A DNA stretch of 63,933 bases, filler included, from Lenisia limosa (Eukaryota; Protista; Breviatea), in assembly GCA_001655205.1 (NCBI GenBank). It is 13 parts of 13 records of this genome, joined end to end, with 100 filler letters (N's around TTAATTAATTAA, not from the genome) between each part and the next. Parts side by side here need not be neighbours in the genome. Positions count along the whole stretch, not along the records: positions 1 to 7,847 come from LPNZ01009521.1; 12 more parts are not named here. One strand, given 5' to 3'. The notes beneath the pieces are model-generated. The model made no database searches, had not been told where the DNA came from, and was given only the letters and a program-made list of their open reading frames with translations. Shown piece by piece: positions 1 to 63,933 of this stretch (position 1 is the stretch's first letter; each line of letters starts with the position of its first letter). The position numbers and the translations under genes were made by a program.

Positions 1-179
1 ACCTATACCGTAAAAGCCCGAATATAAGCAACCATTTTCCCATTTTTGGTTGCTTATATTAGGGCACGTGCCCTAATATAAGCAACTTTTCAGAAAAACA
101 GTATTTTTGCCTGGGCACAAATTTAAGTTTTTAAGGTCAATTTTTTATACAAGGTACCTTTTTATTCTGTAACTTGAGT

Positions 180-638
180 ATGTCTGTTATTGTTCTTAAT
201 CCTTCTGGTCGAGTCAACAACTGTCTTCTGCAGTGTTTCTCCGTTATTCTCTTCCTCGAATTGGGGAAATTAATTTCAGCATCCGAGCTGAGACAACTGG
301 CTCTTGAACTTTGTCATGGAAAACCGAAACCGAGATTGGTAACCGAGGACACCATTCAGGCCCTTGCTACCTTTGACATGCTAGGTGAAGATGTCATCCA
401 TGTTTTGGCGTCTCATTTCAACATTTCAATCAAAACTGTGTTTGCTGATGTCGGTAACACCTCCATTCGTGGAAGGAGAACTGACAAGATTGTCAACGAA
501 GAGTATCCTATTGTTTTGAAGGCAAGTCACTTCGTGATTGAATTCTGCGAAAACTTACAGGTAATTTTTTTTGCTACTAAAAAGTTCAATCAGACGATGA
601 GGTCCAAAAATCTAGCTCTAACACCCATTCTATTTTGA
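180..638 (+). CDS. OTU-like cysteine protease domain ORF inside the transposon
   Basis: Motif order GRVNNCLLQCFS...ASELRQLA...MLGEDVIHVLASHFNISI...PIVLKASHF resembles OTU (GNCLF..., LR, WGGxxEIxAL, IxLxxxHY); ATG at 180; possible GT donor at 561. Confidence 0.55.
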   Translation: MSVIVLNPSGRVNNCLLQCFSVILFLELGKLISASELRQLALELCHGKPKPRLVTEDTIQALATFDMLGEDVIHVLASHFNISIKTVFADVGNTSIRGRRTDKIVNEEYPIVLKASHFVIEFCENLQVIFFATKKFNQTMRSKNLALTPILF

Positions 639-689
639 AGGAAACTAAATCTCCAAAAGGTTTGTTTTAAAGTTTTTCACATCAAGACA

Positions 690-856
690 GAAAATCCAAA
701 GCCGTTGAAAAAAATGTTATTGGTGTCAAAAAATCCAAAGCCGTTGAAAAAAATGTTCTTGGTGTCAAAAAATTTAAAGCCGTTGAAAAAAATGTTCTTG
801 GTGTCAATAAATTTAAAGCCGTTGAAAAAATTGTTCTTGGTGTCAAAAAATCCAAA
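690..856 (+). repeat. 39-bp tandem repeat x~4 between the OTU-like ORF and the transposase
   Basis: Unit AAATCCAAAGCCGTTGAAAAAAATGTTCTTGGTGTCAAA; reads (KAVEKNVLGVKKS)n without stops in the transposase frame. Confidence 0.9.
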
Positions 857-919
857 AAGCATTATAGGTTTTTATTTTTTGATGACTCTCAGAAGAATGA
901 AAGTGATGAAGACATCGAT

Positions 920-2089
920 TTGGAAAGGGGTTCAGTTCAAGAAAATCAAACAAAAATTCAATCCAGTAGGAAATCCTACTCTATCGAAAAGAAACGTGCT
1001 ATATTAAAATCTGTTGAACTCATTGGGCGGAAAAGAACGATGGAAAAATTCAAAGGAATTAATAAGTCAATGATATCACGTTGGGTCAGTCAAAAGGATG
1101 CAATATCCAGTGTTCCTTCAAAGCGTAAGGTGAGGATTACCTCAGACTCTCCTCTTGGTCGAAAAACAACCTTGGGAGATCTTGAAGTTCAATTAATGGA
1201 ATGGATTCGATCACAACGACGGAGGGGACGCCCGGTTTCAATTGAAGATGTGAAGAAACAATCTAATAGGTTGAGTGCCAGTCAACCCTCGTTAAAATGG
1301 ATTCGTGGTATACTGTCTCGGAATAATTTTGTCTATCGAAGAACAACTCATGTTTCTCAAAGCAGTAAGGTCGACCCTGAGGTTATTTTGGAATTCAAAA
1401 AATTTGTTGACCGGCAGCTTACCAGATTTTCAGAATGCAATGTTGGTAATATGGACGAAACCTCCCTTGAACTTGTTCCTAATATCAATATGACTTTGAA
1501 TCAAAAAGGGTCTTCAACAGTAACCGTTGTGCAACCGAAATCGCGACTTCGCATTACCATTCTTCTTGCTATCAGTTATTCTGGAAATTTCCTCACACCT
1601 GTGATTATTTCAAAGAGAAAAAAAGACGATGGGAAACGATACTCTGGTGTTTTAGTCTATTTTCAAGAAAAGGGTTGGAATAATTCAGAGCTTTCAAAAC
1701 GTTGGATTGAAGATATTTGGATTCCCGAAATAGCAAAGTCGAAATTCTTCGGGGTAAAAACTCCATCACTTCTGGTTTGGGATTCTTTTGCAGGCCACAT
1801 GGTGGAGGAAGTGTCCACATATTGCAAGAAAGAAAATGTGAAGCAATGCGTTGTCCCTTCGGGTTACACCTGGTTACTTCAGCCACTTGATGTTGCTATC
1901 AACAAAAAGTTGAAAGCAGAAATGAGGGCCCGTTTTTCTTCTTGGATGGAAACCCACACAGAAACCACAGTGGGGGGTAACCTAAAGTCACCTTCAATAG
2001 AGTTATTTTGTCAATGGCTTTCTGAATCGTTGAAGCTTTTTCCAAGAAAGAGATCAAAAATTCCTTCACTTGCCTCTTGCCATCACTAA
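920..2089 (+). CDS. pogo transposase (HTH + CENP-B-type HTH + DDE_1, DD35D); natural C-terminus appears frameshifted at T5 2037-2041 and would end at 2232
   Basis: GNMDET, LLVWDSFAGH and LQPLDV motifs with 35 residues between the 2nd and 3rd Asp; frame open upstream to 671; the alternative frame after 2041 gives SKKEIKNSF...DDPFEVDADSFVELSFLD*. Confidence 0.92.
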   Translation: MERGSVQENQTKIQSSRKSYSIEKKRAILKSVELIGRKRTMEKFKGINKSMISRWVSQKDAISSVPSKRKVRITSDSPLGRKTTLGDLEVQLMEWIRSQRRRGRPVSIEDVKKQSNRLSASQPSLKWIRGILSRNNFVYRRTTHVSQSSKVDPEVILEFKKFVDRQLTRFSECNVGNMDETSLELVPNINMTLNQKGSSTVTVVQPKSRLRITILLAISYSGNFLTPVIISKRKKDDGKRYSGVLVYFQEKGWNNSELSKRWIEDIWIPEIAKSKFFGVKTPSLLVWDSFAGHMVEEVSTYCKKENVKQCVVPSGYTWLLQPLDVAINKKLKAEMRARFSSWMETHTETTVGGNLKSPSIELFCQWLSESLKLFPRKRSKIPSLASCHH

Positions 2090-2553
2090 TAAAACACAAG
2101 GTTGAAGATTTATTAGCCGATGTAGACAAAATGGATGCTGGAAGAAACTTCTTTTGTGACACTTACACTGATATTGATGATCCTTTTGAAGTAGATGCTG
2201 ATTCTTTTGTTGAATTAAGCTTTTTGGATTAATATAAAATGTCCTTATCTTTTTCGACAAATGTGTGGGAAAGTTGCTTATATTAGGTAATCCGAGTTGC
2301 TTATATTAGGGCAATACCCTAATATAAGCAACTTTTAGGGTCCAAAGTTGCTTATATTCGGGCTTATACGGTATATATATTAAAAGGAAAATTGATGAGG
2401 CAAAAAAAAACAAAAAAAAAAAANNNNNNNNNNNNNNNNNNNNNNNNNNNNNNNNNNNNNNNNNNNNNNNNNNNNNNNNNNNNNNNNNNNNNNNNNNNNN
2501 NNNNNNNNNNNNNNNNNNTCGCAAAATTATCCTTTCATTTTGTATATTGTGTT

Positions 2554-2653
2554 TAGGCTTCACTTTGGGTTGAAAGATGGAATGAATATTTCGATAAATC
2601 CTCGTAAACTATCGATATTTTACTGGTCTTTATCGGACCGAAGTGAAGACCTA
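2554..2653. mobile_element. MITE family A copy (hAT-like)
   Basis: TAGGCTTCACTT...AAGTGAAGACCTA hairpin; flanks attgtgtt/tttgtgat (6/8 match). Confidence 0.8.
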
Positions 2654-2690
2654 TTTGTGATCATAAAACTGCCACCCCCACCTTGTGATG

Positions 2691-5600
2691 CTTCCGACAA
2701 GAAAGTCTCCCGGGAGCCGAAATCATTGGACTCTGGGGGGGGGGGGTAAAACGAAGGAACTTTCGATGAAGAATACTGGCGTAAAGGTACTAATCACGAA
2801 CCGCGAATTATCAATGGACGCTGGGGGAGTAACTTTGGAAATTTTATGAAACAAAAAAGCCTAAATCAACTCTGTTTGCTGACAACACATGATGAAGAAA
2901 GGTACTATTGAAATAATATACGATATGGACCCTGAGAGGAAAAATCTCTACCGCAAACCATCGGCAGCGGATTTGTTTGGGCGCAGTCGTTGCTTATTCT
3001 GAACAACTAATCGCGGCGAGAGGAGTGTTGTGCTGAAATATGGTGAAAAATGGAAAATGATGCATTGTTTCCCTAGATTTCTTATAATATTTCTCTTTTT
3101 CAAAAAAAAAAACCTTGCACTCACAAAATGAATGACATGGTATACCCCAAACATACTTTGCCTGAGGAGGGACGGGCATAGGGCGGTTGTCCTAAAAGAT
3201 CAAATGATAATCAAAGTAACGGGAAATAGAAGGAAATATCTCCACAGCAAACAAAACATAATTTCTGAATCGGATAGGTAATAAATTGTAGTTGATAGAA
3301 AATGACCCTCAAAGCTATTTTTTTTAATGAAGATATGATGGCTGTGCGACAAATCTTGGTAAAACTATCGAAATACAGTGACCGAGATAAGTCTTGACCG
3401 ATTTACCTGGGAGACACATAGCAAATCGGTCAAGACTTATCCCAGTTACTGTATATCACATAGCAAATCGGTCAAGACTTATCCTGGTCACTGTATATCA
3501 CATAGCAAATCGATCATGACTTATCCTGGTCTGTATGTATTATGAATATGATACCGGTTAACTGGGATAATGTTTGCAAACAAATTCAATTTCCCGAAAC
3601 GCACCGGGCATAATTCCTCCGCTAAGCTCTTGGAGCTGCCTTCTCACTCCCATCATCACAATTCCCCTCACTACCCCCCCCCCCCCCCCCCCCNNNNNNN
3701 NNNNNNNNNNNNNNNNNNNNNNNNNNNNNNNNNNNNNNNNNNNNNNNNNNNNNNNNNGGTTTGCCAATGATGATATCGAGCCCTGGAGAGGAGGGAGTAA
3801 AACAAAGGAAATTACGATGAAGAATCATGGCGTAAAGGTACTAATCACGAACCGAAAGTAAAATTGAAAAATTGATGAAACAACTTGATAACAACAAAAC
3901 AAACAAAGCCCAAATCAAATTGGTTACAACACACGAGGGTTGACACCAACAAAAACAAAAAAGCCTCGGCCAGTAGTTTCTGCAGCACACCATCCCATCA
4001 CTTTAGCGTATGGGGGAGGGGTGAAAAGAGTTTGTGGTGTCGTATACAACAGCAACGCCATTATGTTGAATATTATGTTAAAAATTTTGTTGAACACAAA
4101 CCTTCTCTATTTCTAAAAAAACCCATTATGTTTGAACATTTTGTTGAACATTAACCTTCTTTATTAAAAACCAATTCGCCTGGATCACACCTTTCTTTTG
4201 TTATGGGAGCCAATTACCACGGGGGGTATCCACAACAAAATACGGGTAGACTATAATCATATCCTTGACCCCCTTTACCCNNNNNNNNNNNNNNNNNNNN
4301 NNNNNNNNNNNNNNNNNNNNNNNNNNNNNNNNNNNNNNNNNNNNNNNNNNNNNNNNNNNNNNNNNNNNNNNNNNNNNNNNNNNNNNNNNNNNNNNNNNNN
4401 NNNNNNNNNNNNNNNNNNNNNNNNNNNNNNNNNNNNNNNNNNNNNNNNNNNNNNNNNNNNNNNNNNNNNNNNNNNNNNNNNNNNNNNNNNNNNNNNNNNN
4501 NATAAATTTATTACATTACTTATATTTCAAAATCTTCCCTCCCTACCAGACACAAGGCTCTCAGAACCCGGTGAAAACGGCCCGGGCGGTGTGGACAATG
4601 ATCGGGCAATACCGACAGCTGGGGGGGGAGGGGGAGTAAAGCGAAGGAAATTTCTATGAACAATATTGGCGTAAAGGTATTAATCACATGATAAAAAAAC
4701 TCAAACAAAAACAAGCTACATATATCATAATATATTCGCATGGGGGGGTTATACAAAAGACCAGAGGGGTTGGGTGTTTGCATTATAAAACAAAGACAAA
4801 CCTGGGGGAGTGGCCAAGCTAGGAGTTACTGATCTCTGATTTGGGGGGAGGGGTGCTGGTCCTAAAGAATGAAGGATTGGAAATGTTGAAAATTAATAAA
4901 AACAAGGTTGTATCCGGCCGAAGCCGTCCACATCACGTTTAAAGAGATTTTAGATTTTTGTTATCAACACCACAGCATTCTGTGTTGATTAATATCATAT
5001 CTACTACATAACCCTTCAACACCATCATAACTACTCAATATGTTAACCCATATCCACTAGTAATATGATCATATGACCGACTTTCAAGTCGAAATGATGA
5101 ACAAAGATAATAGAGGGTTCATTCCGAGTGTATCATTGACACTTGTCGGTCATTTATCATACGAGTGGATATTTGGTATCATATCACTGCGTGAAAACTG
5201 ATAGTTCTCACGTGTGAAAATGATTCAAAAAGAGAGATGATATGACATGAGATACACTTTACACATCATTTGGTTGATCAAAACAACAATATTCTACGAC
5301 TATTATTATATCACCCGTCAACACCATCATATCTATGATATACTTTACAGATCATAGAGGATTTATAGAGATATTGAACCCCTACGTATTCTTGATCAAC
5401 ACAACACCGACAGACCTTTTTGCGAGGCATTGAGAGGAGTGAGAGGTGTGAGCGGAAAAGACTCATTTGCACTGGGCGGGCTGGGTAGAACGGAAGGACT
5501 TGGCGAATGTTCGAGTGTAGATTTACTGCCACAGTTGTTTAGCAACGGAGGGATTTCGAGTGCGGGTGGAGGTGTAGGGTGGCGCGAGATGGAGGACAAA

Positions 5601-7289
5601 TTGGCAACTGTCGGTTAGAAGAAGACAAAAAGGTGGGGTGAGGGGGTAAGTTTCATACACAAGGTTGCATCTGGCCGAAGCCGTCCAAACCATCATGCTT
5701 ATTAGAGATATTGAATTATGGTATCATTTAATTCCTCCAATCATTTGCCTTACAACTCTGTGATCAGAAAACCGTATTGTATTTCTCCTCACAAAGAATA
5801 AATATCATAGGTGGTGAGGAGATGGATTATCATGCAAGTAATGCTTCACTGAGTTTCGAAAAAAAACTGAATTTATCGATATTTTGCCGTTTTTTTTGAA
5901 CCGAAGAGAAGCCCCACTTGCACATAAAAACTTTGAGGAGTATTTGCAAAAACCCAAACCTGGTGGAGAGATCATCTCAGTGGGATAGGCGGATGATTGG
6001 GAATTCATCGTCGCAAAGTTGGACGTTGGAGCCTTTGGAAGGGGGGGGGGGGTAAAATTGGAAAATTTNNNNNNNNNNNNNNNNNNNNNNNNNNNNNNNN
6101 NNNNNNNNNNNNNNNNNNNNNNNNNNNNNNNNNNNNNNNNNNNNNNNNNNNNNNNNNNNNNNNNNNNNNNNAATGATGGAAGTTTGAAACATATATGCAC
6201 CAAAACTATCGATTATTTACAGGACTATTTGGAACTGAAGCCAGAGGTACTGGCCTTTCATACCTGCTGCTGTGGGAAGATTTTACTGAGACTCGTGGTT
6301 TCATGGATAGTGGATCTGAGGCTAGAGCGTGAACAGAATTCTATTAAAAACAACATAATGGATCAATTAAAATATAAGGTAATAAATAGGTTTTTGAAGG
6401 GGAAAAACAAAACAGATTTTATTACATTAGACTATATTACTAAAAATCTATCAAAGGTAACATAAACTAAGGTAATAAAATCTTACTGGTAAAAAGAAAA
6501 TGACATTTGAACTAGAACTATAACCAGAGCTTCACTTTCGGTTTCAAAACAGAATAAATCCTCGATAAATTCTCGATAAATATCGATATTTTCCGGTTTG
6601 TTGGAACTGAAGGTAAAGCTCTAACCATAAACATAAATTACCAGGTCTCCTCATCAGCCATTACAAAGAGTGAGCTTGCGGAAAACGATATATAATTATA
6701 CCCTTTAAATGCTATCAACCCCCCCCCCCCAAACGTTGGAGCGGACGGTTCACTCCAAAGCCGAGCAGTGTACAGGGTAGTTTTTGTCGGCCGTCGTAGC
6801 ATTATCTCCACCATACCACATGCACCAGTTCGAACGGTTACAATATTACCGTCTGGCGGTAAATGGAAAATAGTAGAATCGAGGAAAAGATACACTGACC
6901 AGGATAAGTCTTGACCGATCATGAATATCGGCCAACACTTATACCAGGTCCCTGTAATATATTTTGAGGATAATAAAATAGAAGACTTGAAACAAAAGTG
7001 CTTGCAAACCTACCCTTAACATAGGACTCTTCGGTGAACGGCTTCAACACGCTGAACTTGGTAACTGGCCGGATGGGGTAGGCTTCACAAAGGCCACAAA
7101 GACTCCAATGTGCCTGGGAGGGGGGGTGAGTAAAATTGGAAAATGTATGAAACAAAGAAGCCCAAAGCAACTATGTTGACAACATACACGGGTTGAAAAC
7201 AACAATAAAACCCAGGCCAGTTGATTCTGCAGCACCGTATAGTAAAAATGCAGTATTTTAAGAAAGAAATACCCAAACAAGAATCAACC
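2691..7289 (-). CDS. Multi-exon gene of unknown function (partial, signal-peptide-like N-terminal part)
   Basis: Small exons bounded by C-run-AG acceptors and GT donors, e.g. 7289-7273 spliced to 7113 gives LILVW-AHWSLCGLCEAYPIRP; further exons near 6890-6735, 5610-5415, 4619-4545, 2723-2691. Confidence 0.5.
2747..2810 (-). repeat. Intron 3'-end repeat family C (also ~3797-3853 and ~4636-4690)
   Basis: TAAAACGAAGGAA(A/C)TTTCGATGAAGAATA(C/T)TGGCGTAAAGGTACTAATCAC occurs three times, each directly beside a minus-strand acceptor. Confidence 0.8.
3376..3451. mobile_element. MITE family D (Tc1/mariner-like, 29-bp TIR CAGTGACCGGGATAAGTCTTGACCGATTT, TA flanks)
   Basis: TIR pair with 3 mismatches and TA on both sides; other copies ~6891-6956, 23565-23646, 30128-30230, 34243-34320, 52850-52897, 59171-59233, 60326-60402, partial 16324-16364. 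Confidence 0.85.
4902..4956 (+). repeat. Dispersed repeat family E (AACAAGGTTGTATCCGGCCGAAGCCGTCCACACCATCACGCTTATAAGAGATATTGAATTAT)
   Basis: Copies ~4902, 5659, 9762, 13352, 26606, 27364, 38030; reverse copies ~30550, 50594, 60631, 60995. Confidence 0.8.
5181..5230 (+). repeat. Dispersed repeat family F (CATATCACTGCGTGAAAA-TGATAGTTCTCACGTGTGAAAATGATCCAAAA)
   Basis: Reverse copies ~29078-29130, 54034-54086, 59260-59293. Confidence 0.7.
6526..6623. mobile_element. MITE family A copy
   Basis: AGAGCTTCACTTTCGG...GAAGGTAAAGCTCTA with internal TATCGATA; flanks actataac/accataaa (6/8). Confidence 0.75.
7114..7272 (-). repeat. Intron composed mostly of repeat family B
   Basis: Minus strand GTATTTC...TACGGTGCTGCAGAATCAACTGGCCTGGG...TTTCATACATTTTCCAATTTTACTCACCCCCCCTCCCAG; splicing keeps the reading frame. 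Confidence 0.7.
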
Positions 7290-7847
7290 CTGTTGGGGGG
7301 GGGGGGNNNNNNNNNNNNNNNNNNNNNNNNNNNNNNNNNNNNNNNNNNNNNNNNNNNNNNNNNNNNNNNNNNNNNNNNNNNNNNNNNNNNNNNNNNNNNN
7401 NNNNNNNNNNNNNNNNNNNNNNNNNNNNNNNNNNNNNNNNNNNNNNNNNNNNNNNNNNNNNNNNNNNNNNNNNNNNNNNNNNNNNNNNNNNNNNNNNNNN
7501 NNNNNNNNNNNNNNNNNNNNNNNNNNNNNNNNNNNNNNNNAAAAGTCAAAGCTGACAAACAAAAACCCCTCAAACAAAGTCCAGAAGGGGAAGGTAGTAG
7601 GGGTCAGGCGCTTGTCCTGGTTGAACTAACGTATATCGCAACACTACAGGGTTAGGAGTGACAACGCGGAAGTATGGTAGAGATGTTTTTTATGGGACCC
7701 ATAGCTATGTATGTATTTATTTGTTTTCCGGAATTTAATTAATGTAGTTTTCTACTTGTGTATGGTGCTGCTATGTTTTATGATATTTAAACGGTCTTTT
7801 TTCGGACCGTAGGGAAGCCCTAATTACGCGATATCCCCCCCCCCCCC

Positions 7848-7947
7848 NNNNNNNNNNNNNNNNNNNNNNNNNNNNNNNNNNNNNNNNNNNNTTAATTAAT
7901 TAANNNNNNNNNNNNNNNNNNNNNNNNNNNNNNNNNNNNNNNNNNNN
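7848..7947. other. Artificial scaffold spacer N44-TTAATTAATTAA-N44 (12 in the window)
   Basis: 12-mer with stops in all six frames at 7892, 14363, 15529, 22453, 26550, 33091, 37553, 39923, 49363, 50697, 61505, 62720. Confidence 0.98.
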
Positions 7948-8019
7948 TAAAAATGGAAATTTGTTGTTATCGACAAATTCAGTTATTTTCAAACCGAAGT
8001 GAAACCCTCATAATATTCC

Positions 8020-9373
8020 CTCTTAATTACCCTCGCACCGTCAACTCGCTTCTTATCACTCAGAAGGTCGATCGTAATGTACCTGAGTTGCGGTGATATC
8101 AAAAAATACGCAATAAAGAACAACAGACATAATATAGACATACAAAAAATGAGTTGCCTACTTAAAATTACCTCTCCCCAAATAAAATATTATGAAATGA
8201 AATATTAAATCAAAAAACTCAACAAAAACAAATAATAATATAATAATAAAAAGAGTTGCCTAGTGCCAACTTAATTGGAAGGTCTCTTCTAGCCGACGTC
8301 GGCAGTTCCGGGATGAAGTTGGTTCTTTGTTCCTCAACTGTCACCTCAATCGGTTCCGAGGAGAGCTCTATAAGTGGGTAAAATTGACAATTTATGTAAC
8401 AAATAAAATAATATTCCAAAATCAACTCTGTTGGCAAGCAACACTTTCGATAGCCGGTCAAGGGCTTCACTTCGGTTCAGAATTTCTTGAAAAATCCTCA
8501 AATCCTCACGATATTTTATAGGTCTTTTTCGAACCGACGTTAAACCCTATTCAGATGATAATATCACAAGTGATATGGGTTAAAATACATGTACGATTGG
8601 AGATTCCCCAACCAACTTTTCGGGCAATACTCAGAGGACACAATAATGGTGGTGTTGGTATTCTAAAAAAATCAATCCCATTACTTAGGGCTTCACTTCG
8701 GTTGGAAAAAAGACTGAATTTCTCGATAAATTCTCGAAATCTAGATATTGTAGAGTTCTTTTTCGAGGAACCCAAATTCTAATGAATAGTATATTATAGC
8801 AATGTGAAATAAAAAACAAGGTTGTATGAACAGTCAATCTCATGAAGAGAAAAAAGGTAAACGGAGAAAACAGTAAATCAGGATGTCGCTGTATTTACAC
8901 TTGGGCTTCACTTCGGTTTAAAAAAACCCTGAAAAATAGATGAGAGGTATCGACAAATTCAGTCTTTTTTCGAACCGAAGTGAACCCATAATTTACACCC
9001 ACTGACGGAAAGGAGTGCAAAGGCTCCGTTACAAATGCGAAACTCAGCAGAACCGCAACCCTACGGGGGTTAAACTGGAATATTCATGAAACAATAGCCC
9101 TAAGGAGAGTAAAACTGGAGAATTTCATATTAATAAATACTACGAAAAATACCAAAATCAACTCAGCCCTAAGGGGGTAAAACTGGAAAACTTATAAAAA
9201 TATAAATTAATATGACATGTATTATACGCCCAAAATCAACTCAGCCCTAAGGAGAGAAAAACTGAAAAATTTATGAAAATATCACCATCACCATCACCAT
9301 CGTCGTCATCATCATCATCATCATCATCACCATCGTCATCATCATCACCATCATCATCATCATCACAACCACC

Positions 9374-9404
<31 letters not shown>

Positions 9405-10899
9405 CAACCACCATCATCACCACTACCATCATCATCATCATCACAACCACCACCATCAACATCATCACCACCACAAACTACATGTCACAACTACCACCAT
9501 CATTATCATCAACACTTGAAACTGACATTTGGCCCGCAGAAAGAGCCAGAGTAGTAGCAATCCTCCAAGTCGTGGCCCTCCGATCCCCTTTGGAACATCT
9601 GAAAGTGAAACATAGCTTAAATTTAATCCGGTACGACAAAGCCGGTAAAATATCGAGGTTTATCAAGTGTTCAGTCTTTTATGAAACCGAAGTGAAGCAA
9701 GGCTATATTACAGCTTTCTGCGCATAGTGACTCTTCACCTCATGTTAATAATGTAATTATGGAATCTGGCTGAAGCCATCCACACTATCACGTTCATTAC
9801 AAATAAAAGTATTCGGCGGAAGCCCTCCACTCCATCACTCTGTCAAGAGGTAACATTAAATTGCTCACTAAAAATGTTATAAAATTGTAGTATTATAATA
9901 AATAGAGAAGAAAATCCCACAAACGTGTTTGTTAATCGTCCCACTCAGCGAATACTCCTAAAACAAATAAAAACAATTCAGAAAACAAAAAGTCAATTAT
10001 CAGTTTATATGACAAGAGTCTTTCATATCAATGCAAAAAAAAAGTGTTACAATAAAACAAGGCAATTACATTGAAACCTCAACCTACGTTTTCATTGTAG
10101 AAAATGATCGCGGAAGCCTCCTGTCTGTTCTGATGGGGATCTACCTTTATTGATTAGAGTTTGTTTTGGAGCAAGAAACGGGATACATTTTACAGCTAGG
10201 GATAAGACGGATTTATCATTAAGGTTTTTCAATAAAGAAGTGTGTAGATATGAGAAAACGGACAACTGTTGAAACATCCTCCCCCAAAACAAAACAAACA
10301 AATATACTATGAAAATAACAAAAATAAAGCCCATCACTTAACAAGAAGAAAGCACTCCCATCCCATCACTTAACAAGAGGAAAGCACTCCCATCCCATCA
10401 CTTAACAAGGGGAAAGCATTCCCATCCCATCACACTTAACAAGACTTAACAAGAGGAAAGCACTCCCATCCCATCACACTTTACAAGAGGAAATATCAAC
10501 AGAGTTATGTAAAATAAGACCGGACAATGATTAATATGTAGAGATGGTAAATATAAGTGGGACTACGATGTATAATATGTGTGAACTGTAATGTACAATA
10601 CGTATGGACTGTTATTAATAATAAAGCGAACAATGATGTATTCTCATAAAGCGAACTATGATGTAAAATAACGCGAGCTATGATGTATACTAAGTGTGAG
10701 TTTGATGTATAATAAGTGTGGACTATGATGAATTAGAATTAAAGGTGCGGATAATAAGTACGAATATGATTAATAGCAAGGGATAATGCGCAATACTTCC
10801 TGGTGAAATTCATACCTCGGACAGAGTAAAAGTGGCCAATCCATGAACCAGTCCTGTTGAAAGAAGGAAAAGAAGCTGCAGCAGCATAGCAGCTCTCAT
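8020..10899 (-). CDS. Multi-exon secreted protein of unknown function (partial)
   Basis: First exon MRAAMLLQLLFLLSTGLVHGLATFTLSE followed by GTATGA donor; later exons ~9598-9515, 9060-9000, 8368-8260, 8075-8030. Confidence 0.45.
8461..8990. mobile_element. Cluster of three MITE family A copies (8461-8549, 8686-8781, 8903-8990)
   Basis: Each starts GGGCTTCACTTCGGTT and contains ATCGA/AGTCTTTTTTCGAACCGAAGTGAA segments. Confidence 0.8.
9291..9500. repeat. (CAT/CAC)n microsatellite
   Basis: Directly visible trinucleotide run. Confidence 0.95.
10331..10490. repeat. ~32-bp tandem repeat x5 (CCCATCACTTAACAAGAGGAAAGCACTCCCAT)
   Basis: Directly visible; the unit contains CATCCCATCACT, the terminus of family B. 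Confidence 0.9.
10550..10790. repeat. Degenerate ~22-bp tandem array (AATAAGTGTGGACTATGATGTAT-like) x~10
   Basis: Periodic recurrence of (G/A)ACTATGATGTA variants. Confidence 0.7.
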
Positions 10900-11946
10900 C
10901 TTCACCCCGCTTGTTCTCTCAAATAGAACCCTAAGGAGATTACTGGACTTGTGAATAGTTATTCTACCATAAAGATCACAAAGAAAACAACGGTTTCTTT
11001 CCATCATGTGCTTGAGAAGTGACAAAACAGCTACTATATAAGCAACAAAAAAAGAAGACTGTGTTCAATACACCCAAGATAATGCCTACTCTAACTCTTG
11101 CTGATAGGAGCGGATAAAAGGCGGATTATAATATATCTCGTCTATGTTTGCAGCAACGCTGTCCTTTTGGAATTGTGGAGAGTAGAGCAATTTTATTACA
11201 CTGTAATTCAAAATCAAGTGCTGCCTGAGTGCTGCGCACAACAAAATATTATAAATATGATATAACAAATAGAAGAGAGGCGTGGGAAGACGGGATGAGC
11301 AAGTGGGGCAAGCACAAGCCGCCATTCAGTAGCTCCATGTAAATATTCATGGAATCTTCACATCTCAGAAACATCTCAGTTTAAATCAGGTGAGGTAATT
11401 AAAACAATTAAATTTCCTAAATGTGAATTGTTAATACTCCTTTCAGTCCTCGGGTTTGAAAAAGAAGGAATTTATCCCCCCCCTCTCCCAACTCCACTTT
11501 CCCAGAAACCGAATAGAAATAGAAATACATGCTACTGCACACACAATAAATAGACTACATCACCATCACTCACACGCCACGCGGGTGTCTCGCGTCTGCA
11601 GAGGTAAGTTCTTTTCGGAAAAAAGAGGGCTTAAGTTTGTGTTTGAAAGATAAAAGGTGTTGTTTGAATATTATATTGAAATGAGAATTAAAAACAAGGT
11701 TGGGTAAGTTTTTGTTTGGAAAAAAGAAAATGTGAANNNNNNNNNNNNNNNNNNNNNNNNNNNNNNNNNNNNNNNNNNNNNNNNNNNNNNNNNNNNNNNN
11801 NNNNNNNNNNNNNNNNNNNNNNNNNNNNNNNNNNNNNNNNNNNNNNNNNNNNNNNNNNNNNNNNNNNNNNNNNNNNNNNNNNNNNNNNNNNNNNNNNNNN
11901 NAATGGTATCAGTCTTAGATTTGCTTGAACTGCCCAACAGACCATC

Positions 11947-13480
11947 CTAGACCTTGATGTGGGTTTGGACGTCTTCGAACCAGACTGCAAGGGCCTTGTC
12001 GAATTCGACCACTTCTTCCACGGATTCACGGAGGTCAACGGGCATGTCCGCAACCCAAAGGTCCCATAGATTGTCACCTTGGTGGGGGGGGGGGGTAAAA
12101 ATGGAAAATTTNNNNNNNNNNNNNNNNNNNNNNNNNNNNNNNNNNNNNNNNNNNNNNNNNNNNNNNNNNNNNNNNNNNNNNNNNNNNNNNNNNNNNNNNN
12201 NNNNNNNNNNNNNNNNNNNNNNNNNNNNNNNNNNNNNNNNNNNNNNNNNNNNNTTCTCCTTTGACCCATTTACTCCAGCAAAAGAAGCTAGATGCTTCTA
12301 GCACCGCATCCCATTACTAACCTGGTGTGGGGATGTGATTTCTCACAGCAGGTCGGGAGGAGGATTCTTCGGTCTTCTCTTCGGCGCCCGTCTCCTCTTG
12401 CTTCTCTTCTTTTGTTTCTTCTTCTCCCTTTCCTTCTTCCTTCTCCTCCACCTTTTCTTCTTCCTTTTTCGCTTCCTTCTCTTCTACCTTCTCGTCTTTA
12501 ACTTCCTCTTCGGGTTGCCCGAGATCGAGGCTTTTCGCCTCTTCAAGAAGTGCTTTTTCAGCATCATCACTTTCCTCATCTTTAGCTTCTTTGTTTTCTT
12601 CTTCTCTCTCCCCTCCTTCCTCTTCTTTTTCTTCCTCTTCTTTCTTATCTTCTTCCTTTTCCTCTTCCTCTTTCTTCCCCACATCTTCTTCTTTTTCCTC
12701 CTCTTTTTCTTCCTCATGGGTGTCTTCTGCATCAGCGGTCTACGACGATCATAAATAAAAAGTATCAGAGCCTCCCTCCATTATTCGTTGAAAACATTGT
12801 TATATTATTATAATTATTATTTTTTGTTATTGAAATATCTAAAGAAGATTATTGAAAACCCAGTCATTTTTAGGGTCTCCAACTACAGCACTTTATTAGC
12901 CCCTTTGACATTGACAAAATCACCCCCCCCCCCCCNNNNNNNNNNNNNNNNNNNNNNNNNNNNNNNNNNNNNNNNNNNNNNNNNNNNNNNNNNNNNNNNN
13001 NNNGTCATCTTCTGAGAGGTCCGCTGAGGCCTAAGGGGATAAGCGAAAATTGGTAAACTATCTAAATATATCGATGATTTATCGAGAAATTCGGTCGTAA
13101 ATCCTAGTCACAAACTTCTAAAATGCATTTCATAATATATTACACAGAGTACATACAAATAAAATCAATAAAACCTGGAGATTCAAAAGAGAAACACGTT
13201 CAGCCTTGATCAAAAATGGTCAATGATGGATCTCAAGACTCTTATCACATGCACTCCTTCATGGGTCTCCTATTATTTGAACTATTTAATTATTTATGAT
13301 ATAGTATCCATATATTTCCAATTATCTGAAGAGATGCCCGATGAAAAATGAAACAAGGTTTTATCTGGTCGAAGCCGTCCACATCAATATAATAAAAAAT
13401 ATTTTGAAATCACCAATTCATTCCTCTCACCGTCCCTTCATAGTGCTCAAGGAATACTTTGGCGATATTCTAAAAGTTAA
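11947..13480 (-). CDS. Multi-exon protein with a long Glu/Lys-rich exon, function unknown (partial)
   Basis: Exon 12741-12322 (TADAEDTHEEEKEE...RNHIPTP) splices in frame to 12077-11947 (GDNLWDLWVADMPVDLRESVEEVVEFDKALAVWFEDVQTHIKV*); upstream exon NIAKVFLEHYEGT ~13482-13444. Confidence 0.6.
12078..12321 (-). repeat. Intron whose two ends coincide with the two ends of repeat family B
   Basis: Donor GTTAGTAATGGGATGCGGTGC = B 5' end; acceptor AAATTTTCCATTTTTACCCCCCCCCCCCACCAAG = B 3' end; middle is an N gap. Confidence 0.7.
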
Positions 13481-13696
13481 AGCAGGCCGCATAACCAGAA
13501 TGAAACAAGATTTTTATCCGACTTAAGCTGTTTTTATACTATACTATTACCTAATATCTCTTATCAGCATAGTAGTGTGGGCTGCTAAACCAGAATGAAA
13601 CCTCGGAGTGAAAGTTTTTCCCCATGAATTTGGGGTACCTTTTGCCTACTTTTGAACAAAATTCATGAGCTTATACCCCCGGTTATCATGTATAAC

Positions 13697-13764
13697 TAGG
13701 GCTTCCCTACAGTCCCAAAAAGACTGAATTTCCCGATAAATTCTCGATAAATAGGGAAGCCGTA
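13697..13764. mobile_element. MITE family A, second subfamily (TAGGGCTTCCCTACGGTCC ends), internally deleted
   Basis: TAGGGCTTCCCTAC...TAGGGAAGCCGTA; same subfamily at 7781-7822, 25968-26058, 32066-32159, 49619-49705, 58970-59056, 60894-60947. Confidence 0.75.
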
Positions 13765-14445
13765 AATGTAATATGTAATTAATCAATACACCACCCCTCT
13801 CTCTTCTTATTAATGATCCAGTATTTATTATCCTAATTCATCCATCCCTCCTTCTCGTGAGATGAGATACGGTGCTGCAGAAGCGATTGGCCTGGGCTTT
13901 TTTTTTTTATTATTTTTTTTNNNNNNNNNNNNNNNNNNNNNNNNNNNNNNNNNNNNNNNNNNNNNNNNNNNNNNNNNNNNNNNNNNNNNNNNNNNNNNNN
14001 NNNNNNNNNNNNNNNNNNNNNNNNNNNNNNNNNNNNNNNNNNNNNNNNNNNNNNGCTGAGAAGTTATCTGAATCGTACGACTTTGATGTGTGCCCATTGT
14101 TCGTGCTTGGATAATAAGAGAGGACAACATAAAACAATAAAGTCGGGGTCATTGGTTGTGTTGGATAAATATATCACACCGTCCATATATCTGTCAATTT
14201 TCCTATCTGTGAATTTTTTTGAAATAGAAGAAAATTTTGCTAAAAATATGGCATAACCAAGAGAATTGTCGTAACACTCTTGTTGCTAACAAAAATGACA
14301 ATAACTTTTATTTGTTGANNNNNNNNNNNNNNNNNNNNNNNNNNNNNNNNNNNNNNNNNNNNTTAATTAATTAANNNNNNNNNNNNNNNNNNNNNNNNNN
14401 NNNNNNNNNNNNNNNNNNATTTTAGTATTTATTTTATATTTCAAA

Positions 14446-15484
14446 TTACGAAGTAAATATTTGAATATCATCCTCATAAACAACTGCAGCATCCTTCAGT
14501 AATGTAACTTCAAAACTTGATTTCTGATAGTAATCACTTCCACCATGAGTTAAGTTATTTCTTCCATTATGGTCTATTAGTATTTGAATATCATCATTTA
14601 CATTTAATTGTAATACTGCAGTAGCAGAAACATTAAAATTTAGATCATTAACATATGTTCGCACTTGAGATATCCTAGCCACCTCTCCGTTTTTCTTTAA
14701 TGACACCGTGAAACTATGTGGAATAGATGTATCAGGATTTGTAAAGTATAAATTATAATTTGTTAGATACACCCCTGACTTAAGAACCAACATTTTACCT
14801 TCATTTAAATATGTTGTAGCATCAATCCAACCAGATAAATCTTCCCTAGATCCGAAAGGAATAGGAACAGCTTCGGTACCATCAGCAATAGCTTGTGTAG
14901 TTATCGAATATTGTTTAGCAGATTTTCCAATGTCTTGCATATATCCAAGTAATTTATTTATCTTAGGTATAATTTGAACAATGTTTGAATAATCTATTGA
15001 CCTATTTGTCTGTAGGGTGCTAACATTTGTTTCAATGGGGGTTATTCGATTTTCAATAGGTTCAAGTTTAAAATTAATTGGATCAAAACTAATCATTTCT
15101 CCGTTCGTTACTAAACCTTCCATTGAAAACCAACTAATTGTTTTATTCGTTTCCGGTAAACTATAACGTATCAGTATCTCTATTGAAACATCATTAAAGT
15201 TGTAATTAAATTCATTTTCACTATCTATGAAAACTAATTTAGTTCCTACACTTAAACCACCATCTGCAGTGTAAGTTCTGAAAAGTGAACCATCTTTAAT
15301 TATATCAATAGTCCAAGCACTAACTTCTGTAAAATTTGAAGTTAAATGAACATCAATTTGAGTATTCTCAATTCTCTTATTCGGAAATGATAATGGTTGA
15401 AGTAATGCTCCAAAACTGTTTTCATCAGGTATGTTAATACTTAGTCCAGTTTCACTATGATAAACTGATCTTCCACCATCAACA
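14446..15484 (-). CDS. Intronless, AT-rich, 5'-truncated ORF (>=346 aa): beta-rich N-part, short coiled coil, C-terminal C1q/TNF-like domain; virus fibre/spike-like
   Basis: My translation shows the frame open from the scaffold end (VDGGRSVYHSETG...) through ORF 14446-15123; C-terminus KSGVYLTNYNLYF...VSLKKNG...VSATAVLQLNVNDDIQI...SSFEVTLL fits the C1q pattern. Confidence 0.65.
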
Positions 15485-15585
15485 NNNNNNNNNNNNNNNN
15501 NNNNNNNNNNNNNNNNNNNNNNNNNNNNTTAATTAATTAANNNNNNNNNNNNNNNNNNNNNNNNNNNNNNNNNNNNNNNNNNNNG

Positions 15586-15683
15586 GGCTTTGTTTGTTTT
15601 GTTTTTCTCAACCCTCGTGTGTTGTCAGCCAACAGAGTTGATTTGGGTTTTTTGTTTCATAAATGTTCCCAATTTTACTCCCC
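15586..15683 (+). repeat. Repeat family B copy preceding a plus-strand acceptor
   Basis: GGGCTTGTTTG...CAACCCTCGTGTGTTGTCAGCCAACAGAGTTGATTTGGG...TTTCATAAATGTTCCCAATTTTACTCCCC. Confidence 0.85.
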
Positions 15684-16147
15684 GCTAACATCGTAGACCT
15701 GTGTGGAGTGGCTTGCTTTCGACCTACGTGTACGATGTCAATCGTTTTCTCTTTCTTCCTAACTTCCCCTCTTCCTTTCTTCCAAGTCCTAATATCCCCT
15801 CTTTCTTCCTCAGTTTTGAGTCTTCTTCCTGTGGCTGTGCCAGTTGTTTCGCTTTCTTGTTCCACGATCTATTTATTATCCATGTGCTGTATTTTAGTTC
15901 AATGTATCTCTGATTTTGTCGAGAGCTAATATGTATCTCTTCATCTAGTACATTTTCTTGTCACTTGCTTCACTTCGGTTCGGAAACCCGGAAAATATCT
16001 ATCGAGGATTTATCGAGAAATTCAGGCCCAAGGTAGCAGGTATCTGCTCACCAAATACTGTCCCCTTTAATTCGGAAAAAATCACCAATAATATGATTAT
16101 ATAAATTAATAATAAAAATAACAAAAACCCAATACAAAGAACAGTGC

Positions 16148-18658
16148 CTAAGGATCGTAAAGACTGAAATCAATGTAGCCTCCATAGATGGCTGAATAGC
16201 TTGACATCACACCTTGATGACAGTAGCAATATCCATTAGCATTATCAAAGGCAATGCAGGTTTGTGATGCATCTGCACAGTTAGTAGAGGAAGATGCATC
16301 ACGAACAATGGATAAATCTTAAACGATTTTCCTTGGGAAATTCATTGAGCAAATCGGTCAGACATTTCCCCCCCCAACCAGTGATTGCACGAGCACAGCG
16401 GCCGAAGCAGTTCTCAAATGTCATTGCGTACCCTAGAAATTCAACATGTTGCCTCGGATATGATGAGTTCCTGTCTAATAACAATAAGAACACAGTTGAA
16501 ATCTATCGAGTTGCCACCCTTCCTCAACCACGGAATTATGGGGAAATTTTTCCAATCCCCCCAAATATAAAATCCTTTTTGCTGGCATTATTTTTACCCC
16601 CCCCCCCCCAANNNNNNNNNNNNNNNNNNNNNNNNNNNNNNNNNNNNNNNNNNNNNNNNNNNNNNNNNNNNNNNNNNNNNNNNNNNNNNNNNNNNNNNCA
16701 TGTTGGCGGGCGGTACTGTCAGGTCAGAATGCTCAAAAAAGCTTAGAATTTTGAGCAAAAAAAAAGCAGTTTGAGTAACAAAAAGAAGTTCGGTCAACAA
16801 AGATTGTTATCAGGAATGAGAGAGAATCCACAAAAGATATCTAGATATCTGGAAGAGAAGATGCGGATAATCTGGATAAAACATAGGGTAGGGGTATTAC
16901 TACTGGATAAAGCCACGAATAATACTGGATAAAGCCTACGGATAATACTGGCATCACGGTCGCCTCTACAAGGCCTCTTGACAAACGTCATTCCAGCGGT
17001 TAAGGTACAAACTGGGGGGGTGAAGAGGTGAAGAGGGGGAGAAGGAGTACAAAGCAAAGTCTGTTACTGAATCAAAAACAGCGGAGCAAAAGAGCGATAG
17101 CATTAGAGATAAATATGAAAGCAATCCCCCACGTTGCTATGACATATTGCCCCCCCNNNNNNNNNNNNNNNNNNNNNNNNNNNNNNNNNNNNNNNNNNNN
17201 NNNNNNNNNNNNNNNNNNNNNNNNNNNNNNNNNNNNNNNNNNNNNNNNNNNNNNNNNNNNNNNNNNNNNNNNNNNNNNNNNNNNNTTCAATGCAGGCACC
17301 ACACATGTCACCATTGCCCACGCTGCGGAAGAGAGTTGAGCAGTTCTGAGGGTGGTGAGAGACTGTATTCGTCTCCATCATAAATCATCTATTCGAAATG
17401 GTCCCATCATAAATCATCTGTAGTTTGCCGCTTTCATCATCATTAAGTATCAAATTTAGTATATTTATATTCACTCAACAAACGACCGATACAACATTGA
17501 TAAATATCAAAACCCAATTATACTTCTAGACAGAGAAAAGGTTATTCAAAAAACGCTTTCTCATGACAATGCCATTACACTCATTATCTGGTGACGAATC
17601 TCCCCAACTAACATTGCACGTGACTCCATCAACTTCCATAAACTCGGATAGGCCGCACGGGCCTGACGAGGGTCCTTCATCAATCCTCTTAGCGAGTTCT
17701 GAAACCTTGATGTGTGAGCGATCCCGAAAAATGGTTCAATTCCGCACTTTTTTAAAGAAAGCCCATCTCCAACAACCCAATTCATCATGCCCAAGAATAG
17801 AGATTCATTTCCGCTTCCAAAGGACAAGTTAGAATAACGACGCAATTTTGAATTTTGTCTTTTTATATAACTGGAAGTGAATCTCTGCCAAAGAGTGCCC
17901 ATCCATCCATCTGTAACACCCTGAGCAATTTGATCAAGGATGAGATAGTTTAGAGGGGGGGGGGGGTAAAATTGGAAAATTTATGAAACAAAAAAACNNN
18001 NNNNNNNNNNNNNNNNNNNNNNNNNNNNNNGACAACACACGAGGGTTGATAACAAAAACACAAAGCCACAGCTCCGCATCTGGAGGAAATTATAAAACAG
18101 AAAGCGCAAAATCAACTCTGTTGGCTAGAAACACAGGATTGAAAAAAACAAAAACAAACGCCAGGCCAGTCGCTTCTGCACCATATCCCATCAGAATTTG
18201 TGACCCAAAGTGTTCTATCCCCCATTACCGTTTCATTGAGCGCTTGGAGCATGTGGAGAGGCACAGCAGCATTTGGAGCGGAAGGAGACTGATTGACAAT
18301 GCTGTTTCCGGAAGTGTCTCTGAATTATTGAGTGAATATAGAACAAAAACAAGGTAACCTCATAGAATCTCAATGTCATATCGAATCTCTCAAAATTGAA
18401 TCTCTCAAGATTGAATCCGTAAATGTAATAGTGAATTTTGCAATGTATCTGTTGAATCACATCATATCACTCCTTCCTCAAGTCTGGAGGAGGAATTGTA
18501 CTTTGAGAGAGGACAGAACAAGATCAAGTCATTGTGATCAGGAATGGTGTGAGAAAATAATCATCGCCCCACACTACATACAAAGAAACTGACGTGACCA
18601 ATTGAGTAAAGGTGGCAATAAGGGCCATAACAGCCATCTGCAAAAGAACCTTCGGCAT
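16148..18658 (-). CDS. Multi-exon secreted Cys-rich protein (possible PAN/apple-like C-terminal module)
   Basis: N-terminus MPKVLLQMAVMALIATFTQLVTS; 3' exons GYAMTFENCFGRCARAIT / DASQTCIAFDNANGYCYCHQ / AIYGGYIDFSLYDP. Confidence 0.45.
17955..18192 (-). repeat. Tandem/compound repeat family B copies
   Basis: G12-TAAAATTGGAAAATTTATGAAAC...GACAACACACGAGGGTTG...ATCAACTCTGTTGGC...CCAGGCCAGTCGCTTCTGCACCATATCCCATCA. Confidence 0.85.
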
Positions 18659-19533
18659 TATGGTGTACTTTGTTTATATTTTTACTGCTGCTAGCTATAT
18701 TTTATTTTTGTGCATTTGAATTTGAAAGCGGCCTCCAAAAAAACAAAAAACTGGATGCTCTCCGATCTATTGATCTCGGATGGCAGAAAAGACAATGGCA
18801 GGAATTTGATTGACATTGATGCATTGACCACAACAAGAGAAGAAAGAAGAAGAGCACAGATACAGAAAGAAACCTGAACTGAAAGAGTTTAAAAAGTGAG
18901 GGGGGGAAGTGCAGCGAATGTGTGAATGATGTGTTCGGCTGACTGCCTGACTTTTCTTNNNNNNNNNNNNNNNNNNNNNNNNNNNNNNNNNNNNNNNNNN
19001 NNNNNNNNNNNNNNNNNNNNNNNNNNNNNNNNNNNNNNNNNNNNNNNNNNNNNATCAAACATTGGCAGTTTTTTGTTTTTTTGAATGAATGAATTCATAT
19101 TGCCACTGATTTTCAATCATCATCACCATCAGCAGAATCAGTAGCACATCAACTCTCTCCTTCATCATCATCATTAGTCCCCGCTTCATGAGCATTATCT
19201 AACCCTCACATCAATAAGCAATGTTGTCTCTTCGCCTCTTGCTCTGGATATCCAGAACCAGCCCGCAATGATGTCCCTTCGCCTCTTGCTCTGGATATCC
19301 AGAACCAGCCCGCTATTTTCAGTGAAGTGGAATACCAAACCCAGTCGTTTAGCCAACACAGTAGTATGAAGGAATGTGGAAGAGGATTTTGAACTGATCA
19401 ATAAGAAGAGCAAACCTGTGTCCAATATATTATCATCGAATGGAATCTATCACCGGAGTCGAAATGGTAAACTGGTGGGAGAGAATGGACCTTTCCAATA
19501 ATATTGTTGGTTGTTTACGGCTTAGGTTATCAC

Positions 19534-19672
19534 TTGGGCTCCGTGCAATTAATTGAAAAAATAGTTGGAAAGCTTGAAGTACGACATATTGTAATGCAAA
19601 CTCAATTTCTGACATTTTAATTTCTAGTTTTGTCAATTAATTTCTTCAAAAAATTAATAGCACGAAGCCCTA
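19534..19672. mobile_element. MITE family J (hAT-like; GGGCTCCGTGCAATTAATT TIR, 8-bp TSD GTTATCAC)
   Basis: TIR pair visible; GTTATCAC at 19526-19533 and 19673-19680; related copies ~56200-56330 and ~29430-29555. Confidence 0.75.
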
Positions 19673-21859
19673 GTTATCACTTATGGAAGAAACGCACTGT
19701 CCAACTGGACACTTGTAAAGGCTTTCAATGAGGAGACAATGCCTGTTTTCCGCTGTCTGGACACTGCCAACGCCCAATGTATGTATACAAATGATTTCCA
19801 CTGTACTAAGAGTCGATTATCGTTTGACCATTTCAACAGCAGCTATTTACAGTCACCTTTTGGTATATCTTTATCATTTTAGACACATCAGATACTCTCA
19901 TCTCTTTTCCAAAAGATTGATAGAATGACCTCCCCTCCCTCTGTCCAATCTCCAATCAACTCCCCTCTTACTCTCCCAAAGTCCAAAAATATGGTTGTGA
20001 AGGTTTGCGCTGAGGGACCAAAGTGTTTCATATACACAACTCTCGGTCATTCAACTTGATACCCAATGCTTGAAGTTGCCTACTACCCATCACAGCTTTC
20101 AACTGCCTCACTTTAGGAACCAAAAAAGGCTCTCGTGAACTTCAAGACCAAGAAACCCTTTTCAAATCATGCTCTCTGCTCCTGACTCAAAACGCCCACA
20201 GTTTGCGATTCCTGTAATCCCATACCTACGTCGGAGTTGGATTTGATTAACACACAGCCACATATACATATGACATGTAATTACATGTCTTATGTATCAG
20301 TTATCATGGGCAAATTGTAGCTAATCTTGTTATGGATTTTAGACGAAAGGGAAATGGTGATTTCCTCTTTTTATAATCCCAGATCAAATTTGAGGAAATG
20401 AACGAGTAAGTCAGATTATTTCTATATTTACTTTCTTCAGCATATCGAATTTTACCGCTTTAGGTTTCTTTTGAATCGCTTCAAGGTGAAACTGTATTCT
20501 TCCAATTTCTGAAATCTAGTGACTCCTCTGAAGAGGTTGAGGAAAAGGCTCAAAACGGCGATATGCTGAGTTTATTGCAGTGTGTCTCTAATAAAAACAA
20601 ACTGCAAAATGTACGTGGGGTAATGGGGCAATTGTTTTCCAACAAACGATTATCACATGAAGCAATCTCACAATGAAGGTTCTATCAAGGTGCTCATCTG
20701 ATGATGTAATGCTCAAGAGTCTCAAAATTATGCATGAAGATATGGTATTTGGGCTTGTCTAAAAATTGGGTGGCTCTGAAAAAAAATGTTTGTACAATGA
20801 ATCGGTATTCAATAAAGCTAGTAACATACTATTATTAAATCTATTATATCATATAATACTATGTGAAGCATATAATGCATCCTATTTTAAATCATAAGAT
20901 TTTTTACTTAGTACGCATCTCATATTATACTGCATACATATACATACATATGAATTATGAAAACGATAATTGTGAACAATCCAGATTAATGAGACAAACT
21001 CCTCGAGCGTGCTATAGGTTCAGGATATGTTGAGACTGTTATCTACTTGTCCCAACGTGGAGTGGACATTCATAAGAAGGACAAGGTAGGTTTTGTCTTT
21101 TTATACCACTCACCTGACAAGAATATCTCTGATGAATGATGTGAAGACGCAACGGAAAATAGTCACCTGCTATTGTTTAGACTATTATTTCTGAGAACTC
21201 ATTCTTCAATAAATCTCTTTTCACAATTGTATCATAGCTGCCATTTATAAGTAGGGCCCTCTCGGACAAGTCCAACTATTAATAAAATACTAATAATAGC
21301 AACTAAATAGCAGAGTGGTGTTGGTTATTTGGACGGGACCTTAATTGTATTTGCATATCATCGGATGTGTTACATGAGAAATGTCCGACAAGATATCCTT
21401 TGCTGATTAGATTGAGTCAATAGCATGCGCTGGCTTTTAGCTTGAGTGGGGTACATTAATAATAAAAAGACAATCTTGGGGTGTTACTCGTAGGCAGCTA
21501 TCACCTGTCCTCGGGGTGTGATGCCTGATAATAATTAGAGAAAAAGTAATAGCAATGTAAATATTACATGTATAATGAAGCAAAATAGTCCAATTGTCAT
21601 TGTTTATCCTAATCAAACAAAGTGTGGCTTTACTGACAACGTATGTACACGAGTAACATCTATCATGTAATACGCTGACCGCAATAAGTTCTGAAACGGT
21701 TATTGAGCTTTTTCGTCAATCAATCGTGTCAGGACTTATCGCGCTCCGTGTCGAAAAAATCAAAAAGACAATACAGTTTGATGCTGAAATAAGAAATGGA
21801 AAAGGCTGGACTAATCATAAAATTGGTGTGCAACCAACAAACCCAGTTCCTTGAGGGTT

Positions 21860-22290
21860 TTAGAGAGGTCCAACTTGCCTCGCGGAGGAACAGCCTCTCT
21901 CAGCACCACCTGCCTTCCCGGCTCGGCCATAACCTAAGGGATGTTGGGATATGGGGGGGGGGTGAAGAGGAAATTTAAAACAATCCTGCGGGACACTTTG
22001 GGTCTTCTCCAACTCTTTGAGTCGGAAATCAAGATGAGAGAACAGCACCAATAAAGCAGTTGGGCCTTACTTGTCTTGCCAGCCGCCAACAAAGCAGTTG
22101 GGCCTTACTCGCCTTGCCAGCCAACAAAGCAGTTGGGCCTTACTCGCCTTGCCGGCCGCCAAAAAAGCAGGAATCCCTTGCTCACTTTGGCAGCTACGAC
22201 GGAGAGTTTACTGTCACTTGGCAGGACTAGGCGGACGGGAGGCCCATTTGGAAGGCGGAGTTGGACCAGTGTTTCGGGATGATCGGCCTA
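21860..22290 (-). CDS. UBX/ubiquitin-like domain protein, 3' exons (partial)
   Basis: ADHPETLVQLRLPNGPPVRLVLPSDSKLSVVAAK resembles the UBX IQIRLPDG motif; last exon VMAEPGRQVVLREAVPPRGKLDL*. Confidence 0.45.
22053..22165. repeat. ~35-bp tandem repeat x3 (AAAGCAGTTGGGCCTTACTCGCCTTGCCAGCC...)
   Basis: Directly visible. Confidence 0.85.
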
Positions 22291-23739
22291 ATAGAGGTGA
22301 ATGAGGGTGGTTGGTCTAAGGTTAGGGGGTAAATGGGAACATTTATGAAACAAAAAAAGCCCAAATCTGTTGGCTGATAACACACTAGGGTTGATAACAA
22401 CAAAACAANNNNNNNNNNNNNNNNNNNNNNNNNNNNNNNNNNNNNNNNNNNNTTAATTAATTAANNNNNNNNNNNNNNNNNNNNNNNNNNNNNNNNNNNN
22501 NNNNNNNNTAATACAAAGATTTTCTTCGAGGTGTCACAAGAGTTTCAAACCTATCAAAAAAATTGTTCCGCTCAAAAGAGTATCTGGTTTGAAGAATGAC
22601 TTTTCCAGTATTCTAAAAACTATTTCAAATTATCTTTACATCGCCTTTATGGATAACAAAACAAAAGAGTACCGAGTTTTGTTGAACCAGGGGTTAAAGG
22701 GGAAACATTTGCGTAAGCCAATTCCACCACTCTAAAGTTTTTTTCAAAAGAGAAATCTAGATCGAGTCGACATAAATGGAATAAGTTCAGTTCAGTTCNN
22801 NNNNNNNNNNNNNNNNNNNNNNNNNNNNNNNNNNNNNNNNNNNNNNNNNNNNNNNNNNNNNNNNNNNNNNNNNNNNNNNNNNNNNNNNNNNNNNNNNNNN
22901 NNNNNNNNNNNNNNNNNNNNNNNNNNNNNNNNNNNNNNNNNNNNNNNNNNNNNNNNNNNNNNNNNNNNNNNNNNNNNNNNNNNNNGTGTTCACGGTCAGA
23001 TGACGTACCTTATATTATGTATATGCATGTTATAGTTTGAGATAAGATGTCTACTAATCGAAATTACCTTCGTTTTATGACTAGGGCTTTGTTTGTTTTG
23101 TTCTTTTAAACTCGTCAGTCAACAGAGTTGATTTTTGGGCTTTTTTAGTTTCATAAATTGTCCTTTTTCACCCCCCCCCCCNNNNNNNNNNNNNNNNNNN
23201 NNNNNNNNNNNNNNNNNNNNNNNNNNNNNNNNNNNNNNNNNNNNNNNNNNNNNNNNNNNNNNNNNNNNNNNNNNNNNNNNNNNNNNNNNNNNNNNNNNNN
23301 NNNNNNNNNNNNNNNNNNNNNNNNNNNNNNNNNNNNNNNNNNNNNNNNNNNNNNNNNNNNNNNNNNNNNNNNNNNNNNNNNNNNNNNNNNNNNNNNNNNN
23401 NNNNNNNNNNNNNNNNNNNNNNNNNNNNNNNNNNNNNNNNNNNNNNNNCAATTTAGCAAAAAACGTGAAGCAGCCAAATGAACCCACTATCACCCATGAC
23501 AAGGCACTGTTGATACAAAACAGGTGGGGGGAGGAAGTCTTGACTACATTATCTTATATGATAATACAGTGACTGGGATAAGTCTTGACCGATTTGCTCA
23601 ATGATTCACCAAGGAGAATGGGCCAGGACTTATCCCGGTCACTGGATATCTTATAATACCATCTTACTAATTTCCTCGCGCTTCTTCAAATTTCTCTGTT
23701 ACTCATTGTTCCTATTTCTTGGGTCACCCCATCAATTAT

Positions 23740-25480
23740 GAACTCTAATAATGTCAATGATAATGATGCGTTGGGGGCCGCTGCGGTTTTGGTGACGCAG
23801 CCAGTCCTGGGGGTAGCCCAAATAATGAGCGCCGACCAAATATGCCACCGAGGGGTAATACTATACTGCCTCTCTTCCATGAAGTAGAATATGATGCGAT
23901 AACACATAGAGCAAGGAAGCAAAAAAGATGCCTTGCCGTGCTTACGAGTCCGAAACCTCAGGCTAAGAGTATCAGGCGGGTGTTGGGCCAAGCTGCGAAA
24001 GTGAGGCAACAGCTTCATGATAGTGGTGTCGACCAACTTCCTCTATTCGCCTCCAATAATCCTCTTCATATCTCGGGAATGCTTTATGCTATTGTCTGTT
24101 CGAATGTCCGCACTGTATATGTGGGTCAAACCATAAACACAGCATGGGACCGCTTCACACAGCCCCAATCTAAGCACGTAACGATAGCAATGATTTACCT
24201 CTCAACTTCGCTCGGCCAAACTCGCTGCCTTCAGAAATGCTGCCTATCCACGGGAGCAATTCTGGATCAATAGGCTTCGAAGCTTTGTGCCTGAAGGACT
24301 CATGTGGAAATAGCTTCTCGTCATAGGAAAAGGAAAAGTAGTTCCAGAAGGAATCCCATGAAGTTCCGGCGTCAGCAACCGTCAGTTGAAGGGCAAATGG
24401 AAGCGGCTACAAATCGCATCTATGCTTCTCGACATTGGCAGCGACGTCTTCAGGTCCTTATCACATATATATGCGCCATAACAATTCTACTATCCCTCAT
24501 TCATACTTCCTCCCATCCGCCGTCCAAAATGCTTGGGCATGCAATACGTGAAGGCATAGACGTCTATTCGACTCTTCCTTCATGCTGACTACCGTCTTCC
24601 TCGCAAAATCAAAGATAGTCGTTCTGATTCCGTCACTATTAGGTTTTCACAATACTCTCATAAATCGGTTAATATTCTCAACGCCATTAAATGTTCCGTA
24701 GATTTATTGCCTGATAACTGTCCGTTTGACCTTCAAAGTATCTCTGTTCAATGTAAATGTAATGTTCCTGTATTTAGACGCATCCTTAATCATATAAAGT
24801 AGCTAAACAGTTGAAACCGCTTGGTGAAAATTGTCCATGTCACCTTAATCCTGAGTATATGTCTATTTCCCCTTCTGATTGTCCTACTTCCCACGGTAAT
24901 CATGTTTTAACAGGTAGTCTTGCATGAATTAAGAATAGTAACCTCAATACACTACGTGGGTTGGGTTTCCAATGATGATGGTGATCTACCTGCTCAAGTG
25001 TAAGAAAAACTCGCTTGTTACATCAGAAATAAGGTTGCAGCTGGGTAATTCGGGACTGTCCTCCCTTCTTTGCGTTTGCCGACTTTATTGACCAAGTCAA
25101 AACCAATGTAAGGACCCAAATGGCTTCTTCCTGTACCAATGATAGACCAGCACTGCGGAAAAATGACCTCAAGGCACTGTCAAGGATCCAGCAAGCCTTT
25201 GGCATTGTTCCAGCAGATAAAGCGAGTGATAATTTCATCATTGTTTGTCGTGAACACTATAACCATATTCTTTGGAATGAACTTCACAATAGCCAATCGT
25301 ATACTCTCACAGCCGAGCCACTTGCTAATATTGAATGCAATTTACGCAATAGTGGGGGAAAGTAGGGTAACCTAGCTGACGGTACCCTTCCTTACCTCTA
25401 CGCACTCCCTAAAATGCACAAATCTCCAATAAGCTTCAGATTCATTGCCGGCGGTAAAGATGTAATCGCTTCCTTTGAGG
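23740..25480 (+). mobile_element. Decayed Penelope-like retroelement with N-terminal GIY-YIG endonuclease (Naiad/Chlamys-type order), 3'-truncated
   Basis: GMLYAIVCSNVRTVYVGQT...RF (24076-24156) and REQFWINRLRSFVPEGL (24251-24301), then CPCH...GNHVLTGSL, VPADKASDNFIIVCREHY and LPYLYALPKMHKSPISFRFIAGG (pre-RT motifs); several stops and frameshifts. Confidence 0.8.
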
Positions 25481-26747
25481 ACGTTATCAATATTTACAAT
25501 AATCCAATATCTCTTATAAGCGTGATGGTGGACGGCTTCGGCCATACACATCTTTATTGTTTCTCATTGCTATATATATATTTCTCTTACATTTCTCTCA
25601 TTGTTCCTAGTTTCCCCGCATTTTCCCCAATTATCTCTAACTTCCCAGGGCCAATATCATGTGTGTTGCAACTCGGAGAGATGGTGAGTTGGCATTTGGG
25701 CTTCACTTTGGTTCAAAAAAACTGAATTTCTCAATAAATCCCTGAAAGCTATCGATATTTTACCGGTCTTTTTCGGATCTTGAGCTTTTTTTTTTGTTTC
25801 GTAACTTTTCCAATTTACCCCCCCCCCCCNNNNNNNNNNNNNNNNNNNNNNNNNNNNNNNNNNNNNNNNNNNNNNNNNNNNNNNNNNNNNNNNNNNNNNN
25901 NNNNNNNNNNNNNNCAGTCAAAATTGTGGACACGTCATCAACTGCTGAGACCGTGGGGGTGTATAACTAGGGCTTTCTACGGTCCAAAAAAGACCGTTAA
26001 AATATCGATATTTATTGAAGATTTATCGAGAAATTCAGTCTTTTTTGGGACCGTTAGGTATATTATATATAGTATAGAGAGGGGGGGGGGGGGTNNNNNN
26101 NNNNNNNNNNNNNNNNNNNNNNNNNNNNNNNNNNNNNNNNNNNNNNNNNNNNNNNNNNNNNNNNNNNNNNNNNNNNNNNNNNNNNAAAATCCTATTTACG
26201 ACGATTTATCGAGAAATTCAGTCTTTTTTCGAACCGAAGTGAAGTGCTAGTCTTCTCCCTGCCTCTTTTCTCATAGTTCCAGGCAAGTATTGTCAAAACC
26301 ATCAGCATCACAAAAGAGGTTTGATGGGCAGACCGGGGGCTTCGGTAAATATCGATAAAATTTCAATAAAATTGTTGTAATTTGCAATAAATTCTCGAAT
26401 CATGTCGCATGTGAGTTCCTAGTGACCCTTATAGCCTGTCACTCATGTCGCCTTCCACCCTCGTGAAACAAGTATGCTGGGGGGGGGGGGCTATTCTAAC
26501 AAGTGNNNNNNNNNNNNNNNNNNNNNNNNNNNNNNNNNNNNNNNNNNNNTTAATTAATTAANNNNNNNNNNNNNNNNNNNNNNNNNNNNNNNNNNNNNNN
26601 NNNNNACCATCACGCTTATAAGAGATATTGAATTATAGTTTAATATAATTTCACCCAATCATTTGCCTCTTTCAAGTTTGGCGTCTTCTTCTTTCTCCTT
26701 ACCCCTCTTCACCTCCTCATTCATCATCTTTGCTCGATTATAACTTT

Positions 26748-29700
26748 TCAGGGTTGGCAGCAGCCAGGTTCATTCTCAACAATGCCGGCGGCGGCCTATT
26801 TGACAGTCTCTCGGACCATTTGCAGCTTCTGACTCGGATCGACTCCGACATCGTGAACCAGACGAGTGGGGGGTCTAATGATTTTGTGTTTCACTGTGTT
26901 TCCAACGTATTTAGTAATTTTCACATTTTCCCTTAGCCCCCCCCCTAATTGTCTTTTTTTTGAATAATCAAATTTTTACCAACTTTTTAGTTGCGATTTT
27001 GAGCTTCGGCTTGCTTTCGGTTCTCCTCATGATCCTGCTCTTCACTCTTCTCCGAATCAGGTCAATCACCAGTAGTGTACGGGGGGTTTAAAGCAGGCCG
27101 CTAAACCCGAATGGAACCTTGGAGTGTAAGGAGTTTTCATTGATTTGGGGTAAAGTTTTTGGTTACTTTTGACCAAAATTCATGGATTTGGGGCTCGGTT
27201 AAGATTACGTAATGAATCTGGTTTAGCGGCCTGCTTTAAGGGACAAAGTTGTAAGCAGTCCTTTTTACTTATTTTCATTTTGAATGTGAAGTAAAACTTT
27301 TGTCTGCATTTCCACAGACTTCTTTTATTGTTTATATTTGCTACTATTTACTCTATGAGCTGAGAATGTTGTCTGGCCGAAGCTGTCCATACCATCACGC
27401 TTATGAGATATTGAATTATAATACATACAATATTAATTGACGGGAATAATTTGCCTCACAACTCTGTGCACACATAATCCCTAACAATTAGTATTCCTTT
27501 GTATTTATGAATAAATACTTGTTTGGTTATATGTTGGTGAAATTCGTATGGAGATACTTGTTCTGGTGGGTTCACAACCTTGATGTGGCTATTTTTTTTT
27601 ATTTTATTTTTTTGTGTGTGTGTTTTTTGAAATGTTGGTTAAAGTCTGTAAACTGACCGATATGTGACAATTTACCGAACCGAACCGAAACCGATTATCA
27701 CCAAATATTGGATTTACCGAACCGAATCGAAGTGAAACACTCTTTTGGTTATTATGAAATAGTTGAGATTCCCATTATTCACATGGTTCCATCTACTTCT
27801 ATTCCACAGTACTACTTGGGGATGCCAAGTCGATGCGCCACAGTCTGTTCCTCACCCTCGCAGTTAACCAATACCTTGCCTGCTCTCCACTATGAACATC
27901 TGAGCGTAACGGTGATAAAGACGCCAACTCTGTTCGAAATCAACAACAAGGTTCCCCAGGTGAGATTCAGTCAATCCCGGTTTCTTTTACTCGAGCATGA
28001 ATGGATTAAAGCAGGGTGGTATTTCAGAAAATTGGCTCGGATTTTTATTAAATTTTCTCTAAGATTGACGCATACTGTACGTGATTTACACCAAAGCTTG
28101 GAGTCTTTCAAACTGAAGTAACGGGTAGTTATTAACAAAAAAAAAATCATTTCAAAGAAGGCGGCTTAGAATAATTTTCTAACAGCATCTGTGACAATTT
28201 TCTGAATTACCACCCTGCTTTAACGAGATTTCCACTGTCCCTATCTACTCTCTGGGAAACAGCCGCCAAGGGAATGGACTTGGCAGTGAACTTCATTTTT
28301 TCTATTAAAATTATTGATACATTTATATCTCTTCCCACTTTAAATTCTTGTCTTATTATTGCAATATTTTTTTTTTTGAACATTTTTTATTTCACTTGTT
28401 AAGATTCTGCATCTGATGACGTGATGTTTTTCACAATATTTAAATTTTTGAAACTTGTAATTATCTCACTATTTAGGTAAGCGGAGTATTCATGTCGTAT
28501 ATGAAAGTGTCAGAGATGGAGTGTTTGTCCTGCTGAAAACCTTATCAATAAAACCCATTTCTTATTCTACTATATATGATAGCGTACAGGTATTGAGATT
28601 GGTATAGTGATAGCTAGGATTTCATAATGATCCTAATTTAGAATTTGACCTGGGATGAGGAGGGTGGGACTCAAAATTATTGCAAAAGAGAAATTGTTAT
28701 TCAATTTTTGTATTAAATATCAGATGAACTGAAATAGTCTCTAAGAAAACTATCATTGAACACACTATTGGTTTTAAGATTCTTTTTTAGCTCTTCATCT
28801 TCTACTATCATCATTTTTTATATCTTCAGCTTCTACTTTCATCCTTTTTTAGCTCATCTTCTACTTTCATCAATTTTAGCTCATCTTCTACTGTCATCAT
28901 TTTTAGCTCATCTTCTATCATTTTTAGCTCATCTTCTACTTTCATCATTTTTTATATCTTCATCTTCTACTTTCATCCTTTTTTAGCTCTTCATTTATGA
29001 TGTGATCAGTCTTCCCATTTCAGGCGCCGATCTATACTCTTACAAAGATGAGTCGTAAGAGGGGTGAAATATTTACTTTTTGGGTCATCTTCACACATGA
29101 AAACTATCATTTTTCACGCAGTGATATGATACCCGAAACAACTACACACAGTTTCTTCCTTCTCCCTTACAAGTATTAGATTAAAAATTTCCTCCCACAT
29201 GTATTATATAATCCACTCACCACAATTGACCCGAAATTAAGTTTAATAGGTCTTATGAGTGCTTTTTTGGCTCGGGATATAACTGAGGGTTTTGGTGCAG
29301 AGAGAGCTCATATCCACTTGTATGATAATTGACCGACAAGTCTCAATGATACTCTGATACACCCAGAATATACCGTCGTGGTATCTTTGTTCATAATTTT
29401 GACTCTCAAGTCGGTCAAATATCAATATCACTCACTAGTGTACGGGTTAAAATTTGAATCCGTGCAATTGGGACATATTGTAACGACACCTCCATTTCAC
29501 AGGCCTTCATTTCAAATCGTGTCTCTGAATTTCCTCGAAAAATATTTGCACGGAGTAATGATACATTTTGAACTCTCAAAAAGCATACATAAATTCCGTG
29601 AATCGCAATATGAACTCTAAATAAAATGGTAAATTCCACAGGGTCATTTGGAATTAGAATTCATATTACTATATCAGTTGGAATTATCATAAGCACTACT

Positions 29701-32700
29701 TAGACTACTTCTCTACGGAGTAACCATTACCACGCAATTTAGACTATGAAAATCGGTCATATGATCAAAACACTAGTGGATATGGGCCATCTTTTCGACT
29801 TGAAAATCGGCCATATGATCATAACACTACTTCACTACTAACTACACTAGCTTCTGCAAAATGGTCTCGGGCAATTTCACCGTCTACCTTCCGTTCCTTG
29901 CCGTTTCGCCGTCATTCGGAATATGCAGAGTAAGTAAGGGTGCAAAGGAATATTTGTGGGGATCAGTCTGATTTTTGAAGTGGTTTCATTTTAAACGAGT
30001 ACTCCATTTCAGACGCAACTATGATGATAATACTTTTTCCAACAGGTTTTATCCTTTTGTTTTGACTGATATCTTTATCCAATTATTACTTTCTCTTCAG
30101 CTAAGGTTGCGGGTTTGTGGTTTAGTATACAGTGACCGGGAGATTTCCCAAAGAAAATCGGTCAATACTTATAACAGTCAGTTTATACTAGTAGTTAATA
30201 CATTGACTGGGATAAGTATTGGCCGATTTGCCAGGAGATTTCCCAAAGAGTGTAGACTTAATAGGGATACCAAGTCAAATCACCTTAGTGTAAACTGCAT
30301 TGGGATCCCAAACCAATGTACCTTGACTACATAGGGATTTCAAGTCAAATCACCTTGTGTAGCGAATAGTCTGACAATTTCTTCATCCAATTAATACTTC
30401 CCTTTCTGTTGATTGAGTCCAGACTACATTTGATTACGACTCGGACTTTTACCTCAGGTCGGCAAATTTCACTGTAGGGGGAGGGGGGGGGAGTCGTATG
30501 GCAAAGATTGGGTGGATTAATATTATACTATAATTTAAGATATACCTTAGAAGCTTGATGGTGTAGACGGCTTTAAAAAAGAAGAAAAAAAATTGGCATG
30601 TGTTAGCATTTGACCGCTTTTAGTTAACTCTTGTTCCGAATATCAGAGCTCTCGATGGTGTCATTGAGTCCAATGCCTTATGGGGTAGGCGGGCTTCAAC
30701 CGCCGGATCTTTCATCATCATCCCTTCTAGTTATTACCCCCCCCCCNNNNNNNNNNNNNNNNNNNNNNNNNNNNNNNNNNNNNNNNNNNNNNNNNNNNNN
30801 NNNNNNNNNNNNNNNNNNNNNNNNNNNNNNNNNNNNNNNNNNNNNNNNNNNNNNNNNNNNNNNNNNNNNNNNNNNNNNNNNNNNNNNNNNNNNNNNNNNN
30901 NNNNNNNNNNNNNNNNNNNNNNNNNNNNNNNNNNNNNNNNNNNNNNNNNNGTACTTGTGTTTGAACCAAGAGTCCCAGACAAACTCCAAAGAACCGTTGG
31001 TAACTCTGGCCTGCAAATGAAATTCGAGGTAAGGGGGTGATTTCATAGAGTAATGCGGGTTTTTTTTTCAATTTCTCTTTGTTTTTAGCTGTGTCACTTT
31101 AACTGCACACTACCTCACACATTGCTGTCTTTTATATAATGTTGTCCTGTTATCNNNNNNNNNNNNNNNNNNNNNNNNNNNNNNNNNNNNNNNNNNNNNN
31201 NNNNNNNNNNNNNNNNNNNNNNNNNNNNNNNNNNNNNNNNNNNNNNNNNNNNNNNNNNNNNNNNNNNNNNNNNNNNNNNNNNNNNNNNNNNNNNNNNNNN
31301 NNNACTATTTTCTTACACCCAAAAACATTGCCAACGTTTTAGCTTCATCACTTCAACTTCACCGAGGCCGAAATAGCCACTGAATGCTCAATGTCAGTAT
31401 CATTCAGCCCCGAACCTCCTGTGTTCCTAGGAAACATAGGGTATTGCGACCTCGTGGAGAAAACACTATATTTTGACATCAATGTAATGCTTGCTCAAAA
31501 TGTGAATTATACTGTGGGTTGGGGTTGTTTTCTTTTTGTTATGTTTTTGTTTTGTTTTTTGTTTTCTTTTGTTTTCTTTAATAGTTCACACCTGTGAAAA
31601 TGATCGAAAGAGAGCTATGATATGATATATGAAAGTTAGTTGTAACCCTTCCAGCTGACTCTAAACTCAAGAACGTCGCTCATTTATCCAATTCTGATGC
31701 TAGTGGGGCTTGGGGAAGGAGGGGAGTTGGGGCAAGGGATTTTTCATAATTATTTCACTTCCCTTTATAGGAAGGCTACTTCACTGCTGCACCTTGTGAT
31801 GACATTCTTCTGCATTCAATTGAAAAGGACGGAATCTGTATTTGCCCCGCAGGTAAAATGGGGATCATCAAGGGTGATCTTCTTTTGGTAAACTGGAAGT
31901 TATCTAATTTATATTTCGTACATACGATATATTATATATTATACATATGTGGGTGGGTCCTCAAAGCTCCGGACAGCATTCAAAATTCACCGGACACATC
32001 AAAACTCCCGGAATGCTTGAAGTTGACCCCTTGTATAAACTATCAAGAGCCTAGGGTATTGTGATCAGGGCTTTGTAACGGTCCGAAAAAGACTGGTAAA
32101 ATGTCGATATTTATCGAGGATTTATCAAGATATTCCGTCGGGACTGTAGGGAAGCCCTAGTTATGATAGCTGTTTCAACATTATAATGTGCTTCAAATTG
32201 ACTTCATAATAGTTTCAAGACAATGTTAATTACTCAATTTCTTCCGTAATCATTAGTGATTCACTCCGATACCAAAAAGATCGTTAAACTATCGAAATAT
32301 GTCGATGTTATCAAGAAATTCAGACATTGCCTCTTGACTTTCTTAGGAATGATTCATACGGAAGGAACCAATGAATGCCAATTCTGTGCACCGGGTACCG
32401 TTAAAAGCCTCCCAGGCGCAGAAGTGGGTAATTTCGGACAGTAGTGGCGGTGAATTTGTTGGACTCACGCATTTGGCTTTTTGGCTNNNNNNNNNNNNNN
32501 NNNNNNNNNNNNNNNNNNNNNNNNNNNNNNNNNNNNNNNNNNNNNNNNNNNNNNNNNNNNNNNNNNNNNNNNNNNNNNNNNNNNNNNNNNNNNNNNNNNN
32601 NNNNNNNNNNNNNNNNNNNNNNNNNNNNNNNNNNNNNNNNNNNNNNNNNNNNTGAATAATCTAAAACTCCAAACAAACAAAACAAAAAGCAAGCAATAAC

Positions 32701-32965
32701 AAACACAAGCAACCAACGCTGGTTAATACCGTTTCTTGTGGAGGCCCTTTCATTTTTAAGCTGACAAATATGATTTCGCTTTCTTTTTCAAGCTGAGATA
32801 TTCTTCTTTCTTTGAAGCTAACCATTAAGATTCCCCATTGGAATGCGCGTGTCCAGAAATGACGTTCCTGCACATCATAGATGGCAATTGGGACTGCTTG
32901 CCCTGTCCGGATAACTCAGTATCCGTGTCAACTCTTCTAAGTGATGCGTGTATGTGCATTGAAGG
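26748..32965 (+). CDS. Large multi-exon cell-surface protein with GCC2/GCC3 (ephrin-receptor-like) Cys-rich repeats (partial)
   Basis: Exons DGICICPA (~31771-31852), GMIHTEGTNECQFCAPGTVKSLPGAE (~32347-32423), DSPLECACPEMTF...WDCLPCPDNSVS...DACMCIE (~32829-32965); linking the 5' exons to this gene is less sure. Confidence 0.6.
27092..27235. mobile_element. TTAA-flanked MITE (Kolobok-like)
   Basis: Perfect 16-bp TIR AGCAGGCCGCTAAACC / GGTTTAGCGGCCTGCT; TTAA at 27088-27091 and 27236-27239; partial homolog ~13580-13692. Confidence 0.8.
28790..28990. repeat. Minisatellite (TTTTAGCTCATCTTCTACTTTCATC variants) x~7
   Basis: Directly visible. Confidence 0.85.
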
Positions 32966-33339
32966 TGGGAGGAGTCTGAGTGATCTCTGTGTGTATTTTT
33001 TAACAAGAGAAATAACATTCATTAGAGTCTAGAGGGGGGGGGGGGANNNNNNNNNNNNNNNNNNNNNNNNNNNNNNNNNNNNNNNNNNNNTTAATTAATT
33101 AANNNNNNNNNNNNNNNNNNNNNNNNNNNNNNNNNNNNNNNNNNNNTTCGGCCAGTTACAACCTTATTTATTATTCTCATTGCTATAGTATATATATGAT
33201 ATAGTTGTTATTATTATCGTTAGTTTATTGGGGGGGTTTTGGGAATTAAGGAACATGTTTTCGCTTTAATATTGTTGAATTACTCTTCCATCCTCTACCA
33301 GCTTGTGAATCTTGACTCTTTCAACGTGTAGTGTTTAGA

Positions 33340-34743
33340 AATGACGTTGCAACATGGTGGACAGGTCAACGCCTTAGTAAGTGGGAAAAAACTATGATTC
33401 TCTTGATCAGTGAGGGCATCACATAAGATATGACAGACTTATTCTTGATTTGGACCCATACCGACACATTATGGATTTTGACCCTGAAGGATCGGAACGG
33501 CCGTTCTCCTCTGCACTCCATTCTGGCTTCATGCGGCATCAATTATGCCGTAACATCAACTGTGGGGGGGAATTGTCTTTAAATGATACTGGTCATAATC
33601 TGTCGTCGTTATCCAAGAGGCTGGGTGTCTCTTTTAACTGCCGAAATGCTCTCGTCACCTCACAGAAACAAAAGCCGAAAAGCACTGTTCCCCTCCCAGC
33701 AGCCTCACCAGCGGAGGAGGAACGTGGGGGGGGGGGCTGGTGGCCGTGCGTGGGAGAGTGGTTTATCATTATTGAATGCCAGATGTTGGGCTGCAGGCAT
33801 TGTTGGGGTTTTGACCACCCTGTTGGTCGAACATTTCGATATTCATCGGTGATGCGCGTCACGTATTATATTGTATACGATATAGTATGACAATACGTAT
33901 ATTAGTTTTTCATTTCACACCGTTCAGCCAGGGTTCACAATCGAAGCTACTTGCCTACCGAGAAGTACGTGTTCAACAGTGAAATGGTGGCAAACTACTC
34001 CGAGCCCTATCCCGAGGGCCGACTCGAAGCCCTTGTTGACCTCCTCCTCAAAAACGGTGCTGCTTGTTGGACATGGGTCCCATTGTTATTAGCTCATTCT
34101 TGGATATTTGAAAACTATGTGTGTGTGCGGACGACTTCGGCAAGATATTCATGGTCTCGTGGGAGGTTCACTCATGCTGACTAGATTCATGGTCTCATGG
34201 GAGGTTCACTTTGCTCACTATCTTTCTCAGCTATTGAGAAAAACAGTGATTGGGAAGTCTTGACCAATTTTTCCTGGGAATCCATAGAGCAAAACGGTCA
34301 AGACTTTCCGGTCACTAGTATATGTACCGCTGGGAGGATCATAGTAAGGCTGTTCTCACGTCACCCCCCCCCCCCNNNNNNNNNNNNNNNNNNNNNNNNN
34401 NNNNNNNNNNNNNNNNNNNNNNNNNNNNNNNNNNNNNNNNNNNNNNNNNNNNNNNNNNNNNNNNNNNNNNNNNNNNNNNNNNNNNNNNNNNNNNNNNNNN
34501 NNNNNNNNNNNNNNNNNNNNNNNNNNNNNNNNNNNNNNNNNNNNNNNNNNNNNNNNNNNNNNNNNNNNNNNNNNNNNNNNNNNNNNNNNNNNNNNNNNNN
34601 NNNNNNNNNNNNNNNNNNNNNNNNNNNNNNNNNNNNNNNNNNNNNNNNNNNNNNNNNNNNNNNNNTTCTGACCCCCAGGCCGGGGCATCTCTAAGGAGGC
34701 ACTGGAGTTTGCCGAGCACGTGGATAACGAGGAAGCTGTCAAG
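33340..34743 (+). CDS. Ankyrin-repeat protein (partial, multi-exon)
   Basis: EMTLQHGGQVNAL, KDRNGRSPLHSILA, EALVDLLLKNGA, GRGISKEALEFAEHVDNEEAVK. Confidence 0.55.
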
Positions 34744-35086
34744 GTAATTAAGCAGTTCATGAAACGATGAATGAAGCCTCTAAATGCACACCTCAACTTC
34801 GTTTGCGGGGTTGTATTTCAGCAGTATTTGTGAATATCACGTTAACTCAGATCTCTGATTTTAACAAACTCAGGTAAATCTTCGAGGACAGTGATGTGGA
34901 GCTGATTTATTTCTTTTCATTTTATCATTTGTGGATTCTAAACTGGGCTCTACACAGGTCGAAGGAGGGGAATTATTATGTCGATAACGAGCTCCATATT
35001 AACCTGTACTGTGAAACCGACAAAGAAAGAGAAATAACAGAAGAAAGAAGGCCAAAACTACTCTGATGAAAGTCAGCGGAGGGCCT

Positions 35087-37508
35087 TCACTCGTTCTTGC
35101 TGTGGCGCCAAAGTCTACGCAAATGCGCGCGCCGAGCCGCAAAATACAGATATTCTGAGTCTTCTCGAATGAGAATACCGATCAGGGCTAATACTGGAGG
35201 AGGGGGGGGGGGGNNNNNNNNNNNNNNNNNNNNNNNNNNNNNNNNNNNNNNNNNNNNNNNNNNNNNNNNNNNNNNNNNNNNNNNNNNNNNNNNNNNNNNN
35301 NNNNNNNNNNNNNNNNNNNNNNNNTGACAACGGCCTTAAGACCCACCCAGGATCATGATGATGAAGACGAAGGGGATGAGGGAACTTGAAACAGGCGGGC
35401 TGTTGTGGAATCCGTAAACACTAAAACTATCAGATTGCTGGATCTTGTAGATAACAAGGAGAGAACAATACCTAGATAGAAATGAGGCAGAGGATGGTTG
35501 CACTATTGGCATCCCTCCACCTGCTTCAAAGCGTACAACAAACAAGTCCCCCTCCACCTCCTGCAGGTTTGCACAATGATGTCACTGTAGCCATCGCTAT
35601 CCAAGTCTACAACTGCTGCCGGACCAACTGGAGCTTCTGAGGGGCAGATAAGAACGATAGCGGGTATGTCAGTTGCAGATTATAGGAAGAATAGAAGCAC
35701 GAAAGCGGGCGAAAGAGACACACCACCCCCCGGCAAGTTAAAAGAAAGCCACCCCCCCCCCGGCCTTTTGAAAGAAAGTCAGCCACACCGACCAGGCATT
35801 TTGAAAGTTCGATACACGTCACCCTCTCGAGACAGTACGGCAATGTCGCGGAACCCAACAGCAAGAATAAACTCCTGAGAAATGAAAGACATTCAAGAAT
35901 AGATTAGAGATTGCATTTTTGGGTTGGGACAAAAGTCTAGCGTTATTTCTACGCTTTGCCCCCACAGCACCACCCCTCCCCACAGCCTCATTGCCATGCA
36001 GGACAATAGTGTCGAGACGCGGCCTGAATGTCGGAGGAATACCGTCAGTCACCTTTCGCCGACTCGCACTCGGCCAGGTCACCGTCGTTTCTGGGGGTGT
36101 TGGAACATGGGGACTGAATTGATAGTTTGCACAGCCCGGTTTTTAAATTTTCCAAAAATACCCGAAATTTTCCATTTTTCAAAATATTCCAACAATTTTC
36201 CAATTTTTTGCTCCGGAAACTGGTTTTTTTATTATTAATATTTTTTCTTTAAAAAAAGTGGTTTGTGTGATGGTACTTTTGGAAGGGAGCGGGAGAGGAG
36301 CAAGTAAATCACCCCCCTAACCAGTAGACCAGGCGATGTCGCCCGTGTTGGAGATGGCTGTCACAGTGCCGTCACTTGTCAGGAACACTGTCAGGTAGTC
36401 TTCAACCTGCGAGGGTCATGGAAGTACACGTCAATATTTACATACTTTGAAACATATACGGTGTCCGGGACAAGTCTTTACCTATTTTCCTTTGAAAATC
36501 ACATTCCAACTCATCCCTCCCCACAGTGTCCGGAGAAAAAGCTCCCGACTTCGGCTCAGCACCAATCAGAGTAGGTGGTGCAGTGTCCGAGGTCTGGCCT
36601 GTTGGGAGGGGGGGGGGAGATTATTGAGCAAAATGCAAAAAAATCAACTCCTTTCACAAAAGATGAAAGGTTGTAAAAAATGGGGAGGGGGGGGGCTCAT
36701 TAACTGTTAACAACAGTAGTCCAGAAACTCCCTTCTCAGGCTGGGTAAGTTGACAGGCTTACTATTTCCTATTAATTTGAGTTACCATCTTTTGAAATCA
36801 AGCCAATTCCACCCTCTACCTGGTCCCTTGTTAAACTCCATAACCGCTGAGTATGTCCGGCTATTCCTGAAAGCGTTGGCAAAGAAAAGAAAGAAAAACA
36901 ATTATTATTGAAGTGTTAAAAAGAGTAGGTTGAACCAGACAAGATACTCTCACCCCCCATAAGAATACACCAGGTGTATGGTATTCACCTTCCCAAACAA
37001 AGTGGGGGCCCCGTTTATGCTCATTTGGGCTGTGATAAAACACTATCACAAATATTGTGAAACAGTAAAAAAAGTCGCAAATGCCATATTTGGGATAAAT
37101 AACATATGAAAAGAGTCATCACAGATCCACATACTGAGGAGTGGTGCAGAACGGTGTTGTCCACAGCACGGAGCTGACTGGTACACCGGAAGTGGCCATG
37201 GCCGTACAAGGGCCGTGAGGAGGGCTCGCAATGTGTCTGGTTAGTTATCACTCTGGCCCTTTCTCTTGTTGCTTATACTATTATTAGTACTTCACTTCGG
37301 TTTGAAAAGGACTGATAAATTATCGATAGTTTTCGTCTGTTTTTGAACCGAAGTGAAGCCCTGTACATCAGCCATGCTCCAAAAGGGTGTATTATTTCCC
37401 AGTTGTCAAGATACCATAACACCCACCCTGCCAGCTGAGGAGCTTCGGCAGTGTACGCGTGGATGTGGTCTATTTCACCGTCACCGTTGATGTCCGCTGA
37501 CAGTCCAG
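35087..37508 (-). CDS. FG-GAP repeat-containing membrane protein (resembles the plant At3g51050/NERD1-type family), partial
   Basis: GLSADINGDGEIDHIHAY, VEDYLTVFLTSDGTVTAIS, EFILAVGFRDIAVLSREG, PAAVVDLDSDGYSDIIVQT, C-terminal hydrophobic segment. Confidence 0.7.
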
Positions 37509-38204
37509 NNNNNNNNNNNNNNNNNNNNNNNNNNNNNNNNNNNNNNNNNNNNTTAATTAATTAANNNNNNNNNNNNNNNNNNNNNNNNNNNNNNNNNNNN
37601 NNNNNNNNCCAAATTCGTCCGCCAGAGAGACGGTATGCCTTAACAGCCGCAACCTGCGGGGAGGGGGGTTAATAGGCAAAAATGGAATATATATATAAAT
37701 ACATGCACACAAAAAAACAACAAAAAAACAAATATGAAGATGAAGAATGGCACTTGGGTAACTAATTCACCAAAAAACAGGACATGAACTCAGCAAAAAG
37801 TAAAATAAAACCTGGGATGTACCTCGAAAAAGCCAGTGGTTGAGAAGACACCAACAAGAATCATCATTCCGAAGAGAAGCGATTCTGAAATATAAGAACA
37901 AAGATCAGACCAAAAGATCAATGATTAAAGACAATAAATGGATACATATCTCATATGGACAGGAAAAAAAGGAGTCTTTAGCAGATTGTCCAGCCAAAGC
38001 AATAGATGTAGAAATGAGAATTAATAATAGGTTGAATCTGGCCTAAGCCGTCAATACCATCACGCTTATAGGAGATTGTATATGATATCATATACAATAT
38101 AATCTGTGGGGGTGCCTGAGAGTATTACAAAATGTCGTAGGGCCAAGCATAGCATAAATGAGATCCAAATATCAGTGAGATATCAGCGATCTTTCACTGG
38201 TGCC

Positions 38205-38299
38205 GGCTTCACTTCGGTTCCAAAAAACCAGCAAAATATCGATAGTTTTTGAGGATTTATCGAGAAATTCAGTCTTTTTTTCGAACCGAAGTGAAGCTC
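38205..38299. mobile_element. MITE family A copy
   Basis: GGCTTCACTTCGGTTC...TCGAACCGAAGTGAAGCT; also 37289-37362. Confidence 0.85.
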
Positions 38300-38345
38300 C
38301 AGTACCAAGTGTAATGAGAGGATTGCATACTGTGGGGGTGCCAAG

Positions 38346-39760
38346 CATACCAGTTTCGTAGTCGACCCACTCAACAATCTTCTCGATTGTCGGTCTTTCG
38401 TGAAGTTGTGAAATCATTGCTGGGGCAATGAGAGAAAAAAAGGGATTGTTTGAATAAGAGAAATAATATTCGTGAGAAATTTAGGAAACAAATACGTGTA
38501 TATATGATATGCATATGAATACAAACGGATAACATCAGACAAAAAAAAGCACAAAAAAGCACAATAGAATAATTCGAAAACATTCAATAGTCCATGTTTT
38601 CTACGGCACATAATTGTTTAAATTAGAAAGCTCCGTCCGCAACAAAAATAATAAATGTGAATACACCGCCACCCACCCAAAGTGACAAAAGCACCAATCA
38701 TGGCTGCTAAGGCTCTATGCATGATTTCAAAGACAATCAGCGTGTACACCGACAGCAAAATCAATCCAGCAATTAGAATCTAGGGGGAGGGGGAGGTGAA
38801 AATTGGGAATTGTGTATTTAAAAGATATTAAGTGAAAATAAAAACTCTGTTGGATACACACTGACTGCGATGCCTATTGAGCTTTATCTTTAGTCAATCG
38901 TGTCAGGACTTATCACGGTGGTACATATGTGTGACCATAGCAGCCCCCTTCCAACCTCATATTTAACCATATAGCCCAGGGCTTCTCCACGGATGGCAAC
39001 ACCAACCGGACCTGTAATGTTAGCTGTGAGAAGCGGGTTATGATAGAACAGCCTGGTTTCCATTCCACGGACTCTCTTTGGATAAAACCTTGTTTTATTT
39101 AATATTAGGCACTCTTGGAAGAAGCTCATAACCCCCCCCCCCACNNNNNNNNNNGTTCTGCTTTCTTGAGGGATTTTAAATTGTGTGTTGTCTGCGTTTT
39201 AATGATATCTCAAAAAATGATCTTACTATTTTTCACTTGTTGTAACAATGATCTTGCCCTCCCCATCCTCACTCCACACAGTGTGCTTCGGGTTACGCAA
39301 TTGTCCCCATTGAAGTCGAGCAGTCCAAGGTGGGGGATGGGGTAAGCGTTAATTCACCTGAACTGTTGATTAAGGTCGGTGGGGAGGTACTGGAAAGGGT
39401 TTTGTAATGATCCGTGAAGTGGAATAATCCAAGGTGAATGCGGGCGTGTTTGCCTGGATGAAGTATTCGGTAACATGAATGTTTTGAAGCGGTGACGGGT
39501 GGGCGGGTTCGTCTCAACTAAGGCTTTACTTCGGTTCGGGCAAATATCGATAGTTTTCGAAGATTTATCGAGAAATTCACTCTTTTTTTGAACCGAAGTG
39601 AAGCCCAAGTCTCAACTGTCTGTCAAGGGAATTAGTCTAAACTCCGTTCCAATTTACCCCCCCCCCCCGCAGGCGAAATCGTCATCATCAAAGATTTGCC
39701 TCAGCTCAGCAAGTGGCGAAGATATGATGACGGCCACTATTCCTGAAGTTGTCGTGGGGG
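38346..39760 (-). CDS. P-protein/OCA2-like (ArsB/NhaD permease family) transporter, partial
   Basis: ILIAGLILLSVYTLIVFEIMHRALAAMIGAFVTL and HERPTIEKIVEWVDYETG match OCA2 'YALIIFEIVHRTLAAMLG...RPSLTHVVEWIDFET'. Confidence 0.8.
39519..39608. mobile_element. MITE family A copy with intact 8-bp TSD
   Basis: GTCTCAAC at 39511-39518 and 39609-39616 flanks TAAGGC...GCCCAA. Confidence 0.85.
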
Positions 39761-40114
39761 GGGGTTGACATAATCTCCCACTCAACACAGTGCATGCATT
39801 TTCTACCTTTATTCCCTTGTTACCCACCCCTATAGCTACAATCATGTCTTAACCCCCCTTTTAGCTGGGGGAGGGGGGNNNNNNNNNNNNNNNNNNNNNN
39901 NNNNNNNNNNNNNNNNNNNNNNTTAATTAATTAANNNNNNNNNNNNNNNNNNNNNNNNNNNNNNNNNNNNNNNNNNNNATTAGATTAAAAATACAATTCG
40001 AGTCCGAAAAATAGTTTATGAAACAGAAAAACAACAACAAACATAAAAAAAACCAAACCAAACCAAAACCAAACAATAGCATCACCTCGCCCCTCACCAT
40101 CTCCAATCGTACTG

Positions 40115-43100
40115 CACCCTATTGAGCTGCACCAGAAGGACTGGGGGGAGGCTAGAGAACCATACCCCCTTCTTGGAGTCTTGCTTTCCATGACCTTCAG
40201 CCTGGTATTGGTTGTCTCCCTGTGCGGTTAGTTCATGCCCTCAATTATGACCAAAGGGAGGGTTATTACAATGATACCAGAATAATATTAGTGTAAAAAC
40301 AGCATAAGGGAGAGTCGAAGATTTTCCTGGTGCCTACACAAAGAAGTTCGGGCTCAACATAGCTCTGAAGCGCATCCTCCAAACAGTCTTTTTTCTGCTC
40401 CGTCAAATATGTCATATCACTAACATGAAGAAAATGAAGCACTGTTACGTTTTTGAGAATATTGATTATATAATAGTATTCGCCAAATAAAAGCAAAATG
40501 CGCACGTTACCCCCCTCCCCCACAGAGATGTCCACTGAGATATTGTAGAAAAGCTCAGTACGGGAGGATTTGAATTCCACATTAATGCAACTGATGTAAG
40601 AGAGGGATGTTCCGGACATTAACGAGTTCAGTTCGCCAGCCTAGTGGGGGAGGGATAAGAGGCAACCCAAAAAAAGCAGTTCAAAGTAACAAGACGGGGG
40701 GAGAAAAATTGGAAAATTTATGAAACAAAAAAAGCCCAAAATCAACTCTGTTGGCTGACAACACANNNNNNNNNNNNNNNNNNNNNNNNNNNNNNNNNNN
40801 NNNNNNNNNNNNNNNNNNNNNNNNNNNNNNNNNNNNNNNNNNNNNNNNNNNNNNNNNNNNNNNNNNNNNNNNNNNNNNNNNNNNNNNNNNNNNNNNNNNN
40901 NNNNNNNNNNNNNNNTCTGTGGTACTATGGAGGGAAGCAAGCTCATAATACAATGCAAGTTACGATTGCACGCGAACTTTGACACGCTTTTCGAGAGCGT
41001 CTAAGAGGGCGATGGTGAGCTCGTGGACGTCATGCTGCAGGAAGGCCTCACTCGAGTCCCAACCAAACGACTGCTGCAGCGCACTCGTGCCTACCGCCTC
41101 TGGCGAACTGGAACAATGACCAACATGCAATGTGTACAATCAAGGTTTTCCAAGGTCCCAAAAATGCCTTTTAGTAATATTTTATTCTTCTGGGATATTT
41201 CGGACTCCTCAACGTGAGATACTGCATATGGCAGTTCCAAAAAGACTGAAAAAGATTCTAGATAAATATTGGGCACAAGAGAAGAGAACTCTCCAAACAT
41301 TTGTAATTTGTAAAAGAGAGTCTGCAGCTCCGTAATAAGATCTTTTGAGGATGTCTCACCCTGGGTTGCCTCATACACCACCTAAAGTGAGATTAGTCCA
41401 AAAAAAGGGAAAGTGTCCCATTCTCTCTTTCCTGAAAGATTTTAAAAGACGGTGAGACCCAACCTTTCTGAAGCCCTTGATGCTAAAGAGCGTTTGTATC
41501 AGGGAGTTGAGGTAACACGTCATTCCGGAGTTGACAAGACCGACACAGCCTGTTTGCTGCCGACTGTTCCAACTGTGGGGGGGGGGGGNNNNNNNNNNNN
41601 NNNNNNNNNNNNNNNNNNNNNNNNNNNNNNNNNNNNNNNNNNNNNNNNNNNNNNNNNNNNNNNNNNNNNNNATCACTAACCGAATAATCTGAAACTCCAA
41701 ACAAACAAAAACAAAAAACAAGCAATAACAGACACGAGCAACCAACGCTAAAACTAGACAAAAGCCAGGTGACAAAAACACAAAACAAAAACAAGCCCGA
41801 GCGTAAAATTGGAAAATAAAAGAAACAAAAAACCCCAAAATCAACTCTGTTGGCTGGTAACACGTAATGATTGTTTCACCTGGGGTAATCATTAAATAAC
41901 ACTATTAGCCAAAATAGTGTTCCAAAAGAAGACCCATGACCGCCTCAAACTCAATATAATCTTGCCAAACAAGGTCCTTGTGATGAACTCGTACCCAGAC
42001 CTAAACAGTTAGGAGTTGGCACACATTCGGCATTTCATGGGTACTCCAATAGTACTTTCTAAACTCACAAAGAATGCAACATGAATAGGATATATATCAT
42101 ATTAGCAAACAGGTAGCTTGTGATAGATAATACATGAAAATGACAATCATTGAAAAGAAAGCAATGAGAAGATAATGCTAGATATCATATTTTGAAAAAG
42201 GATTCACTATTTTTAAAACCATAACAGCCATACCAACCTGGAACTCGATTTCTTTCTCCTCATTGATGAATCCACCTAAAAGAGTTACATGTGCTTTGTT
42301 TCACTCATAATTTACTATCATCTACTAAACGCTTTGATTGATGATAAGTTGGTCAAAAGCTTCTCCAAAATGTAATTTTCCTTACTTTACATGAGAGTGT
42401 AAGAGGTCAAAAACTGACGTATTGATGAGTACCTATCATATCATATGGTAATAGATAAAATGCGTTTCAAATCTTGTTCAATAATTAATATCCCCTAGAA
42501 AAATGATGGTGGCGACACCTTCAGCCTAACAATAACCTAATTTCTCAAACCCGGCTGGCTGCTGGGAGAATCACATGGAGGTTGCCATTATGTCCTTCCC
42601 CGCCCACCTTCTGGGTTGTAGACGTCTTTGAGCGACACAATATCGGACCATCCCCAGTCTTTCGCGTTACGTTTGAACGTAAACTCCGTTTCTCTGATAA
42701 CACTTTTTTCGTGGTCGCGGTTTACAACAACAAAGTGAAACTAGAACGTGAGCCCCAAAAATGGCAGTAGAGTTTCGCCGAGGTTCCCCGTAAAAAACTG
42801 ACCGCATGTTCTCTTAGAAAAATATGTGAGGTTAAACATGAATGAGTTGGCTTCTTTGAAAAGATGAAGGATCATGTTTCAGCCTCATCCCAAGCAAGAA
42901 TGCGAAATATAAAAGAAAGGCGATGAATGAGTGTAAATAGTAAATATAACAGATTAACATTAAGCAATAACACAAGGAAACGCAGAAATAATTTAGTTTT
43001 TGAATCTTATTAGCAATATGAAATGAATATCTCAAGTTCAGCAAGGATGGCAACGAGGGACCAAAGCAGTTCTTCCGAGATCGCCAACCTTTGCGTACTG

Positions 43101-43543
43101 TCTCCATGGCTCATGGAGGGTGCGTTCACATGATGTCACCTCAAGATAGAAGCCAAGTGAGTCCTTTTTCGACAGTTGCTCATTGCCATGAGGAAAGATG
43201 GAGAGGCGCCAGTTAAGGAGCTTTTGTGGACCAACACTAAAAGGAGGCGATTTGACCTGAGAAATATAAAGGGAAGACCACTTCGGTCCATACCTTCTTG
43301 GGTTGTCCCGCAATGTCTTTGATAACAAACTTTTCACATACAGATATCTAGATGGTGAGGTTTTAGGGAATTTGAAATTACCACTCCGTCTTCCTGACTG
43401 CTGGCAAGCTCTTCAAACGTTATAGCTTTCTTTATCTCTGCTGGAGGAGGGGTAGCACTATCCTAGATTCGTTAGACCCGATTCACAAAATTAAGTAAGA
43501 GGCTTACCGCATCTTCTAATGTAGGAGTGCTTGTATCACTCAT
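40115..43543 (-). CDS. MATH + USP ubiquitin-specific protease (USP7/UBP12-13 type), 3'-truncated
   Basis: MATH exon SPPFSVG...[10 protein letters not shown]...LGFYLEV; Cys box [23 protein letters not shown]; [18 protein letters not shown]; [20 protein letters not shown]; [17 protein letters not shown]; VLLVQLNR. Confidence 0.9.
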
Positions 43544-43760
43544 TGTTTTATTTATTTATTATAATATTATTTGTTTTTCAGGGTTTTCTGGGTTTTCAAG
43601 GGGGGGATGGAGATGGATAAAATAATGATTACTTTTGATTGATTATTTTATGTTGATTTGCGTTTTCGTTTTTGAAAAAAAGCACAGTGAAAATTAATTT
43701 ATACACAAAAATAAAAAAGGTTTCGTGAGGCGCTTTGTTGTTTCTTTTGAAACGTTCCAA

Positions 43761-44966
43761 ATGCTCCCCAACCGACCCAGTGGGGGTTTACGGAAGGTAA
43801 TTATTATAAAACATTGTTTTCAGACTCTGTAGCCTTTCACTACCCCCCCCCCCTCTAATGTGAATAGGGATGTGTTCCCATCTTGACGCCTCCGTCCCTC
43901 TTNNNNNNNNNNNNNNNNNNNNNNNNNNNNCCAGTCAAATTGCTAAAGAGAACTTTTCATTTTTCAAAGTTTGCGCTGGGTGAATCTATTATGACCCTTG
44001 GAATCCTCAAATTGTCCTCTTTTTACAACGACAGACTCTCAACATCAAAACGTTTCTATCTCTTTCTCATGAGGCTCCTCTCGCCTCTCTTTTGTCTTTC
44101 CTTGAAGAAAACAACGTCAACATAATTCTTTTGGGGTTGACATGCTGGACTGCTGAAGAGTAGGGCTGGCTTTGGCTATGTTTTGTCTATCGTTTCTACA
44201 TGTCTCATTCAATATGGTCATGGTACACTAATTGGTGATAGGGATTGGACTCCTTTGAATGAAGATCTTCTGAAGGAGGCTCTTGAGATTATTTTGAACT
44301 CCAAGAACTACCCAATTCTAGTATCGGACAGGTATGGAGCTGGGATAATAATGCTCTTTCTCGACATCATATTATACTCAATTCAAAATATGCTGGCTGT
44401 TCTCCGTCGCGGCNNNNNNNNNNNNNNNNNNNNNNNNNNNNNNNNNNNNNNNTCATTATTGATATGGCGTCAGGAAGCTCTAATTAAGACGCTTTAGATC
44501 TGGCATGCACACGTTGGGGGTTGCCATCGGTGCTCTCCGCAAACTGCTGTTCTGGTCTACTGCCTCAATTATCCATGAGGTAAGGGAGGGGCAAATGAGT
44601 TGGAATTAAAGTTGGAATTAAAATAGTGCCGAGAGATTCGTTTTTAAAGCCAATTTACCCCCCCCCCCCCNNNNNNNNNNNNNNNNNNNNNNNNNNNNNN
44701 NNNNNNNNNNNNNNNNNNNNNNNNNNNNNNNNNNNNNNNNNNNNNNNNNNNNNNNNNNNNNNNNTTTTTTTGTGTGTTTTTGTTGTTTCAGAAATTTTCC
44801 AATTTTACTCCCCCCACCCCAACAGTATCGTACATTTGCTGGTCGAAGGTCCCGACAACAAGACATGCAGATGATCGAGCTGTTCGATACTGATCTCGTC
44901 AACATCCCTAGTTCAACACCCCATTGGTACCAAACGGTTCAGCATCTTTCAGTAGGCCTGGTCTGA
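43761..44966 (+). CDS. Siw14/OCA-family (plant and fungal atypical DSP-like) phosphatase homolog, probably catalytically inactive
   Basis: VPILTPPS; TLNIKTFLSLSHE; WTPLNEDLLKEALEIILNSKNYPILVSDR-SGMHTLGVAIGALRKLLFWSTASIIHE-YRTFAGRRSRQQDMQMIELFDTDLV. Confidence 0.8.
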
Positions 44967-45308
44967 TAACATATCGATATACTTTTTTCATATTCATAAA
45001 ATAATTATACGGAGATTATCGCATTAAAAAAATATGCGAATATTATCGCATAAAAGTGCGGAATTGTGGCATAAAAGAAATGTGAGGAAATTATTGGAGC
45101 GTATGATGTCATATGATAAAAATAGTATTACATGATATCATATGATATCATATGATATTCAATTTATACTTCCGAATCCGAAACCCTATTATGTGACATG
45201 ATGCCCGGTGATGATTCTGCGACATTGTGAGATGTTATGATATAGTATACTATATGTATATGTGAATGTTGTGTACCCCAATATGTATATTGGGTCAGTC
45301 AGTTAAAG

Positions 45309-45764
45309 CTTTTCCAGAAATTGCAGTCTGAGTCTGACGACAGCGGATCGGCAGATGGTAAGAGACGGTAACTATTTCTCATCTCATCTTTTCGATAATG
45401 AAGATTTGTTAGTGTGATAGAATATTTTTTCTATTAATTTTTGCTCACCCTTTTTCAAATAATATCATATTCAATTTAATATTATTATTATCATATAATC
45501 CTACCACGATGTCTCTTTTTGGACCTCTTACCATTGGAATCTTTTGACGGGTACAGAGTCAATACCATCGGAAAGGGCGCGAAGGCGCCGAAAACATACA
45601 AGCATGTTGCTCACAAAGAAGACGAAGTATTCCGCGAAGCTGAGCCTGGTTGACGATTCTGATTGAAACGGACATTGCGGATATATGGAATTGCGCATGG
45701 AACCCATGGCCAAGATCGTGATTGCTGTGAAAAGACACAGAACACCTGTTGTAATTGTTGTTAA
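45309..45764 (+). CDS. Small spliced ORF with Cys-rich C-terminus (...EPDRDCCEKTQNTCCNCC*), partial
   Basis: Exons KLQSESDDSGSAD / DLLPLESFDGYRVNTIG...FREAEP / DRDCC... join in frame with GT-AG introns. Confidence 0.35.
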
Positions 45765-45829
45765 ATAAATACATTCAAGCTCTTTCCATAAGCCTTTTCC
45801 ACTACCATAGTCAATATCAATTTGGCAAA

Positions 45830-47505
45830 TCAGCAAAATAGCCCCCAGTTCACAATCTTGAAAGACTTGAGAACACCTTTCATTTGTTCAGAAGCATCTA
45901 TGGGTGTGAACGCAAGGGAATAAATGCAAATTCAGTTTCTTATTAAATGATACAGACATGAGGTTCAATGCTATTGATGGGAAATAAATGGTATTCAGAT
46001 GCAGCTTAATCATTTTTCCAATACACTTTGCTTACTGATGATAGAGTCAAGATTTTCACTTTCAAGCTGCTTAGCTGAAGTACTATCCTTATCAATCTGA
46101 AACATAAGTGTTTGTTGAGGTTCCATAAATCATCTCACTGTTTACATAACTCAACCAATTCAATCCCATCGAAACGACATATAATACTTGTATATTGGTA
46201 TCGCACTGAACTACAAGCTATAAAGGAGAATTTTCAATGCTATCATCCAATTCTCTTCATTCAGTGAATAATGAATGATACTATCATTCTTCTCAATAAG
46301 TCAGGCAGTAAAATTGGAAAATGTATGAAACAAAAATAACCGCATCCCATTACTCCAGCGTACAGTGACAGGAGTTAATGTTGTGATGACAATGTCAACA
46401 GGAACAGAGGAGAGCCTCAACACTGCTGTCTCTGTATGGATGTTGTTTTTGGCTGACTCTGTTTCATTATTAAAAAAAGCCGAATAACCCTTGGAAATAT
46501 GAGAAACAACAAAAAACAACAACTGATGATGATATCTACGTCATGATAAGCCAGGTGGTGGTTGAAGGTGTTGTGAGTCCATCACCAACCTTTAAACTTT
46601 CCCATGTTGAGGACGCCTCTACAGAGTTTTGACGCGACAATTTTCCTGACAAGTTATGCCACATAATTATATTACAATCTGTCTTATTTTTACAGTATAT
46701 TAATGCCAATATTAGCTTTACGCTCATAGATACATTCATAACACAGGAAGCTAACTTGTGTTCCAAATTTGGGATATCAGCACTGAGAAGGTCATATGTC
46801 ACCGGGTTTCCATATTGATCTGCCTAAACTTGTCAGCTAAAAGCAATATGACGATTCTCAGAGTTTTATCCGAAAACATCTATAGCTTGAATCAAAGCGC
46901 ATTAAACATGCTTTCCCAAATACAATAAGTGCTGTGTTGTCGTCCTTGATCACATCAAAATGGAACCTACACGGTGAGCGTCCAGTGGAATGAATGAAAG
47001 ATTCAGTTTTGAAGTGAAATTCCAGCAAATCACGCATTTTTTCATGAAACAATCAATAATGTGAGAACCAGAGGCTAAAAAGCCACAATACATATTCAAG
47101 GTGAAAATAAATAACAAAATTGTCCCAAGATGATGAATGGATAATCAGGTTAGGTTGTATGTCTCACCCCCCCCCCCCACTGTGCCATTGNNNNNNNNNN
47201 NNNNNNNNNNNNNNNNNNNNNNNNNNNNNNNNNNNNNNNNNNNNNNNNNNNNNNNNNNNNNNNNNNNNNACAATAATTGAGGAATCAGTTTCAGATTGCG
47301 TAAAAACCTTCACCGTGAAAGGACTGCTCAGAAGTAGAAAAGTTGATGTTTTGTTTCAAAACCATAACATACCTCTTGGTGATCTGGAACTTCTCTGACA
47401 TCACTACACAGTTTGTCAGGAATTTGCGAAACAAAATACTAACCTAACATCAATAAATCCTTTTGGGATTTCAGCAACAATTGCTCCCCCAAAGAGTTGT
47501 CGCAT
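45830..47505 (-). CDS. MOG1: Mog1/RANGRF-like Ran guanine-nucleotide release factor
   Basis: MRQLFGGAIVAEIPKGF, REVPDHQE, VFTQSETDSSIIV, FHFDVI, AVLRLSSVPVDIVIT, C-terminal VLKSFKIVNWGLFC*. Confidence 0.8.
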
Positions 47506-47896
47506 GATCGCTGGGTTGGGAGGTGGTATACTTGCAGGGAAAGTTCAGATTCCAAAGCCCTCTAGAATATGTTTTAAAGAGAGAGAGCTGTGTTCCAGGT
47601 GGCTAATGAGAAGAGGAGAGGGGATTGGGAAAACAATCAATTCAGTAAAAAAGCAACATTACGTCGGCGTCACGCGACATTAAGAGCACAAAAAAAATGG
47701 AAAAAATTCCTTTTAACTCCTCTATTTAACAGATTACCGTGCACTGTGCGCAGTAGTCTCAGCAGATCTCTTTTTACTCAACAGTTCAGTTCTTTGATTT
47801 TCTCTATAGCCTGCCATCTTCCTTATGGTGGGATTCTAAAGACCTTATTTGTTGTTTGAAGGCATCTCAGACTAGTTTGAGACTTAAATAGTCAGA

Positions 47897-49274
47897 ATGG
47901 ATGTCAGCAACGTTGACAGGTTTGTGATTATTGGCTCTTTGCTACAGTCAATAGTCTCATTAGTATATTTTTTAAATGTTTGGCGATAAGAAAAAAGGTT
48001 TTCGTGCAGTGAAACCGCCCTTTTCCCGAGTCTACATCTCTGTTTTCCTTCATTAATAGTTTAGAGTACCCTATATCTATTGTATATCCTTTGTTTGGGT
48101 AGTTCTATCATTTTGGAAATTTGTTGTGTTTTCAGAATCTTGTTTTTGAAACTGGAGGGCTCTTCTTTCACCCTGTATTGTTCTTATGCCCTTCAACTTA
48201 TGGACATGGTCATTTAGTAGCGTTTCCTCATGTTTTAGATGGATCGAGCAGTTGAGGCAATGTGGTACGATCAGTGAACTTGAGGTGAAGCAGCTTTGTT
48301 CAAGAGCGCGTGAAATCCTTATTGAAGAAAGCAACGTCCAAAGAGTTGATGCACCTGTTACGGTTTGTCTTCATTTGCCTTGATTCATCCACTCTCTTAG
48401 ATCTGTGGTGATATTCATGGTCAGTTTTATGACTTGAAAGAGCTTTTCAAAGTGGTATGAATGGGCTCACACTTGCTTTCATATCGCTGGGGTTGAATAA
48501 CTTCTTAGGGAGGAGATTGTCCCGACACGAACTATTTATTTATGGGAGACTTTGTGGACAGAGGCTTCTATTCGGTTGAAACGTTTATTCTTCTCCTTGC
48601 ACTGAAGGTACGATAGAGAAACCCTGCCGTTTTCACGGAATATTCCCAAATGAAGCCTTGTTTTGGGAGAGGTTTTAGATAAGATGAAGAGACCTCTCAC
48701 CCATTTATTTCCATTTCCAAGCTCATGCAATAGGTGCGCTACCCTGACAGAATCACTCTCATTCGTGGCAACCATGAGAGCAGACAGATCACCCAGGTTG
48801 GCAAAATGTACTTTTTTTATTTTTTTTATTTCAACTTCTGTCTATATTTTTAATTGGGAAACCGGATCAATCTCTTACCTCTCTTGTGAGCAATACGTAA
48901 TACTTATCAGCTCCTCACCATTCCAGGTTTACGGATTCTATGACGAATGTCTCCGTAAATACGGCTCAGTTAATGTCTGGAGATATTGCACTGGTTTGTG
49001 GTTGTCTTTTTAATAAATGAGATCAGCCCCCCCCCCCTTTTTTTTTTNNNNNNNNNNNNNNNNNNNNNNNNNNNNNNNNNNNNNNNNNNNNNNNNNNNNN
49101 NNNNNNNNNNNNNNNNNNNNNNNNNNNNNNNNNNNNNCATAAAAATCACATAACTTATTCTTGATATTCACCTACCAGAAATCTTCGACTACTTGAGCTT
49201 GTCAGCATTGATTGACAACAGCATCTGGTGTGTGCATGGAGGACTCTCACCCTCTATCAACACCCTCGATCAGG
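47897..49274 (+). CDS. PPP4C: Serine/threonine protein phosphatase 4 catalytic subunit (PP2A family), 3'-truncated
   Basis: Exons 47897-47919, 48239-48362, 48401-48454, 48509-48607, 48734-48796, 48927-48993, 49180-49274 give [25 protein letters not shown]...[14 protein letters not shown]...[26 protein letters not shown]. Confidence 0.92.
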
Positions 49275-49429
49275 TCTGGTGCAGTTCTATCCGTATTCTC
49301 TCTCTCACCCTCCCTCCCNNNNNNNNNNNNNNNNNNNNNNNNNNNNNNNNNNNNNNNNNNNNTTAATTAATTAANNNNNNNNNNNNNNNNNNNNNNNNNN
49401 NNNNNNNNNNNNNNNNNNCCCCCCCCCAG

Positions 49430-50490
49430 GCGAAAAAGGATTTCGCATTTGTGCACTACGTGTCACGCTCGTCAGCCCTCGCCGCCGTGGAGGGAGAATC
49501 GGGCAAGGAGCATGATGGTGGTGGGTGGGGTGAATCATGATTGAGGCTCCTTATAGATTTGATCTTTAATAATAGTATTATATGCATATATATCTATGTT
49601 ATGGATGCAGTATATGATTAGTACTCCCTACGGTTCGAAAAAGATCGATAAAATATCGATATTGTCGAGAAATTCTGCCTTTTTTGGGACCGCAGGGAAG
49701 CCCTATGTGATATATTATACAATATCAGTAGTTCTATGTAATCAAATCTGCAATAACTTAAATATGTCTGGTTCTAACATCGCAGGGAAGACTCTCTCAG
49801 TAGTTCTTGCCAGACCTTCAAACCCTGGTTTGCTGGAATATGACTTATTTTTCGGAGTTGCGTTTTTAGCTATTTTTCTTACCCTATTAAGGTCAGTATA
49901 CAACCTTGTTTTTTATTGCTCGTTGCTATGTATATTAGAGCCTCACTTTAGGGTCCAAAGCACTGATAAAATATCGATAGTTTTTTTATCAGGAATTCTC
50001 TCTTTTTTTGGAACCGAAAGTGAAGTTCTAGCATTTATAATCCTTCAGGAAGGACATTTGTCCAGTATTGCCTGCAAACCTTTTTTAAAATTTGTTCATA
50101 AAATACTACATTTACGATCCATATCTCCTTGCCATGTCCATTTTACTGTTGCCCCTTTTCAATATACTAACATATGAATGACTTATTATTAGGGCTTCAC
50201 TTCGGTTCGAAAAATCGGTAAAATATCGATAGTTTTCGAGGATTTATTGCTCGATAAATATCGATATTTTAATGCTTCGCAATCAAAATGAAGCTCTAAT
50301 ATACACGTCACATACATAATTTACCATTCAGGTGGTGGACGCGGAGGACCCATGAGAGGAGGCTTCAGAGGCGGTCGCGGCGGCATGGACCGTGGTTATG
50401 GTGGGGGGGTAAAGTTATATTATATAGTAGGGGAGAGGGGTATAAGGATATGGTGCGGATCTATGGTGGATTTGCTCCATCTAGGGTTAC
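49430..50490 (+). CDS. RRM + RGG-box RNA-binding protein (hnRNP Q/R-like), partial
   Basis: AKKDFAFVHY (RNP1), GKTLSVVLARP, GGGRGGPMRGGFRGGRGGMDRGY. Confidence 0.75.
50190..50298. mobile_element. MITE family A copy (neighbours 49936-50030, 50495-50557)
   Basis: TAGGGCTTCACTTCGGTTCG...TATCGATA x2...TGAAGCTCTA. Confidence 0.8.
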
Positions 50491-50914
50491 AGGTAATATA
50501 TCGATAGTTTTCGAGGAGTTGTCGATATTTAGTCTCCTTTCGAACCGAAATGAAGCCGACTCCCCACTCTATTTTATATTATACTATAATTCAGTGATGA
50601 TGGAGACGTCTTCGGCTAGATACAACCTCATATTTTAATTCCCATGGCTACANNNNNNNNNNNNNNNNNNNNNNNNNNNNNNNNNNNNNNNNNNNNTTAA
50701 TTAATTAANNNNNNNNNNNNNNNNNNNNNNNNNNNNNNNNNNNNNNNNNNNNCCTAAGGGGGTCATTTAGAGAATCCATACAACTGGGACTTTTTGAATG
50801 CTAAATATGCAACATTGCTCTGTCATGCCCTGGGCTTCACTTTAGTCCAGAAAACAGAATTTAAAGTCAATTATTCAGAGCTTTAATACTTAGGTTAAAA
50901 TTACAGAATAGCCC

Positions 50915-53900
50915 TCACATACCAATCGGAGTGGAAGGAGTTTGGGGAGTGGAGGGAGAGGGGGTTCGCACAGGTGTTGATATGCTAGGCGGACTTAGGT
51001 GGGACGGCGGATTTCGAGTTAAATTGCTTGGAGGAGGAATTATTGACGGGAGGACTCTTGTGTCAGCTAGGCGATCTGAAGAGTGTTTTGAGCCTTCTTT
51101 TAGTCTTAATGATGGTTCTTCTTGGCTTTCTTTGGAAAGTTTTAATCTCTGCTCCCTTTCTTCTTCTTGCATTATCAGGGCTTCTTGTTTCTGAAATTCA
51201 TCCAGCTCCTTTCGCTCTTTCTCCTTCCTTGCTTTCTCTTCTTCTTCTTGTAACATTCTGTATTCTTCTTCCTTCCTCTTTTCTTCTTCCCTCTTTTTTT
51301 CTTTCATTCTATTTTCTTCCTCCTTCATCTTTTCTTCCTCCTTACTCTTTTCTTCCTTCATTCTCTCTCCTTCTTCCTTAATCTTGTCTTCTTCTTTCAT
51401 CTTTTCTTCTTCCTTCCTCTTATCTTGTTTCATCTGTTCAGCGTGTTCTTCATCCCTTTTCTTCTTTTCTTCTTCAACATTTTTTCTTTCTTCTTCTTCA
51501 ACTTCCTTCCTCTTTTCCTCTTGTCTTTTCTCTTCCTCTTCTTTCTTCTTCCTTTCCTCCTCCTCCTCTTGCTTTCTCTTTTGTTCCTCTTCCACTTTTT
51601 TTCTTTCATCTTCCTTTCTCTTTTCTTCCTTTTCTCTCCTCTCTTCTTCCTCTTTCTCTCTCTTTTCTTTTTCAATTCCATCTTCGTTTTTTCTTTTTTG
51701 ATCCTCATCCCTTTTCTTCCTTTCTTCCTCTTCTACATTTTGTCTTTCTTCTTCTTCTTTCTTCTTCTGTGTTTCCTTTCTTCTTCTCTCTTCCTCTTCC
51801 TTTCGCTTTTGCTCCTGATCTATTTTCTTTTTCTCATCTTCTCTCTCGTTCTCTTTTTTTGCTTCCTCTTTTATTCTATTCTCTTCTTCTCTTTTTTCTT
51901 CTTCTCTTTTTTCTTCTTCTCTTTTCCTTTCTTCCTCTTCTTTCCTCTTTGTTTCCAATTTCCTTCGTTCCTCTTCTTCAAACATTTCTTCTTCTTTTCT
52001 TCTTTCCTCTTCCTTCCTCTTTTCTTCCTTCTTTCTCTTTTGCTCTTCTTCTGCCTCTTCCTTCTTTGCTTCTTCTATCCTTTCCTCCTCTTCCTTTCTC
52101 TTTATTTCTTCATCCCTTTTCTTCATCTCTTTCTCTCTTTTTGCTTCCTCTTTAATTCTATTCTCTTCTTCTCTTCTCTCTTCTTCTTTTCTTTTCCTTT
52201 CTTCCTCTTCTTTCATCTGTGTTACCTCTTTCCTTCTTTCCTCTTCCTCTTCCTGGATCTTTTTCTCTTCACTTCTTCTTTTTTCTACTACCTTTTCTTC
52301 TTCTTCCTTTATTCTTTCTTCTTCTTTTCTTTCTTCTTCTTCCATTTTCTTTTCTTCTTCCTTTCTCTCTTGTGCTTCTCTTATTATGTCGTCTTCTTTA
52401 GCTTTCAAAATAATATCGTCCTTTTCTTCCTCTATGTTTTCCTGTTCACTCTCTTCACTTTCATCTTTATCGCTTTCATCTTTATCGCTTTCTCCACTTT
52501 CATCCTTACTACTCTCTTCCGAGTCTGAGGCGTAGACGTTTTGGTACACCATTGCAGCCACATCAGGACGCGACTGGGGGAGGGGGGGNNNNNNNNNNNN
52601 NNNNNNNNNNNNNNNNNNNNNNNNNNNNNNNNNNNNNNNNNNNNNNNNNNNNNNNNNNNNNNNNNNNNNNNNNNNNNNNNNNNNNNNNNNNNNNNNNNNN
52701 NNNTGAGGGTGGGGGAGTAAAATGGGATTTTTTTAAAAGCCCAAAACAAAAATGGTATATAATCTCTTGTTTTAGTTTAACTAACATATCTTTGGCAGGG
52801 AGTAAGCATGACAATACCTATTCACCCCCTTATTTTACCCTCCAAGGAAACACTGTATGTGATAGCAAATCGGTCAAGACCTATCCCGGTCACTGTATAT
52901 GGAGTGGGGGCAGGTGGGGGTATATGCTATACTTCGGTTCGAAAAAAGACTGAATTTCCGAAAAATTCTCGAAAACTATCGATAGTGTACCGGTCTTTTT
53001 CGAACCAAAGGAAGCCCTAGATGTTTTTTTGAGGGGGCAGCGTATGTGATGGGTGTCCAAGAGGGGATGCACACCGTTTTGAGCTGAACAGAAGACTCTA
53101 GGAAACCGTCGTGTTGCACAATAATATTAAGTAGCCGGTCAGCCGAGTGCTCATCAATTGCGTTAGCTCCGATAAGACTGGGGTGAGGGGTAAGATAAGA
53201 CTGGGGTGAGGGGTAAGATAAGACTGGGGTGAGGGGTAAGATTTGGGGTGGGTGGAAAATTTATGTACAAAAAAAAGTCCAAAATTGTTAACTGGCAGCA
53301 TACGAGGGATAATAACAACAACAACAACAAAAAAACCCCAAGTCGCTTCTGCAGCCTTCAGCGTACTTGGAAAATTTATGAAGCAAAAAGCCTAAAATCA
53401 ACTCTGGTACTAGAAACACACATGATGGTCGAGAACAACATACAAATGGCCAACTTATACCTCGGGCTTCACTTTGGTTCGAAAAATACCGGTAAAATAT
53501 CGATAAGTTCGAAGATATCTTGAGAAATTCTTTTTTTTTTTCGAACCGAAGTCAAGCCCTACTACCCTCCACCCCCTTCACTCAAAAAGCTCGTTTATGG
53601 CCTCATCGCGAAGCTCTGGAATGTGAGGAGAAGATATTGAAGGTTAGATGGTAGAAGACCTGGGACGTGAAAGGGCAGAAGAAATTAAAGGCAAAGAAGA
53701 GTTAACCACTACTACATCCATAGTTTTTACACAATGAGTGTGGTTTTTCGGATTCCAGAAATTAAAAGTTGAAGGGAGATATAATAATAATAATAGAACC
53801 AAAATTAAATTCTTTGTCGCAAATATAAATAGAAGTTCCCAAAAGAAAAGTTGCCAATTATACCTTGGTGAGACCTCTCCCTCGGTTTCAGCGCTAGCAG

Positions 53901-56900
53901 TTCAGCGGCTTTCTTGTCTTCCTCTTTTTCTGGGGGGTTAGAGCCTTCCTTTTCTGCACAAATTCCCAGAAGCAACCAAAGAAATAAATCATAAACATGA
54001 CAAATTAGTGAAGGGTGATCAGGTTTCATAGCACTTTTTGGATCATTTTCACACGTGTGAACTATCATTTTCCACGCAGTGATATGTTCCCATGTAGATT
54101 TGGGAATCCCATAAATTTCATAAACATAAATGGAATTCCTAACGATGGGAATCTCAACTTAAAATCTCAAGTCGACGCGCCGCCAGAGTGACCCCCCCCC
54201 CCTTAACATTCTTCCAATTGGTTTGCCTTACCCCCATTCTATGGTTTGATTTCTTTATTTGAATTTGCCCCCAATCACGCTTTTTCAAATCTGCAAGAGC
54301 CTGTAGCGTGATCAGGATCAGTTCAGCTCCTTGACGAACCTATAATTGGTTAGTTCACAATAAAAAACTATAGAAAAACTCAGATTTCCCGTGAAACTCC
54401 GTTTAAGTGGTAATTTCGCCCAGATAAAACCTCAATACCCCCCTCACTCCTTTTTATACACCTTTCAATACACCCCTCCCACAGCAGCACAAGTGCCTTG
54501 TTCACTCAGGTGTTTGAGGATATCCTCCGCTCCCATTTGGTTCAATAATCCAGCTATGACTTCTGTAAGGGGTGAGAAAGCGGGACATTATTAGATACTG
54601 GAGGGGGATTAGAGAATTTTCTTTGCAGACTTCTGCAAGACAGTATATTAAAGGGGGAGAAATTGGGGAAATGTAACTATTCTTACCTTCCTTACACAAG
54701 GCCGTCAGAGCCGTCAAAGCCGGCAGCTGTGTTTCCCTGACATTTGCCCGGGTCACAGCAAGGAGCATTTGGAGGGCTTTGTCGGCAACAAACGGTATGT
54801 ATCGGGCTGAGAGGGGAGGGGTGAGAAAAGACGGGGGGACAGTTTATAGAAAAGGAGTGAGAGAAAAATGCACAAATTGGAAATTTATGAAAAAAGCCCA
54901 AAACAAAAGGGTTGATAACAACAAAACAAAGCCCAGGCTGCAGCACCTCATCCCATCACTCCAAGTCAACATTGAAACTAGGATCATAAAGACCCGGCGG
55001 TTGACTGTACGCAAACAAAACACATATGGTGATTCGTTTATTGTATCCCTATGTATTTTAATATTTTCCTAGAGTAATTTATTCTATTTTCTTATCTTTT
55101 AAAATACCCACAGTCCTGGCACAAAAGGGCGATGACATGCAGAGCGACGGGACTGGCATAGGGTATGGTGCTGGCACTCAGACTAATGAGACTGTCAAGG
55201 GCTTCTGGTCGGAGCCGTGTGATGATGATGCCACCTTGGCGATGAGGAAGAAACCATATTAATAACATTAATTACATTGATAAAATAATGACAATAACAG
55301 TATTAACGTTAATAACAGTATTATAATAATACCCCCCCCCCCAATAAATTGATGTTTTGGGGTGACAGAGAAACCACATTAATAACATTAATAACACATA
55401 AACATACCCAACCCCAATAATGTGATAGTAACAACACATTATTTGGGGTTAGAACTTCACTTTTGGTTCCACAAAAAGACAATTCCCGATAAAAATATTG
55501 CATTTGGTCTTTTATGTTGGTCAGATGTGAGAGCATTATATAAGGAAAAAGTGTATAGTCCATTGCTATTATTCCGACAGATAATAAAAACTATCAACAA
55601 AAATAATAAAAATAGAAACACATCTAAATAATTGAACCGCCCACAGGTGACCGCCCAATTCTCGAGTTGTTCCATGGACGTTTTTCGAATCGGCCCTAGA
55701 AAATCACCAAATTACCAGAAAAGGGATCAAAAATGAGAAGGCAAAAAGAGGCAAATAACAAAATAATCTTACCCCGGAAAATTTAAAATAATAACCCTAC
55801 CGGAGCTGGCACTATCGGCAAAATGAATGACATTGTTAACGATTAGAGCGGCGGAGGCAACGTCAAAGCAGACCTCACAGATGCGGACAGGATCCTTTGG
55901 GGGANNNNNNNNNNNNNNNNNNNNNNNNNNNNNNNNNNNNNNNNNNNNNNNNNNNNNNNNNNNNNNNNNNNNNNNNNNNNNNNNNNNNNNNNNNNNNNNN
56001 NNNNNNNNNNNNNNNNNNNNNNNNNNNNNNNNNNNNNNNNNNNNNNNNNNNNNNNNNNNNNNNNNNNNNNTTTTTGCAGTAAAGTCTCTATTGAAATTAG
56101 GATCACAGAGATCCAGCGGTTGAGACAAAGAACATCTTGACCAAGTTTCCTTGGGCATCATATTGTAAATCGGCCAATAATTATCTGGTCACTATATGAT
56201 AGGGCTCCGTGAAATTAATGTTTTGAAAAAATTGACAAAATTTGAAATTATAGTGTCTAAAATTTAGTTAACAATACAATACCCCAGACTTTAAATTTGG
56301 CAATTTTTCCAAATAATTGCACGGAGCCTGAAAAAATATTCCCAAAGATGCCCCCCTTCCTACATCATATCCAAAGAAGGGCAGAATCGCGGTTTGGCCG
56401 GAGCAGGATGCACAGTATAGCCCTCCACAAAGGCGGCAGTGATGCTATAGGGGTGAATATGGACATGAAACCAACAATGGCCAATATTAATTGGTTGCAT
56501 CAGACGATTTATATGAAATAAACGGCTTGACTTTTCAGGTATCATAACCTATACATGAATGTACATGGGCAGACCTATTCATTGATATGATATACGGTAC
56601 ATGTAATAGGGATTCACTTCGGTTCGAAAAATACCGGTGAAATATCGATAGTTTTCGAGGATTTATAGAGAAATTCAGTCTTTTTCGAACCGAAATGAAG
56701 TCCTATTTGTACATAAGCTTCACAGCAGCCCCGGGCACCTTGCGTTTGAAGAACGAAAACTTGACATGGCACTCCTGGCAAGTAGTTGATGATTCATTCG
56801 GCTTCCACGTGGCGCGATGTTGAGCCGCCTTTATCAATAAAACAGATGTTGGGCCGCCCTTATCCAATTATCAATAAACCAGATGGGAACATCAGAAAAT

Positions 56901-57449
56901 CGGCTCGGTAGAAGGACAAAACATCGAGGGTTTATGATGGTTTATCGAGGTTTTAACGGGAATTTATCGAGGCTTTATCGAGGATTTACGAGGTTTTATC
57001 GAGAATTTATCGAGGTTTTATCGACGGTTCAGTTAGGAACCAATGAAGACAATATTCAAAAATGCCGAACATGGTTCGTAAATAATGAACTACTTGCCTA
57101 TTTCCAGCATTCTAGAATGGGTACAAATACAGAAATGAACAGTTTCTGTATTTCTGTATTTGTACCCATTCTAGAATTTCTGTACCCATTCTAGAATTTC
57201 TGTATTTGTACCCATTCTAGAATGCTCGAAATAGGTGGTATATCAATCATGAAATAACCGTGTGAATGAAATGATATGATATGTATATACATATATGTAT
57301 GTGGTTACAGAGTTGCAATATTTCAACACAACTGCAAGACGGGCAGCTTGCATTTATGTCGTTCTCAAGGAAACTAGGAAACTGGCCCAAGATCAAGACA
57401 CAACCGCATTAGCTCAACAATTCACCAAAGTTCCCCTTCTTACCTTCAT
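50915..57449 (-). CDS. FYVE-domain protein with helical-repeat middle and ~1.65-kb E/K/R-rich exon (partial)
   Basis: FYVE split over exons WKPNESSTTCQECHVKFSFFKRK (~56812-56739), HHCRLCGGLYCASCS (~56437-56362), DPVRICEVCF (~55900-55860); helical exons ~55240-53570; charged exon 52575-50920. Joining all into one gene is inference. Confidence 0.65.
53171..53242 (-). repeat. 23-bp tandem repeat x3 containing an acceptor-like CCCCAG
   Basis: GATAAGACTGGGGTGAGGGGTAA x3. Confidence 0.9.
53462..53561. mobile_element. MITE family A copy (also 52929-53019, 56607-56705, 59348-59438, 62469-62552)
   Basis: GGGCTTCACTTTGGTTCGAAAA...TTCGAACCGAAGTCAAGCCCTA. Confidence 0.85.
56925..57025. repeat. Tandem array of the ~11-bp MITE-A core motif TTTATCGAGG
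   Basis: About 9 degenerate units. Confidence 0.75.
57097..57235. mobile_element. Foldback/MITE-like inverted repeat (39-bp arms)
   Basis: CCTATTTCCAGCATTCTAGAATGGGTACAAATACAGAAA and its reverse complement (1 mismatch), with an internal tandem duplication. Confidence 0.75.
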
Positions 57450-57835
57450 TTCTACTCGAAGTCAAACTTCTTAGTTTCTAGTTGAGGTGATTAGAAGAAA
57501 CAGCCGCGCGTCACATTGCAACCCAATAGAAGAAGTACTCAAAACGGTAAATGACTGTGCTCTCCTTTTTCTTTCAGTTTTCTGAAGTATCTCGCGTTAT
57601 GCGCAGATTACTAATAGTTTGGCGGTTAAGCGGACAATGGAGAGGCATTGGAGAGAAAAAAATGATCTGATATAGAAGATGTTTGTACCAGGGTATAAAA
57701 AAACAACAATGGTTCATTTTGAATTTGGAGATTTCTGCACCTTTAATGCAAGTGTAGATATATATTATAGCAGTATACTCTAGAGTGTGGGTGTTGAATA
57801 TACTTCACGTTTCGGATCTCCATTTTTCTTAGAAG

Positions 57836-60800
57836 ATGCTTGTCGTCGTCAAGCACGGCGTTACAGGCAAAGTCTGTAATGTTAATGTAGAATTAACTGA
57901 ATTTACGAGGTAATAGGGTTTCCTTTCGGAGTATCAATCACTCTAACAAAGGTACAGCAGCCCTTACCCTCTTTAGCGTCATAATTGACCGTGCAACCGA
58001 GTTAGGAATCACTGGCGATGTTGTTCTCATCTCCTCCAAGGGGAAACTTCTTCCCATGAGCAAAGCCATTGCTGACAGCGGTCTTTCAGGCGGTGAAGAG
58101 TGTGTAGTCAAACCCGGACGTGCGCCATTCAAAGTTCGTTTCGGTAAGCGACGGGGGTGGTGCGATCTCTGTTGTGTTGTGTGTGTTATATATTCTTCTG
58201 ATTCCTTCGTTAAGGAGGTATCTTTGGTATAATAGTTGTTCCAAACCCGAAAACCAGTATTAGTTAAAATAATAGATGGAATTCAATTGAAATAAGAATG
58301 TATATTTTATCTTCTTATGCGTGAACATCAATAGGTGTGTAGTTGATTGGTGAATCAGGTCTTTCACCCCCCAATTATTTGATATGCCCATATGAACCTA
58401 CAACCTTGGGGTTGCTCTTATCACTTTTTGCAAGTTTCTTAAATGTATTTCCACCTCAGTTTTCAAGCAGCCTTATCTGCAATTTGTTTAAATGATAGCA
58501 AGAAGATACATTGAATTGAATCCGGGAATACCGCAAGAGAGTTACTTGTTAATCATGTACCCCCCCCCTCCTCGGATGCGGTGCTGCAGAAGCAACTGGC
58601 CTGGGCTTTGTTTGNNNNNNNNNNNNNNNNNNNNNNNNNNNNNNNNNNNNNNNNNNNNNNNNNNNNNNNNNNNNNNNNNNNNNNNNNNNNNNNNNNNNNN
58701 NNNNNNNACTTTTTTTTTTGTTCATAAATTTACCACTTTTACTCCTTCCCCTTAGGCCCTGAATCGGTCAAGACCATTGCCGTCAATATGGCGTGGACTG
58801 TCCCGGAGTTGGTGGAGGAGGTCTGTAAGAAGTACAGTCTTGGCCTCCCTCAGTCGCTCTCGTTGATGCTTAATGGTAGGAAGGGGGGCATTGCTTATAT
58901 TGAATTAATTGCTTATATTGAATTGTGGTATTGAATTGTGCTGAGAGGAATTGCAGATGCTTAATAACAAGGGCTTCCCTACGGTCCGAAAAGACCGTCA
59001 AATTATCGATATTTATCGAGGATTTATCGAGATATTCATTCTTTTTTGGGACTTTAATAATGGTGCTTGATGGTGGGGATTGAATTGTTTATATTGAGTT
59101 ATGCTGAGCTGTATTGTTTCTGCTTAATACTGACGGTAGTGGTGGTGGTGTTGGTGAGTATTTTTTGCTATACAGTGACCGGGTTCTTGACGATTTACAA
59201 AATGATGTTCCAGGGAAAATCGGTCAAACTGTATATTTTGTCAGCTTCCATCAAACCATTTTTTGGATCATTGTCACACGTGAGAACTATGATGCCACAT
59301 TTTGGATAATAATCCGATCGACTCGGGATAGACATTTGTTATCTTCGTAGGCCTTCACCTCAGTTCGAAAAAAAGACTATGTTTCTCGATAAATCCTCGA
59401 AAACTATTGATATTTACCCGAACCGAAATGAAGCCTTAATCTTCCTTCACCATTTCGACTCGAAAGTCTGGCATATGATCATATTGGTCAAATTTTAATT
59501 CCTGCTCTTGCCATCCTTCTTCCTCTAAATTCCAGTATAGCTTCCACATCTCCATATTCTAACTTCGGGTTGTGGAAGTCGATTTTGAACTTTTTTGTTG
59601 TTGCTTCCAATTTCACTTCCCTCAGGCGAATGGCTCAGTACAACCTTGCCCTTCTGCGAGCTCAACCTCCAACCTACAGATATACCTCTTTTCAGGTCTG
59701 CAAATATTGTATTTTTTTTTTGTTGTTTGTTGTCAACCCTAGTGTAATACCCACGTATTCAACAAAGTTGATTTTGTCTTTTTGTTTCTTAAATTTTCCG
59801 TTTGCACTTTGCTGAGTACAATGATTAGTAACCTTTTGCCAAAAGTCATCAGAGTTGATTTTGGGCTGTTTTTTGTTTCATAATTTTTCCAATATTACCA
59901 ATGTTTTACCCCCCCCCCCTCCTCAGGACCAAATATTTCCTGCCCGAGGCCGTACCGGACTTCACGAACCCCATTTCCAACGCCATGTGCCACTCCGAAG
60001 TGGGGAGGGGATACGTACTGTTTATTATTATTATTGTTGTTTTTGTTGTTTCAGAATTTTTCTGATTTTACTCCCCTTAGTCCATGGATCTGATTCTCTC
60101 CGGCACACACCCTCTGATGAAGAACGAGGTCATCCAGTTTGCTGGCCTCCTAGCCCAGTCATTGTACGGCTCTCACACCGAAAGTCTCGGCAAGAAGTAC
60201 CTCATGTGGGCGGGGAAGTTCTTTAATGTTTTGGAATCGTATAATACACAAACCGTGATAAGCCTGACACGAACTTACGAAAATGCTCATATCCGTGTCA
60301 GGACTTATCCCTAAGTGTGCATACATACAGTGAGCGGGTTAAGTCTTGACCGATTTGCTCAAAGATTTCCCAAGGAAAATCGGTCAAGACTTATCCCGGT
60401 CAAAAATCTCTCACAGAAAGCCTCAGCAAGAAGACCCCCTCCCCCCCCTCCCATTTTTGATTAATTGAAACATTCTTGGTCCCATATTTGGCTTCTCTGA
60501 AAATAAAACGTCTGTAGTTGCAAAATTTAACCGTTTCTTGTTTAATTTTGTTCAAAAAAAAATACCACTTTTATCCCCATTTTTTCTATCTTTATCTCAC
60601 CCTCTCAGTCTTGATGATCTTTGCCTATCTGTGATGATGTGGACGGCCTCGGCCAGATACAACATATTTTTTATTTCTCTTCTTGATCTCACCCTCACAG
60701 TCTCGACGATCTTTGCCCTCCTGCGTTTATCAAAGTCAAGGGCATCGAGAAGGAAATTGAGGCCGAACATAAGGGTCTTGCAAGCCTCCCAGGATATCAG

Positions 60801-61420
60801 GTACGGGGGTATGTGTGAGTGAGTAAGGGGGTTATACTGTACATGTTTTACGTGGTTGAATAATAAAATGTAATGTAATTAATGTAACTTTAATATCAAT
60901 ATTTATCAAGGGTTTATCGTCTTTTGTTGGACCGTAGGGAAGTCCTAAGTGTCATTTTACAGGTTATTACATGTATTTGTTGAATACCTATAACATTATA
61001 AGCATGATGGTGTGGACGACTTCGGCCGGATACAACCTTGTGTGTTTTTTTTGTTTTTTTATTTCTCATTGCTACCTGACGATTTAGGCCCAGGAACGCT
61101 TTATCAAACTCACGAGGTCACTTAAGTCCTTCGGCTCTACTTTCTTCAATCTTGTCGTGGGGGGGGGGGGGNNNNNNNNNNNNNNNNNNNNNNNNNNNNN
61201 NNNNNNNNNNNNNNNNNNNNNNNNNNNNNNNNNNNNNNNNNNNNNNNNNNNNNNNNNNNNNNNNNNNNNNNNNNNNNNNNNNNNNNNNNNNNNNNNNNNN
61301 NNNNNNNNNNNNNNNCTATGTCTCTACCTTCGATGCCGACAGAGTCATGGTCGACACCTTTGCACTGGACTCGTTGAGGAAGTGGTCGTCTTCGCCCAAG
61401 GGTGTCTCGTTTGACTTTGG
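57836..61420 (+). CDS. Talin-head-type FERM domain protein (F0-F1-F2-F3), 3'-truncated
   Basis: F1 ESVKTIAVNMAWTVPELVEEVCKKY; F2 DLILSGTHPLMKNEVIQFAGLLAQSLYG and AQERFIKLTRSLKSFGSTFF; F3 DTFALDSLRKWSSSPKGVSFDFG, matching talin (DILNGSHPV, YVKLARSLKTYGVSFF, IKRWAASPKSFTLDFG). Confidence 0.85.
58571..58755 (+). repeat. Repeat family B forming the 3' end of a FERM-gene intron
   Basis: GGATGCGGTGCTGCAGAAGCAACTGGCCTGGGC...TTCATAAATTTACCACTTTTACTCCTTCCCCTTAG|exon. Confidence 0.8.
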
Positions 61421-62775
61421 TATGAGTTATCTTTTTTTTATGATTGTTTTTTTTTTTTTTNNNNNNNNNNNNNNNNNNNNNNNNNNNNNNNNNNNNNNNN
61501 NNNNTTAATTAATTAANNNNNNNNNNNNNNNNNNNNNNNNNNNNNNNNNNNNNNNNNNNNAAAGAAAAAAGAAAGAACGATAAAGAAAAAAGGAAAATCC
61601 AAACTTCTGCACCCCCCCCCACCTTGTCACTCCTGACACGAGCCACCGCTTTATCCGCTTCAGCAGAGAAGAACACCTTTGCAGCCAAAACCAGAGCTTG
61701 ACCGGTCCTGCGGGGTGAGTAAGGAGATAGTAATACTGTTTTAAATGAAGAAGATTGAAAGAGAGGGGTCAACTCAGTTGGATTAATATTTGAGAAACAC
61801 ACAAGGGTTGAACAACCGCAATACTGCTGTATGAGGGAGGGAGGGTCAGGGGGGTAACAATGGAATGTATGAAATAGAAAAACCATTTGGAATGAAAACT
61901 CAGTTCAGGAATCCAGACAGACGATGTTCAAGTATTTTTCTTGACCTCTTTTCTCAAAGACCATCAAGGACTTATGAAGTGTCATATAACGTATCTCCAT
62001 TAAACACATGTACTCTATTGGGTTTACTCCTTTGGATTCTCTCTAGTTCATATTGGAGTCACTTGTGACTATCTAAAGAAGTACTGCATCTACCGTGTAT
62101 CGGAGAGAAGGTTTCTTAAAAATCAGCTCTGTGGTGCCCTCTCTCTAGGCAAAATGGTTTGTTTTTTTGTTGGTACAAAAAAAAAATAATCGCAAAGTGC
62201 AACAGGCATACCAATTCATTATGTAATTTCAAGTATACAAACATAGAATCACTCCGCACCCCCAGAATCATAATCACCAATAATCACCCCCACCGGGCCC
62301 CCGCAATGCCGCTAAATGATGGCGTGAGCGCCGCGTCTTTGCACGCCACTTTCAGGGATATCTGTGCAATTAGAATTGACAACTATAATTTTGTTTTTTA
62401 CAGGAGATTTTTTATTAAAGATTAGAATTGATCAATATACACGGGTTAATCAGAGCTGGGGTGTCTGAATCGAAAAAAGACTGAATTTATCGATAAATCC
62501 TCGAAAACTATTGATATTTTACCGGTCTTTTTCGGATAAAAGTGAAGCCCTAACCTTTACAGCTCGATGCACAAGATCGATCAACTGAGGGAGCCACTGA
62601 AGGACGGGCACGTCCGTAGGCAGTTTGCGGGGGAGGTTCAGGACCTCACTGTTTGGAGCCACCACTGCGATGATGNNNNNNNNNNNNNNNNNNNNNNNNN
62701 NNNNNNNNNNNNNNNNNNNTTAATTAATTAANNNNNNNNNNNNNNNNNNNNNNNNNNNNNNNNNNNNNNNNNNNN

Positions 62776-62930
62776 GGGGGGGGGGGGGGGAGAGGGGAGG
62801 TAAGACAATTTATGAAACAACAAAAAAAAAACTTAGATCAACTCTGTTGGCTTACAACACACGAGGGTTGAAAACAGCAAAACAAACAAAGCCCAGCAGT
62901 TGCTTCCGCAGCTCCGCATCCCATCACTCG
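62776..62930 (-). repeat. Near-full-length repeat family B copy
   Basis: G-run...TTTATGAAAC...TCAACTCTGTTGGCTTACAACACACGAGGGTTG...GCCCAGCAGTTGCTTCCGCAGCTCCGCATCCCATCACT. Confidence 0.85.
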
Positions 62931-63682
62931 GTAAGCTACTAACTACGGAGAGTACAAAGACCAAATAGCTCAGTTCCAGGGAAGCCCACCTTGTCCCACC
63001 CATGGGTGTTGAGAATATCGACATCGTGGCTCTTGCTCTCTTCCTCCTATAGTGTGAGGGGGGGGGGGAGGTGTGCTATTTTTGAATTATCGGAGGGGTA
63101 GAGTAAACACAGGAAGTAAAGATGATGAGAATGGGGCAAAAAGAGAAAAGAGAAAGAGTACCTGTATCATCACCACCTGTAGAATCATCATGTCAATCAG
63201 ACCTCTGAGAATGCATGGTCAGAAGTCCCTGTCATTGCTTCGAGGACTTTGCTTGCAATGCTATGATACTTCTCTCCCTCTTTGCATTCCCCTTCTTCTT
63301 TTGATGAGTATTAGCTGGAAGGAGCTGGAAGGTAGAGTCAGCGAGTTAGCCCAAGAAAGCAGAAAGCTGGTTACTGGATATACTGCTTGTGGAGTATGTT
63401 CCGTCTTGTTTTTCTCTTCCTTCTCAGTTCTGGCAACGAGTGTGATTGTTTTATCGTTTTAGAAGATATTGATTGAGGACACTAATGAGAATGGAAAAGG
63501 GAAAAGAAAAACAAAATATTTTTTTTATTTAACGTGACCGGGTCGCGGTTCTCCAACCGAACAATCAATTGACAATCAATACAGTTCAACAACTCAGCTA
63601 CAAATCAGCTACTCACTACCACCTCACTACTCACCAGTTCATCTAAAGGAGGCAAAGGGAGGAGTATGGTATATCTTGTGAA

Positions 63683-63760
63683 AAATAAGACTCCATTCTT
63701 GCCCTATAAGAAACCAGGACAATAAGACTCCTCTCTTGCCCTATAAGAAACCAGGACAAA
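63683..63760. repeat. ~39-bp tandem duplication
   Basis: AATAAGACTCC(A/T)(T/C)TCTTGCCCTATAAGAAACCAGGAC x2. Confidence 0.85.
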
Positions 63761-63933
63761 TACATAAATATGTCAAAAAATTTGACAGAAACATTAGGTG
63801 CAAGTCTTTTCCTTGATCACCTTCAGCCTCTCCAGAACAGTCTAAAAGGTTAACGTGTCAAGAAAGTGTTATTAATACTAAAATGATTATAAAAAAAATA
63901 TATATATTTTTAAACAGGATAAAATAGTTCATA

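Follow-up and report, generated by a model that had tools for sequence, protein, structure and literature searches.

The element and its termini

The window, a stretch of 63,933 nucleotides assembled from 13 parts of the Lenisia limosa genome (GCA_001655205.1), carries near its left end a DNA transposon of the pogo/Tc5 type. The element occupies positions 6-2373, approximately 2.4 kb, and is recognized by terminal inverted repeats (TIRs), flanking TA dinucleotides and the domains of its transposase. The left TIR lies at 6-32 on the plus strand and the right TIR within 2273-2373. A repeat search pairs arms that include the TA, at 4-32 and 2347-2375, over 29 nt with 97% complementarity. The TA target-site duplications are read directly from the sequence at 4-5 and 2374-2375, so that both the inverted repeats and the duplication characteristic of pogo ends are present.

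One public sequencing run, here termed run X1, contains the element, and its contigs were aligned to positions 1-2400 at a likeness of at least 85%. The likeness of the other copies begins at 4-6 and stops at 2373. Several contigs lose their match to the element at these points and continue into flanks that differ from one another, from which it follows that the element is multi-copy and that its ends are true. Several copies of this pogo (DD35D) DNA transposon exist, 6-2373 being one of them.

The same repeat search reveals a subterminal motif, GCCCKAATATAAGCAAC. Three copies are found on the left, at 16-32 and 70-86 on the plus strand and at 49-65 on the minus strand, and four more accompany the right TIR in the region 2273-2373. 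They are likely candidates for transposase binding sites, judged on sequence. The seven subterminal copies (16-86 and 2273-2363) occur in both orientations and among those on the left a perfect palindrome of 38 nt is formed at 49-86.

The transposase and the state of this copy

The transposase frame extends over 893-2089 and gives Pfam matches to HTH_Tnp_Tc5 (3.7e-6) and DDE_1 (1.5e-16). Domain hits, relatives and the translation together define what we describe below as putative exon 2 (893-2043, plus strand). It consists of an acidic linker, a first helix-turn-helix (HTH) at about 971-1117 that aligns with the BrkDBD region of relatives, HTH_Tnp_Tc5 at about 1178-1336 and DDE_1 at about 1550-2029, all on the plus strand. 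The catalytic aspartates are encoded at 1454-1456, 1781-1783 and 1889-1891, with 35 residues separating the second from the third. The combination of a CENP-B-type HTH, HTH_Tnp_Tc5, DDE_1 and a DDxD arrangement with a spacing of about 29-42 is that of pogo transposases, and the assignment to pogo with a DD35D transposase made in the original prediction is confirmed by the two Pfam domains and the 35-residue spacing. The nearest transposases among 5.8 billion proteins searched share 31-34% identity, are 433-461 residues long and have the ordinary BrkDBD, HTH_Tnp_Tc5 and DDE_1 architecture. They begin straight at the first HTH and carry neither an extra domain nor a protease.

Comparison of the relatives' alignment with the translations of the window places a frameshift of 1 nt, relative to canonical pogo transposases, at 2044-2046 on the plus strand. 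The relatives match residue for residue across this position (..LKLFP x KEIKNSF..), where the window has two bases for the codon slot. The open frame stops at 2087-2089; the conserved C-terminal helix (KEIKNSF...) and an acidic tail are found in the shifted frame at 2047-2232, plus strand, ending with a TAA at 2230-2232. With one base missing at about 2044-2046 the transposase frame is interrupted, and it also lacks a start codon of its own and would require exon 1. The TIRs were originally described as intact, a word to be qualified for this copy by the frameshift in its transposase, and the copy may be non-autonomous. The indels listed for another run X1 contig that covers 2011-2082, a list from which two are missing, include none at 2044-2046, so the frameshift may be shared among copies.

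Another explanation of the change in frame was considered and set aside. A short intron would need one of the GT..AG pairs in 2029-2052, which on inspection by eye are of the wrong length class, and the residue for residue alignment of relatives across the break contradicts it as well. An alternative genetic code was a further reading that was dropped.

The 5′ open reading frame

Upstream of the transposase an open reading frame, ORF1, runs from the ATG at 180 to a TGA at 636-638, giving 152 codons (154 residues if counted from the TTG at 174). Cys15 is found within VNNCLL (codon 222-224) and His117, not His115, within LKASHF (codon 528-530), 102 residues apart. All of this agrees with the original prediction of a 152-residue ORF at 180-638 with a candidate catalytic cysteine and histidine. 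The distance from Cys to His falls inside the range of the viral OTU domains that we retrieved, in the shortest of which it is about 98-110 residues.

Is ORF1 coding sequence? An ATG-initiated ORF of at least 152 codons occurs in 7 of 3000 first-order Markov randomizations of the 892-nt 5′ part (p ~0.002), and the frame of ORF1 has the highest codon-usage score of all six frames when the score is trained on the transposase. Together these observations indicate that ORF1 is more than a product of chance. The GC content is 42.5% in putative exon 1 (180-560), 30.1% in the putative intron and 39.5% in the transposase, and the ESM Atlas assigns the ORF1 domain a 'recognition' value of 2771, typical of real proteins.

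The locus is represented a second time by an ENA contig of 8188 nt (L002) from a metagenome-style assembly, in which the N runs of the window are filled with real bases. A 275-residue gene call on that contig, P0001, corresponds to the window's own locus and is an artefact, in which the TGA at 636-638 is read as tryptophan.

A probable first exon of the transposase gene

Does ORF1 stand alone, or is it part of the transposase gene? The segment 6-179 contains no ATG, the codon at 180 being the first of the element, and in the transposase frame the first ATG is at 1040, already inside the first HTH. The relatives start 3-35 residues ahead of that HTH in the alignment; on the contig of one of them the ORF begins 184 nt from the contig end. 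A potential donor, CAG|GTAATT, is found at 560/561 and a potential acceptor, TTTTTATTTTTTGATGACTCTCAG|, at 892/893, with a T-rich pyrimidine tract and the AG at 891-892. Joining 560 to 893 preserves the phase without introducing a stop, and among the AG dinucleotides in 671-892, checked by eye, the frame is kept only by that at 891-892. After the join the protein would read ...HFVIEFCENLQ|KNESDEDIDLERGSVQENQ... and continue into the HTH, with a compact domain first, then the acidic linker and the DNA-binding domain. If the intron were retained ORF1 would continue to the TGA at 636-638.

The absence of an early ATG in the transposase frame and the in-phase GT-AG join lead us to read 180-560 (plus strand, 127 codons, with the candidate OTU-like Cys/His domain) as putative exon 1 and 561-892 (plus strand, 332 nt) as a putative intron. 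ORF1 is thus probably the first exon of a single gene, encoding an OTU-like domain fused to the transposase, and joined by splicing according to the signals in the sequence. The original prediction had taken the ORF to be a separate cargo gene upstream of the transposase; an in-frame GT-AG intron argues for a first exon instead. The element is absent from the only RNA run of the same study.

Within the putative intron, at 688-882, a 39-bp unit is repeated in tandem about 4.5 times, the copies being 90-95% alike. It is open in four of the six frames, the transposase frame included, and contains no ATG. A coding role as an N-terminal extension of the transposase was rejected on these grounds, at least three other frames being open as well.

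Putative exon 1 and the other copies of the element

Among the run X1 copies, at the 85% likeness given above, segment 130-559 is seen in this copy only. The depth over 161-560 is that of one contig (30.5), and the transposase bins sum to 55-247. A second contig, approximately 10% diverged in the transposase, aligns to 70-129, then to 560-663 and then to 907-1214; segment 130-559 is either missing or replaced in it and 664-906 is missing, with a joint from 663 to 907. On its right side the private segment ends where exon 1 is proposed to end. Imperfect direct repeats, TTAAGGTCAATTTTTT and TTACAGGTAATTTTTTT, are present at the two edges, both of which bear a similar TTA(A/C)AGGT(C)AATTTTTT string. 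No further copies were found in 15 billion proteins, nor in the JGI or IMG/VR contigs.

As far as can be seen from the run X1 contigs, which can show that a segment is present but not that it is missing, the domain belongs to this copy alone or to a subfamily of which one member is visible. A protease domain kept among the copies of the family is not what these contigs present, with 161-560 occurring in one of them. Since the exon is absent from sister contigs and from the protein and contig collections, the domain is not, as far as seen, a feature of a lineage. The proposal that a pogo lineage had captured a deubiquitinase is thus left unsupported: the nearest transposases have no extra domain and the other run X1 copies do not, at that likeness, have 130-559. 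It had been said at the outset that loss or degeneration of the ORF in other copies would count against the idea, and within run X1, at a likeness of at least 85%, this is in part what was observed.

Is the N-terminal domain a member of the OTU family?

Searches by sequence and profile give little encouragement. ORF1 has no OTU match in Pfam even at E≤1, and so does not reach the gathering score of PF02338; the original prediction had offered this comparison of 180-638 as a check, and its outcome is negative. There is no match in PHROGs or NCBIfam, and none to PDB sequences at E≤10. A word-indexed search of 5.8 billion proteins returned nothing for ORF1. A full HMMER scan of 1.84 billion representatives returned only P0001, the window's own locus, and five internally repetitive proteins. 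Relatives were sought in IMG/VR, with protein patterns and a degenerate DNA pattern for NNCLLQCF, and in JGI metagenomes, with the ORF1 alignment and the transposase, and neither yielded a true match.

Two of the proteins that emerged from these searches were examined as possible relatives and rejected. P0003, which contains DGNNCLLQCF and derives from a 25-copy array of 290 bp in an ENA contig (L001), scores 32 bits per stretch, which is not significant at database scale, its E-value being inflated by the repeats. Past the Cys box its likeness to ORF1 is no better than that of shuffled sequences (z=0.56), and the word-indexed search of 5.8 billion proteins returned nothing for the L001 domain either. 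P0002, a triple acyl-carrier domain, is 39-41% identical over 54 residues with 32-34 bits per stretch, the E-value again being inflated by repeats, and the carrier-protein likeness was also dropped on the grounds that the ESM Atlas returns no PP-binding family.

For a direct comparison, viral OTU domains were fetched from IMG/VR with the degenerate pattern DGNC(L/F)F(R/S)A and 22 distinct domains were cut out. Pfam finds OTU in five of six viral ORFs examined, four of them over the cut-off. L026 scores 17 bits and L048 has no OTU match, though both are viral OTUs with a perfect DGNC box; diverged viral OTUs thus escape the Pfam model. An HMM built from the 22 domains and run against ORF1 with filters off gives -1.3 bits, equal to the mean of 2000 shuffles. 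The hhalign comparison of ORF1 with the viral OTUs gives a probability of 1.6% with P=0.03, over the Cys box and the ELR helix that follows.

Comparison by language-model features is more favourable. In the ESM Atlas the whole domain is closest, at 0.94 with 192 of 256 features shared, to a cluster of 135-residue giant-virus proteins, the model of which matches OTU clusters at TM 0.57-0.61. Among the 100 nearest clusters OTU, with 53, is the one family represented. Residues 45-127, from which the Cys box is absent, return OTU in 44 of 100 clusters, Otubain in one and a single DUF4833 cluster. The L001 domain has the same first cluster as the ORF1 domain. Over the three queries the exceptions to OTU and Otubain are that DUF4833 cluster and one poxvirus-type set (PF19061/PF04441).

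ORF1 is colinear with the motifs of Pfam-confirmed viral OTUs both in the hhalign MAC realignment and in a MAFFT alignment made without supervision. A strand with G..NC pairs with DGNC/NCLF, SASELR with h.ELR, the LGEDVIHVLASHFNISIKTVF block with the WG..E..LS..L...I.V motif, and SHF with HY/HF. The Cys box reads VIVLNPSGRVNNCLLQCF, and G10, N14 and C15 fall in columns that are invariant with the viral OTUs in the MAFFT alignment. It departs from the canonical form in that another residue stands in place of the DGNC aspartate and three additional ones precede the cysteine. In OTU proteases a histidine within H(Y/F) is expected about 100-170 residues past the cysteine; both alignments place S116-H117-F118 there, at +102. 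The third residue of the triad is not identifiable, with no acidic residue or asparagine at His +2.

From the single sequence AlphaFold2 (AF2) gives a model with pLDDT 41. With OTU rows in the alignment the pLDDT rises to 73 with pTM 0.67, and the model comprises a strand, four helices and three strands. Foldseek matches this second model to OTU structures only (TM 0.5-0.64, best E 7e-3), a result that is circular: the alignment rows being OTUs themselves, the model demonstrates that the sequence is compatible with the fold but does not prove the fold independently. The structural check suggested with the original prediction, AlphaFold followed by Foldseek, therefore yields no usable model from the single sequence and is circular where it is positive.

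The OTU-like character originally attributed to ORF1 is thus supported indirectly, by its Atlas neighbours and colinear motifs, but not by Pfam, PDB, HMMER or hhalign, none of which gives a significant match. On these comparisons and models the balance tilts towards an OTU-like fold for the ORF1 domain. Catalytic activity, as judged from the residues present, is less probable than the fold. In our reading it is probably a cysteine protease module of OTU-like (papain) fold that has diverged very far.

Assessment of the possible explanations

Several questions bear on what this locus represents. Is the 5′ segment a real exon? If so, is the product an OTU protein, and does it belong to the transposase? 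We consider as the best single explanation, with a probability of roughly 0.4, that a first exon encoding an OTU-like domain is spliced to the pogo transposase and is private to one frameshifted copy. Translation would start at the ATG at 180 and the 332-nt GT-AG intron (561-892) would be removed, joining a 127-residue N-terminal domain in frame, via the acidic linker, to an HTH-HTH-DDE transposase. Cys15 is predicted where the first helix begins, and His117 in the β region towards the C-terminus. In line with what has been proposed for OTU, Ulp1 and VTD in Ginger1, Helitron and MULE elements, the domain would target ubiquitin-type conjugates, either of the transposase itself or of chromatin or repair factors where transposition takes place; alternatively, it may cleave itself off. 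That it shields the transposase from ubiquitin-dependent turnover is speculation. Exon 1 would be a recent or private acquisition, or a replacement of the 5′ part, since among the visible run X1 copies it is found in this one only. The more specific proposal, that the 5′ exon of the pogo transposase encodes an active, diverged OTU-type deubiquitinase akin to the OTU-like proteins of giant viruses, we regard as improbable.

The main rival, which we hold to be unlikely if still deserving of attention, accepts ORF1 as a real coding exon or ORF and denies that it is an OTU: an orphan domain or captured fragment from host or virus, in which the cysteine and histidine are coincidental. Every sequence and profile test is negative, AF2 fails when the OTU rows are left out, the aspartate of the catalytic loop is absent, and the C-terminal half is equally like acyl-carrier domains at chance level (39-41% over 54 residues). 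Set against this, three Atlas queries, with the whole domain, the half that has no cysteine and the L001 domain, name essentially OTU and Otubain only, the four OTU motifs are colinear in order and spacing, and the Pfam cut-off can be missed even by true viral OTUs whose DGNC box is perfect, as happens with L026 and L048. A different objection concerns the gene structure and would make ORF1 (180-638, 152 residues) an independent cargo gene for a free-standing OTU-like deubiquitinase, with the transposase expressed separately. Such a gene would have a full ORF from ATG to TGA with no need of splicing, and the nearest Atlas clusters are indeed small free-standing OTU-like proteins of 120-135 residues. 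The transposase frame would then be left with no ATG ahead of the first HTH, its first being that at 1040, and because the ATG at 180 is the first in the element a single 5′ transcript would translate ORF1 only. The phase-preserving GT-AG pair falls exactly at the expected domain boundary and is followed by the acidic linker, and the sequence that holds the 26 codons past 560 is AT-rich, with 30% GC. We find this explanation hard to credit. Marginally less credible again is that 130-559 represents a non-functional insertion or replacement in a decaying copy, the ORF being open by luck or through recency and nothing being expressed. It would suit a segment found in one copy in run X1, a frameshifted transposase, an RNA run from which the element is absent, and edge repeats (TTAAGGTCAATTTTTT/TTACAGGTAATTTTTTT) such as a microhomology-mediated rearrangement might leave. 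It sits poorly with the length of the ORF (p ~0.002), the top codon score, the exon-like GC content and the Atlas recognition value of 2771, and with an ORF that starts at the first ATG and has a conserved-looking part ending exactly at a phase-0 donor.

Relation to known systems

The first exon spliced to the transposase, our preferred reading, would have precedents. Ginger1 transposons of Hydra, Aplysia and an aphid have an OTU or Ulp1 domain fused to a DDE transposase, and animal Helitrons carry OTU (PMC2836005). Helentrons have VTD and OTU deubiquitinase (DUB) domains, activity having been shown for VTD, and the DUB domains of Helitrons and Helentrons have been proposed to shield transposition proteins from proteasomal degradation (PMC9741609).

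One close parallel is Ginger1. Both are cut-and-paste DDE elements with intron-containing genes and an OTU-type domain on the transposase polypeptide, the intron, the domain and the fusion being putative here. Ginger1 belongs to an integrase-like superfamily and its OTU domain is C-terminal and recognized by PF02338, whereas the element described here is a DD35D transposon with a TA target, and its domain is N-terminal, missed by Pfam and seen in one copy. Helitrons and Helentrons likewise encode a DUB-type cysteine protease within the main transposition protein, which in our case is again a candidate; they differ in using a rolling-circle RepHel protein, and their OTU is canonical and kept over many copies. 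The MULE, CACTA and Zisupton elements with Ulp1 (C48) are similar in placing a protease for ubiquitin-like modifiers, in our case a candidate, on a DNA transposon. They belong to other transposon superfamilies and their protease to other clan members, with the catalytic order His-Asp-Cys in C48 as opposed to the cysteine before the histidine in ORF1.

With the canonical pogo elements (Tigger, pogoR, Passer, Lemi, Mover and Fot; PMC7386202) the element shares the TA target, the TIRs, a CENP-B/psq-type HTH, HTH_Tnp_Tc5, DDE_1 and DD35D. That survey of the pogo superfamily contains zero mentions of OTU, and none of the papers searched here brings OTU together with pogo transposases. The nearest Atlas neighbours of the ORF1 domain (0.94, 0.92 and 0.91) are OTU-like proteins of giant viruses (Nucleocytoviricota), mostly unannotated and 120-135 residues long. 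They are of the same size as the domain and their models are OTU-like, their link to ORF1 being through language-model features and not through an alignment or E-value.

If real, the fusion would be a variation on a known theme, that of OTU, Ulp1 and VTD in the Ginger1, Helitron and MULE elements. What would be new is the N-terminal position of the domain, its occurrence in the pogo group and a divergence beyond the reach of the family model. It would be the first fusion of a DUB to a transposase in the IS630-Tc1-mariner/pogo group, caught at the moment of acquisition given that only one copy carries the exon, and pogo, the most widespread cut-and-paste group, would join the mobile elements that carry DUBs. 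The presence of the exon in one copy and its absence from the sisters would also provide a natural comparison, with and without, for the role of the domain in transposition. Helitrons, Ginger1, MULEs and herpesviruses have each recruited DUB-type protease domains on their own, and such repeated recruitment suggests that mobile DNA in general needs to escape control by ubiquitin. We caution that the case consists of one frameshifted copy in a fragmentary assembly together with indirect evidence on the fold, and is a lead rather than a result.

Other features of the window and related contigs

The L001 contig, assembled from long reads, has at 4407-12428 an ORF of 320 codons that ends in the DGNNCLLQCF domain and runs into the 290-bp array. 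The 25 copies of the array are 98% alike and repeat part of that domain; the array may be real or may be an artefact of assembly. Its neighbours on the contig are genes with phage-tail-collar domains and a Ty3-like retroelement.

To the right of the element the window contains a second TIR-like family (ATACAGTGACC..GATAAGTCTTGACCGAT), within 3370-3540 and at 6887-6919. The copy at 3370-3404 faces a tandem array of three 42-nt units at 3415-3540. Another copy, in inverted orientation, lies at 6890-6919 and shows 97% complementarity to 3467-3496. The family may represent another element of the Tc1/mariner type or a MITE.

A dispersed repeat occurs at 2739-2876, 3790-3988, 4629-4693 and 7117-7235, in three to four copies with 78-89% identity. 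It opens at a poly-G tract (GGGGG.GTAAAACGAAGGAA..CGATGAAGAAT..GGCGTAAAGGTACTAATCACGAACCG) and is followed by a second module, ..ATGAAACAAA.AAGCC.AAA..CAAC.. Most of the assembly gaps, visible as runs of N, adjoin a poly-G/C tract.
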